Of a stretch of 64,000 nt of DNA, positions 1-64,000 are shown one piece after another. The notes under the pieces are model-generated. The model ran no database searches. It was not told where the DNA came from and saw only the letters and a list, made by a program, of their open reading frames with translations. The position numbers and the translations under genes are program-made. Position 1 is the first letter of the stretch. Each line of letters opens with the position of its first letter. The stretch spans positions 1,294 to 65,293 of the forward strand of contig JALOBY010000003.1 in assembly GCA_023228045.1 (NCBI GenBank), written 5' to 3'. The DNA is from Endomicrobiales bacterium. Lineage in GTDB: Bacteria > Elusimicrobiota > Endomicrobiia > Endomicrobiales > JALOBY01.

Positions 1-462
1 AGTAATTGTAAATCCATTTTCTTTAAACAATTTTTCAAGTGAATATTTTGTAAATCTGTAGTAATCATACGGCTCAGCATGTAATTTCCATGTCATAGGT
101 ACAGTGAAAATTCCATAGCCATCTTTTTTTAAAATATTGTGACATTTGGATATAAATTTATTTGTTTCTAAAACATGTTCCAACACTTGATTACAAAGCA
201 ATGTGTCATATTTATTGTCGTAGCTTTTATCTAAATCTAAAAAATTACAATACAAATCAACTTCTGTTTTCTCTTTATAATGTGCCTCATTCTGAATTGG
301 TTCTTCTATTCCAAAGTGACTATCAACATAATCTTTAAAAATGTTTTTGTATGGTTTTGTTCCACATCCTATATCTATTAAGCTCCCTTTAGCATATTTC
401 TTGGATGCTTCAATCATTGATTCTTTTATATTCAACTCTGCTATTTTTACAATGTTATACAC
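1..462 (-). CDS. class I SAM-dependent methyltransferase; 3' end cut by the window edge
   Basis: Not in the ORF track because it runs off the window. Hand translation of the minus strand from GTG 462 (or the in-frame ATG at 417) gives ..KGSLIDIGCGTKPY.. (SAM motif I), ..LLCNQVLEHV.. and ..KKDGYGIFTVP.. The frame stays open to position 1. The gene starts 1 nt after the rfbG stop. Confidence 0.6.
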   Translation of the reverse strand, partial: MYNIVKIAELNIKESMIEASKKYAKGSLIDIGCGTKPYKNIFKDYVDSHFGIEEPIQNEAHYKEKTEVDLYCNFLDLDKSYDNKYDTLLCNQVLEHVLETNKFISKCHNILKKDGYGIFTVPMTWKLHAEPYDYYRFTKYSLEKLFKENGFTIT

Positions 463-463
463 T

Positions 464-1543
464 TTAACGTTTCTCCCCCATATATTTCTTTATCTGTTTT
501 TTTGAAACTTCCAACATGTTGCTATTTTTTGCACATTCTTTGTACCAATCAATAGTGTTTATTACAGACGATTTAAAACCCCATGTTGCATTCCATTGCA
601 ACAAACTGTTTGCTTTATCGCAGTTTAAATGTAAAAGCCCTGCTTCATGAGGAGCATTTTTCTCTTTAATTAAATTGATTTTTCCACTTCCCCACTGCGT
701 TACTGCAAGTTTCACCAAGTCGTGGACAGTTTTGATTGAAGAAAAGTCAGGTCCAAAGTTCCATGAACCAGAGTACTTTTTGGGGTTAGCTAATAGTTTT
801 AAGGCAAGTGTAATATAGCCGGAAAGTGGCTCTAAAACATGCTGCCATGGGCGGGTTGAGTTCGGATTCCTGATAATTATGGTTTTTTTTTGCGAAAGTG
901 CTTTGATAGTGTCTGGTATTATTCTGTTTTCAGACCAGTCGCCACCGCCAATTACATTACCGGCTCTTGCGCTTGCAAAACCAATGTTTGTTTTGTCAAA
1001 AAAAGATTTCTTGTAGGAGTGAATTGCTATTTCTGCCGCGGCCTTTGACGCGCTATAGGGGTCATCACCACCGAACTCATCATTTTCCCTGTATCCCCAA
1101 AGCCACTCTTTATTTTTGTAACACTTATCGGAAGTTATCATTAAAAGTGCTTTCAAGTTCTTTGTTTTTAGTGCCACTTCCATAACATTTACTGAACCGC
1201 TTAGGTTTGTATCAAAGGTTAATTTTGGTTCATTGTATGATTTTCGCACTAATGCTTGTGCCGCAAGATGAAATACAATTTCTGGCTTAATTTTATCAAA
1301 TGTTTTTTGAAGTAAGTCAATTTCTCTAATATCGCCATCGGTGTGGCTAATAATATTTTTAAGCCCAAGTAAATTATAATTACAATATTTCCCCTCTGGT
1401 GGCAGGGCAAAACCATAAACTTTTGCGCCAAGCATTGAAAGCCACAGGGACAGCCATGATCCTTTAAATCCAGTATCGCCTGTTACTAAAACCCTTTTAT
1501 TTTTAAATACACTAAAATTTTTGTTTATCTCCAAATTACCCAT
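464..1543 (-). CDS. rfbG: CDP-glucose 4,6-dehydratase
   Basis: 359 aa. The N-terminus KRVLVTGDTGFKGSWLSLWL, the YSASKAAAE catalytic YxxxK and the overall length are typical of RfbG. It sits adjacent to rfbF. Confidence 0.85.
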   Translation of the reverse strand: MGNLEINKNFSVFKNKRVLVTGDTGFKGSWLSLWLSMLGAKVYGFALPPEGKYCNYNLLGLKNIISHTDGDIREIDLLQKTFDKIKPEIVFHLAAQALVRKSYNEPKLTFDTNLSGSVNVMEVALKTKNLKALLMITSDKCYKNKEWLWGYRENDEFGGDDPYSASKAAAEIAIHSYKKSFFDKTNIGFASARAGNVIGGGDWSENRIIPDTIKALSQKKTIIIRNPNSTRPWQHVLEPLSGYITLALKLLANPKKYSGSWNFGPDFSSIKTVHDLVKLAVTQWGSGKINLIKEKNAPHEAGLLHLNCDKANSLLQWNATWGFKSSVINTIDWYKECAKNSNMLEVSKKQIKKYMGEKR

Positions 1544-2310
1544 GGGGCTTCTCCTTTTGTATAGAGTGAATTAAGTAAAGAATATTCTCTTGCTGTGTCC
1601 ATAGGTTGCCAAAAACCGTTATGCTCAAACATCATAAGCTGTTTTTCTTTTACTAGAGTTTCAATTGGTTCTTTTTCAAATACCAAACCGTCTTGAGTAT
1701 TTAAATAGTTAAAAATTTCTTTTTTACACACAAAAAAACCACCTGAAATTCTGCCACCGGTGGCTTGTGGTTTTTCGTTAAACTCACTAATTACACCATT
1801 TTCATTCGCTACTATCTCACCAAAACGGCCAGGAGGGTTTACACCGCAAACTGTAAGTATTTTACCGTGGCTTTTGTGAAACTTAAGTAGTGCATCTAAA
1901 TCTATATTTCCTACACCATCGCCATAAGTTAGAAAGAAGTTTTCATCATTACCAATATATTTTTGAATCTTCTTTATTCTAGCGCCTGTCATTGTTTGTG
2001 TGCCTGTATCGGCAAGTGTAACCTTCCAATCTGGGTTAACTGCTTTTGTGTGGTAGTCAATTTTACTTTCTTTTCCGATTGTTACTGTAAAGTCCTGAGT
2101 AAAGTTGTGGTAATTTAAGAAAAAATCTTTTATTACATTGCCTTTATACCCGAGGCATAAAATAAAATCATTATGAGCAAAATGAGAGTAGTATTTCATA
2201 ATGTGCCATAAAATTGGATAGTCACCAATTGGTATCATTGGCTTTGGAATATCTTCTGCCACATCCCTAATTCGTGTGCCGAAACCACCACATAATATTA
2301 CTGTTTTCAT
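1525..2310 (-). CDS. rfbF: glucose-1-phosphate cytidylyltransferase
   Basis: 261 aa. MKTVILCGGFGTRIRDV..KPMIPIGDYPILWHIMKYYS..FILCLGYKG matches the RfbF family signature. Confidence 0.88.
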   Translation of the reverse strand: MKTVILCGGFGTRIRDVAEDIPKPMIPIGDYPILWHIMKYYSHFAHNDFILCLGYKGNVIKDFFLNYHNFTQDFTVTIGKESKIDYHTKAVNPDWKVTLADTGTQTMTGARIKKIQKYIGNDENFFLTYGDGVGNIDLDALLKFHKSHGKILTVCGVNPPGRFGEIVANENGVISEFNEKPQATGGRISGGFFVCKKEIFNYLNTQDGLVFEKEPIETLVKEKQLMMFEHNGFWQPMDTAREYSLLNSLYTKGEAPWVIWR

Positions 2311-2328
2311 AGTATTTCTCCTGTAAAA

Positions 2329-2865
2329 TTATTTAATAGCTTGTAAATAAAATGTTAAAGAGTTTAATGGAAACAAATGCGAAAGTTTTGATTCATAAAA
2401 AAATGGTTTTTTCTCTGCCAATTTTATAAGCATTTTATGAAACAATCCAATTTTAGTTTTTAAAAACTCTCTGTCAAACTCAATTCTTTCTACTTTAAAT
2501 CTTACATTTGTGTAACAGTATTTTTTACAGAATAAATGGCTCGGGTCAAAGTAATAAAACCAATTTATTCCAAAAAAACGCTTATGTGTTGGGTCAATTG
2601 TAGCGTAGAAGCTTCTAAAATATGGCACTCCTACATACACCTTTGCTCCGTTTTTGCATATTCTATGTATTTCTTCTATACATTTTAATGGGTTGTCCAT
2701 ATGTTCTAAAACATTGTCTAACCATACTTCACTTGCACAATTTGCTTCAAACGGATACGGAAATTGGTTTAGATTATGCACAACATCCACATTTGGCAAT
2801 GCTATACAATCAATACCTATAAATCCCGTTTTTTTAGATGAACCACAGCCAAAATCAAGCTTCAT
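2329..2865 (-). CDS. SAM-dependent methyltransferase (Methyltransf_11-like)
   Basis: 178 aa. MKLDFGCGSSKK..GIDC is glycine-rich motif I, and ..VLEHMDNP.. is the post-I region. Confidence 0.65.
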   Translation of the reverse strand: MKLDFGCGSSKKTGFIGIDCIALPNVDVVHNLNQFPYPFEANCASEVWLDNVLEHMDNPLKCIEEIHRICKNGAKVYVGVPYFRSFYATIDPTHKRFFGINWFYYFDPSHLFCKKYCYTNVRFKVERIEFDREFLKTKIGLFHKMLIKLAEKKPFFYESKLSHLFPLNSLTFYLQAIK

Positions 2866-2879
2866 TTATTTCTCCATGT

Positions 2880-4427
2880 TTAAACTTGGAGCATTTTTTT
2901 TGTTCTGATTGATTTGTAATAAGCCATTGTTTCATTTCTGAATGTTGGTGAAAGCAATGCATAAATTAATAATGAAATTACAAACAATGTGGCTCCGTAA
3001 AGTATTGTTATTAATAATTGAATTTTTGATTTTGTTGCAATAATAAATGTATTGCTTAAATAACTGCTGAAAAATATTAAAGTTGTTGTTAAAAATAAAG
3101 GGAGCAAATTCTTTAGCACAGTTTTTTTAATTTCCCCAAGCATAAATTTATTTAGTATAAAAAAATACAAGAATGCCATAAGAGTTAAGGTGATTAACTT
3201 AAAAATGGCAAAAACTTTGTATGAATAAACATTAAAGAATAACAATATTCCTACCCAATATATCAGAAGAGATAATAGCATAACATAGTTTGTTGTTTTG
3301 ACCCTTTCTTTTGCCACAAGCAGTGCCCCTGCTGGATATGTAACAAACGACAACGAATAAGCAAAAATAAGAAATTTTGCAATTGCTATAGAATCAACAT
3401 ATTTTTCACCAACCCAGGTAAGAACCAACGGATGCATTAAGGCCAAAATAACACCTATACCAATTACACACAAAGGGATTGTTAGTGTGATTATTTTATT
3501 TATATATTTCATTGTGTTCTTGTCATCTTTTAGTGCCACTAAATGGTTAATTCTTACATAAACAGGGCTAAATAATGTTCCAAAAAGTGATCTAAGAACT
3601 GAGCTTATACTTGCACCTATGGCAAATATTGCAAGGGCACTTGGGCCTATAAATTTACTTATAGCTAAACTGTCCAGTTCATAATACAAAATCCATAGAA
3701 TTGTTCCCAACATTGACCCGAAGGCAAGTTTTTTAGTTTTACTGTATATAACTTTATTGAATTTTGTAGCACTAAATAAAGCGGTTATAGAGTAAGAATA
3801 TTTTTTCTTAACAATAATTAACAAAAATATTGAACTTATAAAAAGAATTAATTGTGTAAAAGCAAAATACTCAACTATTTTGTACTGTCCTTTTGAAAAA
3901 AAATAAAAAATAGATGCAATTTTTATTAAGTTGCTTATTATTAATACTGTTTGTGAAAAGTAATCTTCTAACCGGATTGTAAATATAACTTGCAATACCC
4001 TATTTAATACAATTAGCGGCGCACTTACGGCAAGTATCAAAAAAAGTTTACTTGCTATCGGATACGATGTTGTGCCCTTAATATTTTTTATAAATATTTC
4101 TGGATACTGTGAAATTAAAAAAGCTGCAATTGAGAAAATCAAAGAGCACAAAATCATAATAAAAAGAACAAAACCAATTATATTTATCTCTTCAGATTTA
4201 TTATTTACAGCAATGGTTTCACTGGCATACTTAGTTGCTGCAGTAAGAAAGCCAAAATCGGCATAGGATAGGAATATGGTTGTTGATATGCAAAGAGCGT
4301 AAACGCCGTATATTTGCTGTGAAGATGACAAATACGGCAAAACAATAAATACAGAAATAAAACCGAGCAGTATTGATATAAATTGTATTGAATATATTTT
4401 CAGGTAGTTTTTTGAATATGATTTCAT
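2880..4427 (-). CDS. polysaccharide/O-antigen flippase (MOP/Wzx-like)
   Basis: 515 aa and highly hydrophobic, with roughly 12-14 predicted TM segments. The context is a glycan operon. Confidence 0.65.
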   Translation of the reverse strand: MKSYSKNYLKIYSIQFISILLGFISVFIVLPYLSSSQQIYGVYALCISTTIFLSYADFGFLTAATKYASETIAVNNKSEEINIIGFVLFIMILCSLIFSIAAFLISQYPEIFIKNIKGTTSYPIASKLFLILAVSAPLIVLNRVLQVIFTIRLEDYFSQTVLIISNLIKIASIFYFFSKGQYKIVEYFAFTQLILFISSIFLLIIVKKKYSYSITALFSATKFNKVIYSKTKKLAFGSMLGTILWILYYELDSLAISKFIGPSALAIFAIGASISSVLRSLFGTLFSPVYVRINHLVALKDDKNTMKYINKIITLTIPLCVIGIGVILALMHPLVLTWVGEKYVDSIAIAKFLIFAYSLSFVTYPAGALLVAKERVKTTNYVMLLSLLIYWVGILLFFNVYSYKVFAIFKLITLTLMAFLYFFILNKFMLGEIKKTVLKNLLPLFLTTTLIFFSSYLSNTFIIATKSKIQLLITILYGATLFVISLLIYALLSPTFRNETMAYYKSIRTKKMLQV

Positions 4428-4437
4428 AGAGTATGTT

Positions 4438-5676
4438 TTAATTAATATTTCCCCTTAAAAACTTAACAACTATATCTTTAGACAATAAATTATTTGATTT
4501 TGGTGTTGTAAAATAATCGTTAATATATTTTAAATATAAATCCTCATTTACACTCATATCAAAGTTGTCAAAACAAAAATTATTGTCAATTTCGTTAATA
4601 TTAAATACTTTTCTGCCTAAAGTAGCTGCCATTTTAAAAATGAAAGGTAAATAATTATCCTTGTAAATTTGTTTGTATTCGTTTGTATATAAAAAAAATA
4701 TTGGTTTTCTAAAAAATACAGAAAAACAAACGGAAGTACTCATGTGAGCAAAAACAAATTCAGAGTATTTTATTAGTTCAGCTGTTTTATTTTTAAAAAT
4801 CTTTCTTTTATTAAATGGATTTTCCAAATAATCAGATTTCGGATGAGATGCTATCACAACTTCAACATTAAATTTCTTTTCTATTAAATCAAAAAAGTTA
4901 TTCATAGATTTATAATAATTATCTGCATTTACAGCTGGAATGTTGAACATTTTTAAATCTGGATGATATGGCAAATATTCATCCAAGAAAACACAATATT
5001 TTTTATCTATTAATCTATCATTTTGTTTAACTTTTAATTCTAAATATTTATCATAATCAGAAAAATTAACCTCAACTATTTGTTTTACTTTATCTTTAAA
5101 ATTGTTTTTAACAAGTTCTCCAGTTGTAAAAACAATATCGTAATTTCTTGTATATCCTAACTTTTTCGCGATTTTAGGAACAAGTGAAATAAATCTATTT
5201 TTGAAAAAAAACAATATTTTCAATGGGTTTTTACAAACATTTGATATTTTTTCTGAAAAGCATAAATCTCCGTATATCGGCAATCCATATCTTGCAAAAA
5301 AAGCCGTTTTTAAGTTGTATTTTCTAAATAATCTATGTAATTTAAAAACTTTTAATTCGTATGTAATTAAAATAAAATATAAAGCATCTGAATTGTTTTT
5401 TAAAAAAACCTTCAGGTCTTTATAATTATCAAATTTCAAAATATAATCTGCATTTAATGTGTCTGCTATTTTAAAATCTTTGAAAAAAATCTTAGTGATA
5501 TCTAAATATTTTACATCAAATCCCTCTTCTTTTAATTCATTTAAATAAAAATCTTCATTTAATTTTTTGGTGAGGGACATATAAGAGATAAAATAAATTT
5601 TTTCAAATTTCTTCATTTCTGTATAATGGTTATTAAGTATTTTGCATATATTTTCTGTCTCTGTAATTTTTACCAT
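4438..5676 (-). CDS. uncharacterised protein; candidate GT-B-type CMP-sugar (ulosonic acid) transferase
   Basis: The ORF-track ORF is 4438..5724. I prefer the ATG at 5676 (M17) because GGGAGA lies 5 nt upstream and this start avoids overlap with the rSAM stop. It has ..VFLDEYLPYHPD.., ..VVIASHPKSDY.. (HP motif) and ..AHMSTSVCF.. about 37 aa later. That layout is reminiscent of bacterial sialyl/Kdo/CDP-glycerol-type GT-B transferases. I did not recognise a family with confidence. Confidence 0.35.
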   Translation of the reverse strand: MVKITETENICKILNNHYTEMKKFEKIYFISYMSLTKKLNEDFYLNELKEEGFDVKYLDITKIFFKDFKIADTLNADYILKFDNYKDLKVFLKNNSDALYFILITYELKVFKLHRLFRKYNLKTAFFARYGLPIYGDLCFSEKISNVCKNPLKILFFFKNRFISLVPKIAKKLGYTRNYDIVFTTGELVKNNFKDKVKQIVEVNFSDYDKYLELKVKQNDRLIDKKYCVFLDEYLPYHPDLKMFNIPAVNADNYYKSMNNFFDLIEKKFNVEVVIASHPKSDYLENPFNKRKIFKNKTAELIKYSEFVFAHMSTSVCFSVFFRKPIFFLYTNEYKQIYKDNYLPFIFKMAATLGRKVFNINEIDNNFCFDNFDMSVNEDLYLKYINDYFTTPKSNNLLSKDIVVKFLRGNIN

Positions 5677-5692
5677 TATTTCTCCCATGCGA

Positions 5693-6496
5693 TTAACATC
5701 CTGTCGGGACTCCCCAGAATTCACATTGACTGCATAAGGGGATGCTTTTTCTTTTCCCTTCTATCTGAAGCTTCATCCATTCTTTTCTTTTTGCACTGTT
5801 CCAAATGTCAATTAAAGGCGTCTTTTTGCAATTTCCTATTATGCCAAGCCCTTTAGGGTCAAACCGTACGCAGATTGAAACATCTCCGTTTGTGCGAATA
5901 ACCAGATGATTGAGAAAATCAAGGCATATCCCTATTTCCGGAACCGTGGGATTTCTTTTTTTATACGAAAAACTGCCCATAGGTGAATGGAGTATTCTTG
6001 TGGCAATAATACAATTAAATTTCTTATATTTTTCTATATCTACATCACCCAAGCACCGGATGATGACATTGGGTTTTCTATCATCTTTTATTTTCAGGAA
6101 TTCTTCTATTAACTTATATTGTTCTTCGGCATCTTCATCTTTTTCAAATGTTGATATAGTCAGAGTATCTAAATTTCCTATAATTTCATCGGCTCTTTCC
6201 ACAAGCAATTTGCCGTTGGTATCAGTGCAACGAATCTGCCTTTTAAACAGAGATGCTGCTTCTTTAAACTTAGGATAGAGAAGCGGCTCTCCGTTATCGT
6301 GAAACTGAACAACAATATTATTGGGAAGCTGTTTTGCGATGGATTTAACTAAGTCAAAATCCATATCCCCATATTGCAAAGCCAATTGCGGATAATCTCT
6401 GTCAACTTTTCTTCTGCCACACATCCAGCAATTCTTATTGCAGCGGCTGGTTAATTCAACATTTACGGTTGTTAATCCATTAAAACATTTGTTCAT
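5693..6496 (-). CDS. radical SAM / SPASM-like domain protein
   Basis: It has the CNKNCWMCG (CX3CX2C) cluster near the N-terminus and Cys-rich C-terminal motifs (..ICVRFD.., ..CSQCEFWGVPTGC). The track ORF starts at 6547. I prefer ATG 6496 (M18), which has GGAG 6 nt upstream. Confidence 0.75.
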   Translation of the reverse strand: MNKCFNGLTTVNVELTSRCNKNCWMCGRRKVDRDYPQLALQYGDMDFDLVKSIAKQLPNNIVVQFHDNGEPLLYPKFKEAASLFKRQIRCTDTNGKLLVERADEIIGNLDTLTISTFEKDEDAEEQYKLIEEFLKIKDDRKPNVIIRCLGDVDIEKYKKFNCIIATRILHSPMGSFSYKKRNPTVPEIGICLDFLNHLVIRTNGDVSICVRFDPKGLGIIGNCKKTPLIDIWNSAKRKEWMKLQIEGKRKSIPLCSQCEFWGVPTGC

Positions 6497-6533
6497 GTGC
6501 ATCTCCATTCTAAAACAGCGAAATTTATTTAAT

Positions 6534-7193
6534 CTATTTTTTTCCAAATCCTATCAACATCAGTTCTCTGGACCATCTCAAGAATTTATTTTTTGTTCTT
6601 ACTGGAATAAATGACGATATTGCAGCACAAAAATAATTTAATACCGGATATTTCCAGACAATCGGCAGTTGACGAAATTTGTATACATTAATTTCGCTAA
6701 AACCGTATATTTTATAAATGTCTTCTAACGCATAATTGGTAAAAGGGGTTCTGTGAGAATAATCATCAAAATATATTTTGTAATTTGCTTCCCAATCTGG
6801 AACTAATGTTAAAAATATTCCACCAGGTTTAAGCACACGAAATGCCTCTTTAACAAACTTTTCCGGATAATAAAGATGTTCTATGAACGATTTTGAATAA
6901 ACTATATCAAATGACGAATCAGGAAATGAAATACCCTCTTTTTCAACATCGCAAATTTTTATATCAAGGTCAGGACTGAACTGAGCAGTGCTTTGGGCTA
7001 AATCAATGCCGGTGACCTGCAGCCCTAGATTTTTAAAATGCCTTAAATGCTCCCCTCTCCCGCAACCAGTCTCAAGAAATTTCATCCCGGGTGACATTTT
7101 GAAAGCACTAAACAGATAATGACAAAGTTTTTCCGGATAATCTGTATATGGGCGTTTGCCTTCGTCATAAACCACCGTTATGTAGTCAGGCAT
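6534..7193 (-). CDS. class I SAM-dependent methyltransferase
   Basis: It has FLETGCGRGEHL (motif I) and ..VLKPGGIFL.. The track start at 7304 overlaps the upstream VOC gene. ATG 7193 has GGAGGAG 7 nt upstream and sits 1 nt after the VOC stop. Confidence 0.75.
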   Translation of the reverse strand: MPDYITVVYDEGKRPYTDYPEKLCHYLFSAFKMSPGMKFLETGCGRGEHLRHFKNLGLQVTGIDLAQSTAQFSPDLDIKICDVEKEGISFPDSSFDIVYSKSFIEHLYYPEKFVKEAFRVLKPGGIFLTLVPDWEANYKIYFDDYSHRTPFTNYALEDIYKIYGFSEINVYKFRQLPIVWKYPVLNYFCAAISSFIPVRTKNKFLRWSRELMLIGFGKK

Positions 7194-7194
7194 A

Positions 7195-7629
7195 TTATAA
7201 CTCCTCCACAAGTTCCATGATAACTCCATCTTTGTCACGGCAGTACAACACTTTTGCTTTCCCATCCGGAGACACTTGCGGAACACTGTTACAGTGGTAC
7301 CCATTATTTATTAGTTTTTTATACATTGATTCAATATTTAAAACCGTCAATGCTATGTGCGAACAACCAATTTGGTTTGCGGGAATTGCTTTTGAATTCT
7401 TTTTTAATGCAGGGCGATGATATTTGATAAGTTCTAGAATAAAACCGTTTTTATCTTTAAGTTTTATCCATTCTAAAACCGTGTTTTTTAGACCAACAAC
7501 ATTATCTATATAAAAGCCTTTCTCAACATTGCGTTTCCAAATATTTAATCCTAATATTTTTTTATACAGTTTCAGCGATTGGCTCAAATTTTGAACTACA
7601 ATACCAAAATGCCTGGCTTTTACGGTCAT
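7195..7629 (-). CDS. VOC (glyoxalase/bleomycin-resistance/dioxygenase) family protein
   Basis: 144 aa. The N-terminal ..ARHFGIVVQNLSQSLKLYKKILGL.. and C-terminal ..CSHIALTV.. segments are typical of paired beta-alpha-beta-beta-beta VOC modules. Confidence 0.6.
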   Translation of the reverse strand: MTVKARHFGIVVQNLSQSLKLYKKILGLNIWKRNVEKGFYIDNVVGLKNTVLEWIKLKDKNGFILELIKYHRPALKKNSKAIPANQIGCSHIALTVLNIESMYKKLINNGYHCNSVPQVSPDGKAKVLYCRDKDGVIMELVEEL

Positions 7630-7632
7630 AAA

Positions 7633-9012
7633 TTATCCCTTATTTACTTCTATAATAGATTCTTCAAAAACCAAAAGCCCTTCCAACAGAGCTTCTTGTG
7701 TAATAACAAGCGGTGGAGCAAGCTTTATGGATTCTCTTCCTGTATGAACTACAAGAAGCCCTTTATGCATACAAGTTTCAGCTATTTTATCGCATAAATT
7801 TGTCAAAGGCTTTCTTTCAGGCGTATTGAAAATAACACCAGCGACAAGCCCCATACCCAAAATGTCGCTGATTATATCTGGATAACGATTCTTTATTTCA
7901 TTAAGTTTTTGATGAAAAAGCTTCCCCAACACTTCTGCGTTTTTCATTATACCGTCTTCAAGTATTGCCTGAAGATTCGCTTTTCCTGCGGCGCAAACCA
8001 TAGGATTAGCCGAATGAGTTGAACTCATAGAACCTATTTCAGGCAAATCCATAATTTCTTTTCTGCCTAGAACTATTGATAAAGGCATACTGGAACTTGC
8101 GCCTTTTCCACAGCAAAGTATATCCGGCTCAACCCCGTAGTGCATATAACCAAAAAGCTTTCCTGTTCTGCCAAAACCCGCCTGCATCTCATCAAAAGCA
8201 AGCAGCATATTATTTTCGCGGGCAAATTTTTCCACTTCCTGGACAAACTCGGGAGGGTAACAAACTGCTCCGTATCCTTGAAATGTTTCTAACATAAACC
8301 CGCAAAGATCTTCCTTGGGTGATATCCCCTTTTCTTTTAGGAGTTTTTCTATATTATCCCTAAAATATGCTTTTGGATTTTTTATCGCTTCTTTTCGCCA
8401 CGGATAAGGAAAAGGAAGATGGTAAATATTGGGGTCTAAATAGCCAATCCACTCTTTTTGAGCAGGATTATAACTCATCATCTGAGCACCCATTGTTCTT
8501 CCATGCCAATTACCTTCAAATGCAATTATCCCCAACCTCTTTTTTCCTTTTTTCTGGCCATACATACGCATAAGTTTTAGCCCGGTTTCGGTTGCTTCGG
8601 TTCCGGCCGATATGAGGTATGCTTTTTCAAACTGATTGGGGGTATTCTTGATAAGATATTCCAGATAATCTGACCGTTCCTCACTGGCATATGTATATGT
8701 ATGAAGGAGTGGCTTTTGAAGGACTTTTTTCAGTGCTTTAATTATCCTGGGATTTCCGTGTCCGGCATTAGCAACAAAAATAGTGCTCGTAAAATCTATC
8801 CAGGTATTTCCCCACGCGTCGGACACCTGAAAACCTTTTGCTTTATGCCAGACAACCGGAAGCTGTCCATGCATTGAAATGGATTCGTACTTATCAAGGT
8901 TCTCAAGGATCTTCAGGCTCTCAGGAACCGGAAGCTTCGTTTTAATTGTCCTGTATTTAGTTTTTACTTTTGGAACTTCACGGGGGACAATATTAAATCT
9001 GAATCCAGACAT
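7633..9012 (-). CDS. class III PLP-dependent aminotransferase
   Basis: 459 aa. It has ..SAGTEATETGLKLMR.., ..AFDEMQAGFGRTGKLF.. and ..CCGKGASSSMPLS.. (PLP lysine region). Confidence 0.8.
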   Translation of the reverse strand: MSGFRFNIVPREVPKVKTKYRTIKTKLPVPESLKILENLDKYESISMHGQLPVVWHKAKGFQVSDAWGNTWIDFTSTIFVANAGHGNPRIIKALKKVLQKPLLHTYTYASEERSDYLEYLIKNTPNQFEKAYLISAGTEATETGLKLMRMYGQKKGKKRLGIIAFEGNWHGRTMGAQMMSYNPAQKEWIGYLDPNIYHLPFPYPWRKEAIKNPKAYFRDNIEKLLKEKGISPKEDLCGFMLETFQGYGAVCYPPEFVQEVEKFARENNMLLAFDEMQAGFGRTGKLFGYMHYGVEPDILCCGKGASSSMPLSIVLGRKEIMDLPEIGSMSSTHSANPMVCAAGKANLQAILEDGIMKNAEVLGKLFHQKLNEIKNRYPDIISDILGMGLVAGVIFNTPERKPLTNLCDKIAETCMHKGLLVVHTGRESIKLAPPLVITQEALLEGLLVFEESIIEVNKG

Positions 9013-9759
9013 TCACTTACTCCCTTTTGGAAAATTCATTTTTAGAAAGTTTAAAAGAACACTCCCCTTACTTTTTATCTCGTATTCAAGATATTCAAAA
9101 TCTTCCGAAGAATCTACTTCGGTACAGAAAGGTGAAATAAAACCGATCATTTTATCACCATGAAGAATTTTATTGTTCATAATAAACGATGCTTTAAGAA
9201 TATCTACATATCCGTCCGGCACATATGCATCAGGAAAAACCTGGCGAGGATCGTTAAGTTTATCATTCCTTAATCCATTCATAAGGGAGGTAAAAAATCC
9301 TTCTTCATTTTTCTTAAACCATTTAAACGGAGATTCCGGCGCTTTATGAGCGGAACGCAGCGAAGTTGAGTTTGATTTAACGATTATATCGCTGATTGCC
9401 ATATCAATTATCATAGGGTTACGAAGCGGAGTTGTTGGCCGTAAATGCACCCAATAATCAGGAATTCCCTTTTCGTTATCCATAAACCAACTAAGTGCAT
9501 GAATCATAAAATCAAGATCTGTTGATTTATCTTGAGCCAATGCTGAAGGACGCATGAATGGAACTTCAGCACCAAATTTCTTACAAATGGCAGCAATTTC
9601 ATCGGAATCCGTAGATATTATTATTCTTTCAATCTTTTTTGAAAGTTTTGCCGCCGCAACGGAATAAGCAATCAAAGGATAACCGGCAAGTAAGCGTATA
9701 TTTTTGCCGGGCACACCTTTTGAACCGCCACGGGCAGGTATTATTGCAACTATACTCAT
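9013..9759 (-). CDS. acylneuraminate (CMP-ulosonic acid) cytidylyltransferase family protein
   Basis: 248 aa. MSIVAIIPARGGSKGVPGKNIRLLAGYPLIAYS is the NeuA/KdsB-type CTP_transf_3 N-terminus. It has a 4-nt overlap with the upstream synthase gene. Confidence 0.8.
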   Translation of the reverse strand: MSIVAIIPARGGSKGVPGKNIRLLAGYPLIAYSVAAAKLSKKIERIIISTDSDEIAAICKKFGAEVPFMRPSALAQDKSTDLDFMIHALSWFMDNEKGIPDYWVHLRPTTPLRNPMIIDMAISDIIVKSNSTSLRSAHKAPESPFKWFKKNEEGFFTSLMNGLRNDKLNDPRQVFPDAYVPDGYVDILKASFIMNNKILHGDKMIGFISPFCTEVDSSEDFEYLEYEIKSKGSVLLNFLKMNFPKGSK

Positions 9760-10610
9760 TTAGATCCTTCTCCTCTTAATGGTATATGGGCTCTTAACTT
9801 TTTTGCAATTGGAACTTCTTTAGGGTTCACTCCTAACTTTCCGTCGCCCATAGCTTTTTCAATTTTCCTTACAGCACCTACCAACATTCTTAGCCCTGAC
9901 GGTTCAACCGAAGCCGACTGGTCAGAACCATACATCGCTCTGTCTAGAGTAATATGGCGCTCAAGGGAAGATATTCCCATTGTTGCCGCGGCATAACTTA
10001 CAGCCAATCCAACCTCATGGCCACTGTAACCCACATTGCATTTATATCTTTCTTTCAGAGTTTCTATGCAATTAAGATTAGCATCTTCATCATCCATAGG
10101 ATAAGTTGAAACTGCATGCATCAATTCAAAAGGACAATTTGCTTTCTTAAATATTTCAACGGCATGATCTATTTGTTCTACTGTACTCATACCCGTAGAA
10201 ACAAATGTATGTTTTTTTTCTGATGCAATCTCTTTTAGGAGATTATCGTAAGTAATCATTGCGGAAGCAACTTTGTTATATTTTAAATTAAATTGCCGCA
10301 GGAATTTTTGGCTCTCTACATCCCAGGCAGAGGCAAACCACTCTATTTTTAACTCTTTGCAATATTGGTCTATCTGTTTGTACTGTTCTGACCCAAACTC
10401 AAGGCCTTCTTTTTGAGCTCTCTGGGTTTTTCCCCAAGGGCTTTCCCTTAAAGAATCTAAAAGTTCTTTGGTATAAACCAAATCAATTGTGCGTTTTTGA
10501 AATTTAACTGCATCACATCCTGCTTCTTTTGCAACTTTAATCAGGTCTTTGGCAATATTGATATCCCCATTGTGGTTGATCCCGATCTCTGCAATAATAA
10601 AAATTGACAT
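9756..10610 (-). CDS. NeuB-family PEP-condensing sugar synthase, short form without an evident C-terminal SAF domain
   Basis: It has IIAEIGINHNGDINIAKDLIKVAKEAGCDAVKFQKR and ..YSGHEVG.. It is about 284 aa, against about 335-357 aa for NeuB/PseI/LegI. ATG 10610 is preferred because GGAGG lies 9 nt upstream; the track start is 10619. Confidence 0.7.
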   Translation of the reverse strand: MSIFIIAEIGINHNGDINIAKDLIKVAKEAGCDAVKFQKRTIDLVYTKELLDSLRESPWGKTQRAQKEGLEFGSEQYKQIDQYCKELKIEWFASAWDVESQKFLRQFNLKYNKVASAMITYDNLLKEIASEKKHTFVSTGMSTVEQIDHAVEIFKKANCPFELMHAVSTYPMDDEDANLNCIETLKERYKCNVGYSGHEVGLAVSYAAATMGISSLERHITLDRAMYGSDQSASVEPSGLRMLVGAVRKIEKAMGDGKLGVNPKEVPIAKKLRAHIPLRGEGSK

Positions 10611-10780
10611 TTTACACATCCTCCTCTATATTTATTTGATTTGACACACAAGAACCTGCCATCCTTTTTGAATTAGCATTATCTATTTAATCGGTATCCT
10701 TTTACCATTAAGATTCAGCACAATTATCTTCTTGAATAGTTTTTAAAAAATACTGCAAAAACATTCTATGCATTATTGTA

Positions 10781-11368
10781 TCAATCCTTGGCATTCCCGA
10801 ATAATTCTTTCTCTACAATTGCGCAAATGATGTGACATATCAAAATATGCGATTCTTGAATCCGTGGGGTTTCCATAGACGGGATTTGGATACAGTAGTC
10901 ACACAGCGGCTTCATATCTCCACCAGTGTTATTGGTAAAACCTACTGTTCTGATACCCATGTGTTTGCATATTTTTAATGCTTCAATGATATTTTTTGAA
11001 TTGCCAGATGTGGATATTGCAAAAAAGATGTCGCCTGTTTTGCCATTGGCTTCTATTTGGCGGACAAAGGTTTTTTCATAGCCGTAGTCGTTACCGATTG
11101 CGGTTAATATAGAAGTGTTAGTGGTAAGTGCTATTGAGGCAAGGCCGGGGCGGTCAAAATAAAACTTGCTTACAAATTCTGCTGCAATGTGCTGGGCATC
11201 GGCAGCACTTCCGCCGTTGCCGGCTATTAATGTTTTATTTCCTGTTTTGTATGCAGATATCACTTCTTTGGAAACAGCTGCTATAGTGTTAATAAATTCA
11301 GGTTTTTGAAGTATTTTGAGTTTGACATCGCATGAGGTTTGAATTTGGTCCTTGATATACTGGTTCAT
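10781..11368 (-). CDS. gmhA: SIS-domain sugar-phosphate isomerase, GmhA-like (sedoheptulose-7-P isomerase family)
   Basis: It has ..LIAGNGGSAADAQHIAAEF.., ..ISTSGNSKNI.. and ..QESHILICH.. The track start is TTG 11392. I prefer ATG 11368, which has a purine-rich GGGGAAGAAAGG upstream. Confidence 0.7.
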   Translation of the reverse strand: MNQYIKDQIQTSCDVKLKILQKPEFINTIAAVSKEVISAYKTGNKTLIAGNGGSAADAQHIAAEFVSKFYFDRPGLASIALTTNTSILTAIGNDYGYEKTFVRQIEANGKTGDIFFAISTSGNSKNIIEALKICKHMGIRTVGFTNNTGGDMKPLCDYCIQIPSMETPRIQESHILICHIICAIVEKELFGNAKD

Positions 11369-11421
11369 TATACCTTTCTTCCCCTTAAACAACTCAAGAT
11401 ATCCTGGTTTTTATAGGATGT

Positions 11422-12495
11422 CTACTTTTGCAACCGTAATGGATTGGGACCTTTTATATCTACTAAATCCAAACTAAATGGTGTTCCAAATTCAACATTT
11501 CTCACCACTTTCTTACCTAAAATTTCTTTGTAATATTTAGGATGTAACCCATATCCAGGCCTAATAACTTTTATGTTTTCTTCTGTTAAAACATCGCCTT
11601 TTTTTATATTCTTTGAAACAAATATGGATTTACAAAGTTTTCGAGATTTTTTAATTTTATCGCTTAAGCTATAATCAACTTCACCTAATATTTTTTCTGT
11701 TTCTCTAACGCACCTTACCATCTCTTTAAATTCATTTGGCTCCAATGAAAAACTGGCATCTGGTCCGCCAATAGTTTTGTCTAAAATAAAATGTTTTTCT
11801 ATTACCTTAGCACCTAACGCTACTGCTGTAATTGGTGCTGTTATTCCTAAACTATGATCTGATAATCCGACTATCTTCCCAAATTTATTTGCCATGTCTG
11901 GAATTGTTATTAAATTCATTTCTGACGGTTGCGTTGGGTAATTAGATGTGCATTTAAGCAAAACTACATCCTCATTCCCACATTTTTTGCATGTATCTAT
12001 TGCAAGATTTATATCTTCTATTTCTGCTATTCCTGTTGCAAAAATGATAGGTTTATTTTTTGAAGCAACATATTCTATTAATGGAATATCCGTTATTTCA
12101 AATGAAGCAATTTTATAACACGGAACATTTAATTCTTCCAAAAAATCAACAGCGGTTTTATCAAATGGAGATGAAAAGAATATTAATCCGATAGATTCAG
12201 CAAAATCTTTTAGTTTTGGTTGCCACTCCCAGGGCATATAGGCATCTTTATATAACTGATAAAGTGTTTTGCCATCCCAAATTGTTTCTTGATTAATTTT
12301 AAAGCAATCATTGTTAGAATCTAATGTCATTGTATCTGGCGTATAGGTTTGAAGTTTAACTGCATCTGCGCCAGATTCTTTCATAGCTTTTATTGTGGCT
12401 TTTGCGAAATCAAAACTGTGATTATGGTTTGCTGATAACTCAGCAATTATAAATGCGGGTGCTTGCCCGCCAATTTCCCTATTAGCTATTTTCAT
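11422..12495 (-). CDS. pseI: pseudaminic acid synthase
   Basis: 357 aa. It has MKIANREIGGQAPAFIIAELSANHNHSFD..AVKLQTYTPDT and a C-terminal SAF-like region. It sits in a cluster with pseB/C/H. Confidence 0.8.
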   Translation of the reverse strand: MKIANREIGGQAPAFIIAELSANHNHSFDFAKATIKAMKESGADAVKLQTYTPDTMTLDSNNDCFKINQETIWDGKTLYQLYKDAYMPWEWQPKLKDFAESIGLIFFSSPFDKTAVDFLEELNVPCYKIASFEITDIPLIEYVASKNKPIIFATGIAEIEDINLAIDTCKKCGNEDVVLLKCTSNYPTQPSEMNLITIPDMANKFGKIVGLSDHSLGITAPITAVALGAKVIEKHFILDKTIGGPDASFSLEPNEFKEMVRCVRETEKILGEVDYSLSDKIKKSRKLCKSIFVSKNIKKGDVLTEENIKVIRPGYGLHPKYYKEILGKKVVRNVEFGTPFSLDLVDIKGPNPLRLQK

Positions 12496-13024
12496 TTGTT
12501 ATTCCCATAACTACGACATTTATCCACGATTTGTTATTGTAAACAAATTCCTTAAGAAGGCCTTCCCTGATGAATCCATTTCTTTCGTAAAACTTTATTG
12601 CCCGTTCATTGTTTTCAAAAACTTCAAGTTTTAAGGTATGAAGTTTAAACTCAATAAATGCTAAGTATTTTAAACAATCAATTAAAACATGCCCCAAACC
12701 CTTAATTTTAATTGATGGATTTGTGTATATGCCTAAGTAGGCATTTTTATTTTCAGTGTGTAGTTTATTTATTGAGATTACCCCAATGTAGTTACCTGAA
12801 GAGTCACGAACAAGCCAGTAATGATTTGATTTGTCGTTTTTTAATTTTTTAATGAATTTTAAGTGTTCACTTAATTTAATAATATGTCTACCATACATCC
12901 ACTTTAATATAGAAGTATCATTTCGCATTGAGAGAACAATTTTGTGTTGTTCATCAGTGAGATTAATGAAGTTTGTTAGAGTGTTACCGTTGATTGCAAT
13001 ATGTGTTCCGTTATGACTTTTCAT
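12482..13024 (-). CDS. pseH: GNAT N-acetyltransferase, PseH-like (UDP-4-amino-4,6-dideoxy-AltNAc N-acetyltransferase)
   Basis: 180 aa. ..LTNFINLTDEQHKIVLSMRNDTSILKWMY..HLKFIKKLKND.. closely parallels the PseH layout as recalled from Campylobacter. Confidence 0.7.
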   Translation of the reverse strand: MKSHNGTHIAINGNTLTNFINLTDEQHKIVLSMRNDTSILKWMYGRHIIKLSEHLKFIKKLKNDKSNHYWLVRDSSGNYIGVISINKLHTENKNAYLGIYTNPSIKIKGLGHVLIDCLKYLAFIEFKLHTLKLEVFENNERAIKFYERNGFIREGLLKEFVYNNKSWINVVVMGITNENS

Positions 13025-13775
13025 TTATTATTGTATTTATTCTGAGTACATCTGCTGAAAAATCGTCCAAATTTTCATTGGAGTTTTTGTATGTTTCAAG
13101 TGTTATTAAGCTTTCTTTTGGGAGCAGTTCAATTATTTTTTTAATTGGATAATTTTCATTCCCAATGTGGTAATGTTTATCATAAATTGAATCAAATTTA
13201 TTATCAACCAAATGAAACATTTTTGGGTTAAACTTTAAGAATTGCTTAATATATTCAATGGCATCTAATTTATTTGCGTTTGCTGCACAAATTGCATGAC
13301 CAATGTCTAAGCAAAAGCCAACATTGGTATTGTTTAAAACATAATCAATTTCTTCAATAGTGGCTCCATTGCAAATAGAGTTGTTCATTTCAATAAAGTA
13401 TGGTTTATTCTCAATTAAAATTCTTTTGTCGTTAATTTCGTTTAGTTGTTCAACTGTTTCTTTTATATCGCCGGCTATACCAGGGTGGAATATTATATAT
13501 TTAGCGTTTAATATATTTGCAAATTCTATTGCTTCTTTTGCTGCTAACATATTTTTAATTTTACATTCTTTTTTTGCTAAATTTACACCATCTTTAAAGT
13601 GTGACGCATGTATTATAAATGGGATTTTAAAATTTTTCCATATTGACACATTGTTAAGCGAATTTGGAATTACATACAGCTCAATGTAACTGTATGTCCC
13701 ACTACTGTACAACCTTTTTGCTTCCTCAATATAATTCGAATTTGTTGACCACAACTTTAAGCCAATATTTATCAT
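13011..13775 (-). CDS. sugar-phosphate isomerase/epimerase (xylose-isomerase-like TIM barrel, AP_endonuc_2 family)
   Basis: 254 aa. It has ..IIFHPG.., ..ILIENK.. and ..GFCLDIGH.. metal-ligand style motifs. Confidence 0.55.
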   Translation of the reverse strand: MINIGLKLWSTNSNYIEEAKRLYSSGTYSYIELYVIPNSLNNVSIWKNFKIPFIIHASHFKDGVNLAKKECKIKNMLAAKEAIEFANILNAKYIIFHPGIAGDIKETVEQLNEINDKRILIENKPYFIEMNNSICNGATIEEIDYVLNNTNVGFCLDIGHAICAANANKLDAIEYIKQFLKFNPKMFHLVDNKFDSIYDKHYHIGNENYPIKKIIELLPKESLITLETYKNSNENLDDFSADVLRINTIINEKS

Positions 13776-15094
13776 GTTAACCGTTTAAACCCTGAGTGGC
13801 ACACTGGGCCTTGAAGATATTTTTTTGGGTTACCTGACTTTAACGCATCAGCAATAAACTTAAATGCTTTATCAACCGCGACAAAATAACTTTTAACATG
13901 TTTTTCTTTATGGGCAAATGATGCATAGAAGGCGGTGCTAGCTAAAAACCCATTTTCCAACATAACCTGCGTGAATAAAGTTTTAAGAACAAGCGGTTCA
14001 TTGTACTCAAATGAAAAGTGGCTTAATGGGTATATGCCGCCGCAATGAATTTTTAAAGAGTGTTTTTTCGCGGCTTTAAGCCAACCTTGTTGAACCAACT
14101 TCCCAGTTTTTTCTAAATGTTTGTGGACATTGTTTTTCTTAAATTTCTTTATTGTTGCTAATGCCGCTGTAGGGCCGATTTTGTCGGTCCAATAGGTGCT
14201 GCTAATAAATGTTTCTTGTGCTATTTGCATATAATTTCTTGTGCCAATTATTGCGGCCATAGGGAATCCATTGCTTATGCCTTTTGCAAAAACTGCCAAA
14301 TCGGGCTTTAAATTATAAAGCAAATGTGCGCCACCAACATTTAGGCGCCAGCCAGCAGTTATTTCATCAATTATTAAGGGTATTTTGTTTTTTTTGGTTT
14401 CAGTTCTAATGGCTTCTATAAATTCCTTGTTTGGCTGGGTGTTTCGTATTGATTCCATTATTACAGCGCCAATTTCACCTTTATGTTCTTTTATAAGCTT
14501 CAAGAAGTGCTTAGTGTCATTGTAATTGAAAGGAAACGATGTTTTATTTAATGCACGCGGCACACCTAAAGGGCTTAATCCAGGGAGCAAATGTCCATCT
14601 AATGACTTACTGTCGGCTATGTTTGATGATAGGTACCAATCGTGCCAGCCATGATAACCACAAAACAATACTATATCTTTTCCTGTTTTTGCTCTTGCTA
14701 CTCTTACTGCTAATGACATTGCCTCGCCGCCTGTTCTACAATATCTAACCATATCAGCCCATTTATGTAAACCCAACAAGAGATTGGCGAGTTCAACTTC
14801 TTCAGGAGCATTCAGCGTGGTCATATTACCGGCATCTACAGCAGATTTAACAGCTTTATTTACATCTGGGTCGGCATAACCAAGTACGCAGGATCCAATA
14901 CCCATATAACTCATATCTATGTATTTTCTATTATCTAAATCCCAAACTTCACAGCCTTTTGCCTTGCTGTAATAAGCGGGCCAGTAATTTGGTAAAAACA
15001 TTTCAGGTCTTTTGGATAATAGCTGTGTTCCTCCTGGTATCAGGAGTTTTGCTTTTTCATAAAGCTTTTGTGATTTGCCAATTTTGTTTTTCAT
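13772..15094 (-). CDS. class III aminotransferase, glutamate-1-semialdehyde aminomutase-like
   Basis: 440 aa. It has ..GGTQLLSKRPE.., ..RTGGEAMSLAVRVARA.., ..IIDEITAGWR.. and ..FAKGISNGFPMAA.. (PLP Lys). Confidence 0.75.
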   Translation of the reverse strand: MKNKIGKSQKLYEKAKLLIPGGTQLLSKRPEMFLPNYWPAYYSKAKGCEVWDLDNRKYIDMSYMGIGSCVLGYADPDVNKAVKSAVDAGNMTTLNAPEEVELANLLLGLHKWADMVRYCRTGGEAMSLAVRVARAKTGKDIVLFCGYHGWHDWYLSSNIADSKSLDGHLLPGLSPLGVPRALNKTSFPFNYNDTKHFLKLIKEHKGEIGAVIMESIRNTQPNKEFIEAIRTETKKNKIPLIIDEITAGWRLNVGGAHLLYNLKPDLAVFAKGISNGFPMAAIIGTRNYMQIAQETFISSTYWTDKIGPTAALATIKKFKKNNVHKHLEKTGKLVQQGWLKAAKKHSLKIHCGGIYPLSHFSFEYNEPLVLKTLFTQVMLENGFLASTAFYASFAHKEKHVKSYFVAVDKAFKFIADALKSGNPKKYLQGPVCHSGFKRLT

Positions 15095-15855
15095 TTTTTT
15101 ATCTCTTTATCGTTATTTACTGACTTGATATATCCTAAATTGCGTGTAATTGCCGAGTTGATTTTTTCTAATTCAGGCTTTTTTTGTAATAAACTTAGAA
15201 CTTCATTCATTCCAAAAAGTTCATTTTGCTTGTATAGTTCGGAATAAACCTTTTTAATAAATTCATAATCTTCAGGGTTATCTAATGTCCACCTTTTGTT
15301 AGATAAGTTTTGAGCACAACTCACATTTCCGATTTTGAAAATTTCACTATTGTTTCTTATAAATGGCGTGACATGTTCTCTTTCGGATAATAGTTTTGCA
15401 TTTTCCCATGCGTTTTTGAGTGCTGCAAAGGTAAATACCTCAACATCTTCCCCGTCTGGAAATGTTTCGTCTAGTGTGTTTGATGTGTAGTCATTTTTTT
15501 GTTTAAGATGAACATCAATAACATTGTCAATTATGGAAGGGTCTATTATAGGGCAGTCGGCTGTTATTCTTACAATGTGATCAGGTGAGAACAATTTTGC
15601 TGACTGATAAAACCTGTCTAATACATCATTTTCAGAGCCACAGAAGACTTGTATATTATTTTTAATGCAGATTTCAAGAATTGGTAAATCACTTTTTGAT
15701 ATTGTTGTTGCAAGAAGTGTATCAGTTGTTAGTTTACTTGCTTTTGCACGCCTAATTACTTGTTCAAGAACTGTTTTGCCTTCTAAGTTTAATAATACCT
15801 TTGAAGGAAGCCGAGTTGAGCCGGTTCTTGCTTGGATTATTAATAGTATTTTCAT
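15091..15855 (-). CDS. SpsF-type cytidylyltransferase (CMP-sugar synthetase homolog, possible PseF role)
   Basis: It has MKILLIIQARTGSTRLPSKVLLNLEGKTVLEQVIRR. ATG 15855 forms an ATGA overlap with the stop of the upstream aldo/keto reductase. The track start is 15867. Confidence 0.7.
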   Translation of the reverse strand: MKILLIIQARTGSTRLPSKVLLNLEGKTVLEQVIRRAKASKLTTDTLLATTISKSDLPILEICIKNNIQVFCGSENDVLDRFYQSAKLFSPDHIVRITADCPIIDPSIIDNVIDVHLKQKNDYTSNTLDETFPDGEDVEVFTFAALKNAWENAKLLSEREHVTPFIRNNSEIFKIGNVSCAQNLSNKRWTLDNPEDYEFIKKVYSELYKQNELFGMNEVLSLLQKKPELEKINSAITRNLGYIKSVNNDKEIKK

Positions 15856-16718
15856 TGTAGGTTCCATTTAGTAGGTAAAATCATATTTTCATCTTTTACT
15901 TCTAAGCATGTTAAAGCCGTGTAAACATTTTTAACTCGCCGCATTTCTTTTAAACTTTCTATATTTTCATTTAGGTTATTTAAGCTATCTACCCCAATTA
16001 CTACCTTGTCTATGTTGCTGTTAAGACACGCAAAACACAAACACAATGAGTTTACCGCTATTTTTTGTTCTTTAGAAATTTCCGCAAGCTTTTTTATTTT
16101 TTGTTTTATAGGCGCAAAAAATGAATTAAGTTCATTTGGATTTTTAAACACTAACCCTTGAAGAAAAACTGACCTTGTATGAACTTCTATTCCTTTTTTT
16201 TTGCATATCTGAAAACAAGTTGCAAAGCGTTGGTCAAAAACACTATAAGGCGCTTGTATAATATCAGGCATTATTCCACTTACTAATACTTCGTCAAATT
16301 CTACAGGGTTGTAAAAAGAAAATCCAATTTTACTTACCTTCCCTTTTTGTTTAAGTTCTTGAAGTTTTTCCCACAAAGAATTATTATTTTTAAAATCATT
16401 AAAGTTGTGTATTAAAAGACCATAAATATTATTGATATGTAGGCGAGCCAATGAGCTTTCAATTCCTTCTATGCAATTAGTATTTGATGTGATTTTAGAT
16501 ATTATTTTTATATTGCTGTTTGTTTTACTTATAAATGCGCCTATTACCTCTTCGCTGTCGCCGTATGCTGCTGCCGTGTCTAATGTATCAATAGAATTAT
16601 TCATAGCACTGTTTAAAATTTCAAAAGCAGTTTCTTTGGGAATTTTCCCGGATGAATTGTTAATCCCATAATTAAGTCCAAATTGAGCTGTACCAAGAGC
16701 AAGTTTACTTGACATCAT
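15852..16718 (-). CDS. aldo/keto reductase
   Basis: 288 aa. It has LALGTAQFGLNYG.., ..DTLDTAAAYGDSEEVIG.. and ..LLIHN.. Confidence 0.75.
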   Translation of the reverse strand: MMSSKLALGTAQFGLNYGINNSSGKIPKETAFEILNSAMNNSIDTLDTAAAYGDSEEVIGAFISKTNSNIKIISKITSNTNCIEGIESSLARLHINNIYGLLIHNFNDFKNNNSLWEKLQELKQKGKVSKIGFSFYNPVEFDEVLVSGIMPDIIQAPYSVFDQRFATCFQICKKKGIEVHTRSVFLQGLVFKNPNELNSFFAPIKQKIKKLAEISKEQKIAVNSLCLCFACLNSNIDKVVIGVDSLNNLNENIESLKEMRRVKNVYTALTCLEVKDENMILPTKWNLQ

Positions 16719-17865
16719 TAATTACCTTTAAAACTGTTTTGGCAACATATTCTACTTCAGAGTTTGTCATGCTTGGGAACAGAGGTAAACTTAAAGCTGC
16801 TTTGTAATAATTTTCTGCGTTTGCACATATATTTGATTTGTATCCAATCGACTTATAATACGGTTGTTTATAAACTGGAATGTAATGAACTTGCGTGCCA
16901 ATGTGTTCTTCTTTTAGCTTTGAAACAATTAATTTTCTTTTTGAAAAAAGATTTGGTTTTAATTTTACAACATAGAGATGATAAGAAGAAGAATAGCATT
17001 CATTTTCAACTGGGGTTGAAAAAAATGGATTATTTTTGAATATTTTATTGTATTTTTTAACTATTTCTTTTCTTTTATTTATAAAAGAATCTAACTTTTT
17101 GATTTGTGAAATTCCGAGCGCGCATTGTATATCTGTAATTCGGTAGTTGTATCCTAATTCTTGCATTTCATAATACCACTCGCCATCAGGATTGTTTATA
17201 AAGTTTGATTTTGTAATACCGTGAGACCTTAACTTTATTAGCTTATCATACATATCCCTTCTGTTAGTAAGTATCATGCCACCTTCACCGGTAGTTATGT
17301 GTTTTACTGGGTGAAAACTTAGTATTGTCATATCGGAGTGCGCACAAGAACCAACTTTAATCCATTTATTGTTGTGCTTATATTTTGCACCTAAAGCGTG
17401 AGCGGCATCTTCAATAACAGTTAATTTGTGTTTTTTTGCGAGTGTGTATATTTGCGGCATATTGCAAGGGTGACCAGCAAAATGAACAGGGATTAATACT
17501 TTAGTGCGAGGTGTAATTTTTTTTTCAATGTCTTTGATTGATATGTTTGCGGTTTCATTTTCAATATCAGCAAATACTGGTTTTGCATTACAGTAAAGCA
17601 TACAATTTGAAGATGCAACAAATGTTATTGGCGATGTTATACCTTCGTTATTTTCACCAAGCCCTGCGGCAAGGCAAGCCAAGTGCAGAGCTGCAGTACC
17701 ATTAGAAACCGCAACAGCATATTTCACTCCACAATATTTTGCCACAGCTTGCTCAAATTCGCCAACTTTCGGACCCTGCGTTAATAGCTGTGACTTTAAA
17801 GTTTTAATGACTTCTTTAATGTCTTCTGAATCGATTGATTGTCGTCCGTAAGGTATAAAGTTCAT
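16705..17865 (-). CDS. pseC: UDP-4-amino-4,6-dideoxy-N-acetyl-beta-L-altrosamine transaminase (DegT family)
   Basis: 386 aa. It has MNFIPYGRQSIDSEDIKEVIKTLKSQLLTQGPKVGEFE.. and ..SFHPVKHITTGEGG.. (PLP Lys). It sits directly downstream of pseB. Confidence 0.82.
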   Translation of the reverse strand: MNFIPYGRQSIDSEDIKEVIKTLKSQLLTQGPKVGEFEQAVAKYCGVKYAVAVSNGTAALHLACLAAGLGENNEGITSPITFVASSNCMLYCNAKPVFADIENETANISIKDIEKKITPRTKVLIPVHFAGHPCNMPQIYTLAKKHKLTVIEDAAHALGAKYKHNNKWIKVGSCAHSDMTILSFHPVKHITTGEGGMILTNRRDMYDKLIKLRSHGITKSNFINNPDGEWYYEMQELGYNYRITDIQCALGISQIKKLDSFINKRKEIVKKYNKIFKNNPFFSTPVENECYSSSYHLYVVKLKPNLFSKRKLIVSKLKEEHIGTQVHYIPVYKQPYYKSIGYKSNICANAENYYKAALSLPLFPSMTNSEVEYVAKTVLKVINDVK

Positions 17866-17866
17866 T

Positions 17867-18865
17867 TTAGTAAATAATTTCTATTGTGTTTAAGAGTGTT
17901 TTTATTTCTTCTATGTTTATTTTTTGAGGATTAGTATTTGACGAGTACATGAATCCTTCACTTACTTTCTTACCACCTTTAGTGAAATGTTTTTCAAAGT
18001 TCCACCAATTGAAATGTGGGTAAATTATATATGTTTGAGCATATTCATAAGTGTTTCTAGCATCTTCTTCGGTTATCATTACTTCGTGAAGTTTTTCGCC
18101 TTCCCGTATACCTATTTCGTCAATTTCAACAGATGGGAGCATTGCTTTTGCTAAGTCAATCATTTTGCAAGAAGGTATTTTAGCTACATATATTTCCCCG
18201 CCCTTTGCTTCGCCCAAAGCTTTTATTACGAGGTCTATTCCTTGCTCAAGCGTGATCCAAAACCTTGTCATTCTTATATCTGTGACTGGAAGTTTTTTTA
18301 TGCCTTTATCAATTAGTGACTTAAAAAATGGAATAACGGAACCTCTACTGCCGGTAACATTACCATAGCGAACAACACTAAAAACTGTTTTGCGTGATCC
18401 AGAATAGGCATTTGCTGAAACAAATAATTTATCTGAAACTAATTTAGTAGCACCATATAGATTTATAGGGTTGCAAGCTTTATCAGTTGAAAGTGCTACA
18501 ACTTTATTTACACCTTTATCTATGGCGGCATCTATTACATTTTCTGCCCCATGTATGTTGGTTTTTATTGCCTCTATAGGGTTATATTCAGCGGCTGGAA
18601 CATGTTTTAATGCGGCAGCGTGCACAACTACATCAACGCCCTCAAATGCACGGCAGAGGCGTTCTTTATCGCGAACATCTCCAATAAAAAACCTAAGTTT
18701 GTCATTGTATTTTTCAAATTGCTTTTGCATTATATATTGTTTGTATTCATCTCTTGAGTACACAATTACTTTTTTTGGGTCATATTTTTCAAATAAACGC
18801 TTTATAAACGATTTTCCAAATGATCCTGTTCCGCCAGTTACAAGTATGATTTTTCCTGTCAACAT
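17867..18865 (-). CDS. pseB: UDP-N-acetylglucosamine 4,6-dehydratase (inverting)
   Basis: 332 aa. It has GKIILVTGGTGSFGKSFIKRL..VIVYSRDEYKQ and ..YGATKLVSDKLF.. Confidence 0.85.
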   Translation of the reverse strand: MLTGKIILVTGGTGSFGKSFIKRLFEKYDPKKVIVYSRDEYKQYIMQKQFEKYNDKLRFFIGDVRDKERLCRAFEGVDVVVHAAALKHVPAAEYNPIEAIKTNIHGAENVIDAAIDKGVNKVVALSTDKACNPINLYGATKLVSDKLFVSANAYSGSRKTVFSVVRYGNVTGSRGSVIPFFKSLIDKGIKKLPVTDIRMTRFWITLEQGIDLVIKALGEAKGGEIYVAKIPSCKMIDLAKAMLPSVEIDEIGIREGEKLHEVMITEEDARNTYEYAQTYIIYPHFNWWNFEKHFTKGGKKVSEGFMYSSNTNPQKINIEEIKTLLNTIEIIY

Positions 18866-18902
18866 AAATTCCCCTTGTTTAATTTATTAAAACATTTTTG
18901 CT

Positions 18903-19418
18903 TTAATCTTTAAGCAACAGTTGAGTATCTGAAAGGTATTTTAAAAGATCAATATTTTCACCCATGTCCGTTACCAAAATTACCACTTCAGTGTCAGTTG
19001 AAGTTTGTTTCCTGTCTATTGCTATATCTTTTGTTTTAAGGTTTTTTATGGCAATTTCAGCAATATCCGCAAGCTCGTCTGAACCGATAATTGAAAAAGA
19101 CCTGCACCCAAGCTTATAGTGTTTAATAACAAGTTCTTGGATCTGTTCCCTTATCTTTTTTAATAAACCCACTGTTCTTTTGGCAAATGCGTAAGAACGC
19201 GTTGCTTGTTCAGAAAACCCTTCTGGAGTTAAAAGGTATTGAATTTTTTTGCGATTTAAAAGCTTTGCTTTAATATATCCCTTTATTGTAAGGCGTTTTA
19301 TTATAAGATTTGTCAAACCCAAAGATATACCAGTTTTGATTGCAATAGAACGCTGATCTGGACTTTGATTGCTTGATATTTCTTTTATTACAGCAAATTC
19401 TTTATCGTTTATTGACAT
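18903..19418 (-). CDS. winged-helix (MarR-like) DNA-binding protein with an uncharacterised C-terminal domain
   Basis: ..QRSIAIKTGISLGLTNLIIKRLTIKGYIKA..YLLTPEG.. is an HTH plus wing pattern. The track start is 19439. ATG 19418 has GGGGA 4 nt upstream. It is the first gene after the promoter and operator. Confidence 0.55.
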   Translation of the reverse strand: MSINDKEFAVIKEISSNQSPDQRSIAIKTGISLGLTNLIIKRLTIKGYIKAKLLNRKKIQYLLTPEGFSEQATRSYAFAKRTVGLLKKIREQIQELVIKHYKLGCRSFSIIGSDELADIAEIAIKNLKTKDIAIDRKQTSTDTEVVILVTDMGENIDLLKYLSDTQLLLKD

Positions 19419-19452
19419 ATTTCCCCAAAATTTAAACATGCGACAAATCGTT

Positions 19453-19469
19453 TGTTCAACTGTTGAACA
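19453..19469. promoter_or_regulatory. perfect 8-1-8 palindrome, candidate operator
   Basis: TGTTCAAC-T-GTTGAACA on the plus strand. It abuts the predicted -10 hexamer, overlapping it by 1 nt, and covers the likely transcription start. Confidence 0.45.
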
Positions 19470-19497
19470 TTGTATATTTTGGATTTAGGTTTGTCAA
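19469..19497 (-). promoter_or_regulatory. sigma70-type promoter of the regulator and glycan operon
   Basis: The minus strand reads TTGACA-17 nt-TACAAT (TTGACA at 19497..19492, TACAAT at 19474..19469). Confidence 0.55.
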
Positions 19498-19537
19498 GTT
19501 ATGCTGTGTTGAATACTTAAACTAACAATTTTATGCG

Positions 19538-20785
19538 TTAATTGGAGATTTTATTAAGCATTTTATTATAAACGGCTAAATACTTGTTTGTTGCAATTTT
19601 ATAATCAAAATGTTTGTAAAAACGATTTTTGCCTGCAACGCCAAAAGAAGTAACTTTCTCATGGTTTGATGCAAGCTCTTGCATGGCTAAGGATAGAGCT
19701 ACACTATTTGCAGGTTCAACAATTAATCCAGTTTCATTGTTTATTATTTGTTCCTTAACCCCTCCAACATCTGTAGCAATTACCGCTTTGCCAATAGACA
19801 TTGCCTCTAATATTACAAAAGGAAAGTCCTCATTGCAGATTGATGAGAGCACAAAAACATCTAAAACATTAATAAAATTGAATATATTTTCCTCGCCTTT
19901 GGTGAAAATTACATCATCACATAAACCAAGTGAATCGGAAAGATTTTTTAGCTCTGCCTCAAGAGGTCCTGTCCCCTCAATAAGCAAAAGTGGAGCTTTT
20001 CTATTACCCATGCGCTCAACTAGCATTTTTTGAGCATTTAAAAGGTGCTTGTGACCTTTTCTTTCAATTAAAAGGGCCACAATGCCAAAAATGGGCCTGT
20101 TGTTGGTATTTATGCCTTTTTGCTTAAGATAATCAAACCGGCTAACATCAGGTTTTTTTGTTTGTATTCCATTATGAATACTCATTAACTTTTTTTTGGG
20201 CAATTTAAGCATATCTGACAATGCATCAAGTGCATTTTGCGAACCAGTAATAAAAAGATTTGTATTAATTGCTATAAGTTTATCTATCAAATAATCAAAT
20301 TTTCTGCTGGCAAATTTATAACCAAACGCAATGTTGTTTACAACCATTAAAGTTTTACTTATACCGGCAAATTTTGCTGCCAAGATAGCTGCAAGGCAGG
20401 AATATGCAGCAGGGTAGCCTCCATTATTTACATGAAGTATCTCTATTTTTCTGTTTGATAAATTATGCCAAATAACTAAAAGATTACGAATAAAAAAAAC
20501 ATATTTTAATATAACTTTAATCGGAAAGAATAAGGGCTTTAATTTGGAATGATTTATTTTTTCATTTATAGTTTCAAAGTCCCAAATGTTAAGTGGTATG
20601 TATGTAACATCTTTGAAAAATGCTTTTTTCATTAGCCCATCATTATATTCAGTTGAATGCCTGTAAAAAAATAAAATATTAAATGATGATTTTATATCTT
20701 GACTAGCAAAAAAGTATGAAAGCATATTCTCACAACCTGCAAAAAATGGGCAATCGGAGTAATATGCAATTGTTTTTTTAGTCAT
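19538..20785 (-). CDS. glycosyltransferase family 4 (GT-B)
   Basis: 415 aa. It has a C-terminal ..EDFPFVILEAMSIGKAVIATDVGGVKEQI.. E-x7-E type motif. Confidence 0.75.
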   Translation of the reverse strand: MTKKTIAYYSDCPFFAGCENMLSYFFASQDIKSSFNILFFYRHSTEYNDGLMKKAFFKDVTYIPLNIWDFETINEKINHSKLKPLFFPIKVILKYVFFIRNLLVIWHNLSNRKIEILHVNNGGYPAAYSCLAAILAAKFAGISKTLMVVNNIAFGYKFASRKFDYLIDKLIAINTNLFITGSQNALDALSDMLKLPKKKLMSIHNGIQTKKPDVSRFDYLKQKGINTNNRPIFGIVALLIERKGHKHLLNAQKMLVERMGNRKAPLLLIEGTGPLEAELKNLSDSLGLCDDVIFTKGEENIFNFINVLDVFVLSSICNEDFPFVILEAMSIGKAVIATDVGGVKEQIINNETGLIVEPANSVALSLAMQELASNHEKVTSFGVAGKNRFYKHFDYKIATNKYLAVYNKMLNKISN

Positions 20786-20931
20786 AATTTAAATTAAACA
20801 ACAATGAAGAGAGTTTTTTGATTTTTGTAAAAAAGAGTACTTCGCAAACTTGATAAACAATACATCCAGTTTGAAATGTTTTTTATTTTGAACAATGGTC
20901 ATATTATAAAAAAGTGGTGTATGTGAAAGTG

Positions 20932-22248
20932 TTATTTATTTGAGTTCCAAAGATTTTTAAACCAGCTTTTAAGTGATGAGTTCATTTTCATACTGGTGAA
21001 AGAAAACTTCCATTTTTTTTCTTGTACTGTTGGTTTTATTTTTCTTGTGCCGCCTGGAATTATGCCTAATTGTTTGCCAACTTTTTCAAATTTATCAAGC
21101 ACAAAATCAAGTTGTTCGTCGGTGTGAGATGCCATATAGCTTGTTCTTATGATGGCTTGGCCTTCTGGTACAGCCGGGCTTACAACAGGAGATGCAAAAA
21201 CCCCTTCGTCGTAAAGCATACGCCACATTTTAAATGCTTTCATATCTTCCCCAACTGTTAGTGGTATAATCGGCGACTGGGATGTTCTTGTATTAAATCC
21301 AATTGCCTCAAAACCCTCTTTCATTTTCTTTGTGTTATGCCAAAGTTTTGCGATTAGTTCTTTGTCTTTTTCAATTATATCTAAAGAAGCATCTATTGCG
21401 GCAACGCAAGCTGGAGGCAAACTTGCGGTAAATATTAAAGAACGCGAGAGGTGCTTTATGTAGTGTACAACTTCCTCGCGGCTTGCAATAAAACCGCCAA
21501 TAGATGCCAATGACTTTGAAGCGGTTGCCATAACAATATCTACTTCATGTTGTAAACCAAAATGTTCACCGGTTCCCCTGCCTGTTTCGCCAAGAACGCC
21601 AAGTGAATGTGCTTCATCAACCATTATTCTTGCCTCATATCTGCGGGCAAGCTTAACTATTTCTGGCAAATTTGCAATATCGCCTTCCATACTAAATACA
21701 CCGTCAACTACTATTAGCTTTGGGGTGTGTTCATACTTTTGCAATTGCCTTTCTAAGTCGGCCATATCATTGTGGCGGAAACGCACCATTTCACCCAAAG
21801 CAAGGTGGCAACCGTCTATAATTGACGCATGATCAAGTTTATCTGTGATGACTATTTCATTTTTACCTACTAATGAGGTTATTGCCCCAAGGTTTGCATG
21901 GTGCCCGGTTGTAAAAAGTACGGCAGCTTCCTTACCGACAAATTTCGCAAATTTCTTTTCTACTTTTTCGTGAAGATCTATTGTTCCATTTAAAAACCTT
22001 GAGCCGGTACACGATGTTCCATATTTGCGCACAGCTTCAACACTTGCCTCTTTTACCTTCGGGTGACTGGCAAGTCCGAGGTAATTATTTGAACAAATAA
22101 CTATTTTTTTCTCGCCTTCTACAATTATTTCGGGCCCTTGCCCGGATTCTGTTTTTTTAAAATAAGGGTAAACACCCGCGGCAATAATTTCATGTACTGT
22201 TGTGAATTTAAAACATTTTGCGAATAAATCGGAGTTTTGCATTTTCAA
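20932..22248 (-). CDS. alpha-oxoamine synthase, serine palmitoyltransferase-like
   Basis: 438 aa. It has ..NNYLGLASHP.., ..GSRFLNGT.. (SPT-like rather than the Kbl or BioF variant), ..FTTGHHANLG.., ..VDEAHS.. and ..ATASKSLASIGG (PLP Lys). It also has a basic/amphipathic tail of about 35 aa. Confidence 0.65.
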   Translation of the reverse strand: MKMQNSDLFAKCFKFTTVHEIIAAGVYPYFKKTESGQGPEIIVEGEKKIVICSNNYLGLASHPKVKEASVEAVRKYGTSCTGSRFLNGTIDLHEKVEKKFAKFVGKEAAVLFTTGHHANLGAITSLVGKNEIVITDKLDHASIIDGCHLALGEMVRFRHNDMADLERQLQKYEHTPKLIVVDGVFSMEGDIANLPEIVKLARRYEARIMVDEAHSLGVLGETGRGTGEHFGLQHEVDIVMATASKSLASIGGFIASREEVVHYIKHLSRSLIFTASLPPACVAAIDASLDIIEKDKELIAKLWHNTKKMKEGFEAIGFNTRTSQSPIIPLTVGEDMKAFKMWRMLYDEGVFASPVVSPAVPEGQAIIRTSYMASHTDEQLDFVLDKFEKVGKQLGIIPGGTRKIKPTVQEKKWKFSFTSMKMNSSLKSWFKNLWNSNK

Positions 22249-22260
22249 GCCCCCATAAGT

Positions 22261-23238
22261 TTATAGCCATTTATTATTTTGGTACCAAGAATAAGTAATT
22301 TTAGCACCAATTTCCAATTTTGTAAAGGTAAAAGACAGCTCTTCTTCAGTGTACTTGGTGTTAAACAACCAATTTTTTTGTTGCATTTCAATTATTTTTT
22401 GAAAGTTTAATACGGCAGGTTTTTTTGTTATAAGTGAAATTATTTCAGAAACTACTCCCGCAATCCAAAATATTATGCTTGGCAATGGCAGAGGTATTGT
22501 TTTTTTATTTATTGCTTTTGCGATGGTTTTTGCCGTTTGTCCCCATGTGTATTTTGCAGGTTCTGCGAGGCAAAATGTTTTGTAGTTTGTTTTATCGCTT
22601 GAAAGACAAATCTCTGAAACTTTACAGATGTCTTGCACGAATGTAAGTTGAATGGTTTTTTTAGTAAGAGTAAATGGTTTTAGCCCTTTGTTTACAAGGT
22701 TGAAAAAAATAAATAGGTCTTTATCCCTTGGCCCATAAACTGAAGCAGGCCTAAGTATTGTGTAAGGTATTTTATTATTTAGCGCAATAAGTTCCTTTTC
22801 ACCTGCAAGTTTGCTTTTTCCATAGTCCGAAACAGGGTTTTCTTGCTCGGATAGTTCCTTGAAATTGCCATTTGTAGACGGGCCCATAGCTGCCTGTGAT
22901 GATATATAAATAATTTTTTTACAGGTTTTGTTTTTTGGTGAAAGGAGGGCATTTACCAGATTTCCTGTGCCGACTTTATTAACCTTATAGTAGGTTTCTT
23001 TTTTTAATGCCCTGACTAAACCGCCCGCATGAATTAACGCGTCAATACCATCAAGCGAATTTATTAGTGTTTCGGGTTGGTTTAAATCGCCATAGCGGCA
23101 TTCTAGTTTTTTGCCGGCCAACCATTTGCAATTGCTGCTCTTGCGCACAAGGCAAACCACACTATGGCCTTGCTCAAGCAGATAATCTGCAAGGTTGCTT
23201 CCTACAAAACCATTTGAACCGGTTATTAATATTTTCAT
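22261..23238 (-). CDS. NAD(P)-dependent epimerase/dehydratase-family reductase (extended SDR) with a hydrophobic C-terminal segment
   Basis: It has MKILITGSNGFVGSNL (Rossmann), ..YGKSKLAGE.. (YxxxK) and a hydrophobic ..IIFWIAGVVSEIISLI.. segment. The track start is TTG 23250. ATG 23238 avoids overlap with the hypE stop. Confidence 0.65.
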   Translation of the reverse strand: MKILITGSNGFVGSNLADYLLEQGHSVVCLVRKSSNCKWLAGKKLECRYGDLNQPETLINSLDGIDALIHAGGLVRALKKETYYKVNKVGTGNLVNALLSPKNKTCKKIIYISSQAAMGPSTNGNFKELSEQENPVSDYGKSKLAGEKELIALNNKIPYTILRPASVYGPRDKDLFIFFNLVNKGLKPFTLTKKTIQLTFVQDICKVSEICLSSDKTNYKTFCLAEPAKYTWGQTAKTIAKAINKKTIPLPLPSIIFWIAGVVSEIISLITKKPAVLNFQKIIEMQQKNWLFNTKYTEEELSFTFTKLEIGAKITYSWYQNNKWL

Positions 23239-23243
23239 TTTTT

Positions 23244-24275
23244 TCAGCAAATCCTTGGGAGTTGTTCACCCTCAAGCATTACAATAGGGCGCAACCCACC
23301 GTTAAGTGTTTTAAGCCACACACCTTTTGGTGAATTAACAACGGTCCCGATTATTTTTGTGTTGCGTCCATATTTGTGTGAAGCCATTGCCTTTTCAATT
23401 TTGCTCGTTGCACTTTCCTGTGCAATTACAATTACCTTGCCTTCGTTTGCTAAATAGAGAGGGTCCAAACCAAGCATTTGACAGACACTTTTGGTTTGTT
23501 TTGAAATGGGTATATGTTTTTCCTCTATAATTATGCCTACATTAGACATATTGGCAATTTCGTTTAGTGTTGTTGCAAGCCCGCCCCGGGTTGGATCGCG
23601 CATAACACTTATTTCACCTGCAAAAGGCAGTGTTTTTGCTATAAGGCCATTTAGAGGGGCGACGTCACTTTTTACATTTGTTAGAAAACCATACTCATTT
23701 CTGGCACCAATTACAGCAACTTCATGATCTCCAATATTACCATTTAGCAACACACACTCGCCAGGTTTTGCATTTGAACCGCTAAACTTTGCATTGACAT
23801 TTAAAACACCTACGCCTGAGGTTGTAATAAATAGTTTATCGCCCTTACCCCTTTCTACAACTTTAGTATCCCCACCAACTATTAGCACATTTGCCTCTTT
23901 TGCAGTTAAAGCTATTGACTTTGCTACACGCTCAAGTACATCAAAGCCAAGCCCCTCTTCTATTATTGCGGCAACAGTTATGGCAACGGGTGTTGCCCCC
24001 ATTACAGAGAGGTCATTTACTGTACCGCAAATGCACAAACGACCAATGTCGCCGCCAGGAAAGAACAATGGATTAACGACAAATGCATCAGTTGTAAAAA
24101 CTATATTTTTGTTGTAAGTGCCCAATACAGCCGCATCGTCAAGACGGCTTAGAATTTTATTTTTAAAGTACTTAGCAAAAACATTTTTTACTAGTTCATG
24201 CGTTAGCCGCCCACCAGAGCCGTGAGCAAGTGTAATTTTGTTAGCTTGTTTATTTGCGTTTGGTGTTTTTGCCAT
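23244..24275 (-). CDS. hypE: hydrogenase maturation protein HypE
   Basis: It has ..ITLAHGSGG.. near the N-terminus and the diagnostic C-terminal PRIC. The track ORF (to 24389) carries a non-HypE leader. ATG 24275 gives a typical length of about 343 aa and overlaps the hypD end by 26 nt. Confidence 0.85.
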   Translation of the reverse strand: MAKTPNANKQANKITLAHGSGGRLTHELVKNVFAKYFKNKILSRLDDAAVLGTYNKNIVFTTDAFVVNPLFFPGGDIGRLCICGTVNDLSVMGATPVAITVAAIIEEGLGFDVLERVAKSIALTAKEANVLIVGGDTKVVERGKGDKLFITTSGVGVLNVNAKFSGSNAKPGECVLLNGNIGDHEVAVIGARNEYGFLTNVKSDVAPLNGLIAKTLPFAGEISVMRDPTRGGLATTLNEIANMSNVGIIIEEKHIPISKQTKSVCQMLGLDPLYLANEGKVIVIAQESATSKIEKAMASHKYGRNTKIIGTVVNSPKGVWLKTLNGGLRPIVMLEGEQLPRIC

Positions 24276-25278
24276 ACTTGTACTCTGCGGCACAAGCACC
24301 TTCTGATGAGACCATGCATGGTCCAATTGCAGAAGCTGGTGTGCATATTTTTGCAAAAAGTGGGCATTGAGGCGGTGTTTTTTGGCCAAGCATTACAGCC
24401 CCACAAAGGCAATTTTTAGGTTCACTTTTGCTTTTTATTTTAATGCTAAATTTTCTTTCCGCATCATAGGCGGCATAGGCATCTTTTATAGCATAACCGC
24501 TTTTAGCAATTATACCAATTGCCCGCCAATCTGAATCAACAATTTTGAAAACTTTTGACAAAATGATTTGTGCTTTTTTATTGCCTTGTACGCTTACAAT
24601 ATCACTGCATTGCGTTACAATCCTTGGTTTATTGTTTCTTACCATTGATGTTAATAGTTTTATTGCTTTTGTGATTTCTTTATATGAAAAACCAGCAACA
24701 ACACCAGGTAGATTGTATTTACTTGCAAGGAATTTATATATATTTGAACCAATAATTGTTGAAACATGGCCGGGTAGTAAAAAGGCGTTAATTTTGCATA
24801 TTTTGTTTTCAGCGATAAATTTAAGCGCAGGTGGTATAACCTTAAATAGACACAATACAGAAAAGTTGCTAATTTTTAAGAGTTTCGCTTGTATTATTGT
24901 TGCGGCAATTAATGGTGATGTTGTTTCAAAACCAACCCCAATAAAAACCACTTCTTTATGCGGATTTTCTTTTGCTATATCAAGCGCATCTATCGGGGAA
25001 TAAACAATTTTAATTGTTGCGCCGTTAGTGCGTTCTTTATTTAGGGATGAGTATGAGCCGGGCACTTTAAGCATGTCGCCAAAGGTGGTTATAATTACAT
25101 TCTCTTTTTTTGCAAGCGCAATAGCTTTGTCAATTGCACTAATCGGGGTTACACAAACAGGGCACCCTGGCCCTGAAATAAGCTTTACATTAGCAGGCAG
25201 CAAAGAACGAATTCCAAAGCGGGCAATTGCCATAGTGTGAGTGCCGCAAACTTCCATAATTGTAACTTTATTTTGCAT
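24250..25278 (-). CDS. hypD: hydrogenase maturation protein HypD (N-terminally short)
   Basis: It has IMEVCGTHT, GPGCPVCV, GVGFETT, LPGHVSTIIG and a C-terminal Cys cluster. In-frame TAG and TAA codons lie just upstream of the ATG, so the ORF cannot extend further. Confidence 0.85.
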   Translation of the reverse strand: MQNKVTIMEVCGTHTMAIARFGIRSLLPANVKLISGPGCPVCVTPISAIDKAIALAKKENVIITTFGDMLKVPGSYSSLNKERTNGATIKIVYSPIDALDIAKENPHKEVVFIGVGFETTSPLIAATIIQAKLLKISNFSVLCLFKVIPPALKFIAENKICKINAFLLPGHVSTIIGSNIYKFLASKYNLPGVVAGFSYKEITKAIKLLTSMVRNNKPRIVTQCSDIVSVQGNKKAQIILSKVFKIVDSDWRAIGIIAKSGYAIKDAYAAYDAERKFSIKIKSKSEPKNCLCGAVMLGQKTPPQCPLFAKICTPASAIGPCMVSSEGACAAEYKYGKNTKRK

Positions 25279-25822
25279 GCTTAATTATCTCATCTAATAG
25301 AGTAGCTGGGGTGCTTTTAGTAAATATCAAAGCACTATGCTCCTTGTTGTAAAAACCTTCATTTGTGATGTGTTTGAAAAAATTAATTAGAGAGTTAAAG
25401 TAACCAGCAGTATTTAACAACCCAAAAGTTTTTTTATGCAATCCCAAAGATGACCATGCTACTACCTCAATAAATTCTTCTAAAGTTCCTATTCCCCCAG
25501 GCATTGCGATAAAAGCATCAGAAAGCTTTGACATTAAAGCTTTTCTTTGGTGCATACCATTAACAATATGAAGTTTTGTAATGCCGGTATGCACAATTCC
25601 GCGATTTGCCAGGTGTTTAGGTATTACACCAATTACTTTGCCGCCTTTATTTATTACAGCATCGGCAATGATACCCATTAAACCAACCTTTCCACCACCA
25701 TAAACGAGAGTAAGCCCTTTTTGAGCAATTAAAGTGCCCAATCGCTTAGCCGCTACGATATGTTTTTTATTATTGCCAGTGTTTGAACCACAGAAAACAC
25801 AGATACTGCTTATTTTTTTCAT
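25268..25822 (-). CDS. LOG family protein (TIGR00730; nucleotide 5'-monophosphate nucleosidase / cytokinin riboside 5'-monophosphate phosphoribohydrolase family)
   Basis: 184 aa. It has ..ICVFCGSN.., ..LVYGGGKVGLMG.. and ..MPGGIGTLEEFIEV.. Confidence 0.8.
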   Translation of the reverse strand: MKKISSICVFCGSNTGNNKKHIVAAKRLGTLIAQKGLTLVYGGGKVGLMGIIADAVINKGGKVIGVIPKHLANRGIVHTGITKLHIVNGMHQRKALMSKLSDAFIAMPGGIGTLEEFIEVVAWSSLGLHKKTFGLLNTAGYFNSLINFFKHITNEGFYNKEHSALIFTKSTPATLLDEIIKHAK

Positions 25823-25823
25823 T

Positions 25824-26351
25824 TTATAGCCGCTTTTTTAATATTGAGTAAAGCTTCATGTTATGGAAAATGCCTTTTGAGTAAAGAGCGCTCCGTAGAG
25901 TTCCCTCATATTGCATACCAAGTTTCACCATCACTCTTTCAGATGCGCTATTTTCCTGCATGCATTTTGCCGTAATTCTGACAAGAGTGAGTTTATTAAA
26001 AGCAAAACTGAAAAGTTCATTTAATGTTTCAACCATTAGCCCCTTTCCTCTAAAATCATTAGACAAAGCATAATTAGTTTCGGCGCTTTTATTATGCGTG
26101 TTTATATCAAAAAATCCAGCTGTGCCGATAAGTTTTTTGTCGTACTCTATAGCCCAGATGCATTCATTATCATGCGAGTTATTTAACATTAAATTAATAA
26201 AATCGATACTCTGTTCAATAGAAGTATGCGGGTTCCATAGGGTGTACTTGCTAACGATTGGATTTGATGCATAAGCAAACATATCCTTGGCATCGGATAT
26301 GTTTAATGAACGAAGAATTAGATTTTTTGTTTTGAGGTTAGTTGGTTTCAT
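25824..26351 (-). CDS. GNAT family N-acetyltransferase (RimJ/RimL-like)
   Basis: 175 aa. It has ..LILRSLNISDAKDMF.., ..FRGKGLMVETL.. and ..NSASERVMVKLGM.. Confidence 0.7.
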   Translation of the reverse strand: MKPTNLKTKNLILRSLNISDAKDMFAYASNPIVSKYTLWNPHTSIEQSIDFINLMLNNSHDNECIWAIEYDKKLIGTAGFFDINTHNKSAETNYALSNDFRGKGLMVETLNELFSFAFNKLTLVRITAKCMQENSASERVMVKLGMQYEGTLRSALYSKGIFHNMKLYSILKKRL

Positions 26352-26562
26352 TATCTATCATTTCTTTTAATATACTTTCAGTTGTTTGGGCTTCTTCTTG
26401 TGATATTTTTGAGATTGCAAAACCGGCATGTATTAAAACATAATCGTTAACTTTAGCAGAGGGCAATAGATCTAAGCGAATTTTGCGCTTTGCGCCGCCA
26501 AAATTTGCATCCGCACTGAGCCCTGTTATATTTAAAATTTTTGCTGGTATAGCCAAACACAT
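26338..26562 (-). CDS. hypC: hydrogenase maturation chaperone HypC
   Basis: 74 aa. The N-terminus MCLAIPAKI is diagnostic. Confidence 0.85.
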   Translation of the reverse strand: MCLAIPAKILNITGLSADANFGGAKRKIRLDLLPSAKVNDYVLIHAGFAISKISQEEAQTTESILKEMIDNETN

Positions 26563-26572
26563 ATATTATCTC

Positions 26573-26603
26573 CCCGCCCAAGGCGGGTCAGCCTCGGGCT
26601 GAC
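26573..26603. repeat. two abutting GC-rich hairpins in the hypF-hypC spacer
   Basis: cccgcc-caa-ggcggg (26573..26587) and gtcagcc-tcg-ggctgac (26587..26603). This is a GC island in an AT-rich spacer. The core cgcccaaggcggg recurs, inverted, at about 30204..30219. Confidence 0.6.
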
Positions 26604-26633
26604 GGGATGACAGACAATTCTTATCTGTTTTTG

Positions 26634-28916
26634 TTATTTAAAATTCCCTGCAAGCCAAGCTTGGCCTAACGATATGCCGCCATCATTTGTTGGCACAAAT
26701 TCATTTGTGTAGTAATTTGCACCCAAAGGTTCAAGTTTAGTTTTAAGTAATTCTAAAAGAACTTTGTTCTGAAACACTCCGCCACTAAAAATAACGGTTT
26801 TTGTTTCAAGTTCAATACTAAGCTTTTTAAACACATCAACAACAATTTGCGCAATCATTAAATGGAACTTTGCACTAATTATGCTTGTTGGAGTTTTATT
26901 AAAAAAATCTTTGATAATTTCTCTTATTGATTGATCAATGTTAATTAAAATTTTATCGTCATTTTTCTTGAATATAAAATTATAACCTTTTTGTGGCTTT
27001 ATGTCTAACGCAATGGCCTCAAGTGCCATTGCTGAGTGCGCCTCATAGGAGGATGTTAATTGAAGACCAGTTATTGCCGCTACAGCATCAAATATTCTGC
27101 CAACGCTAGATGATTTTTGACATTGTCCTTTTTCAATCATTTCAAGGATGGTTTTGTATGGGAAAGCCTTTAAGTGTTTTGGAATATCTTTGACACCAGC
27201 TTTATGCAAAAGTGAAAGACCAACTTTCCATATATTTTTTGATGCGTCATCACCACTTGGAAGGTCAAAATAATCAAAATGTGCCTTGCGTAAAAACTTT
27301 TTACCGTCAAAATAAAAGCATTCCCCACCCCAAATTGCACCGTCTTGCCCATATCCAGTACCGTCAAATGCAAAGCCAATTAATGGTTTTTTTAGTCTGT
27401 TTTCTGCCATAACAGAAGCAATGTGTGCATGGTGATGCTGTATTGATACTTTTGTAACTTTGGGGTTTCTCATTGTAATTTCATCTGCCAAGTGTGTTGT
27501 TATGTAGTTTGGGTGAAGGTCACAAGCTACAATAGACGGTGAAACAGTAAGAAATTTTGAAAACTTATTGATAGCTTCTTTTTGGAAATTTATTGCCTCT
27601 AAGTTATTCATGTCACCAAGGTATTGTGAGACGTATGCTTTATTACCTCTTGTTATGCAAATGGAATTTTTTAACTCCGCGCCAAGCGCTAAAATACTGC
27701 CGTATGATTGCTTATTAAATATTTTAATAGGTTCTGGCGTGTAACCCCGACTTTTTCTTACAAAAGCTTTTTTATTTGACAGTGGGTTATGAAATACTAT
27801 TGAATCATCTAATCGGTTATGTATTGGCCTATTGTTTGTTAAAAAGAAATCTGCGATATTGTTGATTTCTTTATAAGCGCTATCGTCAATGCAAATTGGT
27901 TCATCGCTTTTGTTGCCAGATGTCATAACCAAAGCATTTAATTTGTTATCAGTAAATAGCAAATGGTGCAATGGCGCATTTGGCAACATAATCCCAAGTG
28001 AGTGATTGTTATTGGCAAGGTGTTTTGTGGTAAGTTTTGTGGATTTCCTTTTTTTGCATAATACAATTGGTGCTTGATGTGAGTTAAGTAAGTTTTTTTC
28101 AAGGGGCGTTATTAAACAGTATTTTTTTGCAATTTCAATGTTTTTTACCATTAGAGCAAGAGGTTTTTGCTCGCGATTTTTGTGTTTCCTTAATAAAGCC
28201 ACAGTTTTTTTGTTGAATGCATTACAAGCAAGGTGATAACCACCAATACTTTTTATAGCTAATATTTTGCCATTTAATAATTCATCTATTGAGCGCTTAA
28301 TGGCATTTGTTTGTTTTGCAATAACTTTTGCCTTATTTGTTGTTAGCAGAAGAGATGGCCCGCATAGCTCGCAGGCATTTGGCTGTGCGTGGAACCTACG
28401 GTTTGACTGGTTTGTGTACTCTGCAGAGCATTCTTTACATAATTGAAACTTAGACATTGTTGTGTTTTTTCTATCATATGGTACCGCTTTTATTATGCTG
28501 AACCTTGGTCCACAATCGACACAGCTTATAAAAGGATAATTGTAGCGACGGTCACTTGGCGTTGACATTTCCGTTATACAGTTTTTACAAACTGCTATAT
28601 CTGGCGGAATGTCTACACTTGATTTATTATCAGATGTACTTTTTAAAATTGTTAAGAGATCAAACTTGCGGTATCTAATATATTTAAGTGCCACTTTTTC
28701 AAGTTTGGCTAAGGTTGGTAGGCGAGTTGGTAAAAGCTTTAAAAAAGCGTCAATGCGTGCCTTTTTGCCTGTTAATATGCATAAAACAGAGGATGATGTG
28801 TTGCTAATTTGCCCTAAAAGTTTTTGAGTTTTTGCAATACGGTAAAGAGTAGGCCTAAAACCAATGCCCTGCACAGTACCAAATAGTTTTAATTGAATAG
28901 TTTGTGTTTGTGACAT
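26634..28916 (-). CDS. hypF: carbamoyltransferase HypF
   Basis: It has an acylphosphatase-like segment ..LFGTVQGIGFRPTLYRIA.. and two CxxC..CxxC zinc-finger pairs (CKNC..CVDCGPRF, CKEC..CELCGPSL). It also has YrdC-like and Kae1-like regions. The track start is TTG 28952. ATG 28916 (MSQTQTIQLK..) is preferred. Confidence 0.88.
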   Translation of the reverse strand: MSQTQTIQLKLFGTVQGIGFRPTLYRIAKTQKLLGQISNTSSSVLCILTGKKARIDAFLKLLPTRLPTLAKLEKVALKYIRYRKFDLLTILKSTSDNKSSVDIPPDIAVCKNCITEMSTPSDRRYNYPFISCVDCGPRFSIIKAVPYDRKNTTMSKFQLCKECSAEYTNQSNRRFHAQPNACELCGPSLLLTTNKAKVIAKQTNAIKRSIDELLNGKILAIKSIGGYHLACNAFNKKTVALLRKHKNREQKPLALMVKNIEIAKKYCLITPLEKNLLNSHQAPIVLCKKRKSTKLTTKHLANNNHSLGIMLPNAPLHHLLFTDNKLNALVMTSGNKSDEPICIDDSAYKEINNIADFFLTNNRPIHNRLDDSIVFHNPLSNKKAFVRKSRGYTPEPIKIFNKQSYGSILALGAELKNSICITRGNKAYVSQYLGDMNNLEAINFQKEAINKFSKFLTVSPSIVACDLHPNYITTHLADEITMRNPKVTKVSIQHHHAHIASVMAENRLKKPLIGFAFDGTGYGQDGAIWGGECFYFDGKKFLRKAHFDYFDLPSGDDASKNIWKVGLSLLHKAGVKDIPKHLKAFPYKTILEMIEKGQCQKSSSVGRIFDAVAAITGLQLTSSYEAHSAMALEAIALDIKPQKGYNFIFKKNDDKILINIDQSIREIIKDFFNKTPTSIISAKFHLMIAQIVVDVFKKLSIELETKTVIFSGGVFQNKVLLELLKTKLEPLGANYYTNEFVPTNDGGISLGQAWLAGNFK

Positions 28917-28928
28917 AATAATAAATAA

Positions 28929-28963
28929 AGCGGCGACATCTGATAATATCAAACGCCGCCGCT
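28929..28963 (-). terminator. GC-stem hairpin followed by a T-rich tract (terminator- or attenuator-like) 12 nt upstream of the hypF ATG
   Basis: The minus strand reads agcggcggcg-(15 nt, itself containing tgata/tatca)-tgtcgccgct and then ttatttattatt. The stem has 8 Watson-Crick pairs plus 2 G-U pairs. Confidence 0.3.
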
Positions 28964-28964
28964 A

Positions 28965-29125
28965 AACCCGGATTTTGCAATAGGATTTGGAATTCGTCAA
29001 AAGATATGGGGCACTTTTTTCCGCAAAAGCCTTGCTAATGGAATTACCATTACCTGCAACTTTTGCGTCAAAACTGCCTCCATCTCTTTCGCTTCGGTTC
29101 TCAAACCTATTGCAAAGTCCAGGTT
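28965..29125. repeat. 161-bp element with 20-bp terminal inverted repeats, copy A (MITE-like or structured-RNA-like)
   Basis: The ends are aacccggattttgcaatagg ... cctattgcaaagtccaggtt (18/20 complementary). By hand count it matches copy B (46887..47047) at about 141 of 161 positions with no indels. It is intergenic between the SurA-like gene and hypF. Confidence 0.8.
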
Positions 29126-29155
29126 GAAAGTCGTTTTTAGGTAAAATTAATTTAT

Positions 29156-30187
29156 TTAATTTTTCTTGATGCTTGCTTTTGAGCGTAGGTTTTCAAGCCA
29201 AGTTTCGTATTTTTTTTCAGCATTTGAACGATAAATATAATCTAAAAGATCATTTTTCGTTTCTTCAAATGACATTTTTTTGCTTGCTTTTTTTTCATCA
29301 ACTTTGATTATGTGATAGCCAAAGCTTGTAAGTATTGGTTCTGAGACAGTACCGACATTTTGAGAAAATGCTGCTTTTTCAAACTCAGGAACCATATCGC
29401 CCTTAGCAAAATAACCAAGGTCTCCGCCACGCTGCTTTGAGCCCGTGTCATCGGAGTATTTTTCGGCTAATACAGAAAAATCAGCATCTTTAAGCAATGC
29501 TTCTTTTCTTATTTTTTTTGCTTTATTTAAAGCGTCAGTTTTCATTGATGTGGATGCGTTTTTGTCAACCTTTATTAAAATATGGCGAGCTCTTACCTGC
29601 TCAGACGAGAGGCGAGCGAAAACATTTACTAACGCATCATAATTTGCATCGCCAGATGGCGCTTTGTTTGCTTCTGCAAGATTTAATTGAACTTTATCAT
29701 ATAGAGCTTTTGCTTCCAGATCGCTTGGTTTTGGTATATTTGCTTTTACTTCATTTTCAATTAACTTCATAACCATTAGTTGTTCTTCAATGCGTTTTTC
29801 AAACTGAGTATTTGTTAGACCATTGTTTTTTAGCTCTGACTGATACTCTGCTTCAGTTGCAAAGCGTTTCTTTACTGTATCTAAACCGTTTGCTATATCT
29901 CTTTTGGTTACTTTTATTTTTGCCTTTGTAGCTTGTTGTTTTAGAAGTTTTTCGTCGATCATTTGATCCAATAATTTACTTTTAAACTCTTCAATTTTTG
30001 CTGGTGATTGCTCGGCAGGTGGCGCACTTTTTGCGTACTGTTCTATCATTGGTTGTGCGTTTTTCTCAAACTCACTTTGCATAATAGCTTCGCCATTTAC
30101 TACGGCTATTGCTTTATCGACAACTTTTGCGCTACAAATGCTAACAGATGCAAGAAATAAAACAAATAAAAACACAACATTTTTCAT
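29156..30187 (-). CDS. SurA-like periplasmic chaperone / parvulin-type peptidyl-prolyl isomerase
   Basis: 343 aa. It has the signal peptide MKNVVFLFVLFLASVSICSA and the PpiC domain ..RARHILIKV..GGDLGYFAKGDMVPEFEKAAF..SFGYHIIKV.. Confidence 0.75.
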   Translation of the reverse strand: MKNVVFLFVLFLASVSICSAKVVDKAIAVVNGEAIMQSEFEKNAQPMIEQYAKSAPPAEQSPAKIEEFKSKLLDQMIDEKLLKQQATKAKIKVTKRDIANGLDTVKKRFATEAEYQSELKNNGLTNTQFEKRIEEQLMVMKLIENEVKANIPKPSDLEAKALYDKVQLNLAEANKAPSGDANYDALVNVFARLSSEQVRARHILIKVDKNASTSMKTDALNKAKKIRKEALLKDADFSVLAEKYSDDTGSKQRGGDLGYFAKGDMVPEFEKAAFSQNVGTVSEPILTSFGYHIIKVDEKKASKKMSFEETKNDLLDYIYRSNAEKKYETWLENLRSKASIKKN

Positions 30188-30201
30188 TATAATCTCCTAT
30201 A

Positions 30202-30270
30202 TCGCCCGCCCCTTGGGCGAGGTCTCGCCCACTCATACGAGTGAGGCGGACATCCCACCTTTAGCGGGAC
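30202..30270. repeat. cluster of GC-rich hairpins between the two PPIase genes
   Basis: tcgccc-gcccctt-gggcga (30202..30220) and tcgcccactc-atac-gagtg(a)ggcgga (30225..30250), plus a weaker third hairpin. This is a GC island in an AT-rich spacer. Confidence 0.55.
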
Positions 30271-30295
30271 TTAGTATTTTTCACTTCTTAATATT

Positions 30296-31201
30296 TTACT
30301 CTGCGCTTTGAGTGTTAGCTTTATTTTCTGAAAATGACGCGTTGTCTACTGCAACTTTCGCAAGAGAGTCATAGTCAATTTTTATGCCAAGCTTTTTCTT
30401 TGTTGCATCTAACCAAAGATCAAACTTGTTTTTCTCTAAGGAACGCTTAATAAGTTCTTTTGCTTGTTGATAAGGAATGGAAGATGCAACTTTTTGCGAT
30501 GATTTCATTATTATATGAAACCCGAATTGCGTTTGAACTATTTCTGCAATTTGCCCCACTTTAAGAGGAAATAATGCTTTTTCAAATTCCGGCAAGAGGT
30601 CTCCGCGTTTAAAAGGTCCAATTTGTCCGCCTTTATTTGCAGAAACAGGATCTATAGACATTTCAGAGGCAACCTTAGCAAAGCTTTCACCTGATTTAAT
30701 GCGCCGCATTGCTTTTTCTGCTAACTCTTTTGATGGCAGAAGTATGTGTTTTGCCATTACTTCAAGTGGCTTTTCAAATTCTGCCTTGTTTGTAATGTAA
30801 TAGTCATTTATATCTTTTTCAGTTACTTGCAATACACCTTTTTGTAGTTCTTTTACAAAAAGTTCAATGCGCATATTATCCCTAAACTCTTTTGCTTTTT
30901 TTGCACTTTCTTTGTTGAATTCATCCATGGAAGTTTTAAATTCCTTAGTTGCCTCCACACCAGCTTTTTTTGATGCCTCTACAATAATTTTTTCGCGAAT
31001 TAGAAGGTCTAAAAACTGTTTTTTGCCAGCATCTGATGTGAAAAAATTCCTGTAAAATGGTGATGTTTCGTTTAGGCGTTCTTTAACCATTTCCATGGAA
31101 ATCTTTTCCGAACCAACTTCCGCCACAATCACTTCTTTCTTAAAACAACCAGAAAATACTACACCAAAAATAAGAGTTGAGAAAATAATTGCTTTTTTCA
31201 T
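30296..31201 (-). CDS. PrsA-like lipoprotein, parvulin-type peptidyl-prolyl isomerase
   Basis: From ATG 31201 it reads MKKAIIFSTLIFGVVFSGC (lipobox), with GGAG 6 nt upstream. The PpiC domain is ..AKHILLPS..GGQIGPFKRGDLLPEFEKALF..QFGFHII.. The track start at 31297 would read through the repeat and the mfd end. Confidence 0.75.
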   Translation of the reverse strand: MKKAIIFSTLIFGVVFSGCFKKEVIVAEVGSEKISMEMVKERLNETSPFYRNFFTSDAGKKQFLDLLIREKIIVEASKKAGVEATKEFKTSMDEFNKESAKKAKEFRDNMRIELFVKELQKGVLQVTEKDINDYYITNKAEFEKPLEVMAKHILLPSKELAEKAMRRIKSGESFAKVASEMSIDPVSANKGGQIGPFKRGDLLPEFEKALFPLKVGQIAEIVQTQFGFHIIMKSSQKVASSIPYQQAKELIKRSLEKNKFDLWLDATKKKLGIKIDYDSLAKVAVDNASFSENKANTQSAE

Positions 31202-31214
31202 TGTTTCTCCGTTT

Positions 31215-31254
31215 AATCCCGCATTTTGTAACAGGATCTGGAATTTGACCGAAG
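31215..31254. repeat. partial (about 40 nt) copy C of one end of the 161-bp element
   Basis: aatcccgcattttgtaacaggatctggaatttgaccgaag matches 31 of 40 positions against the corresponding end of copy A. It ends about 14 nt upstream of the PrsA-like ATG. Confidence 0.5.
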
Positions 31255-31262
31255 CATAGTTC

Positions 31263-34200
31263 TCACCGGTCAAATTTAACCCTAGGCATGGTAGCATATT
31301 TGTTTATATTTGACAAGAAAACACTAAGCTGACTAATTAACATTTTCTGTGGCTCAGCGCTGTTGGTTTTTTTAAACCTTAAAAGTTGCGCCTTGTTTCG
31401 TGCAAATTCAAGTATATGATAATAATGTTTAATTAATGTTTTAAGCTTTTCTGCCGGAAATTGCACTTCAGGTTTAAAATAAATATTTAGATAGTTTTCA
31501 TCTTCCGCTATCGCACTGATCCCAGATGTTTGCGCTAATAATCTTAGTTTTGTTATTTCAAAAAGGTTTTCAAGCTCAATTGGTAAATTTCCAAAGCGAT
31601 CTTTAAGCTCAATAGCAATAGCAGTAAAATCATCAATTTTAGTAGCTGAAGCAAGCTTTCTGTAAAAAATTATACGAATATCTTCTTGTTCAATATATTG
31701 CGGTGGTATATATGCGGCTATTTTGAGGTCTATTTCTGTTCTTTCATCTATTTTTTGAAAGCTTGGTTTTATTTTACCGCTAGCCTCTTCTAAGAGGCGA
31801 GAAAATAGTTCAAAACCAACTTCTTTTGCAAAACCATGTTGTTGGGCTCCAAGAATACTTCCAGCTCCCCTAATTTCAAGGTCGCGTAAAGCAAGGCGAA
31901 AGCCAGAACCGAGCTCAGTAAACTCCTTAAGGGCAGTTAAACGCTTTTGCGCATCTTCACTTAATTTGCCAGGTGAATGGAATAAATAGCAATAGGCCTT
32001 TTGTTTTTCCCGTCCAATTCTCCCACGCAACTGGTATAGTTGAGCTAAACCAAAGTTTTCAGCATCTTCAATTATCATTGTATTTACACTCGGTATATCT
32101 AAACCAGATTCAATGATTGTTGTGGCTATTAGAATATCTGTTTTCCTATGCAGAAAGTCCCACATTGTTTTTTCTATTTGTGTTGGATTAAGCTGCCCGT
32201 GGATAACAGCGGTTTTTGCGTAAGGAACTATTGATTTAATCTGATTGGCCTTGGAAATCATTGAGTGAATTTGGTTATGCAGGTAATAAACCTGCCCCCC
32301 TCTTGAAAGTTCAGCCTCGATTATTTTTTTTACAATTTCTGTATCAAAGTGGCCTATATGGGTTTCTATTGGCAAACGCCCAAAAGGAGGAGTTTCAATT
32401 ACAGATAAATTTTTTAAGTTTGATAGTGACATTGAGATTGTTCTTGGAATTGGTGTCGCGGATAACAGCAATATGTCGGCATTTTTTTTCATTTGCTTTA
32501 TTTTTTCTTTTTGCTTTACGCCAAAACGATGTTCTTCGTCAATTATAAGCAATCCGAGATCTTTAAAAACTATATCCTTTTGCAGTAGGCGATGAGTTCC
32601 AACAACAATATCCACACTTCCATTAGATATCGCCTGAAGGGTTATTTTTTGATCTTTTTTGCTTTGAAAGCGGCTTAAGATTGCAACTCTTAGAGGAAAA
32701 GAGGCAAGACGGTTTGTTATTGTGTTGTAGTGTTGTTCCGCAAGAACTGTTGTTGGCACAAGTATGGCAACCTGTTTTGAATTTGTGGCGACTTTAAAGG
32801 CCGCTCGTATTGCCACTTCTGTTTTGCCAAAACCAACATCACCGCAAATGAGACGTTCCATTGGATAGGGTTTTTCTAAATCTTCAAAAACTTCAGAAAT
32901 TGCTTTATTCTGGTCAGGTGTTTCTTCATAAGCAAAAGAGTCGGCAAGCTCGCTTTCCCAAATTGTTTGCGCCGGGTAAGGTTGGCGCATTTCCGAGCGT
33001 CTTTGAGCGTAAAGCTTTAAAAGCTCATCGGCAATCTCTTTCGCCGATTCTTTTGCCTTAAGCTTTGCGCGTTCCCATGCAACTGTATCAAGCGAGTGTA
33101 GCTTTGGCCTAAAACCTTCTAAACCAATATATTTTTGTACCGAGTTAAAATCTTCTAAGGGTACATATAGTTTATCTTTGTGACGATATTCTATGGCAAG
33201 ATACTCCTTAATCTGCTCAGCACGCTCAATTTTTTTTAAACCAAGATATCTACCTATGCCGTATTTTTCGTGAACAACAAAGTCACCCTGCACAATTTCC
33301 CATAACCCCTCAAGGCGCCTTCCGCTTTTAAACTTTGGAAAGTTTGTTGGGTTGCGCCTGTAAAGTACTTCTTTAGATGTTATTACGGCTATTTTTTGTG
33401 AGTTTGAATAAAAGCTCTCTTCTAAAGCAGAAAGGTGGAATTTAATTTTATTTTTTGGAAGCTTATGAGTAAACACAATTTCTTCAATGCGTTCAAGTTC
33501 TCCGTTGTTTGAACAAAAAATGTGAGTATTAAAACCTTTTGCCAAGAAGTCGGAAAGCTCTTTTGAAAAGCCATCAATATTACCTGCCCAACGAGCAAAC
33601 TTAAAAAAATTCGCATCTATTGTCTTTTGTGTGGACTGGTTTAAAATAATATTTTCAAAACCACTGAAACTGCTGTTGTAAAAATCGGATTTAGTAAATA
33701 GCATTATAAGGGAATCAGTTAAAAGCCTCTGCAGTGTTGTTTGCGACTCTTCAACTGCAGGGAGAATTGCTAAGTTATTTAAAAAACCTTCGGAAAGTTG
33801 TGTGACAGGGTCAAAGTTTCTTAACGACTCTATTGAGTCGTAATAAAAAACAATTCGTACAGGTGCGCCTAAGCCAGCTGGCCAAATATCAAAAACTTCG
33901 CCTCTTTTAGAAAATTGTCCTTCTTGTTCAACGAATGAAGTTCGCTCATAACCAAGGGTGGTTGCCAAATTTGCAAGGTTGTTGTATTGAAAGTGCTGAG
34001 CGTTTGATAAATTTAAAGTAGTTTTTTTAAGAGTGTTAATATCAAATGTTTTTTGCGTAAGTGCTTGCGGTGATGTTACAATGTAGTTATACTTAATAGT
34101 TAATAATTTGGACAATGCAAGAACTCGTTGTAAGTGTGATTTTGATGGGAATGTTAAAACATTTATGCTTGAATTAAAGAAAACTTCGGATATGGCAGAA

Positions 34201-34328
34201 GCATCCGATGCATATTCTGTTATTTCCTCTTCATCGACTACAATCAAAATGTTTTGTTTTTTTGAGTAGTTCTTTAATAAGTAGTATGGAATGGCACTTT
34301 TAGGTAAATTGTTTATAGTTGTGTTCAT
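31263..34328 (-). CDS. mfd: transcription-repair coupling factor
   Basis: 1021 aa. It has a CarD/RID-like segment ..GDFVVHEKYGIGRY.., the helicase motifs ..GDVGFGKTEVA.. and ..DEEHRFGV.., and a TRG-like region. Confidence 0.88.
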   Translation of the reverse strand: MNTTINNLPKSAIPYYLLKNYSKKQNILIVVDEEEITEYASDASAISEVFFNSSINVLTFPSKSHLQRVLALSKLLTIKYNYIVTSPQALTQKTFDINTLKKTTLNLSNAQHFQYNNLANLATTLGYERTSFVEQEGQFSKRGEVFDIWPAGLGAPVRIVFYYDSIESLRNFDPVTQLSEGFLNNLAILPAVEESQTTLQRLLTDSLIMLFTKSDFYNSSFSGFENIILNQSTQKTIDANFFKFARWAGNIDGFSKELSDFLAKGFNTHIFCSNNGELERIEEIVFTHKLPKNKIKFHLSALEESFYSNSQKIAVITSKEVLYRRNPTNFPKFKSGRRLEGLWEIVQGDFVVHEKYGIGRYLGLKKIERAEQIKEYLAIEYRHKDKLYVPLEDFNSVQKYIGLEGFRPKLHSLDTVAWERAKLKAKESAKEIADELLKLYAQRRSEMRQPYPAQTIWESELADSFAYEETPDQNKAISEVFEDLEKPYPMERLICGDVGFGKTEVAIRAAFKVATNSKQVAILVPTTVLAEQHYNTITNRLASFPLRVAILSRFQSKKDQKITLQAISNGSVDIVVGTHRLLQKDIVFKDLGLLIIDEEHRFGVKQKEKIKQMKKNADILLLSATPIPRTISMSLSNLKNLSVIETPPFGRLPIETHIGHFDTEIVKKIIEAELSRGGQVYYLHNQIHSMISKANQIKSIVPYAKTAVIHGQLNPTQIEKTMWDFLHRKTDILIATTIIESGLDIPSVNTMIIEDAENFGLAQLYQLRGRIGREKQKAYCYLFHSPGKLSEDAQKRLTALKEFTELGSGFRLALRDLEIRGAGSILGAQQHGFAKEVGFELFSRLLEEASGKIKPSFQKIDERTEIDLKIAAYIPPQYIEQEDIRIIFYRKLASATKIDDFTAIAIELKDRFGNLPIELENLFEITKLRLLAQTSGISAIAEDENYLNIYFKPEVQFPAEKLKTLIKHYYHILEFARNKAQLLRFKKTNSAEPQKMLISQLSVFLSNINKYATMPRVKFDR

Positions 34329-34352
34329 TTTGATAGTTTCATTTTATAATTT

Positions 34353-34380
34353 TTGACAATTTGCTGCAATTTAATATAAA
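34353..34380 (+). promoter_or_regulatory. sigma70-type promoter for the AMMECR1 gene
   Basis: TTGACA (34353..34358), 16 nt, then TATAAA (34375..34380). AGAGG lies 8 nt before the ATG at 34429. Confidence 0.45.
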
Positions 34381-34428
34381 TTTAATTAACCGAAAGGCAA
34401 GAATCGTTAAGTTAAAAGAGGTAAATTT

Positions 34429-34983
34429 ATGGAAGAATTTATGATATCACAGGAAAGCAAAGATTTTTTGCTTAAAGTTGCAAGAGAGAGCATAGAATCA
34501 TTTTTAAAAGGTGGTTTAAAGAAAAACATGAAAACAAATGATGTGCAGTTAAATACCAATGCAGCGGTTTTTGTTACGCTTATGAAAAACAACAACTTGC
34601 GAGGATGCATTGGCACAACGGCGGCATATAAACCGTTATATAAAGCTGTTGCGCAAATGGCTGTAGCTGCTGCAATTGAGGACACTCGTTTCAATGAAGT
34701 TGGTTTAGAAGAGTTAAATGACATTAAAATTGAAATTTCTGTGCTTTCACCACTTGCCAGAGTAAAAAGTGCAGAAAAGATAAGGCGAAATATAGATGGT
34801 GTTATGGTAAAAAAAGAAAATAGAAGTGGCCTATTTTTACCTCAGGTATGGAAAGAGTTACCAAATAAGGAAGATTTTTTAAGTGAGCTTTGCTCCCAAA
34901 AAGCAGGGCTTGAAAGCGACGCATGGAAAGACGAAAGCACGGAACTATATACTTTTAGCGTGGTGTCATTTGAGGATAAGTAA
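34429..34983 (+). CDS. AMMECR1 domain protein (AmmeMemoRadiSam system protein A family)
   Basis: 184 aa. It has ..AAVFVTL..NNLRGCIGT.. and ..SGLFLPQVW.. It is the only plus-strand gene in the window. Confidence 0.75.
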   Translation: MEEFMISQESKDFLLKVARESIESFLKGGLKKNMKTNDVQLNTNAAVFVTLMKNNNLRGCIGTTAAYKPLYKAVAQMAVAAAIEDTRFNEVGLEELNDIKIEISVLSPLARVKSAEKIRRNIDGVMVKKENRSGLFLPQVWKELPNKEDFLSELCSQKAGLESDAWKDESTELYTFSVVSFEDK

Positions 34984-35094
34984 AATTTAAAACTGTAAAC
35001 ACTTCATTCTATCTGTTATTTTGGATTACATACGTCCAATTTGGGCAGCATATTTCGTAGATTAGTCATTTTTAGATTTGAAAATGTCTTTGAT

Positions 35095-35168
35095 GTCATT
35101 GCGGTGAAAACCGCAATCCAGCTCTTCATTGATTCTGTTTCCTGGATACCGGCTTGCGCCGGTATGAC
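35095..35168. repeat. inverted pair of 27-nt GC-rich hairpin units (GTCAT-stem-loop-stem-ATCCAG)
   Basis: Unit X, 35095..35121, is gtcat-tgcgg-tgaaaa-ccgca-atccag. Unit Y, 35142..35168, read on the minus strand, is gtcat-accggc-gcaa-gccggt-atccag. The flanks are identical, the stems differ but both pair, and the units are 20 nt apart. They lie in the convergent gap between AMMECR1 and etfA. Confidence 0.65.
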
Positions 35169-35258
35169 GGCTAATTCTGTTAACTATGATTTTAGATGAA
35201 AATTTAGTTTTTTACGATAGTTAAACAAACAGGTGTGATAAAATTTAGACAATTAAAC

Positions 35259-36497
35259 TTAGTTTAGCCCGCGCAGTTTTTTAACTTCTTTTATTATCTG
35301 CGGTATAATCTCGTAAAGGTCACCTTCAATTGCGTAATTGGCAACCTTCATTATAGGGGCACTTGCATCTTTGTTGATGGCAATTATTGTGTCGGATGAG
35401 GACATACCAACAAGATGTTGAATTTGACCCGAAATTCCGCATGCGATATAAATTTTAGGGCCCACTGTTCTTCCAGTCTGTCCAACTTGATGAGAGTAAG
35501 GTATCCATTCAGCATCTACCGCCGCTCTTGATGCGCCAACTGCTCCGCCAAGACATTCCGCAAGCTCCTCAATAAGTTTAAAGCCTTCGGGTTTCCCAAG
35601 GCCTCTTCCACCGGAACATATAACATCCGCATCGGATATGTTTATTTTTGCGGAGAGATCTTTTATGTAATTTACGAACTTTGTTCTGTTGATTATTTTT
35701 GAAGCATCAATTGTTTCTTTAATTATTTCGCCGCGTCTGTTTGAATCCGGTGTTAGAGGTTTAAAAACTTTGTGACGAACAGTTGCCATTTGCGGGCGAA
35801 ACCTTGGACAAAGAATTGTTGCCATAATGTTGCCACCAAATGCTGGCCGCGTTTGCTGCAAGTTGCGTGTTTGCGGGTCAATGTCTAAAGCGGTACAGTC
35901 GGCGGTTAAACCTGTATAAATATCTGCCGCAACACGCGAAGCAAAAGACCTGCCTATATTTGTTGCACCCATCAACACTATTTCTGGTTTTTTTTGCTCT
36001 ATAAAATGAGCAAGAACATCACTGTATGGGTCGTCTTGAAATTCAAAGAGAATTGGGTCGTCAAAAACAAAAACTTTATCGGCACCATAAGCAATAAGTT
36101 CCGGTGCTTTGTTTTCAATTTTATAACCTATTAAAATTGCACTTAAGGGCACCTGTAATTTGTCGGCTAACTCCCTGCCTTTTGAAAGAAGCTCAAAAAC
36201 CACCGAAGATACTTCCCCATGGCGTTGTTCCGCGTAGACCCATACACCTTTGTAGTGCGAAATGTCTTTATCAAGATGTATTGACGCTTCTTTTATAAGG
36301 TGAACCGCATTAAATTTTTTACATGCCTGTACACATGCTCCGCAGAATGTGCACTTATTTAAATCAATAATCGCAAGTTTGAATTTGTTAGGGTGTTCTA
36401 GGCGTTCTGCCATAGATATCGCGCCAAATAGGCAATCTTTAAAACACAGACCACAGCCTATACATTTTTCAGGTATAATATTAATTTGGTTTGGCAT
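35259..36497 (-). CDS. etfA: electron transfer flavoprotein alpha subunit with an N-terminal 2x[4Fe-4S] ferredoxin domain
   Basis: 412 aa. It has CIGCGLCFKDC and CTFCGACVQAC, followed by the EtfA core (..GGRGLG.., ..IGQTGRTVGPKIYIACGISGQIQH..). Confidence 0.85.
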   Translation of the reverse strand: MPNQINIIPEKCIGCGLCFKDCLFGAISMAERLEHPNKFKLAIIDLNKCTFCGACVQACKKFNAVHLIKEASIHLDKDISHYKGVWVYAEQRHGEVSSVVFELLSKGRELADKLQVPLSAILIGYKIENKAPELIAYGADKVFVFDDPILFEFQDDPYSDVLAHFIEQKKPEIVLMGATNIGRSFASRVAADIYTGLTADCTALDIDPQTRNLQQTRPAFGGNIMATILCPRFRPQMATVRHKVFKPLTPDSNRRGEIIKETIDASKIINRTKFVNYIKDLSAKINISDADVICSGGRGLGKPEGFKLIEELAECLGGAVGASRAAVDAEWIPYSHQVGQTGRTVGPKIYIACGISGQIQHLVGMSSSDTIIAINKDASAPIMKVANYAIEGDLYEIIPQIIKEVKKLRGLN

Positions 36498-37277
36498 TTA
36501 AATCAATCCTTTTAATTTACCAATCAATTTTTGGGCAATTTCTTCTGGCGAACCCTCAAGTTTTTCCCCGCCACCTCTTGCGACTGGTGTAAAAACCTTC
36601 ATAACTTGAGTTGGTGAACCAGTGAGCCCTATTTTAGATGTATCCGCTCCAATATCCTGAGCTGTCCACTTTGTAATTATGGCTTTTTTTGATGCCATCA
36701 TACCTTTTAATGAGGGTAAGCGTGGCTTGTTTATTTCTTTTACAACTGATATTAAAGAAGGAAGTGGCATTTCAATAATGTCGTATCCATCCTCCATCAT
36801 TCGTTCAACACGAATTGTGTTTGTTGTTATTTCTTCAATTTTTCTAACATAGGCAACATGAGGTATATCTAACATTTCAGCTACACCAGGTCCAACTTGA
36901 GCTGTGTCGCCATCGGTTGCCTGCTTGCCTGTTAAAATAAGAGAATAATCTCCAATTTTTTTTATGGCCGTGGCAAGTGTGTAAGCAGTTGCCCAAGTGT
37001 CCGCGCCAGCAAATGCCCTGTCGGATACAAGAATTGCATTATCAATTCCGCGCGCAAGAGCTTCCCTTAATATATTTTCCGCTTGAGGTGGCCCCATGGT
37101 AATTACAGTTGTTTTGCCGCCTGTGCGTTCTTTAAGGCGCACAGCTTCTTCTATAGCGTACTCATCAAAAGGATTAATTATCGACTCAACACCCTCTCTT
37201 TTTAATGTATTGGTTGTTGGGTCTAATTGAACATTAGTTGTGTTTGGAACTTGCTTAATGCAAACAATAAAATGCAT
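36498..37277 (-). CDS. etfB: electron transfer flavoprotein beta subunit
   Basis: 259 aa. It has MHFIVCIKQVPNTT.. and ..NPFDEYAIEEAVRLKE.. Confidence 0.85.
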   Translation of the reverse strand: MHFIVCIKQVPNTTNVQLDPTTNTLKREGVESIINPFDEYAIEEAVRLKERTGGKTTVITMGPPQAENILREALARGIDNAILVSDRAFAGADTWATAYTLATAIKKIGDYSLILTGKQATDGDTAQVGPGVAEMLDIPHVAYVRKIEEITTNTIRVERMMEDGYDIIEMPLPSLISVVKEINKPRLPSLKGMMASKKAIITKWTAQDIGADTSKIGLTGSPTQVMKVFTPVARGGGEKLEGSPEEIAQKLIGKLKGLI

Positions 37278-37316
37278 TTTGTAAATGCTCCTTTTGACTG
37301 TACAAAAACTTAGTAC

Positions 37317-38477
37317 TTATTTCTTTGCAGCGCTTTCTTTTATTAACGACAGTGCTATTTCATTGCGTTGAATTTGGCTTGTGCCTTCGTAAATTTGTGT
37401 AATTTTCGCATCGCGCATCATTTTTTCTACAGGATATTCGCGGCTATATCCATAACCGCCGAAAATCTGTACTGCTTGCGTTGTAACTTCCATTGCAACT
37501 TCAGAAGCATACAGCTTTGACATTGCCGATTCTTTTGTTGTTCTTTTCGTTCTATCTGAATCCATCATTCTTGCTGTTGCATATATTAGCGCTCTTGCAG
37601 CTTCAACTTTTGTTGCCATATCAGCCATCATATGTGAAATCGCTTGAAACGAGCAGATTGGCTGACCAAACTGTACTCTTGTTCTTGAGTATGCAACCGC
37701 TTCGTCAAGCGCGCCAGCCGCAATTCCAAGTGCCTGTGCCGCAACACCCGGGCGTGACGAGTCAAGCGTTGACTGAGCAATTATAAGGCCGTGCCCTTCT
37801 TTGCCTAGTAAATTTTCCTTTGGAACCATACAATTATTGAAAATCAATTCTCTGGTTGAAGATGCGCGAATACCCATCTTTTTTTCTTTTTTACCAAACT
37901 CAAAACCTGGAGTGCCTTTTTCAATTATAAAACAAGATATGCCACGGGCACCTCTTGCTGGATTTGTTTTTGCAAACACAGTATATGTTTCGGCATCGCC
38001 AGCATTAGTAATAAAACACTTTGTACCGTTAAGAACATAGAAATCGCCTTCTAACTTTGCTGTTGTTCTCATTGCAGTTGCATCGGAGCCAGCTTCCGGC
38101 TCAGTTAAACCAAATGCCGCAAGTTTTTTACCTGAGGCAATATCTGGAAGATATTTTTTCTTTTGTGCTTCGTTACCGTTGAGAAGTATTGGAAATGTGC
38201 CAAGAGCTGTTGCGGCAAGGCCAAGAGCTATACCACCGTCAATTTTGCAAAGTTCCTCAACTACAAGAACAAGGTCAAGTACCCCGCCGCCAAAACCGCC
38301 GTACTCTGCAGGAATGTAAACGCCGCAAAGATCTGCTTGCGCAAGTTCTTTCATAATTGGCCATGGAAACTCTTCGGTTTCATCGTAGTGTTCTCTAACA
38401 GGTTTTATTTTCTCTATTGCAATTTTTCTCGCCAAATCAACAATCATCTTTTGTTCATCAGATAAAAAATAATCCAT
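37317..38477 (-). CDS. acyl-CoA dehydrogenase (butyryl-CoA dehydrogenase-like)
   Basis: 386 aa. It has ..GLTEPEAGSD.., ..FITNAG.. and ..QIFGGYGYSREYPVEKMMRDAKITQIYEGTSQIQ.. Confidence 0.85.
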   Translation of the reverse strand: MDYFLSDEQKMIVDLARKIAIEKIKPVREHYDETEEFPWPIMKELAQADLCGVYIPAEYGGFGGGVLDLVLVVEELCKIDGGIALGLAATALGTFPILLNGNEAQKKKYLPDIASGKKLAAFGLTEPEAGSDATAMRTTAKLEGDFYVLNGTKCFITNAGDAETYTVFAKTNPARGARGISCFIIEKGTPGFEFGKKEKKMGIRASSTRELIFNNCMVPKENLLGKEGHGLIIAQSTLDSSRPGVAAQALGIAAGALDEAVAYSRTRVQFGQPICSFQAISHMMADMATKVEAARALIYATARMMDSDRTKRTTKESAMSKLYASEVAMEVTTQAVQIFGGYGYSREYPVEKMMRDAKITQIYEGTSQIQRNEIALSLIKESAAKK

Positions 38478-38489
38478 TTACATCCTCCA

Positions 38490-39185
38490 TTATTTTTTCG
38501 CAACACTGTTTTTGATTTTATTTATTGCACGCAAAGCAAAACGCGCGGCGGATTGTTCTGCTTCTTTTTTTGAACGACCAGAACCCTTTGCCACTAAAGT
38601 TTCTTTAATATAAACGCCAACCTCAAAAATTTTTTCGTGATCACTGCCTGATTCATTTAAAACAGCGTATCGCGGTAGTGTTTGGTGGTGTGATTGTGTG
38701 TGCTCTTGGAGTTTGCTTTTTGAGTCACGCACGACAAGGCGTTTTTGCTTATTTAAAAAACCATGAATAAACTTTTTCGCTTGAGTAAAACCAGAATCAA
38801 TGTAAATTGCGGCAACAAGTGCCTCAAAGGCATCTGAGAGTATGCTATCTCTTTTTCTACCGCCATTTGCATCTTCAGCAGTGCCAAGCAATAAATAAAT
38901 TTCTAAGTTAATGGCTTTTGCCCAGCGGGTAAGACCTTGCCCTGAAACAATATACGACTTTAGTTGAGAGAGGCGACCTTCTGCTTCGTTCGGGAATTTA
39001 TTGTAAAGAAATTCTGCCACACAAGCACCAAGAATACTATCGCCAAGGAATTCAAGCCGTTCATTAAACTCATCAGAGTTATTCTCTGAGGCATAGGACT
39101 TATGTGTAAGTGATTTTTCAAGGAGCTTTTTACTTTTAAACTTATAACTTATGGTTTTTTCAAGCTTAGAGAAATTATTCAACAT
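38490..39185 (-). CDS. rnc: ribonuclease III
   Basis: 231 aa. It has the ..ERLEFLGDSIL.. signature and a C-terminal dsRBD (..GSGRSKKEAEQSAA..). Confidence 0.88.
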   Translation of the reverse strand: MLNNFSKLEKTISYKFKSKKLLEKSLTHKSYASENNSDEFNERLEFLGDSILGACVAEFLYNKFPNEAEGRLSQLKSYIVSGQGLTRWAKAINLEIYLLLGTAEDANGGRKRDSILSDAFEALVAAIYIDSGFTQAKKFIHGFLNKQKRLVVRDSKSKLQEHTQSHHQTLPRYAVLNESGSDHEKIFEVGVYIKETLVAKGSGRSKKEAEQSAARFALRAINKIKNSVAKK

Positions 39186-40416
39186 ATCTTTTAATTACAA
39201 TTGCCGCGTTATGCCCGCCAAACCCAAGAGAGTTGGAAAGTGCACAATTTATTTTTATGTCTCTGGCAATATTTGGCACATAGTCAAGGTCGCACTCGGG
39301 GTCTGGTGTTTCGTAGTTTATTGTAGGATGAATAAAACCACCTTTCATGCATGCGAGTATCGCTATTAATTCTACTGCGCCTGCCGCACCAAGTAAATGA
39401 CCTGTCATTGACTTAGTTGACGATATTGGAATACTTCTTGCTCTTTCGCCAAAAACTTTTTTAATTGCAAGTGTTTCTGTTTTGTCGTTATATTCAGTAG
39501 ATGTGCCGTGGGCATTAATATAGTCAATATCGTTAATGCTTACACCAGCATCGTTAATTGCAGTTTTAATTGCTTGAACCGCCGCATCACCGGTGGGGTT
39601 TGGAGCCGTCATGTGATAAGCATCGTCTGAAGCACCATATCCGGCAAGCTCACCATATATGTGTGCTCCACGCTTTTTTGCATGTTCAAGTGTTTCAAGT
39701 ACAACTATACCGGCACCCTCACCCATTAAAAAACCATCTCTGTTTTTATCAAAAGGCCGAGATGCCTTTTGAGGTTCATCATTACGCTCAGAGAGAGCTT
39801 TAATGTTGCAAAAACCGGCAAGGCCAAGAGGTGTTAAAGCGGCCTCAGAACCACCGGATACCATTACATCGGCATCACCATAACGCAGTAAACGCAATGC
39901 GTCCCCAATCGCATGATTTGAGGAAGCACAAGCGCTTGAAATAGCATAGTTTGGACCTGTAAAACCAAAATGAATTGCAACTTCACCTGAGAGCATATTT
40001 GTTATTATCATTGGAATTAGAAATGGGCTTACACGGCGAGGGCCTTTTTCTAAAAGCGTCTTATTTTCTTCTTCAATTACATCCAAACCGCCAATACCAG
40101 TGCCAGTAACTACGCCAATACGAGATAGGTCTTCTTTTGAAAGATCAAGTTTTGAATCATTTACAGCGGCTATTGCGGCTGCAACTCCAAGCTGGGTAAA
40201 ACGCGCCATTCTTCTGGCTTTCTTTCTGTCAAGAAAATTTTCCGGAACAAAATCATTTACTTGCGCCGCAATTTTTGTAGGGTAATTGGTTGTGTCAAAA
40301 CGAGTTAGCAACCCCGCACCGGATTTCCCAATTTTAAGAGAGTTAGAATAAGTTTCAAAACCTATGCCAATAGGCGAAAACACACCTATGCCGGTTATGA
40401 CTACGCGTTTATTCAT
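39175..40416 (-). CDS. fabF: beta-ketoacyl-ACP synthase II
   Basis: 413 aa. It has ..ISSACASSNHAIG.., ..NAHGTSTEYND.. and ..NSLGFGGHNA.. Confidence 0.9.
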   Translation of the reverse strand: MNKRVVITGIGVFSPIGIGFETYSNSLKIGKSGAGLLTRFDTTNYPTKIAAQVNDFVPENFLDRKKARRMARFTQLGVAAAIAAVNDSKLDLSKEDLSRIGVVTGTGIGGLDVIEEENKTLLEKGPRRVSPFLIPMIITNMLSGEVAIHFGFTGPNYAISSACASSNHAIGDALRLLRYGDADVMVSGGSEAALTPLGLAGFCNIKALSERNDEPQKASRPFDKNRDGFLMGEGAGIVVLETLEHAKKRGAHIYGELAGYGASDDAYHMTAPNPTGDAAVQAIKTAINDAGVSINDIDYINAHGTSTEYNDKTETLAIKKVFGERARSIPISSTKSMTGHLLGAAGAVELIAILACMKGGFIHPTINYETPDPECDLDYVPNIARDIKINCALSNSLGFGGHNAAIVIKRYVE

Positions 40417-40452
40417 TGCCTTTTCACCTCTGTAAATAAAAACCGAAACAAC

Positions 40453-40491
40453 AACCAGCTCGCAACTGTAATTAACAATCGCGAGTTGGTT
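40453..40491 (-). terminator. hairpin plus U-rich tract after acpP (intrinsic terminator or attenuator candidate)
   Basis: The minus strand reads aaccaactcgcg-(15 nt)-tgcgagctggtt (10 Watson-Crick pairs plus 1 G-U of 12), followed by gttgtttcggtttttattt. It lies between acpP and fabF. Confidence 0.4.
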
Positions 40492-40512
40492 AATTGTTTT
40501 AAGTTAAATAAA

Positions 40513-40752
40513 TTATTTTTTGTGTGCTTTTATGTAATCTACTGCCTGACCAACCGATTGAATTTTTTCCGCTTCCTCGTCTGGAATTTCCAAACCAAAC
40601 TCTTCTTCAAAAGCCATGACCAACTCAACCGTGTCAAGTGAATCTGCTCCAAGGTCATTTACAAAAGAAGCACCTATTGTAATTTCTGCCGGGTCAACGC
40701 CAAGCTGTTCCTGAATGATTTCTTTTACCTTTGCTTCTATTTCTGCTGACAT
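40513..40752 (-). CDS. acpP: acyl carrier protein
   Basis: 79 aa. ..[20 protein letters not shown].. is the phosphopantetheine Ser motif. Confidence 0.92.
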
Positions 40753-40781
40753 CTGTACGCCCTCCTTTTGGTTTTTGTTTA

Positions 40782-41525
40782 TTATAGGTACATACCGCCG
40801 TTAACGGCGATGACTTGTCCGGTTATATAAGATGAATCTTCAGTGCATAAAAAAACAACTGCTTTTGCTATATCTCGTGCTTCGCCTAAGCGGCCAAGCG
40901 GTATTTGGTCTGCAAGTTTCTTTTTGGCTTCTTCACTTAAGGCATTGGTCATTGCAGTTTTGATAAACCCCGGAGCAACCGCATTTACATTTATATTTCT
41001 TGAAGAAAATTCTCTTGCACAAGTTTTTGTTAGAGCTATTACCCCTCCTTTTGAAGCAGAGTAATTCGCCTGTCCAGCATTGCCCATCTGTCCGACAACT
41101 GAGGCAATGTTAACGATTTTACCGCCGCGGGCTTTGAGCATTACACGACTTACCGCTTTTATACAGTTAAAAACGCCTTTTAGGTTTACCGCAATTACAG
41201 AGTCCCACTCCTGTTCGCTCATGCGCAATATTAGGTTGTCTCTGGTTATGCCGGCATTGTTGATTAGTATATTTATTTTGGAAAATTTGTCAATAGATTT
41301 TTGTATAAGGTTTTCGCACTGTTCAAGCACCGCCACATTCGCCGCAATTGCGAGTGTTTCAACTTTGAACTGTTCTTTAATTTCATTGGCCGTTTGCAAA
41401 GCAAGTGCATCGTTTATGTCTGAAATTACGACAGAGCAACCTTCTGCTGCCAATGCTTCCGCAACAGAGCGGCCAATACCTTGCGCTGAACCCGTAACTA
41501 TTGCTACCTGACCTTTAAGTTTCAT
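40782..41525 (-). CDS. fabG: 3-oxoacyl-ACP reductase
   Basis: 247 aa. It has ..[14 protein letters not shown].., ..NNAGI.. and ..[13 protein letters not shown].. Confidence 0.88.
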
Positions 41526-41540
41526 ACTTGCTTACTCCAA

Positions 41541-42488
41541 TTAATTTAATTTTTGCAGTTCTTCAATTGTTTTATTTAAAGTTTTAAGGTCTTCAACATT
41601 AAGCAGTTTTACTGCTTTTGATATGCGTTTAACCAAACCCGACAAAATCCTTTGCGGGCCAAGTTCAACAAACACATTTACTCCTGCTGATATCATTAGA
41701 GAGATTGAATCTTCCCAAAGAACGGGATGGTTTATTTGCAGAACCAACTTTTCTTTAATGTTTTGTGCTGTAGTTGTAAGTTGCGCATCGCAATTTGTTA
41801 CAACCGGAAATAACGGGTTAGAAAGGTTATAATTACCAAGTTCGGCTTTCATATTTTCTGCAGCCTCAGACATAAGCACACTATGAAACGGCCCGGATAC
41901 ATTTAAAACTACAGCTTTCATAGCACCAGAGCTGGAAGCCAGGTTAACAGCATTTTCAATTGCATCTTTGGAACCAGCAATAACAATTTGACCAGGGCAG
42001 TTAAAATTTACGGCTTCACAAACTCCAAAAGAAGATGAGTTTTTGCAAATTTCCAACACTTTATTCTTTTCAAGACCCATTATTGCCGCCATTGCACCTG
42101 GGTTTTTTATTGATGCGTTTTGAATAAACTCACCGCGGGCTTTTACAAGTTTTAAGCCGTCTTTTAATGAAAACACTTTTGAAGCAGCAAGTGCCGAGTA
42201 TTCACCTAAAGAGTGACCAGCAACAATAATTTCGTGGTTGGCAAGGTTGAAGTTTTTTTCAAACACAGAAAATGCGGCAACGCTTGCAGTAAATATCGCT
42301 GGTTGAGTGTAGCGTGTTTGTTTTAGCAAATCATCAGGGCCTTCAAACATTATCTTTGAAATATCAAAGCCAAGCGATGCATTCGCGACTTCTAATACAG
42401 CTTTTGCTTCCTGAAAATTTTCAGAAAGTTCTTTTGCCATTCCAATATATTGTGAGCCCTGACCTGGAAATATAAGACCAATTTTCAT
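41541..42488 (-). CDS. fabD: malonyl-CoA:ACP transacylase
   Basis: 315 aa. It has ..FPGQGSQYIGM.. and ..GHSLGEYSAL.. Confidence 0.9.
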   Translation of the reverse strand: MKIGLIFPGQGSQYIGMAKELSENFQEAKAVLEVANASLGFDISKIMFEGPDDLLKQTRYTQPAIFTASVAAFSVFEKNFNLANHEIIVAGHSLGEYSALAASKVFSLKDGLKLVKARGEFIQNASIKNPGAMAAIMGLEKNKVLEICKNSSSFGVCEAVNFNCPGQIVIAGSKDAIENAVNLASSSGAMKAVVLNVSGPFHSVLMSEAAENMKAELGNYNLSNPLFPVVTNCDAQLTTTAQNIKEKLVLQINHPVLWEDSISLMISAGVNVFVELGPQRILSGLVKRISKAVKLLNVEDLKTLNKTIEELQKLN

Positions 42489-42492
42489 TTTA

Positions 42493-43488
42493 TCAAACCC
42501 TTAGTACCGCGGCACCCCATGTAAAACCGCCGCCAAATGCTACAAGTTCTACCAGGTCACCCTGTTTTAAACGGCCTTCTTTTCTTGCCTCATCTAAAGC
42601 CACTATTGTGGTTGCAGATGACATATTACCGTATTTTTGCAGATTTACAAAAACTTTGTCAAGTGGGAACTCCATTCTTTTAGCAATGGCTTCAACTATT
42701 CGCAGATTTGCCTGATGAGGAATTAAAAGCGATATATCATTAGCAGTTAAGTTTGCTATTTCAAGCGCTTTTTTTGCGGCTTCAGCCATTTTTGTTACAG
42801 CTACTTTAAAAACTTCTCTCCCTTCCATTTTCATATAATGAAGGCGTTCATCTATTGTTTTTTGAGATGTTGGGTTGCGCGAGCCACCTGCCGGAAGTTT
42901 TAAGAGGTTTTCGTAGTTGCCATCTGCACCAAGGTATATAGATAGAATATTTGATTCCTGATTGGTTGCGCCAAGCACAATGGCACCAGCTCCATCACCT
43001 AATAGCACACATGTATTTCTATCTTGCCAATCTGTTATTTTTGAAAGTGTTTCAGCGCCAATAAGCAAAATCTTTGAATAAGAACCACTCTCTATTAGCC
43101 CTTTTGCAACCCCAAGACCATAAATAAACCCGGTGCATGCCGCAGACATATCAAATGCAAATGCTTTAGTAGCCCCAAGTCCTTTTTGAACAAAACACGC
43201 AGTTGATGGAAAAAACATATCGGGTGTTATTGTAGCAACGATTATCGCGTCTAAATCTTGCGGGGCAACATTTGCCTCTTCTAAGGCCTTTTTTGCGGCT
43301 TTAATTGCGATGTCTGAAGTTGCAATAGAATCATCAACTATTCTGCGTTCTTTAATACCTGTGCGCGTTGTTATCCATTCATCGCTTGTTTGAACAATTT
43401 TTTCAAGTTCTAAATTCGTAAGAACTTTCTCTGGCAAAAACGAACCAGTACCAAGTATTTTCACGCCAATTTTATTCATTCGTGTCAT
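42493..43488 (-). CDS. fabH: beta-ketoacyl-ACP synthase III
   Basis: 331 aa. It has ..MSAACTGFIYGL.., ..IPHQANLRI.. and ..GNMSSATT.. The start could instead be the ATG at 43479. Confidence 0.9.
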   Translation of the reverse strand: MTRMNKIGVKILGTGSFLPEKVLTNLELEKIVQTSDEWITTRTGIKERRIVDDSIATSDIAIKAAKKALEEANVAPQDLDAIIVATITPDMFFPSTACFVQKGLGATKAFAFDMSAACTGFIYGLGVAKGLIESGSYSKILLIGAETLSKITDWQDRNTCVLLGDGAGAIVLGATNQESNILSIYLGADGNYENLLKLPAGGSRNPTSQKTIDERLHYMKMEGREVFKVAVTKMAEAAKKALEIANLTANDISLLIPHQANLRIVEAIAKRMEFPLDKVFVNLQKYGNMSSATTIVALDEARKEGRLKQGDLVELVAFGGGFTWGAAVLRV

Positions 43489-44482
43489 CCAATGTGAATT
43501 TTTTAATCTCTTCTGCTATGTGTTTGTGCACATTTAACTCAGCATAATGACCAGCGTTAATTAAAGCATTTTTAATAGCTTTTTCATTTGATCTTCCATG
43601 GCCAATTAAACACGCCCCATTAACACCAAGTAAAGGCGCCCCACCATGCTCAGAGTAATCAACGCGTTTACGCAAATCTTTTAATGCTGCCCATATGAAC
43701 GGTAAAGATATCCATGCAAGAGGGTGTGATTTTAACTCTTCCTTTACTAGTGTCAGCAGCATTTTTGATATACCTTCAGCAAATTTGAGAACCACATTTC
43801 CTACAAAACCATCACAAACAACAACATCGGCTTTACCTGCTGTAATGTCTCGCCCCTCAATGTTACCAATAAAATTCATTCCGGAATTTTTTAATGTATT
43901 GTATGTTTCAATGGTGAGTTCATTGCCTTTGGTTTCCTCTTCACCTATTGAAAGTAAACCGATTGTCGGGTTTTTAATTCCAAATAATTTTTCAGTATAA
44001 ATTCTGCCCATGAGTGCGAACTCTAATAGATGTTTTGGCTTGCAGTCGGAGTTTGCACCAACATCAATTAGTACTGTTTGCCCGCAAGATGTTGGTAAAA
44101 TTGCAGTTATAGCTGGCCTGCTTATACCCTCAATTCTTCCAAGGTAAATCATTGCGGCGGCCATTGCCGCACCAGAGTTGCCAGCTGTAAAAAATGCATC
44201 GGCTTTGTTTTCCGCTACAAGCAAAGCTGCAACAACTATAGATGAGTTTTTTTTCTGCCGTACGGCTTGGGCAGGATGATCATCCATTGTTATTATTTCG
44301 TCGGCATTTACTATAGATATATTGGGTGGTATTTTTTTATGGCGTGCAAGCTCTAACTTAAGTACAGCTTCTTGGCCAACAAGAATTATCTCGTGGTTTG
44401 TTTGCGCAGCAGCCAAAAGTGCGCCAGAAACTGTTACGGAAGGAGCATTGTCGCCACCCATTGCATCAAGGGCAAGACGCAT
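43472..44482 (-). CDS. plsX: phosphate acyltransferase PlsX
   Basis: 336 aa. It has MRLALDAMGGDNAP.. and ..VVCDGFVGNVVLK.. Confidence 0.9.
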   Translation of the reverse strand: MRLALDAMGGDNAPSVTVSGALLAAAQTNHEIILVGQEAVLKLELARHKKIPPNISIVNADEIITMDDHPAQAVRQKKNSSIVVAALLVAENKADAFFTAGNSGAAMAAAMIYLGRIEGISRPAITAILPTSCGQTVLIDVGANSDCKPKHLLEFALMGRIYTEKLFGIKNPTIGLLSIGEEETKGNELTIETYNTLKNSGMNFIGNIEGRDITAGKADVVVCDGFVGNVVLKFAEGISKMLLTLVKEELKSHPLAWISLPFIWAALKDLRKRVDYSEHGGAPLLGVNGACLIGHGRSNEKAIKNALINAGHYAELNVHKHIAEEIKKFTLDDTNE

Positions 44483-44721
44483 TACTTTTTACCTTCTGTT
44501 GTTTGTTCGCTTTCTTTTTTTTGCTCGGCAGTTTTTTTCTTTTCTTTTTTAGGAACTATCAGTTCACCGTTGTAAAAACCACATGCCTTACAAATTCTAT
44601 GCGGTAGTTTTGCGGCACCACAGTTTGGACACTTTGATGAATTTTCAGCTTTAATTGTCCAGTTTGATGCTCTGCGGCTATCTCTTCTACTTTGGGAATG
44701 TTTCTTTTTTGGATTTGGCAC
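44482..44721 (-). CDS. rpmF: 50S ribosomal protein L32 with a Lys/Glu-rich C-terminal tail
   Basis: It has MPNPKKKHSQSRRDSRR.. and ..CPNCGAAKLPHRICKACGFY.. It is 79 aa, against a typical length of about 57-60 aa. It has a TAATG overlap with plsX. Confidence 0.85.
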   Translation of the reverse strand: MPNPKKKHSQSRRDSRRASNWTIKAENSSKCPNCGAAKLPHRICKACGFYNGELIVPKKEKKKTAEQKKESEQTTEGKK

Positions 44722-44739
44722 TGTTCCTCCATTATTTGA

Positions 44740-45195
44740 TTATTTTAATAGATTTTTTAGTTTGCTCCAGCGAGTGTCAATAGGTTTATTGTCACTGCAA
44801 GTGCAACTTTCTTTGTTTTTTGACACTCCGCAAACCTGACAAAGGCCAAGGCAATCATTTTTACAAAGAGTGTTTTGGGGAATAAATAAAATTATATCTT
44901 CCCTCAGCTGTTCGGACACATTAATTTCTTGTGTTTCAACTGGGTAAAACTTAACATCGGAAAGATTAATTGGAAGCTTAAACTCTTCAAGACATCTAGC
45001 ACATACAGCATTGATAACGCCAGAGATAGCATAATTAATAGTAAAGCCACCATCAATAAAATTAGCTGTATAATTAACCCCAATGTTTTGGGCTTTTACA
45101 AGCTCACCAACATTTTCAAAAACAAGGCCTTCACTGCTGCCATGCAAAGTGCCTTGTTTTTTTATGTTTTCTGTTTTGAGAATTATATCTTTCAT
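44740..45195 (-). CDS. yceD: YceD/DUF177 family protein
   Basis: It has ..CARCLEEF.. and ..CKNDCLGLCQVCG..C.C.., and sits in the canonical position upstream of rpmF. The track start is TTG 45216. ATG 45195 is used here, but the start is uncertain. Confidence 0.7.
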   Translation of the reverse strand: MKDIILKTENIKKQGTLHGSSEGLVFENVGELVKAQNIGVNYTANFIDGGFTINYAISGVINAVCARCLEEFKLPINLSDVKFYPVETQEINVSEQLREDIILFIPQNTLCKNDCLGLCQVCGVSKNKESCTCSDNKPIDTRWSKLKNLLK

Positions 45196-45239
45196 TGTTG
45201 CACATCCAAAGAACAAATTTTTGCTATTATAAGGTTTGC

Positions 45240-46442
45240 TTATGCATTTGTCAATACGCGAACAGCTTCACGAGCTATCATAAGCTCTTCATTAGTTGGA
45301 ATTACAAGAACTTTTACCTTCGATGTTGGTGCTGACACTTCCCTTTCTTTTTGTGATAATATATTGTTGGCGTTATTATCAAGTTCAATACCAAGATTGT
45401 GCATTTTTTCACAACACAAACTTCTGACTATTGGGTTATTTTCACCCACTCCGGCTGTAAACACAATAGCATCCGCAGAGTTTAAAACACCAAGATATGA
45501 GGATATGTATTTTTTAATTCTGTAGCAGTAAACATCTATTGCCATTTTTGCCCTTTCATTACCGCAATTGGCTCCCTTTAATATTGTTCTCATGTCATTG
45601 GTAAACCCAGTGAGACCGAGTAGACCACTTTTATTGTTAAGAATTGAATTTATTTCTTTAAGTGGTATTGACTCATTTTCAACCAGGTGTGTTACTATTG
45701 CAGGGTCAATGTCGCCACAGCGAGTGCCCATAACAACCCCTTCTAGCGGGGTAAAACCCATTGAAGTGTCAACTGATTTGCCGTTTTCAATAGCGCTAAT
45801 GCTGCATCCATTACCAAGGTGGCAGGTAATTATTTTTAGCTCATTTAAAGGTTTTTTAAGCATAATTGCAGCGCGTTGCGCTACATACTTATGAGATGTG
45901 CCATGAAAACCATATTTGCGAATTTTGTAATTTTTATAGTAGTCGTAAGGCAAGCCATACATGTATGCGCATTGAGGTATGCTTTGGTGAAATGCGGTGT
46001 CAAAAACAGCAACTTGAGAAACACCTGGTAAAACATTGCCACATGCAATAATGCCTTCAATGTTTTTAGGATTGTGTAATGGCGCAAGTGCTGAACACTT
46101 GTCTATATCGTCAATTACGGAGTTGTTTATTAAAATAGAATCTGAAAACTTTTCTCCCCCATGTACCACGCGGTGACCAATAACAGAAATTTCATCTTTA
46201 GATTTTATTAAGTTGTATTTTTTATCAAGCAATTTATCTAAAACAAGTTTTATTGCTTCATGGTGAGAGTTTGCTTTACAAGGTTCTTTGCAATCTTGCT
46301 CGTTTGCGAACTGGTGCTTAAATGTGGCCTCTTGCGTGCCAATGCACTCAATTATACCGTTTGCGAGTTGGAGTTCTTTTTCTACATCAAAGAGAGTGTA
46401 TTTTAATGAAGATGAGCCGGAGTTAATTACGAGTGCTTTCAA
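45240..46442 (-). CDS. ackA: acetate kinase
   Basis: 400 aa. It has MKALVINSGSSSLKYTLF.., ..GHRVVHGG.. and ..GFHGTSH.. Confidence 0.9.
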   Translation of the reverse strand: MKALVINSGSSSLKYTLFDVEKELQLANGIIECIGTQEATFKHQFANEQDCKEPCKANSHHEAIKLVLDKLLDKKYNLIKSKDEISVIGHRVVHGGEKFSDSILINNSVIDDIDKCSALAPLHNPKNIEGIIACGNVLPGVSQVAVFDTAFHQSIPQCAYMYGLPYDYYKNYKIRKYGFHGTSHKYVAQRAAIMLKKPLNELKIITCHLGNGCSISAIENGKSVDTSMGFTPLEGVVMGTRCGDIDPAIVTHLVENESIPLKEINSILNNKSGLLGLTGFTNDMRTILKGANCGNERAKMAIDVYCYRIKKYISSYLGVLNSADAIVFTAGVGENNPIVRSLCCEKMHNLGIELDNNANNILSQKEREVSAPTSKVKVLVIPTNEELMIAREAVRVLTNA

Positions 46443-46445
46443 TGT

Positions 46446-47054
46446 TTAATCCTCTTTCCATGCATCTTGCGAATAATGAAAAATTTCGTGATCCGCAAAA
46501 AAATGCTTAATTTCTATATCGGCTGAAGCAGTAGAATCTGATGCGTGAACTACATTCCTGCGATTATCCGTTCCATACTTTGCTCTTAAAGTTCCGGGTG
46601 CTGCATCTGCAGAGTTTGTTGCACCTATAAGTTGTCTTATTTTTGCAACGGCATTTTCACCTTCCCAAACAGAAACAATAATTGGAGCTTTAAGCATAAA
46701 AGAAATTAGTTTTTCAAAAAATGGCTTACCGATATGGATGCTGTAAAATTGTTCAATAACCTCTTTGCTTGGTTTTAGCATTTTAAGCGCAATCAATTTA
46801 AGGTTGTTGTTTTGCAAAGTGGCAAATATCTGCCCACAAATATTTTTACAAACACCGTCTGGCTTTACTATTAGGCAAGAGCGTTCAACCCGAATTTTGC
46901 AATAGGGTTCGGAATTCGTCAAAAGATTCGGGACATTTTTATCCGCAAAATCTTTGCCAATGGAATTACCATTAGCTGCAGTTTTTGCGTCAAAACTGCC
47001 TCCGTCTATTTCGCCTCTGTTCTCAAACCTATTGCAAAGTTCGGGTTCAAACAT
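46446..47054 (-). CDS. ndk: nucleoside diphosphate kinase carrying a 55-codon N-terminal leader encoded by repeat copy B
   Basis: The core [21 protein letters not shown].. is NDK. There is no ATG, GTG or TTG between the element and the KPD motif. The only usable in-frame start is ATG 47054, which overlaps the icd stop (ATGTTTGA). Confidence 0.8.
46887..47047. repeat. 161-bp element with 20-bp terminal inverted repeats, copy B
   Basis: The ends are aacccgaattttgcaatagg ... cctattgcaaagttcgggtt (19/20 complementary). It fills exactly the space between the icd stop codon and codon 2 of the NDK core. Confidence 0.8.
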
Positions 47055-48117
47055 TCATATTTCTCTTTACGTTTTCAATTAAGGCATTCCCAAACTCTTT
47101 TGTTCCAGCTGAACCACCAATATCGTAAGTTAATGTTTTGCCTTCTTTAATTATAGCAGCAACGGCATTTTCAACACTTATTGCGGCAATATCCTCGCCG
47201 AGGTGTTTAAGCATTAATGCCGCGGAAAGTATTAACGCCGTGGGGTTTACTTTGTTTAAACCTTTATATTTTGGTGCAGATCCATGAACTGCTTCAAAAA
47301 CCGCACAATCAGTGCCAAAATTAGCCCCGGGGGCAAGCCCCAGCCCACCTATTAACCCGGCGCAAAGGTCCGAAGCGATGTCACCATAAAGATTTGGAAG
47401 TAAAAGCATGTCATATAGTTGTGGCTTTTGAACTAACTGCATACACATATTGTCAATTAACCTTTCTTCATATTCAACTTTCCCTTCATATTCTTTTGCA
47501 ACTTTGCGCGCAGTTTCAAGAAATAGCCCGTCTGTAAACTTCATGATATTTGCTTTTGTTACGGCGGTTACTTTTTTGCGATTGTTTTTTATGGCGTAGT
47601 CAAACGCAAAGCGTGCTATTCTTTCTGAGCCAAATACAGAAATTGGTTTAATTGATATTGCGGAGTGTTCGCGTATTTTTTTAGGGTCTAATGCTGTTAT
47701 TTGTTTTGCTTCTTTGCTATCTGCAGGAAACTCTACGCCGGCGTAAAGATCTTCAGTATTTTCTCTAACGATTACGAGATTGATATTTTCAAAACTGGTT
47801 TTTAAACCTTTAAATGTTTTGCATGGGCGAAGGCAACAATAAAGGTCTAACTCCTTTCTAATAGCCACATTAACAGAGCGGAAACCAGTACCAATAGGTG
47901 TTGTAATTGGCCCTTTTAAGCCAACTTTGTTTTTGCGAATTGAGTTTAGTGTTGATTCTGGCAATGGTGTGCCGTATTTACCCATAACATCGGCGCCTGC
48001 TTCAACTACTTCCCAGTTGATTTTTATACCTGTGGCCTCAACAACTTTTATTGTAATATTTGAAATTTCTGGGCCGATTCCATCTCCCGGAATTAACGAC
48101 ACATTGTAATTTTTCAT
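47047..48117 (-). CDS. icd: isocitrate dehydrogenase (isocitrate/isopropylmalate dehydrogenase family, NAD-IDH-like)
   Basis: It has [18 protein letters not shown].., ..[10 protein letters not shown].. and ..[17 protein letters not shown].. The track start TTG 48174 is itself the -35 hexamer of a promoter. ATG 48117 has GGAG upstream. Confidence 0.75.
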
Positions 48118-48145
48118 TTTTTGCTCCAATATTTTTTTGAAACTG

Positions 48146-48174
48146 ATTTTATACGAAAGTGCATTTTTTGTCAA
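48146..48174 (-). promoter_or_regulatory. sigma70-type promoter upstream of icd
   Basis: The minus strand reads TTGACA (48174..48169), 17 nt, then TAAAAT (48151..48146). Confidence 0.55.
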
Positions 48175-48212
48175 CCAACGAATTGCCGCGAGAAAAGTAG
48201 CAACTATCCTTG

Positions 48213-48262
48213 AACCCGAATTTTCTTTTCGTCATTTACTATTAATATTTTTATTTGCGTCA
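48213..48262. repeat. possible degenerate, internally deleted copy D of the 161-bp element
   Basis: aacccgaatttt is identical to the end of copy B. It is followed by short colinear matches (ttcgtca, atttttat, tttgcgtcaa). The second inverted repeat is absent. Confidence 0.3.
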
Positions 48263-48275
48263 ATTTTAAACCTTT

Positions 48276-49427
48276 TTATAGAGTACTGGTAAGTCCTTTG
48301 TATAATTGTTCTTGTTGGATAACCATATAATCAATATCAAATTCTTTTGTCATTTTATTTCTTGCGCTTTGTCCAAACCTTAAAGCAACTTCAGCGTTAT
48401 TTAGAAGATAAAGTATTTTTTCAGCCATTGTGCTTACATCACGCGGAGTAATTTGGAAACCGGTTTCGCCTTCATATACTATTTCACGCACTCCATCAAC
48501 AGCATTTGCAACAACAGGTTTTGAAGAACACATTGCTTCTAAAATTGTCCTTGGCAACCCTTCCCATAATGATGTCATAACAAAAATATTGGTCATTGCA
48601 AGAATATCAGGTATGTCTTTTCTCCAACCAAGCAGTAACACTTTGTTTTCTAAAGCGAGGGCTTTTATTTCCATTTCTAACTCGCACCGCCCTTTACCAT
48701 CACCAACAACTAAAAAAATACAGTTTGCGTTTTTCCATAAAACCTCGGAAGCAACTCTAATGTAATCAAGCAGATTTTTTTGCGGTTTAAACGGCCCGAT
48801 GGTTGTAATAACACTTTTATTGGCAGGTATGTTTAAAGATTTCTTTAATGCTTCAACATCGGCTTTATTTTCAAAATACCTGCTTGTTTTAATACCGCAT
48901 CTGATTAACACATATTTATCTTTTTTGCCTATATGTTTTGCAATAGCTGTTGATATATTGTCATTTGATACCGCAATAAACTTATCAGTTATTGGCGCTA
49001 TGAGTTTTTCCGACATTAGAAATATGGTTTTTTTGAGTTTCCCTTCGTAATCGTTAAAACCAAAACCGTGGAATGTATGAATTGTTACGGGCACGCAGGC
49101 CAGCTTTGCCGCAATTCTACCTAAAATACCCGCCTTTGATGAATTCGTATGCACAACTTCTGGTTTGATAAATTTCAATAACCTCCAAAGTTTATAAGTG
49201 CAAATTATGTCGTTAAGTGGCGAAATTTGACGCACAAGTTCTTTTACAAAATAATTCTTAATGTCGGGGATTTGCTTTGCTGTTTCATCAAGAATTCCAC
49301 CAATGCCGCTAATTAAAGAAACCTCAAATATATCTTTATTTAATTTACTAACGGTATGCAGTGTTGCCAGCTGCGCACCGCCAAGTTCAAGCTGGGTAAT
49401 TATATGGCAAACTTTTATTTTACGCAT
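48276..49427 (-). CDS. glycosyltransferase family 4
   Basis: 383 aa. It has MRKIKVCHIITQLELGGAQ.. and ..SLWEGLPRTILEAMCSSKPVVANAVDGVREIV.. Confidence 0.78.
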   Translation of the reverse strand: MRKIKVCHIITQLELGGAQLATLHTVSKLNKDIFEVSLISGIGGILDETAKQIPDIKNYFVKELVRQISPLNDIICTYKLWRLLKFIKPEVVHTNSSKAGILGRIAAKLACVPVTIHTFHGFGFNDYEGKLKKTIFLMSEKLIAPITDKFIAVSNDNISTAIAKHIGKKDKYVLIRCGIKTSRYFENKADVEALKKSLNIPANKSVITTIGPFKPQKNLLDYIRVASEVLWKNANCIFLVVGDGKGRCELEMEIKALALENKVLLLGWRKDIPDILAMTNIFVMTSLWEGLPRTILEAMCSSKPVVANAVDGVREIVYEGETGFQITPRDVSTMAEKILYLLNNAEVALRFGQSARNKMTKEFDIDYMVIQQEQLYKGLTSTL

Positions 49428-50726
49428 TTACTCTAAACTCTCCATAAGCGCTTTTGCATCGCTAATAGATTCTTCAACAAAAGAGTACTTCCAAGCGCCA
49501 TATCTGCCAATTGAATAAACACCATTTTTATTAAGCAGTTCATTGATTTTTTTCAAAAGCACCGGCCTTTGCCAATCATAAGTTACATAAGCATACGGCA
49601 TATCAAGAAAATTTAGCGTTTCAATTTTATCTGATACCATTGTTATACCAGCATCAATTAGACCAGCAATAATTTCTTTTAAGATTTTTGGTTTATTAAC
49701 TTTAGTTTTTGGTTTACGGCTCAACTCTACATAAATAGCAGCACACCCATCGGGAGCGCAATTCTTTGTAACATTTGAATAAACACCAACCCTGTAAAAT
49801 GGATATTTGTTTTCAGGAAAGTAAACCCAGTGCTGAGCATTAGCAAAGGGTTTGTTAGGCTTGTTTCTTTTGATACCAATATTTACGCACATTACGGAAT
49901 TCCATTTTAATTTACCAGATAAATCTTTTGCTTTTCGCTCATAGTTGCCTTTTATTGACTTTAAAAGTTCGGGTAGCGGCTGTGTTGATATAAGATATTT
50001 ATATGAATGAACTTTACCATTTGAGTCCGTTATGGTTTTAGCTTTTAAATCAACTGTTTTTACACTTATACCAGTAGCGATATTTTCAAGTTTTTTTGAG
50101 AAACAATCTATTAAATACTGGCATCCACCTTTTTTGGGGTAGTTAAAGTGAACATTGTAGCCAAAGTCTTTGTTTCTGGGAGTTGATGCGCTTTGAATAA
50201 TTTCGTCTTTGCTTGGGTTTGGAACAAATGGAGCCACCCACTGTGTTGAAAGCTTATTAGCTTTAATTGTCCAAAGTTTTTCATTGTATGGCTGCATAAA
50301 ATACTTCGTTATACCGCGACCGAATGTTGCAACAGACCAGCTTAATAAATCAGGAAACTCTTTTGTTTTTTTAAGTGATGGTTTGCGTAGGAACTCTTTT
50401 ACACATTCATCTTTGATGTTTTGCGGCAAATAGTATAGGTTTGCCTGAAAAGGAAATGGTACCCATGATTTATGCGTGTAGATTGCCGAATTTCTCTTAA
50501 TTTGCACAAAGTTACTACCAAGCATACTTGAAAGCAAATTTTTTACATAAAGGTTTCTTAAATGAATAAAATGACCTGAGTAGTCAAAAGTAAAACCATC
50601 AACTTCAACAGAACGGCAAAGCCCACCTAATGTAGCTTCGCGCTCAAAGAGTTTGTAAGAAAGTTTTGAAAACTTGGCGCAGGCAAGGCCTGTAATTCCG
50701 CCACCAATTATTAAAACATCACTCAT
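49428..50726 (-). CDS. FAD-dependent oxidoreductase (amine oxidase / UDP-galactopyranose mutase superfamily)
   Basis: 432 aa. It has MSDVLIIGGGITGLACA..E....GG (dinucleotide fold) and a C-terminal ..GRYGAWKY.. Confidence 0.6.
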   Translation of the reverse strand: MSDVLIIGGGITGLACAKFSKLSYKLFEREATLGGLCRSVEVDGFTFDYSGHFIHLRNLYVKNLLSSMLGSNFVQIKRNSAIYTHKSWVPFPFQANLYYLPQNIKDECVKEFLRKPSLKKTKEFPDLLSWSVATFGRGITKYFMQPYNEKLWTIKANKLSTQWVAPFVPNPSKDEIIQSASTPRNKDFGYNVHFNYPKKGGCQYLIDCFSKKLENIATGISVKTVDLKAKTITDSNGKVHSYKYLISTQPLPELLKSIKGNYERKAKDLSGKLKWNSVMCVNIGIKRNKPNKPFANAQHWVYFPENKYPFYRVGVYSNVTKNCAPDGCAAIYVELSRKPKTKVNKPKILKEIIAGLIDAGITMVSDKIETLNFLDMPYAYVTYDWQRPVLLKKINELLNKNGVYSIGRYGAWKYSFVEESISDAKALMESLE

Positions 50727-51769
50727 TCAATTTTTACCTTGTTTATCCGGTTAGTAATTAAAAAAATAATAAAAGCTAAAACACAAAGCAACATAATTGC
50801 ATTGCTTATGTTAGAGCGGGTTATCAGATATGCCCCAATTGAAACAACAATCGCCATAATATATGTTAAAAATATGATAGTTCTTCTCAAGAATCCCATT
50901 TTTTCTAAACGTAAAGCAAAGTGGTCTTTACTGCCAAGAAATGGCGACTTCCCCTTTTGCCAGCGGATCAAAGAAACTAAAATTGTGTCATAAATTGGGA
51001 TAATCAAAATTAGTAAAGGTGCAATTAAGGCCAAATCATTTAATTTTGTATAAGATGTGCCCATTGCTATTGCAGCCAAAATAAAACCGGATGTTAAGCT
51101 ACCAGTATCACCCATAAATATCTTAAATTTGTTTGAAAAATTATAGGGTATAAAACCAAGTGTGCCGCCTGCAAGAGCCGCGGCGCAGAAGTTTACATAT
51201 ATTGCCTCGCCGCGCATAGAAATAAGCAAAAATGCCATACTTGCAATAAAAACAACTCCGCTTGATAGGCCGTCCATAATGTCAATTATATTTAAGGCAT
51301 TTGTTATAGCTACAACCCAAAATATCGTAAATGCCGCTGCAATTATATATGGCGAAACAAAGTGTATGCGTATATCAAAAAACAAAAGCGCTATGGCGGC
51401 CGTAATCTGAAAAACAAATTTCCACTTAAAACCAATCCCCTTTGGCACAATATCGTCAATTAGGCCAAGAATGAGCACAATGAGAGACCCTGTAATGATA
51501 CCACGCAGGTTTACTAGTGTACCATTAGGAAAATGTGTAAACAACCTCACTACGAACAGTGCAATTACCCATCCAGACCATATTGCAAGGCCGCCAAGGT
51601 AAGGCGTTGGTTTTTTGTGTGTTTTTATCTGTGAGTGTGGGCAATCTAAAATGTTTAATTTTATTGCCACTAAGCGAAATATTGGGGTTAGTATAGAGGA
51701 ACTGACAAGAGCTATAATGAAGGTTACAAAATATATCAAAAACGGATATGAATTTATGAAATCCTTCAT
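50723..51769 (-). CDS. polyprenyl-phosphate HexNAc-1-phosphate transferase (MraY/WecA family)
   Basis: 348 aa and polytopic. It has ..LIDDIV.., ..NALNIIDIMDGL.. and ..FMGDTGS.. Confidence 0.8.
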   Translation of the reverse strand: MKDFINSYPFLIYFVTFIIALVSSSILTPIFRLVAIKLNILDCPHSQIKTHKKPTPYLGGLAIWSGWVIALFVVRLFTHFPNGTLVNLRGIITGSLIVLILGLIDDIVPKGIGFKWKFVFQITAAIALLFFDIRIHFVSPYIIAAAFTIFWVVAITNALNIIDIMDGLSSGVVFIASMAFLLISMRGEAIYVNFCAAALAGGTLGFIPYNFSNKFKIFMGDTGSLTSGFILAAIAMGTSYTKLNDLALIAPLLILIIPIYDTILVSLIRWQKGKSPFLGSKDHFALRLEKMGFLRRTIIFLTYIMAIVVSIGAYLITRSNISNAIMLLCVLAFIIFLITNRINKVKIE

Positions 51770-52899
51770 TTATTTACCCTAATAGCATCAATGATATTTT
51801 TACAAATGTAATTAATTTTATCTTCCGAGAGCTCGGGGTATATTGGCAACGACAACACGGTGTCACAAACTGCTTCTGCCTGCGGATAATCACCTTTTTT
51901 GTACCCAAGGTTTGCATACACTCTTTGCATGTGCAATGCAAGCGGATAATAAATCTGGTTAGCAACGCCATTTTTTGTAAGATAATTTTGAACTTTATCC
52001 CTTTGTTCTTTTGAGCTAAAACGAATTGTGTAATAGTTAAATGAATGAGTTATGCCTTCTTTACTAACAGATGGCACAATTACGAAATTGCTTAATTTTG
52101 TTGCATAAAGTTTTGCGCATTCATTGCGTTTGGCTGTCCACTGATTTATATATTTCATTTTAACACGAAGTATTGCGGCCTGCACCGTGTCTAAGCGAGA
52201 GTTAAAACCGTCTATATCATGAAAATAACGAACCTTGCTGCCGTGATTTCTAAGCATCGTTAGTTTTTCTTTAACCGAACCATTGTTTGTTGCTACCATT
52301 CCCCCATCACCAAAACAGCCCATATTCTTTGCCGGGAAAAAACTAAAACAACCCGCATCGCCCATTGAACCTACAGGCTGAAACTTTTGCCCATTATATT
52401 GGCACGATGCACTAAATGCCTGAGCGCAATCTTCAACAACTTTCAAATTATATTTTTTGGCAATTTCCATTATTTTATCCATCTGTGCCGGCATACCGTA
52501 AAGATGTACCAGAAGGATAGCTTTTGTGCGCGGTGTTATAGACCCTTCAATTTTGCTGGCATCAATATTGTATGTTTTAGGGTCTATATCTACAAAAACT
52601 GGCTTTGCGCCGCAATGAATTATAGCCTCTGTTGTTGCAATAAATGTAAATGGGGTTGTTATTACCTCATCACCTATTTTAACATTACATGCAAGCAACG
52701 CAAGCAACAAGGCATCTGTTCCATTTGCCACGCCAACAGCATATTTCGTTTTGCTATAAGCGGCGAACTCTTGCTCAAAAGAAGTTACAGCGCTACCAAG
52801 GATAAAATCGGTTTTCTCAAATACAGCCATAACGGCGCAATCAATTTCTTCTTTTATAGAGTGATAATTTTCAACCAAGTCAGTTAGAGGAATGTTCAT
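51766..52899 (-). CDS. DegT/DnrJ/EryC1/StrS family sugar aminotransferase
   Basis: 377 aa. It has ..FEQEFAAYSKTKYAVGVANGTDAL.. and ..SFFPAKNMGCFGDGG.. (PLP Lys). Confidence 0.82.
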   Translation of the reverse strand: MNIPLTDLVENYHSIKEEIDCAVMAVFEKTDFILGSAVTSFEQEFAAYSKTKYAVGVANGTDALLLALLACNVKIGDEVITTPFTFIATTEAIIHCGAKPVFVDIDPKTYNIDASKIEGSITPRTKAILLVHLYGMPAQMDKIMEIAKKYNLKVVEDCAQAFSASCQYNGQKFQPVGSMGDAGCFSFFPAKNMGCFGDGGMVATNNGSVKEKLTMLRNHGSKVRYFHDIDGFNSRLDTVQAAILRVKMKYINQWTAKRNECAKLYATKLSNFVIVPSVSKEGITHSFNYYTIRFSSKEQRDKVQNYLTKNGVANQIYYPLALHMQRVYANLGYKKGDYPQAEAVCDTVLSLPIYPELSEDKINYICKNIIDAIRVNK

Positions 52900-53071
52900 A
52901 GTTTAATTTCCGAGTTTTAATTTTGTCTTAAGAACCCCGCATAAAAGTGGATAAATAACTGACAAAAACACTAAAAAATGCGCCAATAAATATATTTTCA
53001 GAGATGATAACATAAATAGAGGCAAAAATTCCAACCGCCAACACTATTAAATATAATCCAACTTCAGGTAT

Positions 53072-54208
53072 CTATTTATATATACCTAATAGTCTTTTTT
53101 TCATGATTTCCCAACTATATTTTTTATCATATAATAATCTCCCATTTTTCCCCATTTCAATACATTTACCAGGATTATTTTTTAAATACTGCACTGCTGC
53201 AAAGAAGGATTTTGCATCATAATCTATTACTATACCAATGTTTTCTTCTTCAACAACTTTATCAATACCAATTCCCCTGGAAACTATTATAGGTTTTTTA
53301 AAAGCCATTGCTTCATAAAACTTATTCGGAGCAGAATACTTATGATTAATAATTTCAGGATCGTATGTCGCGAAAAGAACATCAGCTTTGGCTTCAAGAA
53401 GCAATGCGCTGTTATAATCCATTTCTCCATAAAAAACAATATTGTTATGTTTTTTTGACAATTCTTTAAAGTATTCACTAAGTTTGCCATAGCCGCCAAT
53501 ATGCAACTCAATATCAGGATTAACTGAAATTAAATTTCCAATCTCCGATAACAATCTGCCATTTTGCAATAATCCAACATAAACAATTCTAAATCGATTA
53601 TTCTGTTTATTCAATGAAATTGAATCATTAGCAAAGTTGATTTCTGGCGTGTTATGAATAACAATTATATTCTTAGGTTTTGTTTTACTCATCTGCTCAT
53701 ATCTGTTTTCATTACAAATAATCACGGTATCAGCGTTATTTATGATCCCTATTTCTAAATTTTCTATAAATCTCTTAAGAAATTTTGGGACGGGCCGTGA
53801 ATGTATATAATAATCATAAATATCATATATTAATTTCTTTTTAAATATTTTTGAAATAAGAAATGACGGTAATGCTGTTTCAAAATCACAACAATGGATT
53901 ATGTCAAACGAATTTAAGTTTTTTAACATTCTAATTAGCAACCACAATTGGAAAAGGATGAGTTTACCTAACGACTTGTATCCATCCCCATAATTACTTC
54001 TTATTTTGAAATAAGCTATTTTGAAATTATTTTTTTCAGACAACGAACTAAGTTTGCTTGTACCAAAACCATCTCTATCCCAACCTAAAACAAGTAATTT
54101 GCAATTATATTCTATTAGAGTATTAATTTCTTTTGTAGCTCTTGAGTCATTGAATATAGAAGTTGACCTCAAATAAACCACTCTAAGTTTATCGTTTGTT
54201 AACAACAT
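53072..54208 (-). CDS. glycosyltransferase (GT4-like GT-B)
   Basis: 378 aa. It has a C-terminal ..FYEAMAFKKPIIVSRGIGIDKVVEEE.. motif. It is very AT-rich; one 60-nt line I counted was about 28% GC. Confidence 0.65.
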   Translation of the reverse strand: MLLTNDKLRVVYLRSTSIFNDSRATKEINTLIEYNCKLLVLGWDRDGFGTSKLSSLSEKNNFKIAYFKIRSNYGDGYKSLGKLILFQLWLLIRMLKNLNSFDIIHCCDFETALPSFLISKIFKKKLIYDIYDYYIHSRPVPKFLKRFIENLEIGIINNADTVIICNENRYEQMSKTKPKNIIVIHNTPEINFANDSISLNKQNNRFRIVYVGLLQNGRLLSEIGNLISVNPDIELHIGGYGKLSEYFKELSKKHNNIVFYGEMDYNSALLLEAKADVLFATYDPEIINHKYSAPNKFYEAMAFKKPIIVSRGIGIDKVVEEENIGIVIDYDAKSFFAAVQYLKNNPGKCIEMGKNGRLLYDKKYSWEIMKKRLLGIYK

Positions 54209-54228
54209 ATAAAACTACTCCTGAGTTT

Positions 54229-55341
54229 TTAGTTACTTGCATTTGTAGTGATTAAACCTTTATAAATTTTTAAATAATTATTTGCCATTATAATATCAGA
54301 ATATTTTTCCATAACAACCAATTTTGCATTTTCCCCAAGAACTTGCCTAAGCGTTTTATCAAGGGCTAATATGCTCATAGCTGCAGAAATACTTTGTATA
54401 TTTGGTTGCACAATTAAACCAGATACATTGTTTATTACCATTTCAGGAACATCACCAACAGCCGTTGTAACAACCGCTTTACCATGCGCCATTGCCTCTA
54501 AAAGCGCATAGGGGCTTGCTTCATCATACGAAGGTAAAACAAAAATATCGGATATATTATAAACAAGTGAGACATCATTGGTATCGCCAATAAATATCAC
54601 ATTTTTTTCAATGTTAAGAGTTTTTACCAAATCTTCGCACTTTCGCTTTAGTTTCCCATCACCTGCAATAATTAATTTTACACTAATTGGTATTCGGCAA
54701 ATTTCTCCAAAAGCATTAATCAGGTTTATTATCCCTTTCTCAGGTGATAAGCGGCCAACAAATGAAAAAAGTACCTCATCTTTGATACCAAAATTCCGTC
54801 TTGTATTAGCCTTTTGAACATCGGAAAACTCTTTTACATCATCAAATGATACACCGTTACTTACTATTGTAATTCTGGCTTGGTTTACTTTATGATTTAT
54901 CAAAATCTTTTTAACCTTTCTTGATGTAGCAGCAACATGGTCAAAAAAATGCAATACAAATTTATCTAACAACTCGAAAAAATTGAATTTTTCTATCCAA
55001 TTGTGGCATGTAGCAAGTATTTTAACACCTGTTTTTTGTTTTAGGATCAATGCATATAAATCAGGTTTTATTCCGTTTGCATGAACAATTTGATAGTTTT
55101 CTTCTTTTATAACTCGGTTGAGTGATGCAATAACACTTTTATCATACATTGACTTGCAGGCAAAGACATAGTTTTTTATACCCATACTTGTTAGAGTGCT
55201 GTTAAACTCATTGTTAACTTCTCTGAAAATATTTACAACTGCGCAGTTGTGCCCAAGTGCGATAAGGCGTTTTGAAAGTGTTAACACAAAACGTTCACTA
55301 CCATAAATTTTTTTTGCGCTAAGAAGCAATAGAATATTCAT
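54229..55341 (-). CDS. glycosyltransferase family 4
   Basis: 370 aa. It has ..GRLSPEKG.. and ..PSYDEASPYALLEAMAHGKAVVTTAVGDVPEMV.. Confidence 0.78.
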   Translation of the reverse strand: MNILLLLSAKKIYGSERFVLTLSKRLIALGHNCAVVNIFREVNNEFNSTLTSMGIKNYVFACKSMYDKSVIASLNRVIKEENYQIVHANGIKPDLYALILKQKTGVKILATCHNWIEKFNFFELLDKFVLHFFDHVAATSRKVKKILINHKVNQARITIVSNGVSFDDVKEFSDVQKANTRRNFGIKDEVLFSFVGRLSPEKGIINLINAFGEICRIPISVKLIIAGDGKLKRKCEDLVKTLNIEKNVIFIGDTNDVSLVYNISDIFVLPSYDEASPYALLEAMAHGKAVVTTAVGDVPEMVINNVSGLIVQPNIQSISAAMSILALDKTLRQVLGENAKLVVMEKYSDIIMANNYLKIYKGLITTNASN

Positions 55342-55464
55342 TAATTGATGTATGCCTTAAACATTAAAATTGAGTATAATAACTTGTCGTGGTTTTCTTT
55401 TCCGTTAAGCGATTTATACCAACTCTAGTAATATTGCACATGGATTATTCCCAGAAGATTTAAC

Positions 55465-56433
55465 CTATTTTTGAATTTTTACAAGCTCGGCAAATGTCAA
55501 TTTTTCTCTTACTATTGAAGTTATTCCCATAAAGGCCACACAAAGCAGTTGAATTGCGTGCAAAGTTAAAATATATCCAAAAGCAATGTTTTTTTCAACA
55601 CCAAAAATAGCAAGTGTGCTTACCCCAACAAACTCAACTGTTCCAACATACCCGGGCGCGCTTGGCAATATAGCGGCAAAGCCAATTGCTATCATTACAA
55701 AAAGACACTGTTGATATGTTAACTGCAATGAAAATGCAGAGGCCACAGTAAAGAAAACACTTGCTTCAATTAGCCATATTATAACTGACAACAATAATGT
55801 CAAAAACAATATTTTTCTTTCGTGAAGTATTTCAAGCCCACCAGCAAAATTATTTATTAAATGAAAAAGACGATCTTTAAATTTTTGCGAAAATGGCAAA
55901 ATAGCCGGTAGTTTTAATACAAGTTCCTTGTTTTTTGAGTATGTTATAAGAAAAACGAATGCTCCAATAAAAATAATTGAGGCAGTTATAAGTGTGTTTT
56001 TTATGCCGCTTGGCAAAGCGTTTAACATCAGCATTGATAAGGCAAGTAAAAAAACATACGCCACTCCGTCAAAGATCCGTTCAATAACAATTGTAGCAAG
56101 CACACTGCTTTTTGAAACTAAAGCTTTTTTGCCTGTTATGTATGCCCTTACAATTTCACCTATTCTAAATGGCAATGTGTTGTTTGCGAAAAAACCAATT
56201 GCTAAAAATGAAAAACATCTTTTAGTAGGCAAATTTACAAGCTTAGACAAAAGCATTTTCCACCTAAAACTTCTTATAACAAAAGAGGAACAATAAAGAA
56301 CCGCACCCACAAGTAAAAGCAGCCAATTTGATGCCTTAACAAACTCAAAAGAACTCTTTAAGTCAATTTGCCTAAGTGTTAAAAAAAGCAGTACTGCACC
56401 TATAAGCAATCCTACAAAAACTTTTTTATTCAT
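55465..56433 (-). CDS. LPG_synthase_TM / flippase-like membrane protein (UPF0104 family)
   Basis: 322 aa and polytopic. It has ..LRQIDLKSSFEFVKASNWLLLLVGAVLYCSSFVIRSFRWKMLL.. and ..RIGEIVRAY.. Confidence 0.65.
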   Translation of the reverse strand: MNKKVFVGLLIGAVLLFLTLRQIDLKSSFEFVKASNWLLLLVGAVLYCSSFVIRSFRWKMLLSKLVNLPTKRCFSFLAIGFFANNTLPFRIGEIVRAYITGKKALVSKSSVLATIVIERIFDGVAYVFLLALSMLMLNALPSGIKNTLITASIIFIGAFVFLITYSKNKELVLKLPAILPFSQKFKDRLFHLINNFAGGLEILHERKILFLTLLLSVIIWLIEASVFFTVASAFSLQLTYQQCLFVMIAIGFAAILPSAPGYVGTVEFVGVSTLAIFGVEKNIAFGYILTLHAIQLLCVAFMGITSIVREKLTFAELVKIQK

Positions 56434-57334
56434 TATCCATTTCCCATAGTTGAATTATTAACGCAATTCTTGAGCCGGCATTTAAAACACTTTCCTTGTT
56501 GAATACTTGACCTACTTCGTTTATAGATGCCATAAACGGAAGCGAAAAGGCAAGCTCCCTTGTTTCTTTTGTTATAACATCGTTAAGCAATATTGAGTTT
56601 TCTCTAGACCTTTGTAATTGCATCATTGCAGTCGTTTTGGTATTCGTGCTTGCACTTTGCCAATAAGCATTTAAAGCTACACTTACGCCAATTTGCGCAC
56701 TTTGCGTTGAGATAATTACAGGTGTAAGGTTTATTGAAAGCTCAGCAGAATAATCTTTTGAATAATCACTCTTAAAACTAATTGTTGCGGTTGAACCATA
56801 GGGTGTAATGAAATTTGCAGATTCGTATATCTTTTTGGCCTCACCATTTATGTCAAGGTTGTAAAGCTTAGAGAACTCACTTTTTGTTAATAAAATAGTT
56901 TTCAAATCAGCAGTAGAGCTTATTAAACCTTGTTCGTAATTCCTGCTCATTTCAAGAATAAAAACTTTCATTTGCACAGTTTCAAGTTTTGAATCTGATA
57001 TAGCAATAAAACTTGTGATATCATTAAATTGATTGGTAAACGCACTGACCACTAAACTATTGGTATCATTGTCGCATAGTACAGTTATTGAGCTAAAAGA
57101 AAGTTTAAGTTTTTCACTAAGAACTTGCGGTACTATGTAATTAAGCGGAAAGGTTTTTGTGATTATCTCAAATTCCTTTACCCTATTTAAAGGCAAATCT
57201 GAAGTTGCTACTTTTTTTGTAATTGGAGTAATTTCTTTTGAGTTTTTTTTGTGTTTTGTTCTGTCAGCTTCCATGGAAGCTGACAGAACAAAACAAAGTG
57301 TAAAAATAAGTAAACACAAACAAATTTTTTTCAT
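56426..57334 (-). CDS. secreted protein with a minimal secretin-like architecture (N-domain plus secretin-type C-domain)
   Basis: The signal peptide is MKKICLCLLIFTLCFVLSASMEA. An N-domain-like segment is ..ITVLCDNDTNSLVVSAF.. Next comes VQMKVFILEMS.., then ..LSINLTPVII.. and ..LPFMASINEVGQVFNKE..RIALIIQ. This order parallels secretin-domain consensus blocks as I recall them. No search was run. Confidence 0.4.
   Translation of the reverse strand: MKKICLCLLIFTLCFVLSASMEADRTKHKKNSKEITPITKKVATSDLPLNRVKEFEIITKTFPLNYIVPQVLSEKLKLSFSSITVLCDNDTNSLVVSAFTNQFNDITSFIAISDSKLETVQMKVFILEMSRNYEQGLISSTADLKTILLTKSEFSKLYNLDINGEAKKIYESANFITPYGSTATISFKSDYSKDYSAELSINLTPVIISTQSAQIGVSVALNAYWQSASTNTKTTAMMQLQRSRENSILLNDVITKETRELAFSLPFMASINEVGQVFNKESVLNAGSRIALIIQLWEMDNE
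57252..57295. repeat. perfect 44-bp palindrome (22-bp arms, centre CCATGG) inside the CDS
   Basis: tgttttgttctgtcagcttcca|tggaagctgacagaacaaaaca. I checked it base by base; the first mismatch is at the 23rd pair. It spans codons 14-28 (h-region/cleavage-site part) of the secretin-like gene. Confidence 0.9.
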
Positions 57335-58603
57335 TTAGTTTGACCAATCCGGTGTTACAGAACTACCTTTTATATTGCTCAATAATCTTTTAAAAGTTCC
57401 GTCAAGCGATATTATAAACAATAAAGATTTATTTTTTACTTTTTCTGAGTACACAATAAACCTGCCGTCGGCAGACCATGATGGGTTTTCCGCATTAGTT
57501 GTACCATAAGTTAATCTATTTATATCATTACTTTTCATATCAAAAACATAAAGTTCATAATTTTTTGTTCCGCTAAGCATTGAAAAAACAATTTTATTTC
57601 CACGCGGCGACCAGCGAGGCGAATCGCAGTAGCCGTTTAAAGGCACTTTGCGAACATTTACACCATCTAAATTCATTATATAAAGCTGAGGATACCCACT
57701 CCTATCAGATATAAACGCAATCTCTTTTGCGCTTGGTGAAAAAGTAGGGCTTGTGTTGATTTTACCCTCAAAAGTTAACTGCCTTAAGAGTTTGCCCTGT
57801 AAATTGATTAAATAAAGGTTTGGACCGTGTTTGCCGTTTTGCGTTAGGGCAATGCTCTGATCATCAGGTGAAAATATGGCGGCTGTGTTTATACCCTGTT
57901 TTTTAGATATTATCACATTATTCATTGTTGCAAGTGTAAGCATGGCAATATCAGGGTTTACATCACGATAGGTTGTATATACAATTTTGCTTTTATCTGC
58001 AGACCACTTTGGCAAAATAGCAATTGAACTATCAAATGTTAGTTGTTTTAATCCATGCCCATCATAATCTATGCAGTAAAGCTCTTTAGAGCCAGTTGAA
58101 TTGTTAGCAAATACAATTTTTGTTGAAGCAACACCTCTCTCACCTACGAGTCGAAAAATAATTTCATCACTTATGTTATGGGCGCATTCTCTAAGCATTG
58201 AGGATGTAAAAACATAAGAGCTTTGCCATATTACTGTTTTGCCTAAAGTATCACTTAAACTCGCATACAAAACCTGTTTGTTTTGGATTTGAGTAATTTT
58301 GCCTGCAACTAGCAAATCAACACCTATGTTCTCCCACTCGCTAAGTTGCTCTAACTGCCCAGTGTATACTGGACCGCCGTCAATTAAGTTAAAGTACCTT
58401 GAAAGAAGTAAATCACGCCTTATTATTGAAGAGAGTTCTTTTCCTGCACCGTCTTGCGAAGTTGTGCCAATAAATTCGCTGACACCAATATCAGTTCTAC
58501 TTCCATGTGAAGTAAGTTTTAAATAAATATCGGAGCAGAAAGCATAAGAGCTGCCAAAAACTAATAATAAAACCACACAAATAACTTTAAAGCGTATTTT
58601 CAT
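57335..58603 (-). CDS. tolB: Tol-Pal system beta-propeller protein TolB
   Basis: 422 aa with a signal peptide. It has repeated ..P.WS.DG..I.. blades (PKWSADKSKIVY, SPRWSPRGNKIVF, NPSWSADGRFIVY). Confidence 0.85.
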   Translation of the reverse strand: MKIRFKVICVVLLLVFGSSYAFCSDIYLKLTSHGSRTDIGVSEFIGTTSQDGAGKELSSIIRRDLLLSRYFNLIDGGPVYTGQLEQLSEWENIGVDLLVAGKITQIQNKQVLYASLSDTLGKTVIWQSSYVFTSSMLRECAHNISDEIIFRLVGERGVASTKIVFANNSTGSKELYCIDYDGHGLKQLTFDSSIAILPKWSADKSKIVYTTYRDVNPDIAMLTLATMNNVIISKKQGINTAAIFSPDDQSIALTQNGKHGPNLYLINLQGKLLRQLTFEGKINTSPTFSPSAKEIAFISDRSGYPQLYIMNLDGVNVRKVPLNGYCDSPRWSPRGNKIVFSMLSGTKNYELYVFDMKSNDINRLTYGTTNAENPSWSADGRFIVYSEKVKNKSLLFIISLDGTFKRLLSNIKGSSVTPDWSN

Positions 58604-58606
58604 AAT

Positions 58607-59197
58607 TTACTCAATAAAAGAGAACTCAAAAAAAACACCAAGATAATTTTCATTAAAACCTTCCGGCAATGGGGCAAAAGGGTTTGCTAAAAGCACCGCG
58701 CGCAGTGCTTGCTGGTCAAATGTTTTATCATTAGAACTATTTTTGATACGCACATCGGTAATTTGCCCGTTTTTTTCTATTTTAAAATAAACAACTGCTT
58801 TATAGCGCCCGGTATTTATTGACCATTGCCAATTTGAATTGATTTTTTTTACAATGGCATTTGTATAGTAGTTGTAAGGAAAGCGGGCGTTGTCTAATGC
58901 AATTTGGTTTGATTGTTTCAGAGTGCTTGCTTGTTTCTGTTCTTTTGGTAAGTCGGGTACATTTTTTTGTTCTATTTTTTTTATTGGTTTTTTACTTTTT
59001 TGCTTTTTCAAATTAATACTGTCTTTTTCCTCTTTGACAACTTCAAGTACTGTTTGCTTAGTGTCTTGCGCATAATAAACAAGCTCAAATGGAACGGTTA
59101 TGTTGATAGTTTTATTTTGGCCGATGGAAAGAAAAGCAATCAGCCCAATATGCAACAGCAGAGAGATAAAAAAAGTGAACTCAAGGTTTTTGAGCAT
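58607..59197 (-). CDS. TonB/TolA-family energy-transducer-like protein
   Basis: 196 aa. It has an N-terminal TM segment (FTFFISLLLHIGLIAFL), a Lys/Glu/Pro-containing linker and a C-terminal TonB_C/TolA-like fold (..VVYFKIEKNGQITDVRI..SSNDKTFDQQALRAV..PLP..). Confidence 0.6.
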   Translation of the reverse strand: MLKNLEFTFFISLLLHIGLIAFLSIGQNKTINITVPFELVYYAQDTKQTVLEVVKEEKDSINLKKQKSKKPIKKIEQKNVPDLPKEQKQASTLKQSNQIALDNARFPYNYYTNAIVKKINSNWQWSINTGRYKAVVYFKIEKNGQITDVRIKNSSNDKTFDQQALRAVLLANPFAPLPEGFNENYLGVFFEFSFIE

Positions 59198-59897
59198 CTT
59201 GGCCCTTTGTTTGGACCTTTTGGGCGGACATTTTTGCTTCTTGTGAATCTGGGAACTCAGAGTACAATTGTTTTAGAAGTGTTTTTGTTTTTTCACCGTT
59301 GCCAATTTTTTCATAGCAGTCCGCGAGTTTATATAGCACAGACGGACTTAACTCCATGTTCGTTTTGTTATTTAAAAAAAGCTCAAACTTAGTTATAGCG
59401 TCATCAAAAGATTTTTTTGAGTAGTAGGAATCGGCCAAATAGTAGTTTGCCTTATCTGAAAGTTCTGTATCAGGGTATTTTTCAAGATATGTTTCAAACC
59501 CTGTTATAGCGAGGTCATATTTGCCGTTTGAATAATCATTGTAAGCCAGATTGTAAAGCGCAGATGGGCTTGGAGCTATTGAAAGCGTAGTGCCAGAAAG
59601 CTGCTCAAAAAGTTTATCTAGCCGTTGAGAAAAGTTCGCATCTACATCATCAAGTTTTTGCCCAAGAGAAGACATTCTATTTTGTGTTTCTTTTAGGTTG
59701 GAACCGAGTATATCTAACTTTCTTGAAAAACTCTCAGTTTTATTAGAAACATCTGCCTGATTTGTTTGAAGTTCATTTATTTTAAGTTGTAGTTTATAGA
59801 TATCTTCTCGCAAACCTGAAACCTCCGTACTGGTTGCGATACAGCCAGACAATAAAAATAAAAAAATAAATGTTAAACCAAAGATATAGCGAATCAT
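59181..59897 (-). CDS. cpoB: CpoB/YbgF-like TPR protein, predicted lipoprotein
   Basis: 238 aa. It has the lipobox ..FLLSGC, an N-terminal coiled coil (..LQLKINELQTNQ..) and C-terminal TPRs (..YNLAYNDYSNGKYDLAITGFETYLEKYP..). Confidence 0.7.
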   Translation of the reverse strand: MIRYIFGLTFIFLFLLSGCIATSTEVSGLREDIYKLQLKINELQTNQADVSNKTESFSRKLDILGSNLKETQNRMSSLGQKLDDVDANFSQRLDKLFEQLSGTTLSIAPSPSALYNLAYNDYSNGKYDLAITGFETYLEKYPDTELSDKANYYLADSYYSKKSFDDAITKFELFLNNKTNMELSPSVLYKLADCYEKIGNGEKTKTLLKQLYSEFPDSQEAKMSAQKVQTKGQDAQKP

Positions 59898-60394
59898 TTT
59901 CCTCTTACTTTTGTTTCAGCTCGTCTATTTTTCGCATATGCATTTTCATTATCAGAATCATCTAACAAATTTTCTTTACCATACGAAATTGTGCCTATAT
60001 TACCTGCTGGAACTCCAAGAGATATATAATAATCACGAACAGCCGAGGCCCGTTTTTGACCAAGTGCAAGGTTGTACTCAATAGTACCGCGTTGATCGCA
60101 GTATCCTTCAACTATTATGTTAGCGATTGAATACTCTTTTAAATAACTCGCATTCTTTTTTAATACATCGCTCGCGCTGTCACTCAAGTCGTAAGAGTCA
60201 TAGTCAAAACTTATGTTTACAAGTCCTTCAATCGATTTCCAATCTTTGAAACGAACTGACGCCTCATCCGAATCTTTGTTAGTGTCGCTAACTTGCGGCA
60301 CAATCGTCTCAGTTGGTTTAATTATTTGTTTTTTTGCGCAACCGGCATTAAAAATTAAAGTAACTGCGAGTAAAACAAGGAATATTTTTGACAT
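59894..60394 (-). CDS. pal: peptidoglycan-associated lipoprotein
   Basis: 166 aa. It has the lipobox ..FNAGC and the OmpA-like domain ..FDYDSYDL..VEGYCDQRGTIEYNLALGQKRA.. Confidence 0.85.
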   Translation of the reverse strand: MSKIFLVLLAVTLIFNAGCAKKQIIKPTETIVPQVSDTNKDSDEASVRFKDWKSIEGLVNISFDYDSYDLSDSASDVLKKNASYLKEYSIANIIVEGYCDQRGTIEYNLALGQKRASAVRDYYISLGVPAGNIGTISYGKENLLDDSDNENAYAKNRRAETKVRGK

Positions 60395-60431
60395 TTTTCT
60401 GCCTCCATTTCAATTTGATATATTTTTAAAT

Positions 60432-60460
60432 ATTTTACCCGAATGCGACGAGTGTGTCAA
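60432..60460 (-). promoter_or_regulatory. sigma70-type promoter upstream of pal
   Basis: The minus strand reads TTGACA (60460..60455), 17 nt, then TAAAAT (60437..60432). GGAGG lies 8 nt before the pal ATG. Confidence 0.55.
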
Positions 60461-60536
60461 GTATTATGTAAAATATTAGTTTAAAGTTATCAGATTACTT
60501 ACGAGTCACGGAATTTTAATTAAACATTATCAATAT

Positions 60537-63344
60537 TTATGCTTTTAAAGCTGATTGTAAATATTGGCCGGTAAATGAGTTTTTGTTTAAAGAAACCGTT
60601 TCAGGGGTTCCTTTAGCCACAATATAACCACCCTTATTACCACCTTCTGGGCCCAAGTCAATAATCCAATCGGCGGTTTTTATTACTTCAAGATTGTGTT
60701 CAATGACTAAAACCGTGTTGCCATTATCTACTAACTCATGCAAAACTTTTAACAACTTTTCTACATCGGCAAAGTGCAGGCCTGTTGTCGGCTCATCAAG
60801 TATATAAAGGGTTTTGCCTGTGGAGTGCTTTGATAATTCATTTGCCAGTTTCACTCTTTGAGCTTCGCCTCCCGACAGTGTGGTTGCAGCTTGTCCAAGC
60901 TTTATATAATTTAGCCCAACAGAATTTAATGTTCCAAAAATTTTCTTTATTTTAGGAATGTTTGTAAAAAACTCATAGCCCTCCTCAACTGTCATATCCA
61001 AAACTTCCGCTATTGTTTTGCCTTTATAATGAACCTGCAAAGTTTCACTATTAAAGCGTTTACCCCCGCAAACTTCACAAGTTACATAAACATCAGGCAA
61101 AAACTGCATTTCAATTTTAATTGTTCCATCTCCATGGCAATTTTCGCAACGGCCGCCTTTTACATTAAAAGAGAACCTTCCTGGCTCATAACCCCTGGCT
61201 TTTGATTCCTGGGTGCTGGCAAAAAGGTCACGAATATGCGTAAATGCACCCGTGTAAGTGCTTGGATTTGAACGAGGAGTTCTACCAATGGGCGATTGGT
61301 CAACAATTATCACTTTATCTATATTTTCCATGCCATTAATTTCTTTTACTATACCAGGTACTTCTTTTGAACCGTAAAGTTTTTTTGCAAGATTTTTGTA
61401 TATTATTTCATGTACTAAAGTTGATTTTCCAGAACCGGAAACACCTGTTACGCAAACGAAAACCCCAAGAGGCATATTTAAGGATAGTTTTTTAAGGTTA
61501 AACTGTGAAGCGCCAATAATTTCAAGATTTCTGTCTGTTAACTTTCTTCTCTTTTTAGGTATAGGAATTCTTAGGGTACCGTTTAGGTAACTCGCGGTAA
61601 GTGAATTTTTCGCTTTTAAAACTTTTTCATAAGTACCTTGGGCAACAATAGAACCGCCATGAATGCCGGCACCCGGCCCAAGATCTATTATCCAGTCGGC
61701 TGCGCGCATAGTTTCTTCATCGTGCTCAATAACAATTAGGGTATTGCCCATGTCGCGCAGGCGAAGCATTGTATCTAAAAGCTTTCTATTGTCTTTTTGG
61801 TGCAGGCCAATTGATGGTTCATCAAGCACATAAAGCACTCCTGTTAACCCTGAACCAATTTGTGTTGCAAGGTGAATTCTTTGTGCCTCACCTCCGGAAA
61901 GTGTTGAGCTTTCACGGTCAATGGTAATATATCCGAGCCCCACATCGCTTAAAAATGAAAGCCGCCGGTTTACCTCTTTAAATATTGTTTTACTGATAAA
62001 TTTATCTTTTTCTGATAGTTTTAGCGCGGCAAAGAATTCCCTTGCAATATTGACAGACATAGTTGTTAATTCTGAAATTGATTTGCCATCAATTTTCACT
62101 GACATGGCAGATTTTTTAAGGCGAGCGCCGTGGCAGCTATTACAGATAACAGTGCGCATATAGTTTGTACGGATCTCTTCACGCACGAATTCAGATTCAG
62201 TTTCAGTGTAACGCCGTTTTAAATTGACGATCACACCCTCAAATCCATCATTGTCGCCGAATAGCAATATCTCCTGCTGTTTTCTTGAAAGTTTTAACCA
62301 TGAAGTTTTTGTTGGTATATTGTGTTTTGAGCAAACATCATCTAAAAGTTGCTGGTAATAGCCACTCCATGAATTTTTCCAACGATGGGTACGGGTTGTT
62401 ATTGGCTGGCTCCATGGTTTTATTGCGCCATCTGCTATGCTAAGCATTGGAGCACGAATTATAAGATCTTCATCAACTTCTTCTTTTGCGCCAAGCCCGC
62501 CGCACTCCGGACAAGCCCCAAATGGCGAGTTAAACGAAAATAGTCGTGGCTCAATTTCAGGCAGGCTTATGCCACAATCGGTGCAGCTGTTATGTTCGCT
62601 AAACAATCTTTCTTTTACTGACCTTTTTGAGCTCTCATCTAAAATTAAAACTAAGCCGGACGATTCTTTAAGTGCAAGTTCAACCGCTTCCGAAATTCTT
62701 TGGCGTGCTTGTGCAGTTAGCACAACTCTATCTATAATAACTTCAATGGTGTGTTTTTTGTAACGGTCAAGCTTTATTTTTTCATCTAATAAGGAAATCT
62801 TACCGTTTATGCGAACCCTGGCAAAGCCGCTTTTTGCAAGTTTCTTAAACAACTCCTCATAAGTTCCAGTTTTCCCGCGCACAATAGGTGAGAGTATTTG
62901 AAGTTTTGTGCCTTCCTGCATTTTCATTATTTCATCTATAATTTGCTGAGCGCTTTGCGAAGAAATTGGTTTGTTGCACTCAGGACAAAATGGTTTACCA
63001 ATACGTGCAAATAATAACCGCAAATAATCATAAATTTCCGTTACTGTGCCTACTGTTGAGCGTGGGTTATGTGACGGATTTTTTTGTTCAATTGCAATTG
63101 CCGGAGAAAGGCCTTCAATTGTGTCTAAGTCGGGTTTTTCCATCAACTCAAGAAATTGTCTTGCATATGCCGATAGCGACTCAACATAGCGCCGCTGGCC
63201 TTCAGCATAGATAGTGTCAAATGCCAATGACGATTTACCTGAACCCGAGAGCCCTGTTACTACAACAAGTTTGTTTTTTGGTATTTCAAGTGAAATGTTT
63301 TTTAAGTTGTGCGCTCTTGCGCCTTTTATGATTATTTTATCCAT
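60537..63344 (-). CDS. uvrA: excinuclease ABC subunit A
   Basis: 935 aa. It has two ABC modules ([12 protein letters not shown].., [11 protein letters not shown]..), LSGGE signature motifs and zinc-finger Cys pairs. Confidence 0.92.
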
Positions 63345-63345
63345 A

Positions 63346-64000
63346 TTAGAATCTTTTTATCAGAGTATCCTTAGGTTTTTTTAACATTGAAGGATGGTCC
63401 AGGTTATAATGCAGGCCGCGGCTCTCTTTTCGTTTAATCGCGCACTTAATAATTATTTCGGCTACCGTGGCAATGTTGCGTAATTCTATAAGATCACTGG
63501 TAATAAAAAAATTCCAATAATATTCCTGAATTTCTTTTTTAAGTAACTTTATTCGTTCAAATGCTCTTTTAAGCCGTTTATCGGTTCTGACAATACCAAC
63601 ATAGTTCCACATAAAATTTCTAATTTCATCCCAGTTTTGTTTAATAACTACCGATTCATCGCTATCTTTTGCGTTGCCTTTATCCCACTGTGGGATTGCG
63701 GGAAAATTTATTTTTTCAGAAATAAGTTCATTGGCCTTTTGATATGCGCGGCGGGCAAAAACTATTGCTTCAAGCAGTGAGTTTGAAGCAAGCCGGTTTG
63801 CTCCGTGTAAACCAGTACAAGCACACTCACCTATCGCAAATAGGCCATTTATATTTGTTTGTGCGAATGTATCGGTTAATACCCCGCCGCAAGAATAATG
63901 CTCGGCAGGAACAACAGGTATCGGATTTTTTGAAATATCTATACCACATTCAAGACACTTGGCATAAATAGTTGGAAAACGCTTTTTTAAATACGCCGAA
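63346..64000 (-). CDS. nadB: L-aspartate oxidase; 5' end outside the window
   Basis: The track lists only 63346..63612. Hand translation upstream in the same frame gives ..[51 protein letters not shown].. The frame is open to the window end. Confidence 0.8.

Follow-up and report, generated by a model that had tools for sequence, protein, structure and literature searches.

Known stem-loops that set differential expression within operons are mostly intergenic, tend to be imperfect, with G·U pairs and bulges, and are as a rule shared by orthologues. The model of quasi-palindrome correction, in which inverted repeats are perfected by mutation, is said to go back to Ripley in 1982. The quasi-palindrome hotspots of E. 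coli thyA and lacZ represent systems of quasi-palindrome or template-switch mutation (PMC7202029), and multinucleotide clustered changes are a signature of mutations of this type (PMC8794818, PMC7202029). Template switching can produce a perfect stem in one event, so that compensatory changes appear to be simultaneous, and it both makes and maintains RNA hairpins (PMC8794818). It has been proposed as the reason why perfect inverted repeats are both overabundant and conserved in Proteobacteria (PMC5941160). In coding DNA, as analysed in yeast, it causes multi-residue replacements and parallel changes (PMC8604942), and parallel perfecting of repeats has also been reported for it (PMC8604942, PMC5941160).

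The locus analysed here is a 44-bp perfect palindrome located within a gene of the window, by which the whole 64-kb stretch of DNA under analysis is meant. We are inclined, by a small degree only, to regard this palindrome as a new instance of the known type of event represented by template switching. The coordinates of the palindrome and of the genes around it are summarized in Table 1. The palindrome consists of two arms of 22 nt each, 57252-57273 and 57274-57295, which are 100% complementary to each other and are separated by a spacer of 0 nt, as determined both by reading the sequence and with a repeat finder. The sequence of 57252-57295 is TGTTTTGTTCTGTCAGCTTCCA followed by TGGAAGCTGACAGAACAAAACA. 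The symmetry stops at pair 23, at which g57251 is opposed to a57296. The first nucleotide of the palindrome is nt +40 of the open reading frame (codon 14), and the palindrome is translated in frame into CFVLSASMEADRTKH. The sequence-only reading, which had described a perfect palindrome of 22 pairs around a CCATGG centre with the first mismatch at pair 23 and had placed it in frame 39 nt past the start codon, is correct in all of these respects. It had also considered a palindrome of this length to be unlikely by chance, and this judgement holds as well. The second longest zero-spacer palindrome in the window has arms of 8 nt, the arm length never exceeds 13 in 200 shuffles of the window, and a second copy of the arm is not found in the window even when 3 mismatches are allowed. 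These results eliminate a chance origin. Given the peptide and the codon usage of the window, the probability that the peptide is encoded in exactly this form is ~3e-7, and the palindrome contains rare codons (CTG, 5%; TCC, 9%; GAC, 29%, according to the window codon usage). When 1.41 Mb of unrelated bacterial loci, which had been fetched for another purpose, are scanned for perfect palindromes whose arms measure 19 nt or more and whose spacer does not exceed 1 nt, four are found, one of which is located within a UvrC-like open reading frame. This background corresponds to roughly 1-3 per Mb, indicating that palindromes of this size are uncommon, not extraordinary.

Table 1. Positions of the palindrome, its parts and the surrounding genes in the window
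Feature	Position	Strand	Remarks
Perfect palindrome, 44 bp, centre CCATGG	57252..57295	(.)	Codons 14-28 of the minus-strand open reading frame
5' arm in gene orientation, TGTTTTGTTCTGTCAGCTTCCA	57274..57295	-	Codes for CFVLSAS, in which the hydrophobic core of the predicted signal peptide ends and its c-region lies
3' arm in gene orientation, TGGAAGCTGACAGAACAAAACA	57252..57273	-	Codes for (M)EADRTKH, with which the Lys-rich linker of the mature protein begins
Apex CATG, loop of 4 nt when RNA or ssDNA folds into the hairpin	57272..57275	(.)	Outer positions mirror-variable between lineages
Covarying pair member, gene position 35	57261	(.)	G in the window, A in the sister lineage; partner 57286
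Covarying pair member, gene position 10	57286	(.)	C (CTG, Leu) in the window, T (TTG, Leu) in the sister lineage
Host gene, 302 aa, secreted, very rare family, weakly secretin-like	56426..57334	-	
tolB	57335..58603	-	TAA stop adjoins the ATG of the host gene (TAAATG)
OmpA/Pal-like gene	59894-60394	-	
TPR/CpoB-like gene	59181-59897	-	
TonB_C/TolA-like gene	58607-59197	-	
LPG_synthase_TM-family gene	55465-56433	-	Followed by two glycosyltransferases

The host gene occupies the fifth place in a compact operon on the minus strand, and the TAAATG junction between tolB and the host gene is kept in all of the five known lineages. The N-terminus of the host protein, as judged by inspection only, resembles a Sec signal peptide, in which MKK is followed by a hydrophobic stretch and SAS, and then by ME. 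According to this inspection, the last part of the signal peptide is predicted to be encoded by one arm of the palindrome and the first residues of the Lys-rich linker by the other. The map of open reading frames and the inspected N-terminus thus support the location assigned previously to the palindrome, namely the signal-peptide region of the gene that follows tolB. The description of this gene as secretin-like is only weakly borne out. The host protein gives no Pfam match at E <=0.01. Its score against Secretin_N is 15.4 bits, as compared to the cut-off of 28.2; the best E among the four family members tested is 1e-3, and the match is weak in all four. The Secretin C-domain model gives no match. 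A profile search against the PDB identifies PilQ from Deinococcus (8co1) with an E of 4e-4, in an alignment that includes the C-terminal PF..S...VG..F motif. The AF2 model of the host protein has a pLDDT of 43 and is unusable. These results suggest, weakly, that the host protein resembles secretins at a level below the Pfam thresholds.

Three other functions of the signal-peptide region can be dismissed. A lipoprotein signal at the invariant Cys14 is rejected, because residues -3 to -1 are FTL (FFF in the distant lineage P0003), which do not form a lipobox. An internal start at the apex AUG (Met21) is rejected, because the 5' arm does not contain a Shine-Dalgarno sequence and the corresponding codon is ATA in the lineage P0002. 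A -1 programmed frameshift, for which a heptamer of the form X XXY YYZ is required 5-9 nt upstream of the structure, is rejected, because the upstream sequence is CTT ATT TTT ACA CTT, which contains no canonical in-frame slippery heptamer. The 0 frame is conserved across all 302 codons according to the protein alignment.

A protein identical to the host protein is encoded by two to three further long contigs, and the contig L001 shows no difference from the window over 6.9 kb. The family of the host protein is very rare, with four other lineages among 5.8 billion proteins. The closest of them, P0001, is 93% identical to the window in protein and 94.9% identical in DNA over 6.9 kb, and its assembly is identical in four samples processed by two pipelines (JGI and ENA). 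P0002, which is represented by five assemblies, shows identities of 84% in protein and 89% in DNA. P0003 and P0004 are represented by single short contigs and show protein identities of 49% and 47%, respectively; a profile search yielded one distant lineage. UvrA is uninformative on taxonomy, because its best identity is 58% and its matches are scattered across many phyla. A metagenome scan for more relatives returned contigs that were already known and nothing further, and a scan of species-representative genomes returned no further relatives. It is very improbable that the palindrome is an artefact of assembly or sequencing, such as a fold-back chimera or an error in a k-mer graph. Inverted junctions can arise when metagenomes are assembled from short reads, and all of the sequences compared here were assembled from such reads. 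However, the same sequence is present on other contigs and a variant perfect palindrome is present in the independently assembled sister lineage, and therefore an artefact is excluded. In addition, neither the reading frame nor the protein alignment is interrupted at the palindrome, the arms are just 22 nt in length, and their flanks are unrelated to each other. The sequence-only reading had argued against a fold-back chimera, and the agreement among independent assemblies bears out this argument.

The sequences of the region in gene orientation are TGTTTTGTTCTGTCAGCTTCCATGGAAGCTGACAGAACAAAACA for the window, TGTTTTGTTTTGTCAGCTTCCATGGAAGCTGACAAAACAAAACA for P0001, and TGTTTTGCTCTGTTAGTTTCTATAGAAGC, a gap of three nucleotides and AAAAACAAAACA for P0002. 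The sequence from P0001 is likewise a perfect 44-bp palindrome. P0002 retains 13 of the 22 mirrored pairs in addition to the 3-nt gap, and the palindrome is absent from the orthologous site of P0003 and P0004. Thus, with respect to whether the palindrome is conserved beyond what the protein sequence requires, a point raised by the sequence-only reading, the answer is positive for the two closest lineages and negative for the others. Among the five sequences, the perfect palindrome is confined to lineages that are at least 95% identical. The window and P0002 differ at 8 positions in the 44 nt of the palindrome, as compared to 13 positions in 180 nt of the flank (Fisher p = 0.04). At the apex, positions 21/24 are mirror-variable, with C..G in the window and P0001 and T..A in P0002; this mirrored change by itself could be a coincidence, with a roughly estimated p of ~0.3.

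The orthologous proteins are 300-302 aa in length. The orthologues are colinear, with length differences that do not exceed 3 nt and with homologous codons opposite both arms. It is hardly conceivable from these alignments, which reveal no insertion, that a small mobile palindromic element of the MITE, REP or RPE type has been inserted in frame to give the palindrome. Such elements exist in some bacteria, as exemplified by the RPEs of Rickettsia, which are palindromic and insert in frame into genes. However, the palindrome is present as a single copy in the window, and it has no matches in viral contigs, plasmids and phages.

The window and P0001 differ at two positions of the 44 bp, and both are located at the mirror positions 10 and 35. 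These positions form a C-G pair in the window but a T-A pair in P0001. The change from the window to P0001 is synonymous at Leu (CTG to TTG) and converts Arg (AGA) to Lys (AAA) at the other position. When neutral evolution of the palindrome is simulated with the substitution spectrum that separates the window from P0001 (261 transitions and 75 transversions, at a divergence of 4.9%), the palindrome is broken in 90% of the simulations, unchanged in 9.8%, and changed yet perfect in 0.48% (P = 0.0048). This result indicates that some process maintains the complementarity of the arms.

This process could in principle act on double-stranded DNA, if the palindrome is a dyad bound by a dimeric protein, a target of a recombinase or resolvase, or a cruciform element. 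A role in protein binding or recombination had been put forward as a possibility by the sequence-only reading. The Watson-Crick symmetry runs through the centre, as it does in sites recognized as double-stranded DNA, the palindrome is predicted to form an ssDNA hairpin of -22 kcal/mol on either strand, and the mirrored changes preserve the dyad. However, the absence of further copies, as described above for mobile elements, is equally unfavourable for a site of this kind. Its length of 44 bp is far above that of a typical operator, and it is located in a conserved chromosomal operon, where no recombinase, integrase or boundary of a mobile element is found. The small length differences among the orthologues, and the alteration of the sequence in the sister lineage and its loss in the next, also do not speak for such a site, and we consider it improbable.

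The polarity of the changes was derived by parsimony on a codon alignment with P0003 and P0004 as outgroups. The identity of these outgroups is just 47-49%, and they align poorly here, which is a weakness of the template-switch model set out below. In the 3' arm, GCA (AAA) AAA is opposed to GCT GAC AGA in the perfect lineages; GCA is present in P0002 and P0003, and ACA in P0004. The 3' arm shared by the window and P0001 is probably derived on this evidence, by a change from GCA AAA to GCT GAC. The three substitutions in this arm are located within 4 nt, and all three add a Watson-Crick pair to those formed with the 5' arm. At positions 8, 14 and 17, the 5' arm of the window seems to be the more ancestral and P0002 would be derived, and the 3-nt gap of P0002 is most simply explained by a slippage deletion in a run of A. 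C10 is common to the window and P0002, and A35 is common to P0001, P0002, P0003 and P0004, from which a C x A mismatch would follow by parsimony for the common ancestor of the window and P0001. This mismatch was probably fixed in two ways, to C-G in the window and to T-A in P0001. The predicted fold of the ancestor with this one mismatch has an energy of -25.6 kcal/mol, and that of a hypothetical deeper ancestor has -13.2 kcal/mol (z -1.9). Parsimony hardly favours this history over an alternative one, in which the perfect palindrome would be ancestral to the three close lineages and would have been degraded in P0002. The excess of differences between the window and P0002 within the palindrome is independent of the history chosen.

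The RNA of the window is predicted to form a 20-bp stem with a 4-nt CAUG loop, with an energy of -32 kcal/mol and a z of -7.4, as expected from the hairpin of about 20 bp that the sequence-only reading had proposed. This stem prevails in 150-nt folds too. A larger enclosing structure is rejected, because the 13-nt imperfect repeat 57244-57256 / 57312-57324 is unused in these folds. The RNA of P0001 is predicted to be similarly stable (-29.3 kcal/mol, z -7.0). The RNA of P0002 folds like its shuffles (-12.8 kcal/mol, z -0.86), and so does its ssDNA. The 20 stem pairs contain no G·U pair, and the symmetry continues across the apex CATG, which is unable to pair in a hairpin.

The stability of this stem in two lineages raises the possibility that a lineage-specific mRNA hairpin has been selected because it is cleaved by RNase III, blocks 3'-exonucleases or attenuates translation, by which the expression of the secretin-like gene, the LPG-synthase-TM-like gene and the glycosyltransferases would be set below that of the upstream pal-cpoB-tolA-tolB genes. 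Of these functions, the sequence-only reading had proposed a potential RNase III substrate, next to a ribosome roadblock and a decoupler from tolB. The position of the stem would suit such a function. It extends from nt +40 to +83, just outside the region of initiation sensitivity, which reaches to ~+37, and therefore the gene would still be translatable. It is located where the block that plausibly needs lower expression begins. The host gene would be translationally coupled to tolB, with which it shares the invariably kept junction, and because the tolB stop abuts the ATG and leaves no intergenic space, an element of this kind must lie inside the coding sequence. RNase III sites consist of double-stranded RNA of about two helical turns, and stems of ~20 bp belong to the size class of RNase III substrates. 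The predicted stem is continuous and has this length. The gene for RNase III is indeed present in the window, at 38490-39185 on the minus strand, as noted previously, but RNase III is near-universal and the presence of rnc is uninformative on the palindrome. The replacement of C-G by U-A could have proceeded through a U·G intermediate, and its neutral P of ~0.005 is also accounted for by selection on pairing.

Several results are difficult to reconcile with a selected hairpin, and this explanation, although it ranks second among those considered here, is held to be rather unlikely. The hairpin is lost in P0002, which is 89% identical, and in both distant orthologues, despite the presence of the same junction. 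The derived changes are located in one arm, and neither the lack of G·U pairs nor the extension of the symmetry into the unpaired apex is anticipated for a structure selected as RNA. Because the ancestor with one mismatch is already at -25.6 kcal/mol, selection for RNA stability gains little from the last pair. Comparable elements are not found at the other operon or gene junctions of the 64-kb window, and Rfam gives no match at the gathering threshold in the whole window. A terminator scan of 56400-58700 reports nothing at the palindrome, where a promoter signature is not found either.

It is somewhat easier to assume that the palindrome is young and lineage-specific, that it was generated by template switching during replication (quasi-palindrome correction) with homogenisation of the arms, and that the mRNA hairpin is a tolerated by-product; we give this explanation slightly better than an even chance. 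The starting point would have been T-rich codons for the core of the signal peptide (TGT TTT GTT ...) and A-rich Lys/Thr codons for the linker (... ACA AAA CA), which would already have formed an imperfect inverted repeat on both sides of a short palindromic core resembling GCTTCTATAGAAGC. The nascent strand would now and then have copied one arm with the other as a template, and each such switch would have converted mismatches to perfect pairs, until the repeat was perfected in the ancestor of the two sister lineages. The arms would have been held identical since then, because a point change that strikes one arm would be either undone or transferred to the opposite arm. As a consequence, seven residues of the mature N-terminus would in effect be set by the reverse complement of the signal-peptide codons, and the mRNA would contain a 20-bp hairpin from nt +40, which ribosomes must unwind. 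The cell would tolerate this hairpin, which may reduce expression somewhat.

The distribution of the palindrome, which is perfect in the window and P0001, degraded in P0002 and absent from P0003 and P0004, is the one expected for template switching, a mutational process that the sequence-only reading had left out of account, and its lack in orthologues with the same operon junction favours this mechanism. The mechanism is also favoured by the changes of the perfect lineages, which appear to be clustered within 4 nt of one arm and to be all pair-creating, and a later change that seems to be mirrored on both arms is found at pair 10/35. The exclusive use of Watson-Crick pairs together with the symmetry through the non-pairing apex points in the same direction, as do the rare codons, which are expected if the bases of one arm are dictated by the other. 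The excess of differences between the window and P0002 within the palindrome is consistent with extra templated changes. Finally, template switching is inherently biased towards perfection, and both of the sister lineages became perfect. Compensatory changes are, however, predicted by selection for a hairpin as well, and therefore the mirrored pair and the fixation of the mismatch in two ways do not separate the two models. The statistical power is low, because only five lineages exist, and the window contains no second example, so that this genome shows no visible sign of frequent template switching.

A mutational origin is compatible with a later recruitment of the hairpin for a function. 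In a combined scheme of this kind, the 20-bp stem would have been born by template switching and would now serve as an RNase III site or decay barrier that uncouples the mini-secretin-like gene and the envelope-biogenesis genes from Tol-Pal. This scheme is doubtful. If it is true, a replication error has been caught in the act of creating a post-transcriptional control point, and if the hairpin is functional, it would illustrate how a mutational accident turns into a control element; otherwise, the biological consequence is limited. Irrespective of function, the locus provides a clean natural example, from an uncultured bacterial lineage, of a long perfect palindrome that occupies coding sequence and for which birth, maintenance by mirrored changes and decay can be read from three close lineages. 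It would show that template switching can rewrite several adjacent residues, as the mature N-terminus here mirrors the protein's own signal-peptide codons, and that it can leave the same pattern as 'compensatory evolution', which commonly passes as proof that an RNA structure is functional. Discovery of RNAs by covariation should therefore be treated with caution, because mirrored double changes alone are no proof of a functional RNA.

Among the known systems, a Rho-independent terminator is similar to the palindrome in that it is a stem-loop containing G+C. An intrinsic terminator is nevertheless rejected, because the stem is not followed by a U/T tract on either strand, the next sequence being CACAAAAAAAAC on the mRNA strand and AAGTGTAAAAAT on the other, and because the terminator scan is silent. 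The palindrome is more similar to the hairpins of operon mRNAs, such as RNase III sites and decay barriers of the REP and puf types, in that a stem of ~20 bp would be present in a polycistronic transcript at the boundary of gene blocks that plausibly need different expression. It differs from these hairpins in that it is located inside codons 14-28, is fully Watson-Crick including the apex, and is restricted to lineages that are at least 95% identical. As compared to the template-switch cases surveyed, the palindrome is at the long end, with 22+22 nt and no spacer, as the arms in the E. coli survey are shorter than 20 bp, and it is located in the signal-peptide coding region of an uncultured lineage, with a mechanism reconstructed from five sequences. 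It resembles the products of quasi-palindrome correction in that an imperfect repeat would have been perfected by clustered changes that increase pairing, with homogenisation of the arms, parallel events in relatives and nonsynonymous effects within the gene.

The host gene, in which the perfect 22+22 bp palindrome occupies codons 14-28, encodes a protein that, judged from its sequence, resembles a minimal secretin. This protein contains a single weak Secretin_N-like domain, falls below the Pfam thresholds, and is predicted by AlphaFold with a pLDDT of 43. Its C-terminal PFM..INEVGQ.F motif is similar to the end of secretin domains. The family is very rare, being found in only five lineages among approximately 5.8 billion proteins, and none of the 185,579 species-representative genomes contains a member. 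In all lineages (the window and the loci L002, L006, L011 and L095), the host gene starts at the stop codon of tolB, forming a TAAATG junction. The order of the genes in the Tol-Pal stretch is unusual, and every gene in this stretch abuts or overlaps its neighbour. The positions of the features are summarized in the table.

Features of the window discussed in the text
Feature	Position	Strand	Description
rnc (RNase III)	38490-39185	minus	ERLEFLGD signature
Tol-Pal stretch	55465-60394	minus	pal-like, cpoB-like, tolA/TonB_C-like, tolB, mini-secretin-like gene, LPG_synthase_TM-family gene, glycosyltransferases
Host gene	56426-57334	minus	302-aa protein
Inverted repeat	57244-57256 and 57312-57324		13 nt, 92% complementary, flanks the palindrome
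uvrA	60537-63344	minus	

The 13-nt inverted repeat pairs T-rich codons 4-8 with an A-rich run located immediately after the palindrome. It reflects the complementarity of T-rich and A-rich codons, as does the palindrome itself, and the predicted minimum-energy folds do not include its pairing. The sequence-only reading had stated that rnc is present in the window, and this gene is indeed found there.

The UvrA protein encoded in the window shows a top identity of just 58% among the GTDB species representatives, and its best matches are spread over many phyla, including Chloroflexota, Patescibacteria, Actinomycetota and Leptospiraceae. The source organism is without a close sequenced representative among the GTDB species representatives. 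The G+C content of the window is 35.7%.

Long perfect palindromes are also detected in unrelated bacterial loci that were scanned as background. L082 contains a 19+1+19 palindrome at 14153-14191 (TTGGAAACCTGGTTTCCAA A TTGGAAACCAGGTTTCCAA), which is located inside a 433-aa UvrC-like ORF of an unrelated MAG and represents a further long perfect palindrome in a coding region. The palindromes of two Anaerolineae MAGs, L076 (23+1+23, perfect, 14722-14768) and L058 (18+1+18, perfect, 9341-9377), share a GACCTC/GAGGTC-type centre and are located between the convergent ends of MiaB-like and secreted-protein genes. They are probably bidirectional terminators. In a Saccharibacteria MAG (L079), a perfect 24+24 palindrome with zero spacer (9183-9230) is located upstream of uvrA at a distance of approximately 0.8 kb, and a 20+20 palindrome is located near uvrA in a Chloroflexota MAG (L034, 6960-6999). 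The latter is made of GAAC-N4-GTTC units, which are similar to an SOS box.
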